Shown here: piece after piece, positions 1 through 64,000 of the stretch
Position numbering within the stretch: the stretch's first letter is position 1
Layout of the letters: each line of letters begins with the position of its first letter
From: Asterias rubens
Taxonomy: Eukaryota
Direction of reading: 5' to 3'
Length of the DNA stretch: 64,000 nt
Assembly: GCF_902459465.1 (NCBI RefSeq)
Contig: NC_047079.1
Location: 10,788,001-10,852,000, forward strand
The notes under the pieces: generated by a model
What the model was told of the DNA's origin: nothing
Database searches by the model: none
Seen by the model: only the letters and a program-made list of their open reading frames with translations
Made by a program: the position numbers and the translations under genes

Positions 1-1701
1 AATTCTTCGCATTTATGACCAGCATCTTCAGAAGCTGAGTATGGACACACTCTAAAAAAAAACTGCTCAACCTTGGCTAAGATTCTTGCCCTTTCGCTTT
101 ATAAAGGGAAATTGGCCGTTCACTTGCGGTAAAATTGTTGCAGAACATCAAAGTATAAAGCAAAAAACATCATAGATAAACCAAGTGAGAAGACTGGTCT
201 TTGACAATTACCAATAGTATACAGTGTCTTTAAGTGACAGGTGCAGCATCTTAACAGCACAGTTGGGTAAGAAGTTTACCCATGTGACGTCAAAGTTCCC
301 TTTATACTCCAAACACAAGTAAACTTTTATCAACCTTCTTTTTGGTGTAAACTGGATTATCTCATCGGTATCATGTGACAACACCATGGTGTACTTTTGA
401 TCACCCCGGTTTTTTCATTTAATAGTAAAACAAAAAATACAACCTACCAAACTCTGGTTATCGAGGGGCTTCATTTGAAGGAAGTGGTGGTTCAGTCAAG
501 AAAACCAAGGGCATCTGATGCGGATGCAGCTGGACAATACATTGCCACGCTATAACACGTCAGTCAATGGTTATGTGTGGATAACTGAAATAATGCACTT
601 ATTATGGGTCTGAGGAAGTACTTGACTGATTTGCGTTAAACAAAAGGAGGAAACTGGCATGCCATTTAAAACATATGACTCATCCATCCCCGGTTGTCTA
701 CAAAAAAGAAGAAAAAAAAATTATTAAACAAAACAAAAATAGTCTGAAGTACGGTGTTGTGATTATTGTTTGAAGGAGAACTGTATACTGAGTGCACTCA
801 TGCAAAAACTGGGGTGTTAAAATGACACACCATTGGTGTTGTCATTACTTTACACCAAAACAAGAGTGAAAATATACACCTGGGTGTTTAAATAATACCT
901 ATTTATCCCAACACAATTACATTAGTGTGACAAGGCCTTACTTTAGTATATATTTTAAGTTTTGTTATGCTTGTACATATGAATGTATAGATAGCTATTT
1001 CTCACTTTATAGAAGAGAACAATAATTCTTCAAAGGTAAAAGCAATACCGACGGGGTGTCTTTCCTTAAAGCATTACGTACACCGGTTTATTGTTCACAG
1101 CTAACACGTGCATCCAAACGGTCTATGAGTTTGCAAATTACACAATGACGGCCGTGTTTAAATAATTTTAATCAAGTGGTTACATTGAAGAGTATAAGTC
1201 TTTCCCACGAATAGCAATTAATCACCCTCTAACACTACAGCCAAATGGGCAAGGCCACGGCACACCCATGGTATTACGCAACCCGCAGGCCAAGCACTGG
1301 TTTCCACCGGTGCATTTTCACACAGAAGCCATGAATCTGCTTAATTTGTTTTCGTTGCAAAAAAAAGGATAACAAAATCAACCCGTAACCTTCCCTCAAA
1401 TAACTGTTCCAGCAGACTTGTTATAAAGTGTATGACGTGGGCGGAAAGCGTTGTTAAAACAGTTTGTTTTGTTTTGGGCCGGAAAAGGGTAGAGTTCATT
1501 TTTTTTGTTCAACCAGTTGCACATCCTTTGTAGGATTAACTTTTAATAAGGAAAAGCAAAGATCATTAGATTCATTTTGTCTGTGTCGCAGTTTCAGTAG
1601 TCGAATGGTCATGGTAACAAGGATATCTTGTAAACTCTAGCGTGGAAATCTTTTCAGATTGGCATTTAGAAAATTTACTGTCAAGAAATCAATTGTTAAG
1701 T

Positions 1702-3831
1702 ATGGCGACGTTGTGCCGATTTGTGTTTTTCCTGGTTGGAGTTTTGTACACCTCAGACGCGGAGGATTTCTTCGTGGAAAACCCTATGTCCATAGAGGTG
1801 ACACTCGGTGGAGACGTACATTTCTGGTGCCAAACTGCAGACTCTTTTGATTGTGTTAACATGAACTGGGTGTTTACACCGTCGAAGACTGAAGGTGATC
1901 CATTCGGCACCATCGGAACATGCAGGACCCCAAATTACTGGGATAGCGCTGTGAATCAACGCCTGACCCAGTCGTTCGAACATGGAAGATTTGGGTTGCA
2001 CATTACAAACGTTAGTTACGGAGACAGTGGACGCTACAGCTGCTGGGTGACGAAGGCTGTTGGAGGCGACGCAATTAGTGAGTACTCGGCGGTAGCGTTT
2101 CTGACGGTCCTCTCGCCCGTGCCAACTCCACTTTGTAGGTATACCCCGGAGGTTGTGTCTATAGGCAACGAGGTGCAGTTAATTTGTGGGGTACCGCGTG
2201 ATGCTTTTATGGAAACCGTCAAACTAACGTGGGTGCATGAGACCCCTGGCCCAGTACGAGGCGTGATAGTCGAACGTGGACGGACCTTCAGTATACCTCT
2301 CACACTCTCCGAAAGTGACAACTACAAGGTGTTTACTTGTGTTGCTGGTACAGACTTTACCAACGGACCAAACTGCACGCTTTCCCCACTGCAGATTCCC
2401 ATGACGGTTGAGATAACCCCCATCCTCGGTGAAGCTCAAACCAAGTTTGTCTGTAATGCGGATGCCGTACCCCCTGTTACAAATTACCACTGGAGTGTTC
2501 AGGAGATGGACAGTTCTTCCAATGAGTGGACAAATATCCAGATAGATAGCAGTCATATAGAAAACGAGGGTGCAACTCTTGTATTGACCACTGGAAGGGA
2601 CATTGGACTTAGGTTGTCGACCACCTGCACAGCTTCAAATAGCATTGGGTTAACCAAGTCTAGCGCCCCAGTTAGTACACTTCAGTGCAGCAGTGGTGTG
2701 ATAGTTACAGAGTTGACCCGTTGCAAAGACCTACCTGAGACTACCTCAGCTATGGTAACTACTGCGAAATCAACACGCTCTGTAAGAACAGGTCGTCCTC
2801 AAGGAACTGACGATGGTATTGGTATTTATGTCTGGATCATAGTAGCTGCAGTGGCATTATTGGTGATAGTCGCTATTATCTGCTGTATCTTCTTGGTTAG
2901 GTACAGACGAACAAGTAAGAGCAAGAAAGCAACAGACAATGATCTCATTGATACGGGGGTAGTGTATAATACCGACATGGGATCGGTTGATCTTCGCAGT
3001 CACACCGGTACATCAGAGTCCAACGCGCTCATGATGGAAGCTGAAGTTGTTCTGGCAGCATCCAATTCATCTTTACAACAACTCGATAACCGTCTCGAGC
3101 AGACAACCGGGAACAACTCTCCTCGGATCGTTGCACCCTCGTCGAGTGACGGGCTTGGGTACGGAGAAACCTACGCATCAATCGATAATTTTCACCAACC
3201 ACAGAGACCCAATCAATCAGGACTTCGTCACTCAGCAGGGGATTTAAGTTCAGGTCCTCACAAGTCGAGCCACGATGGGTACGATACAATTGGACCAGAT
3301 ATCTTTCAGCAGTCTGTAAGCTTTGATGGAAGTACACGAAGAAACCCTTCAGAGGTAGACTTAGTTGACAGTACATATGCGTCAGTCGGTAACGACCGAC
3401 ATGATGAGGTTCGAATCCCACCAGAGCTTGCCACTCAACCTTGTGCATATGAGTCTATTGATCTCAACATCTCTCAAGTTCGCACTTCCGTTCGAGACTC
3501 TTCGTCGCTGAAGAAAGTATGTGTCGTTTCACCAACTTGTCACCTGAAGGATGGTGTTGATAACCAGGTTGTATATGCGATGCCAGACAAACAGCGAAAG
3601 TCCAAAATGGACAATGGTGACAACAAAACCGACCAGGAACCTCCGGCTGGCATTGTCTACGCCAAGCCAGATAAAAAGCACAAGAAGCCTGTTGAAAAAT
3701 ATAGGAAGAAGTCCACTAATAGTGACAACACTTCAAACCCTTCTATCAAATCAAGACCACAAATGTTCCCGAAGGTCTTTACGCGATGCCGGACAAGTCA
3801 CAAAACAGATCATCAGTTTCCTCATCAGTGA
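1702..3831 (+). CDS. Intronless type-I Ig-superfamily receptor, paralog A (signal peptide, V-set plus two C2/I-like Ig domains, TM, long Tyr-motif tail); this frame ends early at a frameshift
   Basis: ATG at 1702 in good context (AAGTATGG), then signal peptide MATLCRFVFFLVGVLYTSDA. V-domain hallmarks HFWC...MNW...FGLHITNVSYGDSGRYSC. Two further C...W...C Ig folds (LICG..LTWV..FTCV; FVCN..YHWS..TTCTASN). TM GIYVWIIVAAVALLVIVAIICCIFLV at 2821-2898. The ORF-track GTG start at 1642 is upstream of the real signal peptide. Confidence 0.88.
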   Translation: MATLCRFVFFLVGVLYTSDAEDFFVENPMSIEVTLGGDVHFWCQTADSFDCVNMNWVFTPSKTEGDPFGTIGTCRTPNYWDSAVNQRLTQSFEHGRFGLHITNVSYGDSGRYSCWVTKAVGGDAISEYSAVAFLTVLSPVPTPLCRYTPEVVSIGNEVQLICGVPRDAFMETVKLTWVHETPGPVRGVIVERGRTFSIPLTLSESDNYKVFTCVAGTDFTNGPNCTLSPLQIPMTVEITPILGEAQTKFVCNADAVPPVTNYHWSVQEMDSSSNEWTNIQIDSSHIENEGATLVLTTGRDIGLRLSTTCTASNSIGLTKSSAPVSTLQCSSGVIVTELTRCKDLPETTSAMVTTAKSTRSVRTGRPQGTDDGIGIYVWIIVAAVALLVIVAIICCIFLVRYRRTSKSKKATDNDLIDTGVVYNTDMGSVDLRSHTGTSESNALMMEAEVVLAASNSSLQQLDNRLEQTTGNNSPRIVAPSSSDGLGYGETYASIDNFHQPQRPNQSGLRHSAGDLSSGPHKSSHDGYDTIGPDIFQQSVSFDGSTRRNPSEVDLVDSTYASVGNDRHDEVRIPPELATQPCAYESIDLNISQVRTSVRDSSSLKKVCVVSPTCHLKDGVDNQVVYAMPDKQRKSKMDNGDNKTDQEPPAGIVYAKPDKKHKKPVEKYRKKSTNSDNTSNPSIKSRPQMFPKVFTRCRTSHKTDHQFPHQ

Positions 3832-4172
3832 ACCCTCAAGATGCAAGAGATGATACCACCAACTTGAGGAGTACAATCTCAGAAAAGGACTTGCCATCTA
3901 AGATCCAAAACCAAGCTTTATATCGGAGTAATTCCATAACTCCAAAGAAACCACACCGCACTGCTAGTTCCAAAGTTGCTGGCTCGAAGATTTTGAGAGA
4001 TTCTATAAAAAGACAAAGCGATTCACGATCTATTTCAAGGAGTTCCTCAACTGAGGACAACCTGGAAGCAAGCACGCCCTCTGTCGTTCCTGCTGAATCA
4101 GACATCGTTCGGAAAGTAGACACTTCTTCGAGTATACCGATCTACGCAGTGCTTGAAAAGGGTTCACAATAG
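3726..4172 (+). CDS. Out-of-frame (-1) continuation of the paralog A cytoplasmic tail
   Basis: This frame is open from 3726. It reads ...VPEGLYAMPDK..., repeating the YAMPDK/YAKPDK motifs of the upstream frame, and ends IPIYAVLEKGSQ*, matching paralog B's end PPVYAVLEADNNEKSE*. Joining gives 823 aa from ATG 1702. Confidence 0.8.
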   Translation, partial: QHFKPFYQIKTTNVPEGLYAMPDKSQNRSSVSSSVNPQDARDDTTNLRSTISEKDLPSKIQNQALYRSNSITPKKPHRTASSKVAGSKILRDSIKRQSDSRSISRSSSTEDNLEASTPSVVPAESDIVRKVDTSSSIPIYAVLEKGSQ

Positions 4173-4333
4173 AAGAAAACCCGACTGGATTTGTCTGAAA
4201 ATATCAGTATGAATCCTTCGTGTGTCTCATCAGCACATACCTTTTCGCAAATGGCCATTGCGCAAACGCTATCTGTTGTATGAGGCGCATGCTGGTTTAG
4301 CTAGCGATCAGACTTGATCGCTAGCTAAACCAG

Positions 4334-4556
4334 GGTCCAATCTCATAGAGCTGCTTAAGCACTAAATTGTGCTTAAGCAAAACAATCCTTGCTTAGTAAA
4401 ATCAGATTACCGACCAAGACTCCACTCAACTGTTATGCTAAGTAAACAACAGCTAAATACCAGTCACAAGCAGTGTATATGGCATGACATTTTGGCCAGT
4501 AACATGTGTAAAATAAGGGAGCTATTTTCGTGCTTGCAGCTCTATGAAATTGGCCC
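4334..4556. mobile_element. PIF/Harbinger-like MITE
   Basis: TIRs GGTCCAATCTCATAGAGCTGC / GCAGCTCTATGAAATTGGCCC, with CAG directly repeated on both sides. A second degenerate copy follows at ~4608-4797. Confidence 0.7.
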
Positions 4557-6984
4557 CAGAATGCACCTACCTCATTCCAAGCCTAACCTGCGCTTATTTG
4601 CGGTAAGGGCAAAATTACATAAAGCTGTTAAGCAGAAAATACTGCTTGACAAATGTCTTTGCTTAGCAAACATTGAGTAAGGCACAAGTTGCCACTATGT
4701 AAACTTTACGGAGTTTTGGCTGGTAACATGTTTCTGTTAAGCGGTACTTTCATGTGTTTTGCAAACTGTTGTGCTTCATTCTTTATAAAATTTGGCCCAG
4801 GACTAAAGAGCAATGTCTCTTCCCTTGCTCTAAGGATTCAAATGTACGCAATATTTGCATTTCGAATAATATTCGGTCGACGGATGCTTGTGTATCGTCG
4901 AATACTTCGATCATTGGATTCACCTCATGAAAAATGGAACTGTCTAAATTTCACATCGTGATTATATTCTGCTATATTGTACTTATATCATTTGCATCCG
5001 ATATTTGGATAATATTCAATGTTAACCAACTAATATGAGCCGGGGGTAATTTCACCAACCTATAGGACTAGCCCTGTAGGAGATATTAAAAACTTAATGT
5101 TAAGCCCTAAGTTCCCAACTCGAGATAAGACTGGTAACTCTTTGTGTAACCCCTGGTTGTACACTGCCAGAGCAAACAGACATAATATTTCACAGTTGCA
5201 TGTTGGCTCTTTTATTTGAAAAAAATAATGTATATAGTTTTCACAAGAGATTGGACCCGATTCCATAGAGCTAGGCAACAAGTAGCTAAGCTCAACAACA
5301 AACATTATTTTATACCATCCAAACTACGATGTCGTACGTTCAATTTGTGGCTGGTGGCCTAGTCATTTCTGCTTATAGGCAATTGTTAATTCCATTCAAA
5401 TTAATTTTAAAAAACTTTAATAATCCTCAATCAAACTTTAAGTTTAAGCACATTTTGGGGGCTTAATGAGCTCTACGAAAACCCTGGCTGCATAATTGTA
5501 CGATTTAAATCAAAACCAGTGCCACTGTTTTTTGTTTTGTTATAATTATGATATTTTATCGAAACAGAAATAGCGCTGTTTTTTTTTGTTTTTTTTCGTG
5601 CCGTAATAAATTCAAGTTGTATAGCTTAAATATAAAGTGCTTTATGAAGAAGTATTGTTTTGTATATAGGCCTAAAACTCGACTAGTCTAAAAGTATTTC
5701 TTTTAAATTGGTTCCGCTGAAATTCGCGAATGAAGTATACTGAGACGAACTGTTGTCTTAATTGTTGGTAAAGTGTCTATATTTATTCTAATAGAACGAT
5801 CAGTTGAATTGGACTGTGACATTTTGTGACAGGTAGAGATAAAGAATCTCATCCGGAAGAATTATACCATTTCCTTATGATTAACCTATTTCCGAATCGG
5901 GAATTACGCGTGGCCTTAAAGGGCAGAACGTTTCTCTTTTAAAGGAGCAGAGTTGTATACTCGTACACTTTGTTGATGATGACTCGCTTGGTGTGACGCC
6001 ATGAAATATATTGTATAAGTTAACTGTACCCGTTGAGAAAGAAATATGCACACCAGCCAGATTCGTGGGTACACTTTGTCTGAAAGACACAATTGTGAAC
6101 AAAATGTAGTGTGGGCCATGCACTGCAAAAACAAGGTTTTATTTTATACAAACATTTCAGCAACCAGGAGCAGTCGCAAAAGGCAAAGCAGTTTTCATGA
6201 CGTGAAAGTGAATGTTTACAAACCGTTTAGTCTTTGTATCACATTATAACATTGATTGAGAGTATAATTATTTATAAATGTTATGGTAAATACTTTTCAA
6301 TTTATATGTATATAGATTACAACGTACACTTGTTTATGGTCCATTTTGAACCACCCGGAGGTGTGCCGGGTGGATATTCAAACGGTACATTAGTTCATTC
6401 GTTACTTTTTTGTAGACGGTGTATATCATAGGTCTACACAATTTAACATTTCTTAATTATAAAAGCTCATTACCGAAATAGTTTTGCACTTCTATTTCCC
6501 ATCAATCGTTTGCCCGATCGAGAGGCTTAAATTTGTGTGGTCAAAGGTTGCTTATAAACTCTGACTAAATATTGTTCGATAAAATCACTGACTAGAGTGC
6601 ACCTTTAAAAGTTATTTGTCAATTATTATAATTGAGTGTATTAATATCCTCATAACTTTTCAAAAGCCATGTTCTCCTGTACTTGGTATTACATTCACTT
6701 ATTAACAGGTGTCAAAAATAAATGGATAGTTCCTTTTACTGACGAAACTGAACCCGTGTGTGAGATTACAAACATCACTTTCGGCACAGTGGGATACCTT
6801 ACTTTCATCAAAATTAATTCTACTTTCTTTAAGAACGGGGCCCAGTTTCATACAGCTGCTGAAGCAGGAAATATCTTCACAATATTTTCTACTTTAGCAA
6901 AATGGAGCAGGATACCAGTCATAAATTTGTACATGTGACATAATATTTGGGCTGGTAACCTGTACTATTTTTAGACTGTGCTGG

Positions 6985-7445
6985 TGTCCGCCATGCAACA
7001 CTCTCCGGTCCGGACACTTTTGCATATGCAATAATGTCCGAGGCTATGCAAAAACCGTCCGGTGGACATTTACATGACTGTACATGTGCGCACGTAAGTG
7101 AGCATGCATGCACTGAACCTACGTATATGCAGCATGAATATTCACGTATGGTTGCAGCAAATACCCAACGGCCGGACATTTCCCATGTCATTCATGACAT
7201 GCACTTAGCTTGTAAAAAAAAGGTGAACGTGTTCCGTCGACCAAGGGCGTTTAATTTACTGCAAGGACGGTTTTGCACGGGGCGGACACAACTGCATATG
7301 CAAATGTGTCCGGGCGGACACAATTGCATTATGCAGCAGCGTCCGGGCGGACACGATTGCATATGCAAAACCGTCCGGCGGACATAATGGCATATGCAAA
7401 AATGTCCTCCGGATAGTATTGCATAGCGGACATAATTGCATGCGA
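6985..7445. repeat. Modular array of GTCCG(G)GCGGAC and TGCATATGCA short palindromes
   Basis: Alternating motifs recur many times in both orientations. Confidence 0.6.
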
Positions 7446-9314
7446 CACCGGTACACAGTGGTGTCCGACCCCCCCCCCTCGCCCCACGTCGATCCTTTCT
7501 TTATCTGCAAGGATAACGGTAACGGCAAGTACTTGCTTTTCAGAACCAGTATTTCATTGGATACAATGATGTCACTGGATAAACATGCAGTGAATCACTA
7601 GCTTTCCATGCCTGTGTTTTAATTGGTCTGGAGGTGATGTGAGTGCAGCTGACAAACATCACCTCGGACCAATCAAACTTTCGGTCGTCTACTTGCAATT
7701 TAAGCTGTCTGCACTTAATGTTGGTATAGGATTCGATGGGTGTAGGTGGAAGGTGATTATGGACGGGGATTGACCTATAGGCCAGAGGTCACTCTCTGGC
7801 GTTATCGCGAGCCTCGATGTGTGACGTCAGATGAAGTAAAGGCTATTGGCTAATATAACCCCTCGTGTTTAAAAGAGCGGGGGGGGGCAAGCCGCGCAAC
7901 CACGTGTTCAGGGATTAAAAATGTGACTTTTTGGCACGAATTTGCTCAAGTGACGAGCATGCATCTGTTATTTGGACTGTTAAGTTCCGTGAGTAGTGAC
8001 TAGGAAGTATGATAGGTTTGCTTGTGTAAGCATGGGATTTCAAGTTATGTACCATAATATTCGTGCTGATGGAATAATAGGCATTGCCAATGTTCGCCGC
8101 AAAGGATGTCACATGTTGTTTTGTATACTCCATGTAGTTTAGTGCTGATCATTATCAACAAAAGGAAAATAATGCGAAATAGAAGCAACAATGATACCGA
8201 ATTGTTCCTGTCTTTTGTTTATTCGTCTTCTCAACAATGCAACATTAAGAGTTTGATTTGGTGAGCTTACAATTACAAGGCACAGCAAAAATATCAGTGA
8301 TAAAAAAATTGCGTAATTCTGCACTCCAAAAGAATAGAATTCGGAGGGCTAGGATTCCCACGCAAATGAAACAAAAGCCTATTCAATTCTAGCCCAATTA
8401 TATGGTAGGACTTTTCCTCTGCTGTGCTGTAGTATAAAATACGAAAGTGTAAGGCCACCAGGGCTGATTCAAATCTTGACGTTTCGCTTTGTGAATGTTA
8501 ACACAAGTAAAGAAACAAAAATGCAACCATATATATTTTTGTTTTGCTTGATGATGGATTGAACAATGCCAACTTTCGCTTTTCGGTTCATGTCATTCAA
8601 TCACCACCACAGTCACGTGAGCACTCTCCTGCTTGCAGTTTTTATTATACAAGTCCCTTGCTGAGTTTTTGTTGTTTTTCTGTGTTTTTCTTTCCTTTTT
8701 TTCATACTCTAGAGGACGTTGTACGCATTATCATTTGTGACACAATATGGCCACATGACAGTGTGTGTGACGTATACTTGATTCTAACTTACATACTCTC
8801 TTAATGTACATGTAAAAGAGTGCAAACCACTCGTTTTGTCCGCCACACCACTCACTTGAAAAGAGCTATGGTGGACAACTCTTTAGAATGAAAGACGGTT
8901 GCTTTCAACTCGATTTAGAGTGAAACTCGTTCAAAAGAGTGGAACTGACACCACTCGGACAAGAGAGTGAAACTTTCACTGTTTTACATCAATAGAGTAC
9001 TAAACTCTAGCAGTAGTTTCTACTCAGGAAACATACTACGTATAACTTGGATAGGTTCACACGTGTTGTAGATCTGATACAAAGAAAAACATTCTTAGTA
9101 TGTATCACTACACAATGTGCCTCCGTATATAAAGCAAGACACAGGGAACACGGCCAATTTATTCGATGTGATTGAAGTGGTGAACATTCTGGTGTTTTTT
9201 TAACAGTTATGGACACTCACAATTTCTACAAATTGTTACTATTGGTTCATAATATTTGCAATTAGACAACATCTCAAGTCGGTCATTCATCAACAGGACA
9301 CGCATTGGATAGTC

Positions 9315-11255
9315 ATGGCTCTTTATATTCGGTTGATATGCTTTTTTTTAATAGTTGGATGTATGGATGTATTGGGACAGCGCAGCAGCCCATTTGAAGA
9401 CACAGCCGGTTTGTTGACGATTCCAACCCCAGTTTGCAGGGTTAAAACCAAGGTCTTCATAAACACCACGGCACAATTAATATGCCAAATTAAGTCTTTT
9501 CAAGGCAATGAAAGTGTAAAATTAAAGTGGTCTTTTTTCACGAGGAGTGTTCGTGTGGAGGAAAAATCATCATCATTTGCTGCATTCCACCTTTTCACTG
9601 AAATGGACAACTACCGGGAATTCACTTGTGTTGCTGGTCCTGATAACCACGGGCCAAACTGCTCGTTAACTCCGTTGCAGATTCCAACAAACGTAACACT
9701 TCGTATTGTGGACAACGGAACAGATGACGGCACCATTGCGTTTAAATGTTACGCAGAAGCCGTACCTCGCCATACGTCTTACGTGTGGGGCGTGTTAGAA
9801 GCTGAAAGCTCCTCGGATAATAATTGGGTGGAACTTCAAGGTGACGACAAACGAATATCGGACAATGGCACTGTCCTGGTCATCTCACTCGGGAACATTG
9901 CTTCAAGGCCTGTATTAGTTGCTTGCACAGCGTCAAATGAACTGGGATTGACTGGGTCAGATACGCGTAAGTATCAATTTGTCCCGAATCAAAGCGTTCC
10001 TACCACACTCGCCATGCCGACAATGGTATCGCCCATAGATATCGACATGAGTGACACAGAAAAACTTGTCGTGATCGTTTTATCGGTTTTGATTATTACC
10101 ACAGTCACGACTGTTTCGTGCATCTGGATTTTGAGGTTCATGAGATTGCAGAGGAGGAAGACATCCGGAGGCAAATTTGATGGGGTAGAATTGAGCGATA
10201 GACAAGGCAGGTCTTCGGGACAACGACGTAGGCTCTGCGTCAATGATATCCACGTCTTGACTGGAAGTTCAGAAGACAATGCCATCATAATGATGGATGT
10301 TGGAAGTGGGGAATCCCCAGTTGACGTATCATCACCGGAAGTTCCGAGAAGCTCCCTCCCTCTGCATCCAAGCCGTCAGGGGGAAGAAGAGAGACGCGGC
10401 AACCCCGGGGAAGGAGGTAAAAAGAACGATGAGCTGGGTGATGAGTGTGGTGGCGCCCTTGTAGCTGGAAGTACTTTGCTGGACGCACGTGGTGCTTCAA
10501 ACAAACCCTGTCATGGATCATGCCAAAGGAATCGGAAACAAATCACCACGCACCAAGAGGATGATGATCTTCAGGATTCGAGTCAACCTCTTCAATCAGA
10601 TCCTCTCTTTGGAGAACCTTTTGGAGAAGATCAACAGTGGGGTATTTGGGATGCAGTTCAAGACGCAGGAGAGGGCGGCTCTAAGAAGGACATTGAATCC
10701 GAACCTCTGCACTACGGTTATTGTCTGATTAACCCAGAGTCATCATCTCAGACCGTCAACAAGTCGCATCCAGCAGGTGGAATAACTCAAGTCGACTGTG
10801 GCTATGCTTCCATAAGCATTGATGATATCTTAGACCAGGATCTAGAGACAGAGAAACACACCTCTTCAGGTAGCCCTTCTCGAGCAAGTGGGTACTCCGA
10901 CAAGAAAGTGTGTGTTGTCACGCCTCTTTGCCAACCACCACGATACTTAATGAATCGTGGGATATCAACCTCTATGACACCTTCGAGCCAGGATGTTTTG
11001 TACGCTGTCCCACATAAGCCACAATGCAAACCCCAAAAGCCTGCATTAATTGGAGATTCATCGAAAGCAAAGAAGGGACATCGTGGGACTACCTCGGGTT
11101 CTCAAACTTCAAAGAAATCAGAGCTCATTTATGCTGTCCCTGATAAACCAGGGAAACCAACTGCGTCGAGTTCTAATCGCCAGCAGCAATCTATTTCATG
11201 TGAACCACCGGTCTATGCGGTTCTTGAAGCCGACAACAACGAGAAGTCCGAATGA
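9315..11255 (+). CDS. Intronless type-I Ig-superfamily receptor, paralog B (signal peptide, two C2/I-like Ig domains, TM, Tyr-motif tail), 646 aa
   Basis: Signal peptide MALYIRLICFFLIVGCMDVLG. Aligns with paralog A: PTPVCR/PTPLCR, FTCVAGPDNHGPNCSLTPLQIP/FTCVAGTDFTNGPNCTLSPLQIP, CYAEAVP/CNADAVP, CTASNELGLT/CTASNSIGLT. TM KLVVIVLSVLIITTVTTVSCIWIL. Shared tail motifs KKVCVV[ST]P, YAxP and YAVLE. Confidence 0.88.
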   Translation: MALYIRLICFFLIVGCMDVLGQRSSPFEDTAGLLTIPTPVCRVKTKVFINTTAQLICQIKSFQGNESVKLKWSFFTRSVRVEEKSSSFAAFHLFTEMDNYREFTCVAGPDNHGPNCSLTPLQIPTNVTLRIVDNGTDDGTIAFKCYAEAVPRHTSYVWGVLEAESSSDNNWVELQGDDKRISDNGTVLVISLGNIASRPVLVACTASNELGLTGSDTRKYQFVPNQSVPTTLAMPTMVSPIDIDMSDTEKLVVIVLSVLIITTVTTVSCIWILRFMRLQRRKTSGGKFDGVELSDRQGRSSGQRRRLCVNDIHVLTGSSEDNAIIMMDVGSGESPVDVSSPEVPRSSLPLHPSRQGEEERRGNPGEGGKKNDELGDECGGALVAGSTLLDARGASNKPCHGSCQRNRKQITTHQEDDDLQDSSQPLQSDPLFGEPFGEDQQWGIWDAVQDAGEGGSKKDIESEPLHYGYCLINPESSSQTVNKSHPAGGITQVDCGYASISIDDILDQDLETEKHTSSGSPSRASGYSDKKVCVVTPLCQPPRYLMNRGISTSMTPSSQDVLYAVPHKPQCKPQKPALIGDSSKAKKGHRGTTSGSQTSKKSELIYAVPDKPGKPTASSSNRQQQSISCEPPVYAVLEADNNEKSE

Positions 11256-11269
11256 CAATCCAAATCCTG

Positions 11270-11512
11270 GGCCCAATTTCATAAAGTCTGTAAGCACAAA
11301 ATTTTGCTTTGCGTGAAATTTCTTCCTGGAATAAAAAACAAGATTACCAACCGAATTTTAATTTGTTGCATAAATTGTTTGTTACTGGCATTCAGCTGTT
11401 GTTTGCTGAACTTGAAAATCACGTAAAATTTTGTTGGAAATCCTGTTTTTATTAAGGAAGAAATTTCATGCTAAGCAACTTTGTGTGCTTACAGGCTTTA
11501 TGAAATTGGGCC
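11270..11512. mobile_element. PIF/Harbinger-like MITE
   Basis: 29-bp TIRs GGCCCAATTTCATAAAGTCTGTAAGCACA (28/29 match), starting 14 nt after the paralog B stop codon. Confidence 0.75.
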
Positions 11513-11554
11513 TTAGTCGTAGAGAATGTAACCCGCTATAGGCTAATGTATGGA

Positions 11555-11720
11555 AATGAAATTTGCATCGGGGATAAAGAATATTAGTTTTGGTCTTACC
11601 CCATATATACACCGATAAGTTATTAGCACACTGTACACTCAGTACTTTCCCGAGTTCTGTGAAAACAAAGTCACAGGCATTACTCGGGTGGATTTCGAAC
11701 TCACGATTTTTGCATTACTA
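11555..11720 (-). mobile_element. tRNA-related SINE-like repeat
   Basis: Shares CACCGAT..TTAGCACTGT..ACTCAGTACTTTCCCGAG and a B-box-like GTTCGAA motif with copies at 13978-14290 and ~23000-23230. Confidence 0.6.
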
Positions 11721-13817
11721 TATTATTAAATAGGCTGTTTGGGAAATCGTGGCTTTATGACGCGAAACGATTCTCAGATTCAAATATTTTTTATATAACC
11801 ACATTTACCAAATATTATACCTCCCCTTTAAAAAAAACAAGCTCCCGTTTCAGCGCTCTTTGTATGCAATTTGTAAAAAACTCAAACTTTGTCTGCGTGT
11901 GTAAATAGAAAGTAGTTTGAAAACATTGAAGTTATCGCATAAAAGCTTCTAAAATGTTACATTTTACTATTGTAATTTTTAATCTAAAAAGTCCGGATTT
12001 TCAAGGGGGGGGGGGGTTAACCCCTTTGCATGCAACCTTTATTTACCAAAGGAGTGACCCTGTACATTCCATGTCCATGTCCTTATTGGCAGGCAAGATA
12101 CTACACAGGCCATACAGGAAATTTACATTTTATGCTCCTTAACTTCCTTATGCATCCAATGTTGTAAAAGTAACAAAAGTAAGTTTTGAGGTAAGCCTCT
12201 TTTTTTTTTCTTTTTTTTTAACAATCAGACAAACATTTAGGATTTGAAACTGAAAACCTAGTCTTCTCTCCGTTGGGTTATTGGCATGTTTACTTTTTTG
12301 AGTGGCTTTGTACAAATCTTCCCATCTAGAAGTCTGGGCTCTGTGGCTCTTTTGTAAATAATATGTAAGGGTTTATTTCAGTATGGTAATTTAAAATAAA
12401 GAACCGGGTACTTTTGGGCGGCAGGGGATTTTCATGAGCATGACAATTGACAATGCTCCAGACAAAGATCTCAGAACAAATGCCTGATGCTAGTATTAAC
12501 TGTATACAAAGTCGTTTTCAGATGAATAACAAACATTTATTTGTTCAATTTGTAAATGTTTTTGAATGTACAAAAGATTGAAAGAAATCAACACGTAACC
12601 CAAGAGTACTTTATAAATGTTTGTTGTTTGCTTGTATCTTAATATTATAGACCATGTGAACCTTGTTTACATTAAGTGTGACCTTGTACAATCTTTGAGT
12701 ATTCTGGCAGGCAAGATACTACACTGGTCCTAAGGGAAAGTTGACATTTTGTGTCATAATTTCCACATAAAACCAAGAGTTGTGAAGTAAAAGCTGGTCA
12801 AGTTTTGAGATCTGCCCCCTTTCATCATATCAAAAGTTGATAAGAATTAAACAGTGCAATCTCCATAAAATATAAGATTTTATGTTTTCTTCCATTGAGC
12901 TGTGTACAAATTATGGCTCTTTTGTAAACATGTGATGTCACAGGTCACATCGTCTATAGCAGGTGTGCTTAAATTCATATTAATAATTCTGATATTGCGC
13001 ATAAAGTGATATTACAGATGCTTTCATTTTGATAAACAAATTAGCTAAAACCAACATAGGGGGGATATTCAATCGAAAATAAAATATTGTTACAATAAGT
13101 TCTGTATTTCTCATCTAAAGATACGGGGATGAAATTAAACGAAAGTGAAAGTTCAAAATTAAAAATGGCTTGCAGGTTTTAGTCTCCCTTATTCTAGACC
13201 CAGAACCTCCTTCTAGTAACAACTCAGGAGGTTTACAGACTGAGGGCATTACCATAAAAAAAGAAAACTTCAAAATTTGACACAGTGTGAACTGTATTTT
13301 TCACCAATTGGTGATTGCTTTACTTCTTTCAAGACATTTTGACTGAAAGGAGGATTTGAGAAAATCCTAAAATCAAGAAAATTCCTGAGCAATCACCTGC
13401 CTGATTAATATAGAATGGTCATGGATGTAGCAGCAATGTTAGGGAGCGTTTCGAAAACTTAAACGGTCAGAATGTTCTAATTGCACATGGACTAATCTGT
13501 TGGAACGCTGGAACATTCAAAGCCCCAATACTTCAGCACAATGACAGGGTCTAGCGGAATGTTCTAGTGGAATGTTCTGGCGGTCCATTGAAACATTCCA
13601 CAAGAACATTCCATAAGGTCTAATCATGTCCAACTTTTGGGATGCTCCCTTCAAGTTCAGCCCAACTGAAAGAAATCGGAAAGTATACAGATGAGATCAA
13701 TCTTCTCTATGATGTCTTAGCGCTGAATGGTTAAAATAAAAACAGTAACATGCATGGTAATCTGATTTAGGACTCGGGAAGTTTGTTTCTTAATTTTGAC
13801 TATGGTCTAGTACAAAC

Positions 13818-13965
13818 AATGGGAGACTTTCTGGGACGATAGAGGGCAGCAGACTTACCGGGTAAATCCATTGTTCTCAGAATTATGCGCATGTTCAGAA
13901 CTACGTAAACAATGGAAATTTACCCGGTATGTCTGCTGCCGCCTAGCGTTGGAAAGTCTCCTATT
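13818..13965. mobile_element. 148-bp palindromic MITE, copy 1
   Basis: Long imperfect TIRs (GGAGACTTT...GGCAGCAGAC...CCGGGTAAAT). By eye it is identical to the reverse complement of 21373-21520. Confidence 0.75.
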
Positions 13966-13977
13966 CTGGTCCGAGAG

Positions 13978-14290
13978 ATGTTAAATTTGCATTTGGGGAT
14001 AAAGAATAATAATTTTGGTTTTGACCCATACACCGATGTGTGTTAGCACTGTAAACTCAGTACTTTCCCCGAGTCCTGTGAAAAAACAATAACAGGCATG
14101 TTACATGGGTGGGATTCGACCTTCGACCCTTTCTAGACACTGCTCTAGAATTGCAAGGTTCGTGGGTTCGAATCCCACCTGAGTAACATGCCTGTGATAT
14201 TTGTTCACAGTATTCCGGGAAAGTACTGAGTATACAGTGCTAACACACATCGGTGTACGGGTAAAAACCAAAATTATGATTCTGGTCCAG
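13978..14290. mobile_element. Two head-to-head SINE-like copies forming a long inverted repeat
   Basis: Arms ~14010-14119 and ~14169-14277 are near-perfect reverse complements. B-box-like GGTTCGAATCCC near 14166. Confidence 0.7.
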
Positions 14291-14346
14291 TACAAATGTT
14301 GAGCTACAAGCCCCGCGGTCTTGTAGGTTTTTCTCCTGTTATGTCA

Positions 14347-17300
14347 TTAATAAGCAAAGTAGTGATTGTTCAAAGCTCTAGGATAAATAGACGCTTTCAA
14401 GATGCCACCAAATCTGATGATCTCAGCCCGTCCAACACACAGCGACGGGAATAAAGTTTCGGGCGCATACCCGTATTTCATCTCGCTGTGTGGATGGCCC
14501 GGATTAATCGCAGCTCTGTGTTCATTCTGATCAGGTGTATCCAACCATGCCACTTGAAGATCACTTATCGCTGTACTCACGTCTAACACATACTGTTGTT
14601 CGCCGTGTGGAATTCGTGTATACAGTGGAGGATTAAGCCCTAATTTGGACGGCGATTTGCAGCACCCGTACTTCTCATTGAAAGTGCAGATTGAGTTTGA
14701 TACCGGAGTTTTACATTGGCAAGTTGGTGAACATGGGCAGCCTACTGGGGTTTGATCGACCAGGGAAGAGTCTTGGCTTTCACCGGGCGACGAGTTACAA
14801 GAAGCTGCTGGGATGATGTGATTCCTAGTGTCTGACTTGTCACTAGATTGACTTCGTAGACGTTTAGCATTGGTGTGGAGGTCGCTCAGGGAACCTCTCT
14901 CCACACCTCCTTGAGGGCGGGGCGGGTGGTGAGACTGCGTTCGGCTGTTTGGCTGGGGTCGTTGCGGGGCACGCATTGCTGGAGCTGATCTGTGAGAGTT
15001 GAGGGCTAAGCTTAAGCTGCTCCGGAGTTTACTGAAAAACACAATGCTGTCACCAATCTATAAAACAAAGGAGAAAATATAAGTTAAATTTAAAAATCCT
15101 GCACATGTTTAAAACAAGAGCTGCGAAAGTATTTGTTTCTCCATGGCTTTGAGCTTTAATTGGGGTGAACTTCCATATGAAAAAAACACTGTAAAAAGAC
15201 TTAAAGATTTCAGGTGCGCCTTTACCTTACAAGAAGAATGGCTGAATATTTGAGGGGCAGCAAATTCCAGATGTATGATGTTAATCTCTCTCCATTTCCA
15301 GGGTACCTCACTTATATCCAGCATCCAAACGTCATTTAATACCTGGTGGGGGGAAACAATAAACACTGTCTCTTCAAATGGTTCGCTCAAGGGGCGTTAG
15401 TATTGAAAGTTCTGGTTGAAGTGGGTTCGAACCCCAGCTTGGCCAGTCAAAATGCTGGCATCTTTGACTATGATAGTTGAAACATGATTGAGTTGCGTGA
15501 AGTGCTCGCTTCTCACTACTGCGGCCCTGGTTCGATTTCTGGCGAGGGTCATTTGTGATTAGAAATGTGCGTTGGTTTTTTTCTGGCTAGTGAGTAAAGC
15601 ACTTGCCCGTCACCACTGTGGCCCAGCCGTCGATTTCACCAAACTCTTCCTAACTTAAGATTAATCTTAGTACTTAGGACGAGTCCTAACACTGCACTGT
15701 AGCATGCAGACCTTAAGATTAATCCTAAGTTATGACGAGTTATTTGTCCTAACTCGAGATAAGACGAGTCCCAACTCTTTGTGAAATCGTCCCCTGGTTC
15801 GATTCCCGACTAAGGACATTGTGAGTAGATTTGTACGTTGGTTCTCTCCTATGCCATGTGGGTTTTTCTCCAGACCCCGCAAGTTTTCCTCCCTCCCAAA
15901 AAAACCTAAACACTTTCATTCTCTGGCTGTGCATTGGGGTCATATGAGTCAATGTCTCTGACTACCATAAGCACCGTTTGCATGCCTGTGGCTTGAACAC
16001 ATTGTAGACGCATCCTTCGCAATTCAGCTTCTTGGCTGCAAGTATAGAATGATTTAGCCTCCCAAGGTATCATATGGCAAAGTTTGACACATTCTTTTCA
16101 ACAAGGGTAACCTACCTTTTCATAATTGCCCACTCCTCCAACGATTAAGATATGTCCATCGTCCAGAACAACCTGGGACAAAAAGTAATACAAACATTCA
16201 ATATTTGAAGGGAACAAATGAAAGTAAAAATAATTTATTTTGTATAGGTGGAGGGGGCGGATGGCAGGGGAGAAAGGGTGAGGGTAGAAAGATTTTTGTT
16301 GTAATGACTGCATCCATGGTGAAAGCGCTTTTTGTTTGTGCTAACCCGTGAAATATGCTTATGCCTAAGCAAATTTTTCTGCAACATTGGCTTACAGTTT
16401 AGCAGCACTATGAAACTTGCCTCTGGTCTGTAGCACCCATGGAACATTCCATTGTAAAGGTTAACAATGCCAATGTGATTATTATCTGGTGCAATATCAA
16501 TTCAGTATAATGATGCAGTCTAGCGGTTCAAAAGATTGCATTGCAGGCTGATGGTAATGGGCTTATATGGTATCGCTATTTTCTATTGACCCGATTCACC
16601 CGACGTCATCATCAGAATAATCCGCGACTCACGCTATTGGTGGGCAATTGACGCACCCTTTTGTTGGGCAATGTCTCTGTGCATTATTCAGTGAAGTTCA
16701 CATTTTTGGCGATGCTGCATTTACTTGTAAACCTATTGCCCACCAAAATGATGAGCGTGGCACAGTCGCAGCGTGTGACGTGCGTGCAAGGGGTCAATGA
16801 GTCTGTTCTTTCAAACATGTAATGTGATGGGCATTTGAGATGGATTTGCTTCTACCTGTACGTGTTTTTCCCTGGCTGGTGGCCTCTTTCCTTCCATCTT
16901 CATACAATTCCATGTCATGCTCTGGAGTGACAGCACCCATACACCATCGTACCTTAATAATTATAAGAAAAAATGTTGGTAGTCAATCCGAGAGCTCACT
17001 AATTGTAGAGTTTTTTGTGTTTAAAAAAAGAGAAATTGACTAGAGCGAGACGTGAACCTGTGACCTCCAGCTCAGCGATTACAAGATGCAAGGCTTCTGA
17101 CTGGCACCTCCAATAAGACAAAATAGGGAGACTACCAACATAAGGGGCTAGATGGATCAGTTGGTAGAGCACAGACTCATTAATCTACAGATTACAGGTT
17201 CACATTTGTTCAGCAATTTGCTCAGCCCTCAATTGAGTATGAAAGTACACTTTTTTTCGTAAGACATATGTGTGCTTACAATAAAAACAGTTTATTGTAT

Positions 17301-19551
17301 GTTAAATGTTCCACTAGTTTTTTCTCATTTGGATTATAGTCTTTTCAAAACAAAATGCTGGTCCAGTAAGATGTTAAAGCAACAACCAATTATGGATTCC
17401 CTCCCCCAAATTTGACCTTTGTGTGAGAAAAGCAGATTTCAAAAGAAATGACTGTTCCCCGAATGAAAACAAAATATAGATTTTTTATGACCAAAGTAAA
17501 ATCCACTGCTTACTTTGTTTGATTCCCGCAACTGCCACCAAATATGACCATGAGGTCATTCACCATACTTGCCCTGTGGCTGGCCATCGGTGGCGGGCAG
17601 AGACTTGTGACCACCGCCCGCCATTTGTTCTTCGGAATATCATAGATGTGAAGATCGTCGGAGATATGGGGCGGCTGGTGAGGGGGGTTTGGGACCGGGG
17701 GTGCCCATCCGCCAAAGAGAATGAGAGAGCCGTTGTGGTGGACCATTGAGGCTGCTGCTTTGGGGGACGGGTATTCCCCTAAAGGAAAGAAAAAAAACAA
17801 TCATTCTACTGTTAACAATCATATTATACATGCACCTGGCCTAATACTTCACTGAGGCAACAAAGGCGGTCGCCTCCATGCCCCCTTCATGCCATTGAAA
17901 TGATCCAGTAGAAATCTACACTATGAACTTGCTCATTATCAAATTTCTACTGGAGCATTTCAAGGGCACCTAGGCAAGGACCAGGGCAGTCGGCTATATT
18001 GTCTCTGTGAAGTAACAGGCCTGATGCATGTGAGATGGGTTAATGACATGCCTGCTTAGATCATGATGGCACGGCCTCTTTAAGGGATCCTGGGATGAAT
18101 ATTAGGGGTTCAGATAGGCAGATCTTTTTGAGATGATGTATTACAGGCCTTAAACTTAGCTCTTGGAGGGGCATGGTAATTCCATGAGGAACCATGTAAA
18201 TATGGGAACTTTGCAAAGGGCACCACAGTAAAAGCACAGGGCACTATGGCAATTGCCATGGGTGCCGTGGGTTATTTCAAGGCCTGGTATTATATACATT
18301 ACCGAGTGCCATAAGCCTTTTCCACGTCCTAGTACCGACGTCCATATTCTGCAGATCACAGTAACAGGTCCCACTTGCGGATCTCATTTCAGAGGGTACA
18401 GTGCCCCCAAACATGTACATCGTACCCTCAACATAGCACACGCTGTGCATGGAACGGCCAAAGAGCGAGTTGCCATTACACTCATGATGCGACCATTTTA
18501 GCGAGCCGGATCGGGCAGCCAGGCAGAAGGCTTGTTCTCGCTGTTTTATTACACCTGTCAATCAAAAGATCATTAGTTGTTTTTGTTAATCAAAATAGTT
18601 TCAACCTGAAGTTCATAAAAGTATTAAATTGTTAACAAATTATTTTTAAGACCTCCAAATCATTGGTTCATTCAAAGTATTTTATTGACCCTTTGCAGCA
18701 CATTCTGTCACCCAAGCCAAGTGCCAGTGGAGCCAGTTTGTGTGAAGTTGGCTTGGGGGAAACGTGTATAAAGTCAAGTGTGTTGGTTGGACCACACCCC
18801 AATAGGAATGAATTAGTAATTTTAGTAAGGGGCAAGCATCTTCTTACAACAACTTAATAAGGTCAGGCAGGGGGAAGCCTCCATCCTTTTAATTTCAATC
18901 ACATTTGTTATGGGTTCATAACTATTGAGTCTCAATCAATGGATTGAAAGGAAGAGGCAAAGACTACTTGTCTTGTTTAGAACTCAGTTAAAGAATGGAT
19001 GAAGGAAACACAAGTAATGCTTTATACATTAGAGTTGTCACTAGAGGGCGGTATGTAAGATGAGTGATCCCAACAAAACACATTGACACACTCAATAACT
19101 GAAAAGAAAAAAAAACTACAGAGAGCAACATTCTTGCCGTTGCTTCGTTTATATTATAGCTTCCAATTTCCTTTTTTCCATTGCTACTAACACAATTACA
19201 TTCCTGCCGTTGTATTGCTGTTTTCACTCTCACGAGTCCCAGCATAATAAAACAACAAGTGAAAGAAATAGTCACACATTTTCATGTTGTTAAATTAATC
19301 AAGATTCAATATCGATCATCAATAGTTTACAATTACATTTCTGTCATTCAGATTGGGAATTCCCAATGATTTATGTGAATGGCACACATTAGCTGCTTAC
19401 CCCGCATTAGTCGATGCCACTTTCTCGACACAAGAGATGCATTTTTGCAGTCACTGTAAGGAGACAGATATGACATAATTCTCTCTAAAATCTCCTCTGG
19501 CAAGTTTTCTATCTGTAAACAGTTACAAGTTTCTCCACGGATGCTCGCCAT
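14347..19551 (-). CDS. FBXO42: F-box only protein 42 (F-box plus kelch repeats), 549 aa
   Basis: Coding exons 19401-19551, 18303-18554, 17514-17778, 16856-16952, 16116-16172, 15226-15342 and 14347-15057. All introns are GT-AG and phase-compatible (1650 nt). F-box LPEEILERIMSYL, kelch FGG repeats, and C-terminal YVLDV...APETLFPSLCVGRAEIIRFGG resembling vertebrate FBXO42. Exon 16856-16952 (YDGVWVLSLQSMTW...PPAREKHVQ) is absent from the ORF track. Confidence 0.93.
15590..16065 (+). mobile_element. tRNA-derived SINE interrupted by a ~170-bp CWG-ended MITE (15624-15796)
   Basis: A-box-like TGGCTAGTGAG and B-box GGTTCGATTCCC, with central GTTGGTTCTCTCC...GGGTTTTTCTCC...TTTTCCTCCCTCCC. The 3' tail recurs at ~27345-27430, ending in (ATT)n. 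Confidence 0.6.
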
Positions 19552-20334
19552 GTCTGCCAGCTATCCACCACACCACACACACAACACACACACAGTTCAC
19601 GTCTCTATGTTCCGCCCAACTTGACCATCGCACCAACTGTAGTTGGGACTTTAGTGTTCATCTTGGGCATTACTTCCCAACTAGAGTTGGACAATGGTAA
19701 CGTTATTGTACAGTTGTTAAACCAGTGGGTCTCTGCTGAATTTGCAACCAACGAGCTCCGTGATGGCAAAATCCCAGAAGTTTGTATTTTTTTTGTAAAG
19801 ACATTTGGTTGTGTTTTATGAGTTACCTTCAAAAAAATTAACATTATTTTTTTTGTCGGAGTGAAAAAGGTGGAGGCTATCTTGATACTGTGGTCATGGA
19901 GGTATAAATTTCTAACTCACAGTGGAGTTCTATGGGCGATCCCAACTATAGTTTGGACGCCCAACTGTAACACTCAAGTTGGGATTTTCCTAAGTTGGGA
20001 CGGAACATCTAGACGTCTGTTCAGTCGTAAAAGCTTACACAACACAGCCGTCTGCTTTCACAGACATAACAGACGGCAATTAAAAACAAAAACTTTAACA
20101 TTTGTTTACTACGTGGCTGTGTTTATACAACAGTTTTAAGATAAGTAAATACAAAATAATCACTTCTAGGTTTATTTAATACTTTAATGTATTTTAGTTC
20201 TAAAAGAAAAAAAAAAAAACTTACTAAAATTGTGCAACTCGTTTTGAACGAGCCTGTCATGTCAGCGCCCGTGCTGGGAACTGAATTAATTCTGCTTCAG
20301 CTCTTGTTGTTGTGGTGTGCTGCAGTATTGCTCC
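19552..20334. promoter_or_regulatory. Probable bidirectional promoter/5' region shared by FBXO42 and CPLANE2
   Basis: Only ~780 bp separate the divergent ATGs (19551 on -, 20335 on +). Confidence 0.6.
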
Positions 20335-22703
20335 ATGGCTGCAGCGATGTCTCTGAGTACAACCTTCCAACTATACGGCCAACAGATAGACACAAACTGG
20401 CCTAAAACACCCAAAGGAAAAGAGTATTTTTCAAGCATTGTGAGGAAGGGGAAAAGGAGAATTTATGGTGAGAATTATACTATTTTCTTTTTTTTACTAG
20501 GCAAGTTTTATTTATTTTTTTAAAGTAACTTGACTTTCTTGAACTTACTTGAATTGAATCCACCGACGCCATCACACAACTGGGGAGGAGACGGTGGTTC
20601 TGGTTACTGTGGCAGACGGCTTAAAAAAGCTTATGTGTAGAGCCCCCCGACGTTCTTTAGGAATTCGTCCACATGTCCCTTGATTGAAAATGTGTTAATA
20701 AGTTTTATATTATTAATTTATTATTAATTTATTATTAAAAAGTAAAATTTAAAAAGTTTCGTTTTTGTTGTTAATGTAATTTTCAGATTGTATTAAAAAT
20801 TATTACTGAATGGGTGACAGTGACATGAGTCATGAGTACAGTGTATATATAATAATATTGTCTATGTTTTATGAAAGTTTCATATATACTATTCAATTTG
20901 AACAGTTTCATTTCATTGAAACTGTTCAAATTGAATAGTATATAGTTGTCTATCGTCGGTTATCCTTATCTCTGAGTGTTTAGGATGGCTTGGGTGGTTC
21001 TTGATGCTGAAGCCTTCAATTCAAGGAATAATTTCAAGTATAAATTTCGTTTCTCTTTTTCAGGGTTTCTGGAGAGGCCATCGCTTCCGCCAAACTTGAT
21101 TCCTGATGTGGTTTCTTACAAAGTGATTTTGAGGGGAAAGGCTGGAGTTGGAAAGACGAGTACGATTGCAAAGCTTGTAGGGTTGCAAGTTCCGACATCA
21201 CACAGTGAAACACCAGGTTAGCGGAGTGGTGTTGCGTTAGTTCGTTCACAGTAGTTCACTAGTTGTAAAACCCACATCCTCCATCCAATCTTCTGACCAG
21301 GATGGAGGCTCACGATTATCGCAACTGAGTTTAGTGAAGCTATTGCTAAATCTTCAATATTTTGACTGCTGCAATAGGAGACTTTCCAACGCTAGGCGGC
21401 AGCAGACATACCGGGTAAATTTCCATTGTTTACGTAGTTCTGAACATGCGCATAATTCTGAGAACAATGGATTTACCCGGTAAGTCTGCTGCCCTCTATC
21501 GTCCCAGAAAGTCTCCCATTGTTTTTCTTTGTTAACGCTAGTTAGTAAGGACAGGACCACTTATAATCTATTCCTTTTTTTTTATAGATTTGTTTGATAA
21601 CATTTGTTATCTTAAACAAAGGGATGGCAAAATTTACTCTTCTTCTTCAAAACGGCGATACTAATTAACTTTATTGTTTTCATTATTTAGGAATTGTATC
21701 ATCGGTAGTTTTTTGGCCAGCGAAGCTGCTACACTCTGATAAAGTACTGCTCTTCCGGCTTCAGTTTTGGGATGCAGGGGAAAATGCCATCAAGAAGTTT
21801 GACCACATTCTGCCTGTAAGTATTTAGTAAACACAAGCAACATTTAACCCAAATCATCATAAACGTTTTAGACAACGTGACAAAGTTGAGTTGTAGAAGT
21901 GTGCAAGAGCTGAGAGTAGTGGCGATTGAAAGAGAACACAAGTGATGGCAGCGACTCCAGGAATTCGCCCCTATTTAAACAATCTGAGGACGAGGCGGCC
22001 ACAGATGCGACTGTGGGAATAATGATGATGGTCATTACACAGTATATAAAACAAGCAAGCGATCATGATTTGGGAAAATTACTAAGGCTGTTTTCTTGAC
22101 TTGTAAGATATTTCAGTAGTAATTATTTATGTGGAGGATTTGTTGCGAGATGAACTTTTTAATCAGGTAGGGTTCAGAGTGAAACTAATCAATTTTTTCT
22201 CCGTCAATGAAACCAATTTTGTTGTGCCTTGTCTTGAGGTAACCTTGTTTATATTTCTTTTCTAGGCATGCAAGGCTGATGCAGACGCAACTCTAAACCT
22301 CTTCTCTTTCACGGATCGACAAAGTTTTGAAGATCTAAGGACACAGATGTCTCAGTCGGCTCAATCTGGCGACCGAGTTATACGCATTGTTGTTGGAACC
22401 AAGTACGATCTTTACAGCAACAGCGAAATCACGTCGCGGGAGCTCCAAGATTTCCAAGATCAGTGGACAGTCCCGATACTAAAGATTAAAAACGTCAGCA
22501 AACCTGCGGGGAATGATCTCTTGTACTCTGTAGACACGATGCAAGAAATTAACGAGGTATCGACAGTCATGAATAGTCTTGTGGATTATATTTGGACGCA
22601 GAAGAAAATTGCGTCTGGTGAATTGAAACCTGAGGATCTGAGGAGGACAGGAGTAGATGGAGGGAGTGAGGAGGTGCAATCAGATGAAGCATCTTATGTT
22701 TGA
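20335..22703 (+). CDS. CPLANE2: Ciliogenesis and planar polarity effector 2 (RSG1, atypical Rab-like small GTPase)
   Basis: Coding exons 20335-20467, 21064-21216, 21691-21815 and 22266-22703, GT-AG and in phase. Motifs NWPKTPKGKEYFSSIVRKGKRRIYG, P-loop GKAGVGKT, VVFWPAK, FWDAGENAIKKFDHIL, FSFTDRQSFEDL and VGTKYD match RSG1/CPLANE2. An alternative ATG lies at 20347. Confidence 0.93.
21373..21520. mobile_element. 148-bp palindromic MITE, copy 2 (CPLANE2 intron 2)
   Basis: Inverted, apparently identical copy of 13818-13965. Confidence 0.75.
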
Positions 22704-23696
22704 AATTTGGAAAAAATCTGCCGTGTAAACTTTCCGTTCTTGTAGGAGCACTTCTAAACCCTGAATGCCTTGCCAGGCCTGTATGCTTCGGTTTTGAAAG
22801 GGCAAGGGCACCAAGGCATTTTCTCCTTGGTAAATCGCCTCTGCCCTCCGTTGCCTCTGTGATGTGAAGTGTCGGGCAGGCCTTGCAATAAATCATTGTG
22901 CAAGTGCAAACATGCGAGGGGCAGGGCCAGAACTTACACATGTAAACAAACTAGATTGACAAAAATGTCCCTAAAACATAGGAATTGAACTGCCTCTAGA
23001 TACCGGGCGGGCAATCTCGGTGTTCCAAAAAGACACTGCTCGAGAATTGAAAAGTTTGAGGGTTCGAATCCCTCCCGAGTTGTATGCTTGTGATATTTTT
23101 TTTTCAAAAAAATCGGGAAAAGTACTGAGTACGTGTATACAGTGCTAACAGTTACACCCATTGGTGTAAAGATAAAACCAAAATTAGTATTCCCTAAAAA
23201 ACTATCCCCGATGATGCAAATTTAACAACTGTTAAAAATATACATTATTCAAAATCTTGTATCTTTTCAGCAAAAGCAAGATACAAAACTAATGCTTTGA
23301 AAACTCCTCCTTAGTGAAACTGTGTCGGTTAAACAAAACATAATTTTGCCTTATTGTTTCTCTGTTCACCTGTGGGAGGATGCTGGTCAGCGGCTTAACT
23401 AGATTTCTAATTGTTTCTTTTACTTATGAATGGTGAGTACAAATCGAGTAATTAAATTTGTTGTAATATTTTCTGTATTTTGTTTCTTCCTCATGTGATG
23501 TGGAATAAAAAAAATTGGAATAAAATTTCAATCATATTCTTACTTTTTCCATACACCTGGTGTTCCTTTCTTTTGGATTAAATATTAGGGTCTTTGCGAA
23601 ACCTAGTTGTTGAGGTTTTGAAAACAGCTGGAAGCTCAGAATTCTAATGCGCTGTTTCGAAAATACCCAGGGTTTTCAACTACTGACATATTTTTT

Positions 23697-23715
23697 AAAT
23701 AGCGCCCTCTTGTGG
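23697..23715 (-). promoter_or_regulatory. CTCF-like motif between CPLANE2 and D2HGDH
   Basis: The reverse complement reads CCACAAGAGGGCGCTATTT, close to the CTCF core CCASYAGRKGGCRS. Confidence 0.45.
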
Positions 23716-37074: not shown

Positions 37075-37200
37075 CTGCGTCATTTTGACCATTGTTTGGG
37101 TCATTTTGACACAGATTTCGGGTCAGAAGTGGGTCAGTCCCCACGGGACCCGGGTCAATTCTGACCCGGATCCGGGTCAATTCTGACCTGGATGTTGTGA
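37075..37200. repeat. GACCC/GGGTC-rich dispersed repeat family (possibly CACTA/EnSpm-derived)
   Basis: Repeated GGGTCAA/TTGACCC modules. Related fragments lie at ~43980-44100, 48215-48320, 56515-56690, 59410-59558 and 62500-62670, several with ACTCTAAAA-like ends. Confidence 0.5.
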
Positions 37201-38079
37201 GAGTTCTTTGTCATCATCGTACAACAAAAAATGCTCGCATTAATACTCGGCAAGAGTTGTGCACACCATTGATTTGGCCCTCTAACGACGAAACAGTCGT
37301 TAGTTTTTTTGTTTGAAATAATGCAACGCAGTAGCACCTTTAAGGTGTTTTCCGAGCAATGGAAAACCATTACCGTTCGGGTGTGGGCAATCGTGTAATA
37401 ACTCTCCCAAAATTGTCATTATTAGGTGTTAAACACAATAGTTATACTTCTCAAGTGTTTGATGCGGTGGTACTTTGTGCTGAGCCTTTTTACCGCTCCA
37501 TAAGTTAGTCTTAAATCTTCATAAGTTAGTCTTAAATCAGTCAGTATTATCGTATTTATGGCATGCTGTTTGCGGTCAGGTCAAACTCGGTAAAAAAAAA
37601 CTGACAGTTGATCCTAAATCTTCCGACAGCGTCCCCACCTTTTGGGGTAGTCAGCTGCATCTTGAAAAAACATCACGTACGGACTCATAAAATAATCGCT
37701 CCTCGCAAAGTGTGTTTTGTGTTTATATCGTTGTCTTCAAGATCTCGAGAAGTGGATTTTTGAGGTGGCATTGCAAACCTAGTGTGGATTTGAGAACAAA
37801 AGAAAGTTGAGGCTTTGCATTTGATGTTCTGGGGCCCTTTTTTTATTTGACTTGCCAGATGTTTGCTCTCAAATATTGTTGTTTTTTTGTTAGAATAGCA
37901 TCATTGGTCTTACAAAATAAAACAGGGATGCCCTCGGTTTTGTACTAGGGTTAACATTACAGTGAACCCGAGATCAAAAGAGGTCCCCATAAAGCAGGGT
38001 TCTGAAACACTCTGTTGATTTTTAAACAAGCACATCTTTACAAGATTTTCACCACTGTTGAAGAATTGTCCTCAAGTGA

Positions 38080-38361
38080 AAAAAATAGTATACAACAATG
38101 TGAGATTTTGAAATGGCTCTCTCTGAAGTAGCGTATAGTTTTTGAGTAAGAGTATATTTCTCGTTCAAGCCCTTTACCAGGCATCTGAAAGCACACACAT
38201 TTGTGCAACAAGGGTGTTTTTTCTTTCATTATTCTCTTGTAACATTGATGACCAATTAAGGCAAAATTTTCACATCAGATGTTTCTGTTTTATGCATTTG
38301 TTAGGATACACCAAGTGAGAATACTGGTCTACAATTACCAAAAGGTGTCCAGTGCCTTTAA
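38080..38361 (+). mobile_element. 5'-truncated copy of the TTAA MITE
   Basis: GCATCTGAAAGCACAC...CCAAGTGAGAATACTGGTCT...GTGTCCAGTGCCTTTAA. Other fragments lie at ~175-233, ~43481-43590 and ~58646-58709. Confidence 0.65.
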
Positions 38362-40789
38362 TGTCAAATTCTACGTTTCAAAAGCAATTTTGGGAACATC
38401 AAAACGTCCTAATTATTGTTACCTTTAGAGTAGTGTTCTGTCTTCTGTAAGTCAACCGTGACGACACGGTTCCATTCAATCAGGTCTGTGGTATTCCGGA
38501 TTATTCGGAAGGGTCGGTTGGTAAGAAATGATTCGTGGCGATATGTTGGCTCGGAACGCGTATTTCATACAGTCTTTAGAAACGCACAGTTGGTGTCAAA
38601 GAGCTATGCATTTTGTGCAATCTCAAAATTTTAGTTTTCTGTTTTTTTTCTAGTAAATTATCAACCAACCAAAAAGCACCCAAATTTAAAAACAATATAG
38701 TTATGTTATTAGTCTGTCATTATGCCTATGTGAAAGGAGATTCTTTGTTCCCAACCCATTACAGCGAATTGCTTGTAGAGCTGCTCAAAACAAACAAACA
38801 AAAAGTTGTTGATATACAAAAATATATATATAATAGCACACAAGTTTACCAGCCTGTTTACACTGCGCCGTCTTTGACTGGTCTCCTGCAGTAGTTTTGC
38901 TATAACTGAACATTTGTAATTACTTGTTTTTCTGTTACGGAAGCTGTAATGAATTGAATTGAATGCCATTTTGTATATAATTGCTGTGGTTTCAACCATT
39001 TGTACATTGTCTGCTTTGTCATTTTGTCAAGTAATCTTTATATTTTTAAATTATTGTATATTGTATAATTTTCTCTTAATATTTTTATATGGAGCTGCTC
39101 TACTCTTGTAATTGCCTGCAAATGATGATTAAAGTTTAATTGAATTGAATTGAATTGAATAAATGAAATGGAATGCGATGTCCTATTCCATGGAGTTACT
39201 TAATAAATACAAAAAGTAGCTAAGCACAAAATAATTTTGCTTACCAAAATACAATGCAGATGCTAATTTCAAAGATGGCTTCCTTCATAAACGTAAACAA
39301 CAACAAAATTAAAACTCCACAAAACTTACCTTTATACAAAAAGTGTTCCGCACGACTCTCTTATAAAAACCTCCTTCACTCCTCAAAACAGAAAGTCTGA
39401 ATCCCAACTCCAAGAAATACTTCTCTACCTCACACTTCCCAACCTGAATTTATCCCCACCTGCAAAAAGCCAACAAGGTGTGTATTATTATTGCCCTAAT
39501 TCTCCCCATCGGGGGCAGGACTTGTTTTCTTTAACGAAGCTCGCTCGCTGAAAGAGAGCTGTATAGCTATAAATTACGGCACCGGTCGCTTTAGATAAAA
39601 AGCAACGCCTCGTTCGAGAACTATTTATCATTTTGATTTATTGAGCGGTGTCTGACTGTTCTTTTAAAGCGCGTTTTGGTAACTTTTGGTGACCCGCGGT
39701 CCGCGCCTGTGATTTGTCAAGAAGGGAGTGAAAATGACCCAATAAAAACGCCTTTGTGTCATGTATGAGGGTAAATTTAGTACAAATTGGAAATGTTGTC
39801 ACCTTGTATGGAGAAATTTAGCGTTGTAGTTGTGAACTTTTTGGCTGTATTTTTATCTGTTCCTTGGTGGACATTGCTAAATTTGTTAATGTGTTCGTAA
39901 TATACCTACCAAATACATCCCAAATCTGATTTCACATATTGATCTGTTCATTCAATCCAAATAATTTGGTAAACAAACAATGAAAATAAAATGCATATTA
40001 TTTATTCAAATGCTATTTTTTGACCTATGTTCTAACTTGGCATCCCCATGATGTTTCTTGAAAACTCGACTGTCCAAACCAAATTGCTTTTAAGAAAGTT
40101 CAGTACTGTGTTTTGACATATAGAGGGACCAGTTTTCTTTGGTCGCGTGGTTTCGGTTCAACTGCAGAACTGGCACCTTGTGTTCGCCCATGCATTTTTC
40201 GATTAACCCAAACAAAGTGACTTCTATTCGCAATATCAATTAAAATCCAATATACAACCATTTTTGAAAATGTGGCTTGAAATGAAATCCATTTAACATT
40301 GTGCTTGTTATAGCAACTATACATAGTCGTGCTCTCAGCCCTTTAATGTGCCCATAAAACTCCTAACTCCTTGGGTGTTATTATGGTGTATAAATCAACA
40401 ACCAACTCGTTGTGCTGAACCCATAAAATGATTGTGATAGATTGGAGAAAGTCTCTCGAGGTGTCCTCCGGCTCGTCAATCACAAGTGATGATGTTTTAC
40501 ACGCTTTCTTTAATGGATTGTAGTTCGTGAAACAATTCCAGGCACGCTTTGATAGAGATGGGCACTTAGCCAAAATACATTGAGCAGTATCAGTTACTTG
40601 TTTGGGTTCTTCACATTTCCACATGAAATGTTTTCTCAGAGTTGCATTCCGCGTTGGGGATATTGTATATCTTGATGCATAGAAAGTAACAGTAGACGCA
40701 TCAAAACCAGCGCGGTACCTTATCTTTGATGCAACATGACACTTACAGCAGCAAAACTGAGCTGTACTGTATCCATGATGCAAAGAGTG

Positions 40790-41530
40790 TAAACTACGAG
40801 CTTATATAGTGATGTACCTTGTATTGATTCAAAGACAGTAAGCTTACATGCTTATACAGTGATGTACCTGATATTGATTCAAAGACAGTAAGCTTATATT
40901 ATACAGTGATGTACCTTATATTGATTCAAAGACAGTAAGCTAACATGCTTATGTGATGTACCTTATATTGATTCAAAGACAGTAAGCTTACATGCTTATA
41001 CAGTGATGCACCTTATATTGATGCACATACATGTTCAAACGTACAGTAGCAATAATTATTACAGTGATGTACCTTATTGATGCAAAGAGTTGCAGTATCT
41101 ACCAGTGATTACCTTTTTGGAATGCAAATAGAACAAAACACTACAGTAGCTATACCAGTGTTGTACCTTCTTGGAATGCAAATAGAACAAAACACTACAG
41201 TAGCTATACCAGTGTTGTACCTTCTTGCTACAAAGAGAGTAAATTTACAGTAGCTTCACTTATACCATGAAAACATACCTGTTATTAATGCAATAAGCTA
41301 GCATCATTTTTACAAGTGATGCACCTTACATTGATGCAAATAACTAACTTACAAGTAGGTACATTTATACCAGTGATGTACTTTATCTTGATGCAGAGAG
41401 AGAGTAAACTAACAGTAGCTATCAGCATTTGTACCAGTGATGTACCTTATATTGATGCAAATTGAATAAACTTACATTAGCTAACACTTTAAATGCACGT
41501 TATGTACATTATATTGATGCAAAGAGTGTA
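40790..41530. repeat. Degenerate ~45-50-bp minisatellite
   Basis: Core CAGTGATGTACCTTATATTGAT(T/G)CAAA repeated more than 10 times with progressive divergence. Confidence 0.8.
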
Positions 41531-44500
41531 AGCGAACAGTGAGGTTAGAACCTTTGCAATAATTTTACAGATGTCGTTCCTTACCTTGAGTCAAAGAGAG
41601 TACCTATATACCGATTTGAAGCAGTCTTACGAGTATCAAAAATGCTGGTCCGAATTTCTAAAACAGAGAACTATACTACATAGTTCATCGACGTTTCGTG
41701 AAGTGGAAGAACGAACTGTGAATTTGACAAATGCATCTTGTTTGCCCCGTGCTCTGTCGTTGCAACTAGAGTTTATAGTGCTTTGAAGTGGGAACATGGG
41801 TAATCGCAAGCGTACCCTATAAATCAATTGTCATGTAAACTATGTATGGCTATCAATCATTCAAAGAAATGAACCAATTCAAACGAGATTTCTGCATGAA
41901 AGTGCTTATACTAACTATTTTTACACTTATGTCATAACACTTTATGTACTTGAATGGGCTATTTTAAGTTGTCTCGAGTTATTTGCAAATTGTTTATGAT
42001 TTTATCATTTCCAATAATTGGGAGTTTTCTACAGACTTGCATAGACAAAGTACAATGCAACGTTCCAATTGGCACGTGGGTGTCGTCATATATTCAAAAA
42101 ATGATACAAATCTACAACACAGGGTGTTAAAATAGCACTTATTTTTGCGCAATCAAATACATTGTTACACAATTCTTTTCAGAACCATCCGACTCAATAA
42201 TATTAGAGACAATCATTACATGGTGTTACCGCAAACTTTTTTATACCGTATTTCAAATTCCACCATGCAAAGTTTCAAATCCTATACTTGTCTATATATT
42301 TGTTATCAAATATTCTACCTTTGTTGAACGCCTAGTATAATTTGATCTGAATGTAATAAAGCTATACTGCCTGTAAAGGTTCGTGGCCCCGGTAGCACAA
42401 GCGAAAGTGATGAGTACATTGCGAGGCCAGTCGGCGGCCCTAGCCCCCTCCAAGCACCCTGACGAACGACGAAAAGAACGGCCGACAAGGCCTTCCTGTG
42501 CTCTGGGGAGCCATCTAAGTCTCCCCGGACTACCCAACCATCAAAATTTAATTAGTTCCATGGATTTTTTAATAAATTCTTGAAGTGTTCCGGAAAAACC
42601 ATGAATGGGAGCTCAATGAGGCGTTATCGAGTAAGCTGTACTTGAGAAAAAAAAAATTCTGTACATTTTTGTTTCCCCTCGTTTTATATGACATTAAAGG
42701 GAAGGTATACAATTAATGTTAATAATGTTCGATAATGAAGCGTTTTGAGAATTATTTCACTTCTAACTATGGGAATCATGTCGTTTTTTTTTATTTCCCC
42801 CAAAAAAGTTTGAATCATTTGAGAAACGAACAGTCAGAAAAAAATTTCAGATTGTGTAATCCAATTACGAATAATTCTTCCTGCATGAATGTAATCGCCC
42901 CGGATTTTGGCAATGGCTCAAAATCGCTACAACCTTTTGAAATGAAATTTATTTTCAAAGGGCAATATTTCTAGGTAATTATTTCCCTCTGCAACTAAGT
43001 CTTTTTCGAGAAAATTTAAAAGAACGCAAAAGCTCATTTTGGTTGTAACAACCAAAATTAAGGACAATCTGTTTATATGCTGAGAATTGTGCATGTTTTT
43101 CACTATCTCGTCTCCTGACTCGCACAACAGATTAAGCTGAAAAGTTCACAGGTTTGTTATGTAGGCCTGTAAAAAAAATGGTTGATCACCCAAAACATGA
43201 ACACCTTTTTGTCGGCTTTTCCAATCCCGTAACCTTGAGGACAACATTGGCTTGAGGGCGCCACTTCCTTCTTTGTATTATATTGACCTATTGACTTAAT
43301 TGACCTATGAAATAATGACCCACTTCATCATAAAACAACCTTGTGATAAAGCTCCCTCTGATCTGGAGATGACCAGCTTTGAATAAAGAGACATGCTTGA
43401 TGGTTCCTCTGTCTTAAATATGTCATTATTACAGAAAGTCGTAAATAATCTGTCACTATTTCTTTCCTCAAAATAATGATCAGCATAAAACCTCAATTGG
43501 TAACGAGAAATGGGGAGATAGTATAACACATTGTGAGAAACGGCTCCCTCGGAAGTGACATAGTTTGAGAAAGAAGTAATTTTCCACGATTTTTTTTACG
43601 AATATTATAGTACCAGTAGTTTAGTAATATGGCTGATCTTGGTTCAAACCGTAAAACGAAAACCAGTACAGGTACTTTTAGGATAAGTAAACTATGAATG
43701 TTTGCCAATGTTGTACCGTGTATAGTGAAAAACACATGACAGCAGTTTTGCAAGCTTTTACCTTTGTTTTAATTTAAAAGAAGCTGCGTGCTGTAAGACA
43801 CATTCATGCACTTTATTTTTATTCAAAAGGTTGGAAATCCAAGTACATCAACCCTAACAACATGACTGATGGCGTACCTTATCTTGACTAAGTGAAAGAT
43901 GGAACTCCTACATTTTATATCAGCCATCGCCAATGATGTATTGCTCATACGGATAATGGTAAGCATAACAACATATTTCACTCTAAAAACTACCGGTTCA
44001 GAAGTGACTCGGGTTCCGGGTCCCGTGGGCACTGGCACATTTTCTTGGTCCCCGCGACCTCGAATCTGTGTTAAAATGACCCAGAAATGGACCCGTTTCT
44101 AATTTAGGAACCTCATACATTTACCAATAAACGAGAACAAAAAGTGGTGAATAAGCTGCAAGAATTGGGAGGAAAGAAACCAACAAAACTCACCTGTAAC
44201 TTCACAACTTGTTCCCTTGCCGTAACTTCACAACTTGTTCCCTTGCCGATACTAAAGAACACCGAAAAATGATAGGATGCTCAACAGTTTTGGCATAAAC
44301 CACGATCGATACAGCCGTTATTGTAGTTTATAGTAATCTCCAGCTACGAACCCCTTCAACAAAAACAACCCAGCCAGCCGCAAGCTCTTCAGCCAAAGTT
44401 CCCCTTTTGTCACAGAGCTTTCAACTTGAGTAACAGCTAACCGTAGTACTGTACAGAAAACCGTAACACCAAGTCCCTTGTGAGAGATGGTGAGAGTATG

Positions 44501-47500
44501 TGAAGGATACTTGAAAATGATGGTTGTTTAACCGTGGACACTCGTGGCCTTTTGGTTCGGGCAGGGGGTACTTCAGAGTCTTTTTGTTGGCATGATTTGG
44601 AAACAATTCACACTCATCCAGTAATTGGCGTGTCAATCAAGAGGAATTCACAAATAAAACATCCGCTCTGCTGTCGGGAGAGAAAGTGGAAGGCCTCAAT
44701 TTACAATGTTGTTTTAGATTAAAGGGGTGGTTCGTTTGGTTTTCTGAAGAAATTGATTTAAAACCTCTTGCTTTCTGTGTTACCTGAGATTTTTTCCCCC
44801 AAACACACAGTACAAACACGCACACTGTTTCTGTCTGCTTATTTCCCTCGTCCTGTCTAAAAGAGAAGGGTTTCTGTTAGAAGGATCCGGAATTCCCTCA
44901 AGGTACGGTTTTGTGACCTTTTGAACTAAGGGACTTCAAATAAAAACCACAACCTGCCGACTGTTTGACCTACATCGTGATGAGAACTCCGTGTGTTCAC
45001 AGTTGTCTTATTTCTCTCAAGCATGTGAAATTATTTGTTCAACATGTTTGGTGAAAAAGGAGCACCAGCCGAAGTTTAATTGCGGAGAGAATAACTTTGA
45101 TATGTTTTTTTCATGTTTCTCTTCGTATACTTTAAGTGTGGTACTACATTATTTCAATTGTTGTGTAGTCGATTCATTGTCGTGCCTTTTGTCAAATAAA
45201 TAATAATTACAAAAGGGTAGACAAATTTATTTATTTCAAGTAATAGACCACAAGGGAAACTGTCCAGGTAAATTGTAATAATTTTTGGTTTGAACAAAGA
45301 CAAAGTGAAATTTGAACCTGCTACTCAAACTTTTCTTTTTTCAAATTGACAAAGTCACTTTCCTCAAGTTGTGGTCTATTACTTGATATAAATAAAAAGG
45401 CCTCCAAACTGAAATATTACTCATCGCTTCTCAATTCTTTCGTTTCCGGGAAAAGCAGAATGTTGAACGATTTTTCCGAGCGGCATGTGCGGTATTGACA
45501 TATTAATTTAGGGTCTTGAGAAACTTGAAGCGTAGCGTGGTGAACGTACCGATTGCAGATTCACGAAGAAAAAACACATTTTAAATTCACGTGTAGTTCC
45601 CAGGAAGCACAAGAAAATAAAATATTGTGTTCACCTGATTTCAAGATTTTCTCGAAATCTAATGGAGCCTTCAAATTTTCCTGAAAGTAGACTTTAAATT
45701 GAAAGGTAGTCCACATTGTGTATCAACTTGTTAATGGTGTTTGAAACTTTTCATTGTGAAGAATTTGTCGAGGTTCTCTTGCGAAATCTTGTCAAACATT
45801 GGTTAATTTTACAACCTTGCTTAAATTAAGCAAGGGACCCTAGTAAATTGTTGTTGTCTGCATAGCACTTTACAGTTCATGCAAGGCTGATAGTGGTGTT
45901 ACACATCATTTGGGTTGCGGTCTTTGTGGTCCAGTCAGTGCAGAAAGACCGCACTCTTACCGGAAACCTACTCCCATGCCAAGCCGTCAATCGAGGCCAC
46001 AGATCAGCCTGCCTGGTTGAGCGACACTTCCTTCCATAATGTGCATTTTAGAAACCTAAAACAGACCTTGGAATCAATATTAGTCATTCTGTAAAGCACA
46101 TGAAGGAAAGCTGCTATGTCATTTTTTAAAGTGCGTTTCTAATTTGTTATGCCATTAAATTGTTTTTATTTTATTTTACAAATCACAAGTAGTTTTCATT
46201 TTGTCATGTCACCTACGAAGGCAAGTCAGCTGGCGGTTTGTTTAAATAGCGCCATCTAACGACCAAATACATCCAACCAAAGCGGGGGGGGGGGGCAGCT
46301 TGCGTCTGTTTCTCTTATTAACATAAACAAATCCAAGAACTTATAACTAGTTTCAGTTTCACTGATTATGAAGATCGATCGATCCAGCACCAATCCTCCA
46401 GAGAAACATTTTTGCCTGAAATGATATCAACGGTAGAAAACATTAAATAGCAGATGAAGATCCCCAAATAAACACTCATTTTGATCGGAGCAATTGAAAT
46501 AAGCAAGATTGTTTGTTTGACGCGATCACATCTTTTGATGGAGTTTTGTACTGCATGGTTGCCGACGTGGTTGTTGGCGGATGGGCAATAATTTGGTTCT
46601 GAGAGTCAACGATTTCATCCACATTACAACGTTTGAGCGTGACACCAGGCTTGCTGAGATATAGAGCAAGGAGTCTATTCAATAGACCTTTATCATGGTG
46701 TAGCCATCTTGATTTTCTCCCATTGATATCAATGTTACCATACCGAGGCTGGATGAGCAAAACAGTCTGGTTCCTATTTGCAAAATGATTATTATAGCAT
46801 TCATTATTGTTTGCCGATACGAGGAACATGACCAACACGGAGGCAGCATGTCAAAGTCTATAGCTTCATACTGCATATATCTGGAACTCCTCGCCTGGTG
46901 CATGTTTCCCTCCATCCTACAATCTAGACTGTTTTAGAGGAGTATTAAATCCTACCTTTAGCTCCCCTGCGTTACTTTAATCTTTAATATTTGTCTTCTA
47001 ATCCCCTTACAAAGAGTGGTTTTTAGCCTAGTTTGGGTCGAACTTGCAAAAACAAATGAAGACAAAACTTGGGGGCATTGTACCCGCGAATGTCGACCAT
47101 TGTACCCGGCGAATGTCGACCATTGGAAGCGCAAAATTACCCCGTAATGTAGAGCCAAGGAAATGGGCACAGTTGACGGTCATTACTCCCGGTGAATTTG
47201 AACCTCTTCCAATTTCCGTATTTTCTGGACTATGTTGGTTGTTTGTGTTTGGAATTGACTAGCAAGGAACAATTCCAATCAGTGCCATGAATGTAACTCA
47301 AGTATGGTCCACTGGTGCTCACAGCAGTCCCGATTGTAATGAACTCCGAAACCCTAATCGTTGGATTCAAGACGAAACCTAGCCGACTGTTGTTAGCTAT
47401 GTTAAAGGAACACGTTGCCTTGGATCGGTCGAGTTGGTCTTCGTAAAGCGTTTGTAACCGTTTTTTTTTATAAAAATGCATATGGTTTGAAAAATGTTTA

Positions 47501-47770
47501 AAAAGTAGAATACAATGATCCACACAAATTTGCCTCGAAGTTGCGTGGTTTTCCTTATATTGTGCAAACTAACACGGTCGGCCATTTATGGGAGTCAAAA
47601 AAATAATCCAAGGCAACGTGTTAAAATAGACGATAACGTGTTGATTCGCAGAAAGTACGGGCCGAAGGCGAGTACATTTTAATCGCGAATCTACACTTTA
47701 GAGTCTATATCTAACTTAAACTATTTCCCCCAATCTTTGTAGTTTGTACACTCTAATTTGTACACTCAAC

Positions 47771-47886
47771 TGTAGATTCGTAACGCATCTATACTGTTTA
47801 GTGTAGATTCGTAACGAATCTACTGTTTAGTGTAGATTCATAATGAATCTACAGTGAAGTGTAGATTCGTAAAAATAATCTGCACT
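47771..47886. repeat. Four tandem ~29-bp hairpin units
   Basis: TGTAGATTC-N5-GAATCTAC units start at 47771, 47802, 47831 and 47860. Confidence 0.75.
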
Positions 47887-48973
47887 TTCATCAATAGTGT
47901 GACGTCACAGAAATAGTTTGTATCTCACTCTATGGCGATGGCACCAGATTGGTTCTTCGTCATGCATTGAGCATTACGCCATCATTAATGATAAGAATGT
48001 TGGCAAAAAAGTGTCCCTTCCAGCAAAAAAAAAAAAACGGGCAGAAAGACTATACTTTGATTCCATGTTCGTTATGGAATGACATAACCAGTATATATTC
48101 GCCACGCTGACCGACTCAGACTCTGTTGTGGCACTTAACCATAATTTATTCTCTTCACCCAGGTGTATAAACAACAAATGTGAATCTCAGAGAGCCAATT
48201 GCGCAGAGGCACTTTAGAAACTCCCGGGTTAAAGTTAACCGGGATTCTACAAGTCACAGGGTGCCAAGCCTATTTCTGGGTATGACCTGGAATTGGGTGT
48301 CAAACTGACCTGAAGTTTTAAAGGGACAAATTGATATATTTTACCTTTGGAGGGGAACCACTTGCTTATGATGGTGTTTTAAGAAGATGACAAACACCGA
48401 ATGGTGGCTTTAAAGGAAATCTGTTAACATTTTACCTCGCCATTGTATACCAAACTCTACTACCATGTCAGGAGAGTGTACATTTATCGCATTACGGCGG
48501 CTTTAAACACGCACCACGTGGCACAGGCTAATCGCACCTTGCATCAAGGTTATACATGTACATATGACATGTATAGTTTCTGCTATCTTCAGAAGATAGC
48601 ATTGAACATGCCCCATGGCTATACCTGAGCTTCGCGCTCATACATACCGCCTCCTTTATGTATAGTCAGTGACGGGAAATCTTTAACAGTATTAGTGAGC
48701 ACTTCGGGAAGGGTATAGTGTACTAAAAGCTTTTGGTGGTAGATCAGTGGTAATCAGCTCATTTCAAGTCCCTGATACTTCCTAGGATATCGGGTTCTTA
48801 TATATGGCGTTGCACTCTGCAGACAGGGTGGAGTGAAGTTTGAGATAGATACGTTTAAGCTTGTCTTGTTTGCATCTTGTCGATCGGGTTTCAATTTCCC
48901 AAGCAGGTAAAGTGACATTCATTGGTTCAACGTGGTTTGTGTCTGTCTTCACATCATGTGTGCTTTACATCAG

Positions 48974-49159
48974 GGCCCAATTTCATATAGCTGCTTAAAC
49001 AGATTGCTTAATAATTGTATGCTAAGCTGAAATGAGCAGGATACCAGTCACAAATTGTATATTGGACATTGAGGTTTGGCTGGTAACCTTACTCGTGTAA
49101 GCATATTTTGTGTATGCTTAGCAATGTTTTTGTGTTAAACAGCTCTTTGAAATTGGTCC
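48974..49159. mobile_element. PIF/Harbinger-like MITE, same family as 4334 and 11270
   Basis: GGCCCAATTTCATA...GAAATTGGTCC termini flanked by CAG/CTG. A further fragment lies at ~6837-6962. Confidence 0.65.
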
Positions 49160-50757
49160 CTGATCATTTTCTTGTATTTTTACAGCAATGCGTTGGCTTA
49201 ATTAAAAAAGAAGGAGTTACAACCTCTGGTCTAGTTATGAATTTCTTAAAATAAAATTACAAGAATTGTTTACAAGAATTTATTTACAAAAATTTGTCTC
49301 TGGGCGACGACCGGACGTCAATTCCTTTAGGTTTTGTTTAGCACTGAAATTACCACTGTCGTATTGCTTTTCAAACAGGTTTTTTCTTCTTCTAAATCGA
49401 TTCAATAAGGGGAGTACTTAAAAATAAATACGGAAAATGTTTGAGGATGGCAATATTCTAAACTGCAAAATAAATTGCGGCCGGACCAGCCGTAGGTTCA
49501 TGCTTCCCTTGCGGAATTGTTCGCGTACAGTTGCCGTGTTTTTTTAGGCCTCTGCGGAGCGCAAAGTTCTGGTAAGCAGAACTAGGGATATCTTACTTTT
49601 AAGATTTACCATTTTGGGAGAAACATTCTTACCCTTTTAGGGGTATATTGTACGTCAATTTCTTTGTGTTTCTGTAAGAAAAAAAGTTGATTAATGGTGG
49701 TCATTCAAGAATGGCAGCAATCCTATACAAGGACGTTTGTCTTTACGAACCGGCGTACTTACATTTTTGTCAGATACTGTGCGCTTTGTAAGTGCTGTGT
49801 ATTATTTTATTATTATTAAACACAAGTTTATTTTGATATCATCCAAGACCAGCTTGAGTAAAATACCCATAAATTTATTTTAAAGCAAATAATATGGGCC
49901 TTTATTTGTCTTCGAATAGATCTTTGATGCAGAGATCTTAAGACGCACTTGTGAACAGTATTGAACTTTCAAGGCACTCACTTTATGACGAATTTTCATT
50001 CGTTCTACGAGAACCATCGGTGAAGGTAAGCTTGTTGTTCCATTTTTTTAATTTTTTTTTTTTTCAAATCTTGTATGTGGATGAGATGGGCATTAAGTAC
50101 TGGACAGTTGCTGCTTTTGATATCTTTACACGTTATGAATCAAGATAAGGTATATATTTTCTAATTTGGACGATGTGCTGCTACCATAGACTTACCCGTT
50201 TTGAACCAAAACAGACTAAACGTTTACTTCTTGCACAATTTTGTTTAAAACTTGCTGTCGGCGTTGAAGCTTTCCATTTCCGAGAGAATAATTTGTTTAA
50301 ATAAGGTTTCCCAAAAATGTTTCAAACTCGGACCTTATCAAATACAGACATCCAGAATTGGCTTATGCGTGTGTGCTTTCTATTTCGCTATGTGACGTCA
50401 TAATAAATTAAATGGCTCATTGGCTTACAAACGCCATCAAGCAGGGTTCATGAATATTCTTTTGCATAATTCCATCCAGAATATGAAATAATATTTATTA
50501 ACGAAACCATTGTGACCCGTTTTTTAAACACGTCCCGAACACCGCACGGGACTCGCGGGATAAAATGCCATCGTGTGTCTGTGTACGATTCGGCTTTTGA
50601 TATTCAAGAAGTAATGATTTTTGTCTGAAGACGCGGATGAAACCTTGATGAGATTTCCTTCAAGGCGTCTCTTTGGACTCTCATCCAGAACGCATCCATG
50701 CCCCCGGGGTAATATACATTTTTGAAGAAGGCCCAAGACGTAGAAAGAGAAAAGACT

Positions 50758-52182
50758 TTAAAGGCACTGGACACGTTTGGTAATATTGTCAAAGACCAGC
50801 AGCCGATTACACGAAACGCTAATTCTATCTCAAGAAAGACCAGCAGCCGATTACACGAAACGCTAATTCTATCTCAAGTTAGGACGAGTCGTCCTAACTA
50901 GGATGGGTTCAATGTGTCCTTTTACGCCTATGGATACGGAACTTAACTCGTCCTGAAGTCCTAAGATTAACCCTAAAGTTAGGAAGAGTTTGGGGAAATT
51001 GACGGCTGGACACTTTTGGTATTGTCAAAGACCAGTATTCTCTCTTGGGTGTATCGCAACATTATACATAAAATAACAAACCTGTGAAAACTTGGGCTCA
51101 ATTGGTCTTCGAAGTTATTGCAAGAGAACAATGAAAGAAAAAACACACTTGTTGTATTACTTTGTGTGCCTCGAGACGCACAATAAAAGGTTTAATTAAG
51201 CTGAGGTCTTTTGAGAAATTACCTCTTTCTCAAAAACTACGTTTCTTCAGAGAGAACCATTTTTCACAATGTTTAACCATCAACGGCTCTCCATTTCTCG
51301 ACCAAGTAGGTTTTTATGCTAACAAACTCAATCCTTACTTAGGACTAATATTAGGACTATTAGGACGAGTCAAGTTCCGTATCCATATACGTACGGACGC
51401 ATTAGACCCATCCTAAGGGATATGGGATAAATCCTAGTGCTTCGTGAAATCATCTACAAATAAAACTCATGTTTGAAGATAGTGATGGTAGAAAGAGTCC
51501 CTTAAAATATTACTTGCTGAGGTGCTGTAGTTTTTGAGAAATGAGTAAAGCAAGTGACGAAAATTATTTAAGCATGTAAAACGTTATTGTGTGACAATGT
51601 TTTACTAATTTCTCAGAAACTACAGCACCTCGGCAAGTAATATTTTAAGGGATTTTCTCCACCATCATTATCTTCAAACTGTATGAGTTTAATGTAAATA
51701 TGTGGACATTGTGTGTTGTGTCCGACGAAAAGTACCCAGACACTTTAAAGACACTGGACACTAATGGTAATTGTCAAAGACCAGTCTTCTCACTTGGTGT
51801 ATCTCAACATGTGCATAAAATAACCAACCTGTTAAAATTTCAGCTCAATTAGTCGTCCAAGTTGCGAGATAACTATGAAAGAAAAGAACACCCTGGTCAC
51901 ACGAAGGTGTGTGCTTTCAGATGCTTGATTTTGAGACCTCAAATTCTAAATCTGAGGTCTCGAAATCAGATTCGTAGAAAATTACTTCTTTCTCGAAAAC
52001 TACTCCACTTCAGAGGGAGCGGTTACTCACAATGTTTTATACTATCATCCTCTCCCCATTACTCGTTACCAAGTTAGGTTTTATGCTAATAATTATTTTG
52101 AGTAATTACCAATAGTGTACCAAGTTAGGTTTTATGCTAATCATTATTTTGAGTAATTACCAATAGTGTCCAGTACCTTTAA
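50758..52182. mobile_element. Stack of nested and abutting MITEs
   Basis: A reversed TTAA MITE from 50758 carries CAGCCG...CGGCTG MITE pieces. A foldback element at ~51465-51745 has ~80-bp arms. A full reversed TTAA MITE at 51745-52182 has a 51-bp internal duplication. Confidence 0.7.
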
Positions 52183-54483
52183 GAACCCGTTCATACCACA
52201 CGAGTGAAATATGTATGTCTAGAGATGCAAGGGATCCTCCTATAGGATGCATATAAGATGAACTCTTGAGCACAGATGTTCTGGTGTTTTATGAATATTT
52301 GATGAGGCTCGAGGGGAAACTCACAATTCCCTTTTGAATAAATTTGTTTTTACATCCGAGGGATTGGACCATGATTGAGAAGGGAAAAGGGCGGTACTTG
52401 TTTATCGAGACTGAGTTCAAGGGGAAATTCATTAGGAAAGCAGCTGCGATTGTGGATTGTCTTGTTAAGTATTTTATGATGGAGCTGAAAGGCCCGGGCA
52501 CTTCTTCTTGTAAATGTGTTGTTAGAGTTATCTATATTATATCATGTTTTCATCGGGAACTTTTAAAATTAAAGATGGAATGCATCGTTGTTCCTGGAAG
52601 AGTTCATTGGTTGCATACGTCGCACATAGTTATGTGCAGAGTTGTGATCTACCCAACACAGCCTGTGCAGTCCAGTGGTTGGCCAACTCAATGACAGTGC
52701 TAGAAGAAGTCGGAGTTAGGGGTTCTACAATAATAATCTAAAAAGACCGAATAGTGTTTCAAGACCCTCTCGTCTTTCCCACTGCTTGCCGTAAACCTCT
52801 CGGTACGCCCCACAAAAAAATGCAACTGTTATCCCTCAATACCACACGGATCGATACGCTGTAAAACACTTCTACATGACACAGCCCTACGCTTGCATCG
52901 TCCTTGGGGACTTGGGACGAACTCGCCGTTTGATCAGTTTATGGTTCGGGTTCCAATCAATTTCATTTACGGTTTGAGTTGCGTTTTTCTTTCTAATTAT
53001 CGTGAAATGCCTATTGGATTTTGGTTTCCCGAGGGGATAATGATGCAACGAAGGACCATTGATTGAATCGTAGGATCCGTTTTCTGTAACTAATATTATA
53101 ACAAACAATGGTCAATTAATTTGACATTTTGAGCAGTAGGGTGCTCTGGTCTCTTTCCCAAACATGTGTGCACACTTTGGCTGGAAAGCAAATTTGTTCT
53201 GTGCATCAAAATTGCCACTGTCGTAGTGCTTTTCAAAGGGCAATGTTTTTTTTTTAAATTCGATTCAAAAAAGGAAATCCTCCAATAAGACATCAGGAAA
53301 ATGTTTGGTGCAGAAAAAAAAATTGCTGCTGATGGATAAAACTTCAATGATGTCATCATCATCTATAAATAACGTGTACAATTTTAGTGCCACACAATCA
53401 GCTACGGATATTCAGCGTTTCAGCCGAAGCCATACACTGCCACAGCCGTTAAGTTGGACAATTCAATGTGTATATCAAATTACTGACGTCTGGGGACACG
53501 ACCGATTTCAGCGTTAGAAATATTCCAGATTATAGATTTCAAATTAAAGTGTGACTCATTATTTTCACCGCACCAAAGCCCTCAAGCGGATTATATTCGC
53601 CAGCGTTCATACTTCGGGGCATTGTTTTGTTTAAATAACCAGCGTCTGGGGACACGACCAATTTCTATTATTAAGATGTGTGCAGAATGATGAGTGAGTC
53701 ATGCATGTTCTTAGGCCCTCAAGAGTATCAGATTCGCCAATGAAGGGGACTCTAAGGCCTTTTGTGCGTTCAGGTTACCGTCGTCTGGGAACAAGACCAA
53801 AATCAATACCCCTAGCCCTTTAACTTTAAATGTAGTAACAAGCGAGATGGGTGCATATTTGTACTTTCCAAACTCAAAAGACTGTTTGACCCAAAATGTG
53901 ATAAGCAAAGACAAAAATTGCAAAGCAAAATGGGCTACCTGTGGAAACACAGCGGAACGCACGTTGCTCGCGGCTGTCAAATGCTGCTAATTGAAATTGT
54001 TTAAGCGTTATTAAAATCGGCTCTGATGTTGTGGTGGTGTTTCTATTTCACAATCGAAGCCTCGTCCTTGTATTCACACAATCCAGGGTGAATTCACAGT
54101 CTGTGATGCATTTAAGGCGACAGAACGACAATGCCGGGCACACATTTTTTTCTTTAATGTATTTGTTTTCTTTAATTTTCCACGGCCATTCTCATGTCAT
54201 TTCTGTGGACGACAAATCACTGTCAGAATGTGTGTCATCTCTCTTGAGCGAGCATGTGCCAGAACTGTCATGAACTATTTACTTTCTTTTGGTCCATCGG
54301 GTTGTACCTGCATTAATAATTGTGTTGTCATATTTTCACTTTATCGTCTTACTCTAAAGACAGCCTATCTTTTTGGCAAAATTGAAGTAGGAGCCAAAGC
54401 ACCAATGGTCCTTTGGTGATATTTTGCCTGATAACCTTTTTTTTGTATGTTTGTGCTCGGCACCATGCAGCTCTTAAGATCAC

Positions 54484-54861
54484 TTAAAGGCAGTGGACAC
54501 TATTGGTAATTATTCAAAATAACTATTAGCATAAAACCTTACTTGGTAACGAGTCATGTGAAGAGGTTGATAGTATAAAACATTGTGAGAAACGGCTTCC
54601 TCTGAAGTAATGTAGTTTTCGAGAAAGAAGTAATTTTCCTCGAATTTGATTTCGAGACCTCAGATTTAGAAATTGAGGTCTGCATCTGAAAGCACACATC
54701 TTCGTGTGACAAGGGTGTTTTCTTCTTTCATTATTATCTTGCAACTTCGACGACCGGTTGAGCTCAAATTTTCACAGGTTTGTTATTTTGTGCATATGTT
54801 GAGATACATCAACTGTGAAGAATAGTCTTAGACAATTACCAATAGTGTCCAGTGTCTTTAA
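54484..54861 (+). mobile_element. TTAA-flanked MITE (Kolobok-like), full length
   Basis: TTAA-AGGCAGTGGACACTATTGG...CCAATAGTGTCCAGTGTCT-TTAA. Confidence 0.8.
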
Positions 54862-55210
54862 GCCCAAACCTAAGCAAATACCATATTAATGATGTAGATC
54901 AGTCTTGCTGTTTTCAATTTTTGGCGAATCAAAAATTATCAGGAACCCAGTCGCCAACGGTTCATACTATGACATGCTAGTTAAATTTGCCTGATAATCA
55001 TTTTTTGCAAGTTTTTATGCTCACACAGCTCTTGTTTGTGCTGAAGCAAGTTCTACGAAATTGGGTCCGGTATTCGCTACGACCGTATACTTCTTGTATG
55101 ACCAGACGAAGGGCTTATTAAGGCACAAACTTAAGAACTCAAAATGGCGCCTCAGAGTATCCAGCACTGGATAGATTTTCACCACTTGAGGGCTTTTTAT
55201 TAAGATCCCT

Positions 55211-55589
55211 TTAAAGACACTAGACACCTTTGGGTATCTCACAGTTAGCATTATAATAACTTACTTGGTAACGAGCAACGAAGAGATGTTGGTAGTAAAA
55301 AACATTGTGAGAAACGACTCCCTTTGAAGTGACCTAGTTTTTGTTTTTTGTTTTTTAAGATGTAGTTTTTCACTAAAATATTTGACTCTGAGAAAGACTT
55401 CAGAACACAATGTGCAAAAATTGTGTTTTTTCTTTCATTATTTTCTTGCAACTTCGATGAGTACCAATTGAGCCCAAATTTTAACAGATACTGGTCTTTG
55501 TTACGTACCAAAGGTGTCCTGCAGCCGATACGTCTATGGTTAATCCTAAGTTAGGAAGAATTTGGTGAAATTAACGACAGTGCCTTTAA
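55211..55589 (+). mobile_element. TTAA-flanked MITE with a CWG-family MITE fragment in its right TIR
   Basis: TTAA-AGACACTAGACAC...GTGTCCTG[CAGCCGATAC...GGTGAAATTAACGAC]AGTGCCT-TTAA. Confidence 0.65.
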
Positions 55590-55819
55590 AGCACAACTTA
55601 ACTCAAAATGGCGCCTGAAAGTATCCAGCCCTGGATAGATTTCCAACACTTAAGGGCTTTTTTATTATATCCCTTTAAAGGACAAAAAGGAAAGGTATTC
55701 ATCTATCTTCTTCACACCTCTTTTCAACCTCGCCTGTGAGTCACCTCCTTCCCGGGATGAGGAATGGAATTCAAGGATGAGTTTCGATCGATTGATGCAT
55801 CCTCACACCCGCACGGGCA

Positions 55820-56440
55820 TTGAAGGTTGTTTGGGGTTGGGGATGGCTTGGTACCGGTTTGCACCATTGTATAGAGGTCCTCGTCACCTGTTGTATAGTA
55901 GGCATTCTGTATTGATGCCTTAGGACTGGGGATGTGTGTTGATTTGATGTTTCTTTTTGGCGACATGATTGTTGTATTGTTGTTGGCATGTTTTGAGTGT
56001 GTGTTTGGGGGATGGGCCTACAGGAATATGAAAGGTTGGGGGGGGGGGGCTGATGGGTACTGGTTTGTTGCTCCATTGAAAGGCCCTTATGCACCTGTTG
56101 TATATAGGCATCTTGTAATAATGCCTAAGGAGTGGGGATGTGTAGATGATGCCCCTTTTTGGCGGCATGAATGTTGTATTGCTGTTGGCATGTTTTGGGG
56201 GTGTGTCCGGGGGATGGGCCTACAGGAATATGAAAGGTTGGGGGGGGGGGGGTGGGGCTGATGGGTACTGGTTTGTTGCTCCATTGTTAAGGTACTTATG
56301 CACCTGTTGTATACAGGCATCTCGTAATGATGCCTAAGGAGTGGGGATGTGTAGATGTTGCCCCTTTTTGGCGACATGCATGTTGTATTGTTGTGAGCAT
56401 GTAGGATGTGTATTCGGGGGATGAGCCTATTATGAAAGAA
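55820..56440. repeat. ~207-bp tandem repeat (about 3 copies) with poly-G tracts
   Basis: CACCTGTTGTATA recurs at 55885, 56092 and 56301. Confidence 0.85.
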
Positions 56441-57394
56441 AATGAAATTGATTTTAAAGGGGGTTTTATATCCGTGTTCGAGGTTGTTAATGGTTGTTTG
56501 TTAACGTTTGTAGTGTAGAAACTTCTGGGTCAAATTTGACCCGGATTCCAGGTCCCATCCGGGGGGGGGGGGGGCCTTGATCAATTTCTGGGTCAGGCTG
56601 ACCCGGGATCTGGTTAAAGAAGGGATTTTAATCGGGATTCTGCGTCAGTTTGACCCATTTCTCTGTCACTTTGACACAGACTCCAGGTTTTATAAACTTG
56701 GCCCGGCAGTGCATATAGTCCTACGGGACGCAGCAACTGGGTCAACTGTGGCTAGAAAACTATATGTTAAACATCCTTTTGATACTATCTTCAAAGATTT
56801 TTGTTACAATTTCTGTAAGCATTTTGTGATTGAGTATGAACGCACGGATTTAATCTCGTTCAATTTCGAAACAATCTCGCAAGCTTATAGGTGAACCTCA
56901 TTTATACAAAACATTATAGTGCGTTAGCATTTTTATTATTCACAGTTTGTCTTTCCTTAATCTACACAATGTACTCTCGCCCGTGACGAAATCGCTATAG
57001 GGGCCTTTCCTGGGACCCACTAATTTGTCACACACTCGCAATAACGGATCTCAAAGGAATAGATTTGTCACAGGGGCCCGGTCGAAACTTCTTCTTGGCT
57101 TACACACCCCTAGATTTCCCTCCCGGTGTGGAGCCGTTATTCCTCCCCGTTTTAATTTGAAGCGACTCGGTGAAACGTGATCGGTGCGTGTCCCACGGAG
57201 ACTTTTATCTCTCATTGTGATGGCAGCAAATAGAATCAATTTGAATTTGAACCCACAGCCTCCGCACTGTTTAAAGGTGGGTTATTTACGGTCGGGACGA
57301 GTTGGCATAAGGCATGGTCGGTAGAGGGCTCCGTTTTCGTGATCCTGCTGACAGCGAGAATTGCGATTAGAAGCCATTTTGTGTTACATTCATT

Positions 57395-57588
57395 GGGTGC
57401 CATACCAGTCTGCCCATTATGTTGTGGTGCAACCGGGTGCCATACTAGTCTGCCCATTGTGTTGTGGTGCAAACGGGTGCCATACTAGTCTGCCCATTGT
57501 GTTGTGGTGCAAACGGGTGCCATACTAGTCTGCCCATTGGGTTGTGGTGCAAACGGGTGCCATACTAGTCTGCCCATTGGGTTGTGGT
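57395..57588. repeat. 40-bp minisatellite, about 4.8 copies
   Basis: Unit GGGTGCCATACTAGTCTGCCCATTGTGTTGTGGTGCAAAC. Confidence 0.9.
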
Positions 57589-58268
57589 TGTGCTGCATTT
57601 TGACCAAATGGCGTCCAGCAACCTGGGGTGCGTTTGTTGGCGGTTGTTACAAATAATTATTTCGGTTGAACTGGAAATTGGTAAATCAATGGCCAATGAC
57701 CTAAACGGTTTTTTGTTACGACCGCCAAAACGGACCCAATGTGACTCGCCGAAGTAAACTGGTCCCTCCGTGTCAACTGTCTCAGTCCCTATCCCTGACT
57801 GCGTGGGTTTTCCCCTATAGGGGTTTTTCCCTCCCACGTCTAAAACTGAAACTTCTTCATTGTCTTCTTTACAAAATTTACCGCAAACCTTACTAGATCC
57901 GTTAGGATGCTTTGCCGACTACGTAATTCAGATTAAATTATTGAGATTCGGAATCCAGACTCGTTTTCAGAGTGTTTGGCCTTGACAGTGACCGTAGGCG
58001 TGACAGTGACCGTAGGCGAAAGCGGGCACTTGCAAGTTTAGACAACGGCATAAATCCCGCCATAGAGCCTATAGTTTGTTTTCCTGTTGGTAATCACTAT
58101 GACGTAATTTGAGCCGGAAGTGCCTCACAAACGAAATACACAGACGCAGTTCTCAAGCACTAACGCTTCGCGCTCATCTTTAGACTGCAACCGGAAGTAC
58201 GTCACTACTTACGCGCAGGACAGGAAGTGCCCATAAGTTTCGAAGCCTCTCAAGTTCTTTGTAATTTA

Positions 58269-58619
58269 TTAAAGGCACTGGACACTATTGCTAATTATTC
58301 AAGTTAATTTTTAGCACAAGAGCTTACTTGGTGACAGGCAATGGATAGCTGCTACTAGTATAAAACATTACGAGAAACGGCTCCCTCTGGAGTAACGTAG
58401 TTTTTGAGAAAGAGGTAATTTCTAGCTCAAACAATAAAAATACTTCATCTGATGCTTTTTATTTTTGGAGCAAGGTCTTTTTCTTTCTTTTTCTTTCTTC
58501 TCTCGCAAATTCGACGACCAATTGAGCCCATATTTTCACAGGTTTGTTAGATGCATGTTTGGGATACACCAAGTGAGAATACTGTTCTTTGACATTTACC
58601 AATAGTCCAGTGCCTTTAA
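58269..58619 (+). mobile_element. TTAA-flanked MITE (Kolobok-like)
   Basis: TTAA-AGGCACTGGACACTATTG...CCAATAGTCCAGTGCCT-TTAA. Confidence 0.78.
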
Positions 58620-59019
58620 GAGTAAGCTCTCTGATTATGCGCTGGTTACCAAGTAAGTTTTTATGCTAATTTTCTTTGAGTACTTACCAATAGCGTACAG
58701 TGTCTTTAAAGGTCAGTTTGCTCGCTCCATTACGATTGTGTAACCTATCGCTCTGTCACAGTGTTAAGTAGATATTTGTCTGCAGGGTCAAATCAATCAG
58801 GTTTGGATCATGAACGTGCTAATACATTGAAGGGGGTATTGATGGTGTTCAATTACCATTTCAATTTATGAGACGACTATCTTAGGCATGGGAGCATCCT
58901 CGAAGATCTAGAACACTGTCTCATCTGCATTTTGTAATTCCCTTTCTCACAATTGACTTTAAATTAACTTTGTTCTTTACATTTACCAATACATCAGCCA
59001 TACCTCTACACAAGACTTA

Positions 59020-59390
59020 CGATAAACCGTTTACCCTAACGTAAACTTGTGCATAAACGTTTACTTTTACGTCAGCCTTACCTTTGCATAAACCTCTACA
59101 TTTAACTTTACTAAACCTTTTCATTTACCTTTACTAGAATATCCGCACTAACGTAAACTTTTATATAAACCTTTACGTTTACCTTTAACTTTAACCTTAC
59201 ACTCAAATTAACCTCTGCCTGTTCACCTTTACATGCCTTCGTAAACATTTACATAAACCTTAACGTTTACCTTTTCTATAACCTTTTAGGTACATAAACC
59301 TAGTTAATATACCTTTACCAAACGTTTAAGTTTTAATATAGAACCCTTAAGTAACGTAAACTTTTGCATAAACTTTGAATTTAACCTCGC
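59020..59390. repeat. Decayed hexamer-type low-complexity tract (TTTACC/TAAACC/TTTACG)
   Basis: Strongly G-poor plus strand built from AAAC/TTTAC variants. Confidence 0.6.
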
Positions 59391-62300
59391 AACAAAAGAA
59401 AGGTGATTTCATAAAATGGGACTTCTTCTCAGATTCTGCGTCAGTTTGACCCATTTCTGGATCATTTTGACACAAATTACTCCGATCACACTGACCTGAA
59501 ATGGATCAGTCCCCTGAGGACACCCCGGGCTTAATTTTGACTCGGACAGTTTTAGAGTAATGAGCATTTTTCATAGTGATCAATTGGTTTTTACGCCACA
59601 TAAGATATATATTTATTGACCAAACCAACAGCGGACGAGCCGCCAACTGCAGGAAAGGATAATACACAATTAAAAATATTCATATAGCCTATATACAAAC
59701 AAAACGTATGTGTACAAAGTTAACAATTAATATAGAATCATTTTAGGAAAGAAAATTAAAGCATACATTGAAGATTAAATAAAGTAAAATTGGTAACAGA
59801 AACAAATCAGCATGAACGACTGGGGGAAAAAATATTAAAAATATATTTTAAAAGCAAATGCCTACATTAAATTATAAAATAGAATAAACAATAAAAGACA
59901 AGGGAATTTTTTTAAAAGAGTGCCCCTTTAAACATTTCTTTGATCCCTGTGTGCCGGAGTAGACACAGCCGAATACAGACCTAGAGTGCTCCTTTAAATT
60001 AAGTACCTCTCTCATGTTATCTCTACACGTAGCGTTCACTATCGATTTGTTCAGGTCGTTTCCTAACCTACATATCCAACCGTGTTTATGTCAATTTTCA
60101 TTACAAATTTGTTTCAATAATGCTTGTTTTTGCCCTGAGGCCGCACTGTGCACTTCCAATTGTCAGTGACAGAAACGGGTTATATTGATCCTTATTATAA
60201 ATAATTCCCTTTAATGAACTTTGTTAGTCGTCCTGAATCAACTCTCTTCGCTTATTGTATTCAAATTGAGGCTGGAAGGAAAACAAATAGCCAGGTCCCT
60301 TCGATGAAATGATCATACAAACTTGTATTTGTATTGCGTTATACAGGAAACCTGACCAAGATGACACAAAAGTTCCCTATTATAGACCTTTCTATTGCAA
60401 CGCCACTGCCCAATTGTTTTGCCAACCCTGGTTGGAAAACCATGGATAGAGATGCAAAGGAAACACTGTTGTATAGGATTGTGTGCTTTTAGATGCGTGA
60501 GAAAGGCTTCATGCCTGAAATGGTTCCCAGCTTTAATCTTTCGGGTGAAAAATACCTCTTTCTCTAAAATTACTTCACAGTAGGTTCATGGCCTTTAACT
60601 TGTGAAGCATACAAAAAATACACCATGCCTTGCTAAACTGACCATGAGTATTACAGAGCAATGTTTAAATCTACCAGTTTCCCCATTCACTGGAACATCT
60701 TTGATAAGTTTCGTACATTATGCACACAGCCTCTTTTGGATTGTTAACATATTCTAAGTGAAGCCCTGCTTCATGCTCATCACACCATCCTCTGGTCACA
60801 CGTGTCTGCACATCAAACTCGAGCGGAATGCCAGAGTTATTAGGCAACACTTCCCAATGCATTCAAAGATGTTTTCCCCTTGGAGTAGCGAGCTGTCTTC
60901 CGTTAGGGCTTTAGCCTTAAATAACAAAGAGTAGCCAGTGGGATGGTTGGTTTAAAGATGTTTTACAAATGGCAAAACCATGAGGCGAATGGAACTCAAG
61001 TTTAACGCAAAGGAAATGCAGAAGGGGGTACCCCTTCACCAAAATATACATTGTTAACATTCGTAGATTAAAATGTAATTCGCATTTGACAATGAAAAGG
61101 GAAAGAGGGGAGAAGCATTGTAAATATATCTCATCTTGATTCAAATATAGTGAGCATATAAGTGCTATAATAATATTTTTATTCATACAGATACAGCCAC
61201 CTATTCATATTGATTCAAAGATATTGCTTTCACTGAGCTTCAGCTTCATGCAAAACTTGACTTTTATTCGAAGAGAGTCATCGGAACATTCATACACGGA
61301 TTCGATTTCACACAGCACTAAGATTTTAAGATGAGTTGTCAGTAATGCAATAGTGATTTGTATTGTAGCATCACTTTGCTTATAGCAAAGTCAGCTAAAT
61401 TAATGTTGTAAACACGCACCCAAAATTGTTAACCTTCAAAAAGAGAGTCGATATAATGCAAAGTAGACACCTGTTACCGGTCAAAAGGGTATTTCATTCA
61501 CATTGTTCTGCCTGGTGCCCGGTAGAAGCTATTCTGCTTAGTAAAGAGTAACAGCTTGATCTGTACTTTGGGCCCAGTTCAGCCACCATAGCGATGTGTG
61601 CCTTATCTTGATTCAAGAGAGTAATAGTATCGACGTCTAATATAGCGCACGTATCTACCAAACAATGTACTCGAGGCGCTGAGGGTTTTACAAACTTTCA
61701 GAAAGATATGTTATTGCAGTGATGAATTCTGAGACCCAATTGTTCAGCACATTCTGAGGGTTTACAATGTGCGACGGCGCATACAGCAGCCACAGCCAGG
61801 AACACCGGGGCAAACCCCTTCTCTTTTCGTTGTGCACTGGGTTCTTTTACATGCGTTACAACACAACACATGGGACCAACGGCTTTACGTCCTATCCGAA
61901 GAGTACAGCACCATTGTCCTTGGGGTGATCTGTGTGCAAATAGAGTTAGCAGACATCTTTAAAGAAAGAACAGTGTATGACCGTCTCCCGTGGGTCCTCG
62001 CCCCTCCTCCACGGGCATTGCAATCTACCTTATCATATGCAGACACTGGTAATTCGAAGCTTACCAAAACACCAGCCAACATTCATGACTAGAATCTAAA
62101 TGCGATCCGAAGAGTTCTTTAATTCTCTCTTTTTGTCCTATCTGGGGTACGTGAATGCTGGTGCATTTTAATGAAGTTGTTACTCCCTACCGTATTCCGT
62201 GCTGACCTGTTTTTCCCCGCAAGTTGGCTTACGATGTATAATAGATAAAATGGAGATATCAGCTATCTACTTGCGCCATGATATCTTGCGTTGGGTTTTA

Positions 62301-62685
62301 CCCACTGACTGCCCGTTGATGTAAACCCGTATTGTAATGTAATCCCACCCGTGGTCGGTTTCATGTGTACACGTGTGGCTTACGTTGGTTTACATGGCAA
62401 AGTACTTGCAAATTGCATTCCGTAATGGTAACGTACACAGAACACGCGCATTATACAAAATTCAACTGTTATTGGACGTACTGTAAACGTATACTCTATA
62501 CAAATATCCGGGTGGAATTCACCCGGACCCAGGTCTCGTGTTCTGTATGGTCCGGAGTCTGTGTCGAAATGACACAGCAATGTTAATGCGATTAATCCGA
62601 GTAACACTAAAAGTCCGGTTTTTAAAACCATTTTCCGGGTCAGCCTGACCCAGAATCAGGTCAGGAACCCTGGTATCTGGAACCG

Positions 62686-62843
62686 ATGGCCCTTTTCGAA
62701 TCTATGGCTTCAGATTCGTCTTCAGGCTCCGTTCTCTCGTCTGAAGCCGTGTGCAGTGTGCACGTACGCAAAGCAAAACAACCGCAGGGCCAAGCTAGCC
62801 TGAGCCGAATCTGGAACCGAAGCCGTTATTTCGAAAAGGGCCA
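62686..62843. mobile_element. Small MITE with GGCCC termini
   Basis: ATGGCCCTTTTCGAA...TTCGAAAAGGGCCAT terminal inverted repeats. Confidence 0.6.
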
Positions 62844-63520
62844 TAGTCAATTCTGACCCGAGGTTTACGGCTATTTGCTCTCGGTCAGTATATAATGAGC
62901 AAAACGTAAATTTTGTAACACTGGTTCTTTTAGAGAACCACCACAACTCACAAGAAATGAATGTTTTATTTTGAGGTAAAATATGTTTTAGGCGGTATTA
63001 TGTCGGGTAACTGAGTAGATAACTGGACGAAATTTGTGTCAAATCTTGAGCAAAAAATGTGGCAACTGTGCGAATTCAGTGATAAGGAGCCTCCACTGTA
63101 CAAATTGGACTCCTCGCTCCTCATAAAATCACTCCTAAATATAAAACCCACCAGCGGCAAAGTAAATATTTGAATAGTCCGATGGGACAGCTCTCCCACT
63201 CAACATGTCGTTCAGGCAAGTCACTTGAAATACAGAATATTTCCCCCACTCTTCAAAGAAGAAGTATTGATGACCTTTTCATCACCAAACTGGTAAAACC
63301 GGTTGTTTGTTGTCCGCCAAACAATCCGGGCTTTAGATTTCCCTCGTGCCCCTCTCTCTGCCCGGTGATTATGTGCATATCCTCCCGGCAACCCTGGCAC
63401 GATGGAGGGTCTCCATCGGGAGTCCAGGCAGGATCGGGATCGATGGCGTGATCACCCTAGGGATCGACTCATCCGGTATTATGTGCGGAGTTTTCTTAGC
63501 GTAGTTTTTTTTTTCTTCTT

Positions 63521-63936
63521 CTCCATCTTTGGCAGTCTCACCGTGCGCTTCCTGTCTTCCCCCAAACTCTGTTGTTTTTTCTTCCTCTTTTTTGAAGGGA
63601 CAAGACTTGACCAAGTCGCTCTCTAGACCTACGATACGTTTTCTCTGCATCTTCTACTTTTGTCAGTCTCACCATGCGCTTCCTGTCTCTTGTTCCTCCT
63701 ACTTTGGTGAGGGGAAAAGACTTCACCAAGTCGCTCCCTACTACACTTACTTATACGTTATTACCAAGATATGGGAATTAGAACCACTGGGTAGTTTTTC
63801 TCCATCTTCGTCTTTTGGCAGTCTCACCGTGCAGCGTTCTTACTTCCTGTCTCCCTAAACTCTCTTGTTTTTTCTCTCCTACCTTTATGGAAGGGAAAAT
63901 ACTTGACCAAGTCTCTCGCTACACCTGCGATACGTT
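63521..63936. repeat. ~120-bp diverged tandem repeat, 3 copies
   Basis: CATCTT...CAGTCTCACC(G/A)TGC...CTTCCTGTCT...ACTT(G/C)ACCAAGTC...ATACGTT recurs near 63521, 63641 and 63800. Confidence 0.75.
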
Positions 63937-64000
63937 GACCAAGTGATTAGATGTTAAACCAGTCACAGCCTGCCGGCAGGTTGAACCTCAAGCATCCACA

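Follow-up and report, generated by a model that had tools for sequence, protein, structure and literature searches.

The whole stretch of Asterias rubens DNA that we analysed, a window of 64 kb, carries two genes on the forward strand, gene 1 and gene 2, each encoding in one coding exon a receptor with immunoglobulin (Ig) domains, a transmembrane (TM) helix and a cytoplasmic tail. Their features are the following, in window coordinates.

1702..3762, +, gene 1 coding sequence, part A (frame 1), from the open reading frame, Pfam, AlphaFold and the family alignment
about 1702-1761, +, gene 1 signal peptide
about 1762-2112, +, gene 1 domain 1 (V-set)
about 2113-2406, +, gene 1 domain 2
2233..2322, +, gene 1 domain 2, hypervariable stretch covering strands C' to E (codons 178-207), from the contrast in dN and in dS
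about 2407-2691, +, gene 1 domain 3, then the stalk
2833-2898, +, gene 1 TM helix, then the proximal tail
3166..3669, +, gene 1 tail tyrosine-motif region, kept in two orthologs
3166-3183, +, gene 1 ETYASI
3370-3387, +, gene 1 STYASV, matching the ITIM consensus, residues 557-562
3442-3459, +, gene 1 AYESI
3511-3528, +, gene 1 KKVCVV block
3568-3585, +, gene 1 VVYAMPDK
3652-3669, +, gene 1 IVYAKPDK
3760..3763, +, A-run one base short in the reference, a frameshift splitting gene 1, from four runs and orthologs
3762..4172, +, gene 1 coding sequence, part B (frame 3), distal tail, from the open reading frame, read-through in orthologs and dN/dS
3774-3791, +, gene 1 third YAMPDK
4137-4154, +, gene 1 C-terminal IPIYAVLE
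4170-4172, +, gene 1 stop codon
9315..11255, +, gene 2, one open reading frame of 646 aa
about 9315-9377, +, gene 2 signal
about 9411-9704, +, gene 2 homolog of domain 2
about 9705-9989, +, gene 2 homolog of domain 3
10065-10133, +, gene 2 TM
10797-10814, +, gene 2 YASI
10902-10919, +, gene 2 KKVCVV
10995-11012, +, gene 2 VLYAVPHK
11124-11141, +, gene 2 LIYAVPDK
11208-11225, +, gene 2 PVYAVLE

The first-pass annotation had described two same-strand, one-coding-exon Ig receptors with signal, TM segment and tail, and the open reading frames, Pfam and the predicted structures all agree with this architecture. The long open reading frame of gene 1 in the reference occupies 1702..3831 (+), that is, 709 aa counted from the Met of the signal peptide. 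It begins with a hydrophobic signal, has a V-set/Ig_3 match at residues 27-123 and a TM helix at residues 378-399, and its AlphaFold model shows three beta-sandwich domains and the TM helix (pLDDT 79). A Pfam search with the gene 2 protein returned no match; its predicted fold consists of two beta-sandwiches and a TM helix (pLDDT 73). Gene 2 is without a V domain, and the family alignment and the tree show that this domain was lost through an in-frame deletion within the single exon, bearing out the domain loss that had been proposed. Domain 2 carries in both genes an additional conserved Cys pair, C145/C225 in the family alignment, and has lost in both the CD80-like C2-set signature, as judged by Pfam and related comparison.

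The tail truncation that had also been proposed did not hold for gene 1. All four of the other sequencing runs contain, at full depth, an extra A behind 3760, the A. amurensis ortholog stays open throughout, and the ortholog in GCA_014845345.1 reads through in frame past the A-run. After the frameshift the reading resumes at 3762 in frame 3 and ends with the stop codon at 4170-4172, and the end of gene 1 is hence 4172 rather than 3831. Once the missing A is restored, the gene extends over 1702-4172 (+) and encodes a protein of ~823 aa. Behind the break dN/dS comes to 0.09 in the comparison with A. amurensis and to 0.20 in that with GCA_014845345.1. The tail looks short because the reference assembly lacks one base, and there is no real truncation; an annotation of the present assembly would wrongly call gene 1 truncated or a pseudogene.

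Gene 1 and gene 2 are sister genes (SH-aLRT 97) and each other's closest relatives. Gene 2 is 33% identical to domains 2-3 plus TM of gene 1 (E 3e-35), and the pair lies within a 12-member clade (SH-aLRT 98) together with the cluster at C19:7.345-7.361 Mb and proteins of A. planci and S. purpuratus. Their tails have in common the blocks TG(T/S)SE(S/D)NA(L/I), YASI and KKVCVV(S/T)P, the YA(M/V/K)P(D/H)K repeats, and the same P(I/V)YAVLE motif at the C-terminus, a degree of sharing that exceeds chance by far. It had been stated that only the Cys/Trp scaffold and short tail motifs are conserved; the tail motifs are indeed so, but "only" is too narrow, since the ectodomain stretch DNY(K/R)xFTCVAG...GPNC(T/S)L(S/T)PLQIP is nearly identical in both genes and their likeness thus goes beyond the bare scaffold. 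A search of the 64-kb window for further fragments of the family found none besides these two genes.

To place the pair among its relatives we used a family profile of 399 positions built from 17 members. Searching the A. rubens genome with it gave 84 matches, 48 of which cover at least 250 of the 399 positions within one uninterrupted open frame of at least 420 codons. This sets a minimum of 48 single-open-frame loci for the family in the A. rubens genome, arranged in tandem clusters and spread over at least 10 chromosomes. The profile also found full-length relatives, each in a single stretch, in Patiria, Acanthaster and Strongylocentrotus and in a crinoid, Antedon; all of them go by no other name than "uncharacterized" or "cell adhesion molecule 2-like", the latter an automatic NCBI label. 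Amphioxus Kirrel-like proteins were distant matches only (E 1e-28 to the profile, 25-27% identity over ~40% of the query). This copy-number search supports the earlier suggestion of an echinoderm-restricted Ig family growing by duplication, and the pair is not the single-copy, slowly evolving nectin, CADM or Kirrel ortholog that had been named as the outcome against that suggestion.

The profile also recovered the published A. planci KirrelL, P0111 (E 1.6e-78), which matches Aplc_KirrelL when the two sequences are read side by side. In BLASTP the gene 1 ectodomain is collinear with P0111, with 23% identity over 334 aa (E 5e-16). For echinoderm KirrelL see also Ettensohn & Dey 2017. It is the only family member with a known function: the kirrelL gene is intronless in every echinoderm examined and is required for skeletogenic-cell fusion (Khor & Ettensohn 2022, PMC8903837); Kirrel2L and Hypp1164 are likewise published intronless genes, the lack of introns being attributed to retroposition, and KirrelL, Kirrel2L, Hypp1164 and IgTM are skeletogenic-cell-specific (PMC8903837). 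Since the family includes these published intronless genes, its intron-free structure was already known, and the annotation's remark that no named relative could be recognised no longer stands. Both window genes have the one-exon coding sequence of the KirrelL type (continuous in gene 1 with the missing A allowed for); gene 1 has the complete signal-V-C2-Ig-TM-tail order and gene 2 all of it but V. Considered as kirrelL orthologs, they were rejected: the KirrelL clade consists of P0111 and locus L020 (C11:16.396 Mb), and the pair falls in another clade (SH-aLRT 98). On this phylogeny the window genes are best described as distant paralogs of KirrelL.

The tyrosine-motif tails noted in the first pass are present, and their motifs are enriched across the family. 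Comparison of 22 family tails with 500 shuffles gave 17 ITIM motifs against 5.6, 10 YAxP motifs against 0.7, and 41 YA motifs against 9.1. The motifs follow a family-wide order, (I/V/L)YAxPxK, then N(V/A)EGLxYA(D/E/Q)LD, then a C-terminal xxYAx(L/I), and those of gene 1 are conserved in two orthologs. Where the ancestral ITIM stood, both window genes now read YA(M/V)PDK, so that the central ITIM-like site has a proline at Y+3 (NVPEGLYAMPDK in gene 1, SELIYAVPDK in gene 2). Inhibitory ITIM receptors usually carry a pair of motifs 20-30 residues apart. With the ITIM-type consensus scored as [ILVS]xYxx[ILV], many paralogs have a pair, gene 1 has one (STYASV) and gene 2 none, while the nearest paralogs, at C19:7.35 Mb, have ITAM-like YMDL-x9-YMGL tails.

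We think it rather probable that gene 1 and gene 2 are tandem duplicates from the KirrelL-type Ig superfamily, which is intron-free and specific to echinoderms, that gene 2 evolved fast once its V domain had gone, and that the type I membrane receptors they encode make contacts through their ectodomains and signal through phosphotyrosine. A cell-contact receptor of this kind is the most likely function suggested by the sequences. The ectodomain would touch a ligand on another cell, as those of KirrelL, nectins, CADMs and SIRP do, the likeliest ligands being other members of the KirrelL-type family, and domain 2 may add specificity with its variable C'-E face. Tail tyrosines would then be phosphorylated by Src-type kinases. 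In most family members N(V/A)EGLxYA(D/E)LD and the C-terminal xxYAx(I/L) would fit an ITIM/ITSM pair recruiting SHP-type phosphatases. Because the strict ITIM occurs once in gene 1 and is absent from gene 2, SHP-type inhibition is not simply transferable from the paralogs; YA(M/V)PDK in the window genes may instead bind adaptors of the Crk/Nck/Abl/RasGAP type, beside YxS(I/V) and terminal YAVL sites. This choice of partners follows the general specificity of SH2 domains (proline at Y+3). The setting may be contact between skeletogenic or other cells, or the regulation of immune cells.

The dN/dS comparison that had been called for gave overall values below 1 between species for gene 1 (0.33) and gene 2 (0.58, and about 1.1 between its two alleles), with 0.09-0.20 in the tail behind the break. 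Purifying selection thus acts over the whole length of the genes, the distal tail of gene 1 included, and constraint on gene 2 is weak. Polymorphism in gene 1 amounts to 2-4 letters in ~4 kb in runs X2 and X8 and to few in X13. The other allele of gene 2 differs at 1.3% of nucleotides and 3% of residues, mostly in the tail, and sampled words of gene 2 are present in the same runs at 0.28-0.76 versus 0.94-0.97 for gene 1, falling below 0.05 in two runs. Against A. amurensis the 30-codon patch in domain 2 has a dN of 0.26 and a dS of 0.57, compared with 0.025 and 0.084 for the rest of gene 1, and is hence ~10 times more diverged at synonymous and nonsynonymous sites alike (nucleotide mismatch is 20% in 2165-2314). 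A search of the genome for a paralog that could have donated the patch found none, and in X2, X8 and X13 the patch is the same as in the reference.

An immune or allorecognition role for the pair is no more than a possibility. The pair and its family might be the echinoderm counterpart of the paired inhibitory and activating Ig receptors of vertebrates (the SIRP, Siglec and LILR/KIR design), tuning the activation of coelomocytes through ITIM- and ITAM-like tails. A large, clustered family with very diverse ectodomains would suit this role, as would the roughly threefold enrichment of the ITIM consensus, the ITAM-like tails of the closest paralogs, the match of LLYADLD and TVYASI to the vertebrate ITIM and ITSM consensus patterns, dN/dS values (0.33-0.58) above those typical of housekeeping genes, and the presence of SIRP alpha/beta among the top fold matches. 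However, ITIM pairs are not exclusive to immune receptors and occur also in the non-immune adhesion receptors PZR, PECAM and SIRP alpha. Furthermore, the canonical ITIM is largely lost in both window genes, and the characterised relatives are specific to skeletogenic, not immune, cells (PMC8903837). We hence regard this reading as unlikely, and retain that of a KirrelL-type contact receptor.

Still less probable is that gene 2 is decaying after its duplication, or serves as a decoy that lacks V and has no signalling of its own, leaving gene 1 as the only working receptor. Its missing V domain, its very long stem branch in the tree (1.48 substitutions per site), its dN/dS ratios and its lack of a Pfam match all point that way. 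Against it, intact copies of gene 2, orthologous or allelic, occur in A. amurensis and on a marine metagenome scaffold: the 646-codon frame is unbroken in three independent sequences at ~6.6% nucleotide divergence, with in-frame indels only, and every tail tyrosine motif is kept across them, as are the Cys/Trp cores. The protein is moreover predicted to fold as two Ig domains and a TM helix.

A broader proposal, which we likewise consider improbable, would make these intron-free Ig receptors, at least 48 in number and with tails of the ITIM, YxxP and ITAM-like types, an echinoderm system for telling self from non-self or for regulating immunity, with an independent origin through retroposition and tandem duplication. 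In the window genes the hypervariable C'-E patch of domain 2 would then determine specificity and be kept diverse by balancing selection or conversion, and gene 2 would vary between individuals by presence or absence or by deep allelic divergence. Finally, an allorecognition or self-marker locus after Hydractinia Alr1/Alr2, with highly polymorphic ectodomains and allele-specific homophilic binding, is very improbable: the general design is shared (clustered Ig receptors with ITAM/ITIM tails), old allelic lineages could yield a patch so diverged and lacking a donor, and gene 2 is covered much less completely than gene 1 in the same runs and has a second allele, but gene 1 is nearly invariant, which argues against a marker role and answers the polymorphism check proposed for an allodeterminant, alleles of Alr genes number in the tens to hundreds and are very unlike one another (PMC9546547), the differences in the gene 2 allele fall mostly in the tail and not in an ectodomain determinant, Alr genes, with their one-exon-per-domain structure and Fn3-like spacer, are not homologous, and sea stars are solitary animals.

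In the literature surveyed, four intron-free echinoderm Ig-TM groups have been described (KirrelL, Kirrel2L, Hypp1164 and IgTM), all skeletogenic. The present locus shows that these are part of a far larger family: it has members from crinoids to sea urchins, no fewer than 48 loci in a single sea-star genome, and tails with a conserved phosphotyrosine grammar resembling that of vertebrate ITIM/ITSM receptors. The family provides a concrete set of candidate cell-contact, possibly immune-regulatory, receptors, which are poorly known in echinoderms.

Among known systems, Foldseek places basigin, SIRP alpha/beta, CADM1-4 and nectins at the top (E 1e-12 to 1e-15); at 13-20% identity these are generic Ig matches. 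Nectins/CADMs, SIRP alpha and basigin/neuroplastin have in common with the pair a type I ectodomain of the three-Ig (V-C-C) kind, and the SIRP alpha tail has YADL/YASI/YASV-type motifs. The vertebrate genes, however, have one exon per domain whereas the window genes are intron-free, and there is no orthology. Membership of the nectins/CADMs was rejected on an ectodomain identity of 15-20% and a tail without afadin/PDZ or FERM binding, and membership of the bilaterian Kirrel/Neph/Kirre proteins on three and two Ig domains instead of five; by the definition of the PDZ-ligand motif, the C-termini (...EKGSQ and ...NEKSE) contain no such ligand.

The Hydractinia Alr genes are also clustered, very divergent Ig receptors with one to three Ig-like domains and, in some, ITAM/ITIM tails (Huene et al. 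2022, PMC9546547). They differ in having one exon per domain, an Fn3-like spacer, a single complex and, for Alr1/2, tens to hundreds of alleles (PMC9546547), whereas the window genes are intron-free, belong to a family over at least 10 chromosomes, and include a nearly invariant gene 1. KirrelL is closer, being echinoderm-restricted and having, as gene 1 does, an intron-free coding sequence for signal-V-C2-Ig-TM and a tyrosine-bearing tail. Yet identity to it is 23%, the true kirrelL-type gene of Asterias lies elsewhere (C11:16.396 Mb), and its tail reads YISQLYSTLD where the window genes have YAxPDK repeats. The published tails of Kirrel2L and Hypp1164 (PMC8903837, Figure 6 source data 3) are arranged in the family's manner, with PIYAKPxK, LVYADLDL and, at the C-terminus, YAx(L/I); the window genes differ from them in the proline at Y+3 of the central site and in belonging to another clade.

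The two long same-strand open reading frames described in the first-pass annotation were both found in place, and a further frame overlaps the end of gene 1:

1702..3831, + strand, gene 1 open reading frame as in the reference, 709 aa
3726..4172, + strand, frame-3 open reading frame overlapping the end of gene 1, reading ...NVPEGLYAMPDK...IPIYAVLEKGSQ followed by a stop
9315..11255, + strand, gene 2 open reading frame, 646 aa

Gene 1 encodes a signal peptide, a Pfam V-set/Ig_3 domain (residues 27-123) and, at residues 378-399, a transmembrane (TM) helix. Modelled by AlphaFold with the family alignment as input, the protein shows three beta-sandwich domains in addition to the TM helix (pLDDT 79). 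Gene 2 gave no Pfam match; it aligns with domains 2-3 and the TM helix of gene 1 (33% identity, E 3e-35), and its predicted fold is two beta-sandwiches and a TM helix (pLDDT 73). Structure prediction hence bears out the proposed Ig-domain and TM architecture. In the family alignment the gene 2 signal peptide is followed directly by the final strand of the otherwise missing V domain, implying that the domain was lost through an in-frame deletion inside the single exon; no relic of it was found within the 64-kb window. Homodimer prediction with two copies of the V domain of gene 1 (residues 21-137) gave a score of 0.00, which speaks neither for nor against binding. An inverted repeat (11270-11512; 67 nt arms, 85% complementary, 109 nt apart) starts 15 nt past the gene 2 stop.

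The frame-3 open reading frame supplies gene 1 with a third YAMPDK and with a terminal motif identical to that of gene 2. The junction of the two frames is the A-run at 3760-3763, and contigs from four other public runs (two with the label organism A, the others with organism D and organism E, the last ~4% diverged) all carry one extra A behind 3760 at full depth. The Asterias amurensis ortholog of gene 1 is one open frame of 824 aa that ends in the same motif, and a distant ortholog (contig JACSEG010004274.1, GCA_014845345.1), whose protein is 72% identical, is in frame across the site. Furthermore, no part of gene 1 is more constrained than the tail beyond the break, where dN/dS is 0.09 in the comparison with A. 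amurensis and 0.20 in that with the distant ortholog. Taken together, the extra A in the runs, the open orthologs and the constrained distal tail imply a gene 1 protein of about 823 aa. A short intron in place of the frameshift was rejected, since there is no room for it between 3726 and 3770 and both reads and orthologs show a plain extra A. The missing A is either an assembly error or a private allele, and the tail truncation initially proposed for gene 1 is an artefact of the reference, given the runs and the orthologs that stay open through the site.

Other departures of the reference were seen nearby. Position 1367 is A in all four runs and G in the reference; position 1948, in the V domain, is A in runs X2, X8 and X13 versus G in the reference, and the organism E run does not have this change. 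Along with the missing A at 3760, these differences suggest reference-private alleles or errors. The distant ortholog has an in-frame TAG at the tyrosine codon of the third YAMPDK (2690-2695 of its locus on JACSEG010004274.1), beyond which the frame is open and conserved for more than 90 codons, up to the contig end. This is a second, independent break less than 20 nt from the reference frameshift site, and may reflect an error, an allele or a truncation that happened recently. In A. amurensis, the intact 824-aa ortholog of gene 1 (1388-3943 of locus L046) is absent from the called genes of the locus; the gene 2 ortholog is a called gene, XP_071805484.1.

The first-pass annotation had suspected a family of echinoderm Ig receptors that diversifies through duplication and loss of domains, and this family proved real, as seen from its clusters and from gene 2, which lacks the V domain. 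Six-frame searches of the 417.6 Mb assembly with either protein as query recovered 17-25 paralogs, each one uninterrupted open frame of 440-930 codons. Many of them are in tandem, for instance a group of six at C19:7.343-7.362 Mb and a number of clusters on C12. Each intact copy that was examined encodes a signal peptide, an ectodomain of about 330-400 residues, a single TM helix and a tail of 56-520 residues. A 17-member profile yielded 84 matches in the genome at E <= 1e-8, 48 of which cover at least 250 of the 399 profile positions inside one open frame of at least 420 codons; these are spread over at least ten chromosomes. The cluster at C19:7343000-7362000 (L002, L003, L005, L008, L009 and L012) is a tight group of the closest paralogs, truncated copies among them, and in three of its copies ITAM-like tails (YMDL/YMEL, nine residues, YMGL/YMRL) replace the ITIM-like ones.

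The profile was also run against 1.84 billion representative proteins, and single-stretch full-length matches were retained. Giant multi-Ig proteins at the top of the exhaustive list were set aside because they owed their rank to summed domain scores. Full-length relatives of 390-740 aa were found, by database name from A. amurensis, Patiria miniata, Acanthaster planci, Strongylocentrotus purpuratus and the crinoid Antedon mediterranea, labelled solely 'uncharacterized protein' or 'cell adhesion molecule 2-like'. The best matches outside echinoderms were amphioxus Kirrel-like proteins, with about 40% of the query covered. A word-index search with gene 1 alone returned one ortholog; profile searches were needed for the others.

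The tails of the family follow a fixed order that spans crinoid to sea urchins: at least one (I/V/L)YAxP(D/N/E)K, then N(V/A)EGLxYA(D/E/Q)LD, which fits the ITIM consensus, and then a C-terminal xxYAx(I/L), which fits ITIM or ITSM. We compared motif counts in 22 Asterias tails with 500 composition-preserving shuffles. The ITIM consensus was observed 17 times (shuffle mean 5.6, maximum 13), YAxP 10 times (mean 0.7, maximum 5), YA 41 times (mean 9.1, maximum 19) and ITAM-like pairs 4 times (mean 0.2, maximum 3), two of these four pairs coming from near-identical copies of the C19 cluster (YMDL-x9-YMGL). The window genes depart from the family pattern at the ITIM position, where both have proline at Y+3 (NVPEGLYAMPDK in gene 1, SELIYAVPDK in gene 2). 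Strict ITIMs number one in gene 1 (STYASV) and zero in gene 2, and all but one of the tyrosine motifs in the gene 1 tail are kept in its orthologs. pYxxP is favoured by the SH2 domains of Crk, Nck, Abl and RasGAP, and ITIMs by SHP/SHIP. The most likely reading, which we hold to be reasonably probable, is that the pair encodes cell-contact receptors that would signal via phosphotyrosine docking sites; that they are immune-regulatory receptors seems rather unlikely.

Variation between individuals bears on the latter reading. Gene 1 is near-invariant: X2 and X8 depart from the reference at 2-4 letters in ~4 kb and X13 at few, and variation this slight does not favour an immune or allorecognition function. 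Between species, where the window DNA is 93-94.5% identical to an A. amurensis chromosome, dN/dS is 0.33 for the whole of gene 1 (0.34 ectodomain, 0.27 tail) and 0.58 for gene 2. Another allele of gene 2, found on a scaffold from a marine metagenome, shows 20.5 nonsynonymous and 5.5 synonymous changes, mostly in the tail (protein 97.1% identical). The fraction of sampled words present in the same runs was 0.28-0.76 for gene 2 versus 0.94-0.97 for gene 1, and runs X5 and X7 are absent among those with gene 2. This lower content could reflect polymorphism or deep allelic variation, presence/absence variation or, if the runs were RNA, low expression. None of the runs with either gene is recorded as RNA, save one metatranscriptome with a small share of gene 1. 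Depth along the run contigs is equal over the gene and over intergenic DNA, so that the contigs look genomic and carry no information on transcription. Very high-copy interspersed repeats flank gene 1 (174-234 and ~4330-4630); in each of the four runs contig depth there sums to 10^4-10^6, joints between them are numerous, and contigs break.

Divergence is concentrated in one patch of domain 2, strands C' to E. Codons 178-207 of gene 1 (2233-2322) show dN 0.26 and dS 0.57 against A. amurensis, versus 0.025 and 0.084 for the remainder, that is, about 10 times more divergence, synonymous sites included. The homologous patch of gene 2 (9528-9608) is likewise its most diverged part (dN 0.16, dS 0.17; about 4 times the rest). 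In the gene 1 patch the two Asterias differ from each other as much as either does from the distant ortholog, A. amurensis and the distant ortholog have ancestral states in common, and X2, X8 and X13 carry the reference version. Gene conversion from a genomic paralog was discarded, as no similar donor exists in the genome, gene 2 being the sole match (75% over 89 nt). The patch may owe its divergence to conversion from a source that is lost or unsampled, to the sorting of old allelic lineages, or to a burst of change affecting a ligand-binding face.

Elsewhere in the window, an exon at 29381-29824 (perhaps also 24806-25285) encodes an FAD-linked oxidase C-terminal domain (Pfam PF02913, E 1.6e-37); this gene looks like a D-2-hydroxyglutarate/D-lactate dehydrogenase, unrelated to the receptor pair.

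Among known Ig proteins, Foldseek searches of PDB and Swiss-Prot models matched type I receptors of a generic three-Ig kind, with identities of 13-20% (basigin/neuroplastin, SIRP alpha/beta/gamma, CADM1-4, nectin-1/3 and IgLONs); these matches confirm architecture, not orthology. The PDZ/afadin or FERM-binding end motifs that define nectins, CADMs and Kirrels are absent from both tails. A literature search for ITIM-bearing Ig receptors of echinoderms turned up no description of the gene 1/gene 2 subfamily. The family itself has named, functionally studied relatives, contrary to the first impression that no named ortholog could be recognised: Khor & Ettensohn (eLife 2022, PMC8903837) found kirrelL, whose product is an Ig-domain membrane protein needed for skeletogenic cell fusion, to be intronless in every echinoderm examined, suggested a possible retrotransposition origin, and gave KirrelL, Kirrel2L, Hypp1164 and IgTM proteins in their source data. 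Of the initial interpretation, duplication and domain loss within a family thus stand, and tail truncation and the absence of named relatives do not. Our A. planci profile match P0111 agrees with the published Aplc_KirrelL on side-by-side reading, and the gene 1 ectodomain is collinear with it (23% over 334 aa, E 5e-16). L020, at C11:16.396 Mb, groups with P0111 and has the KirrelL tail motif YISQLYSTLD; it is the Asterias kirrelL-type gene. Hypp1164 has tail blocks in common with the paralog L014. A quick maximum-likelihood tree built from 42 ectodomains joins gene 1 and gene 2 as sisters (SH-aLRT 97), with a very long stem leading to gene 2 (1.48 substitutions per site), and sets the pair within a 12-member clade (SH-aLRT 98) that also holds the C19:7.35 Mb cluster, one A. 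planci and one S. purpuratus protein. On these comparisons the window genes are not kirrelL orthologs. The tree and the KirrelL alignment instead place them in an uncharacterised subfamily, within an echinoderm-specific Ig family that is free of introns and has been characterised in part.
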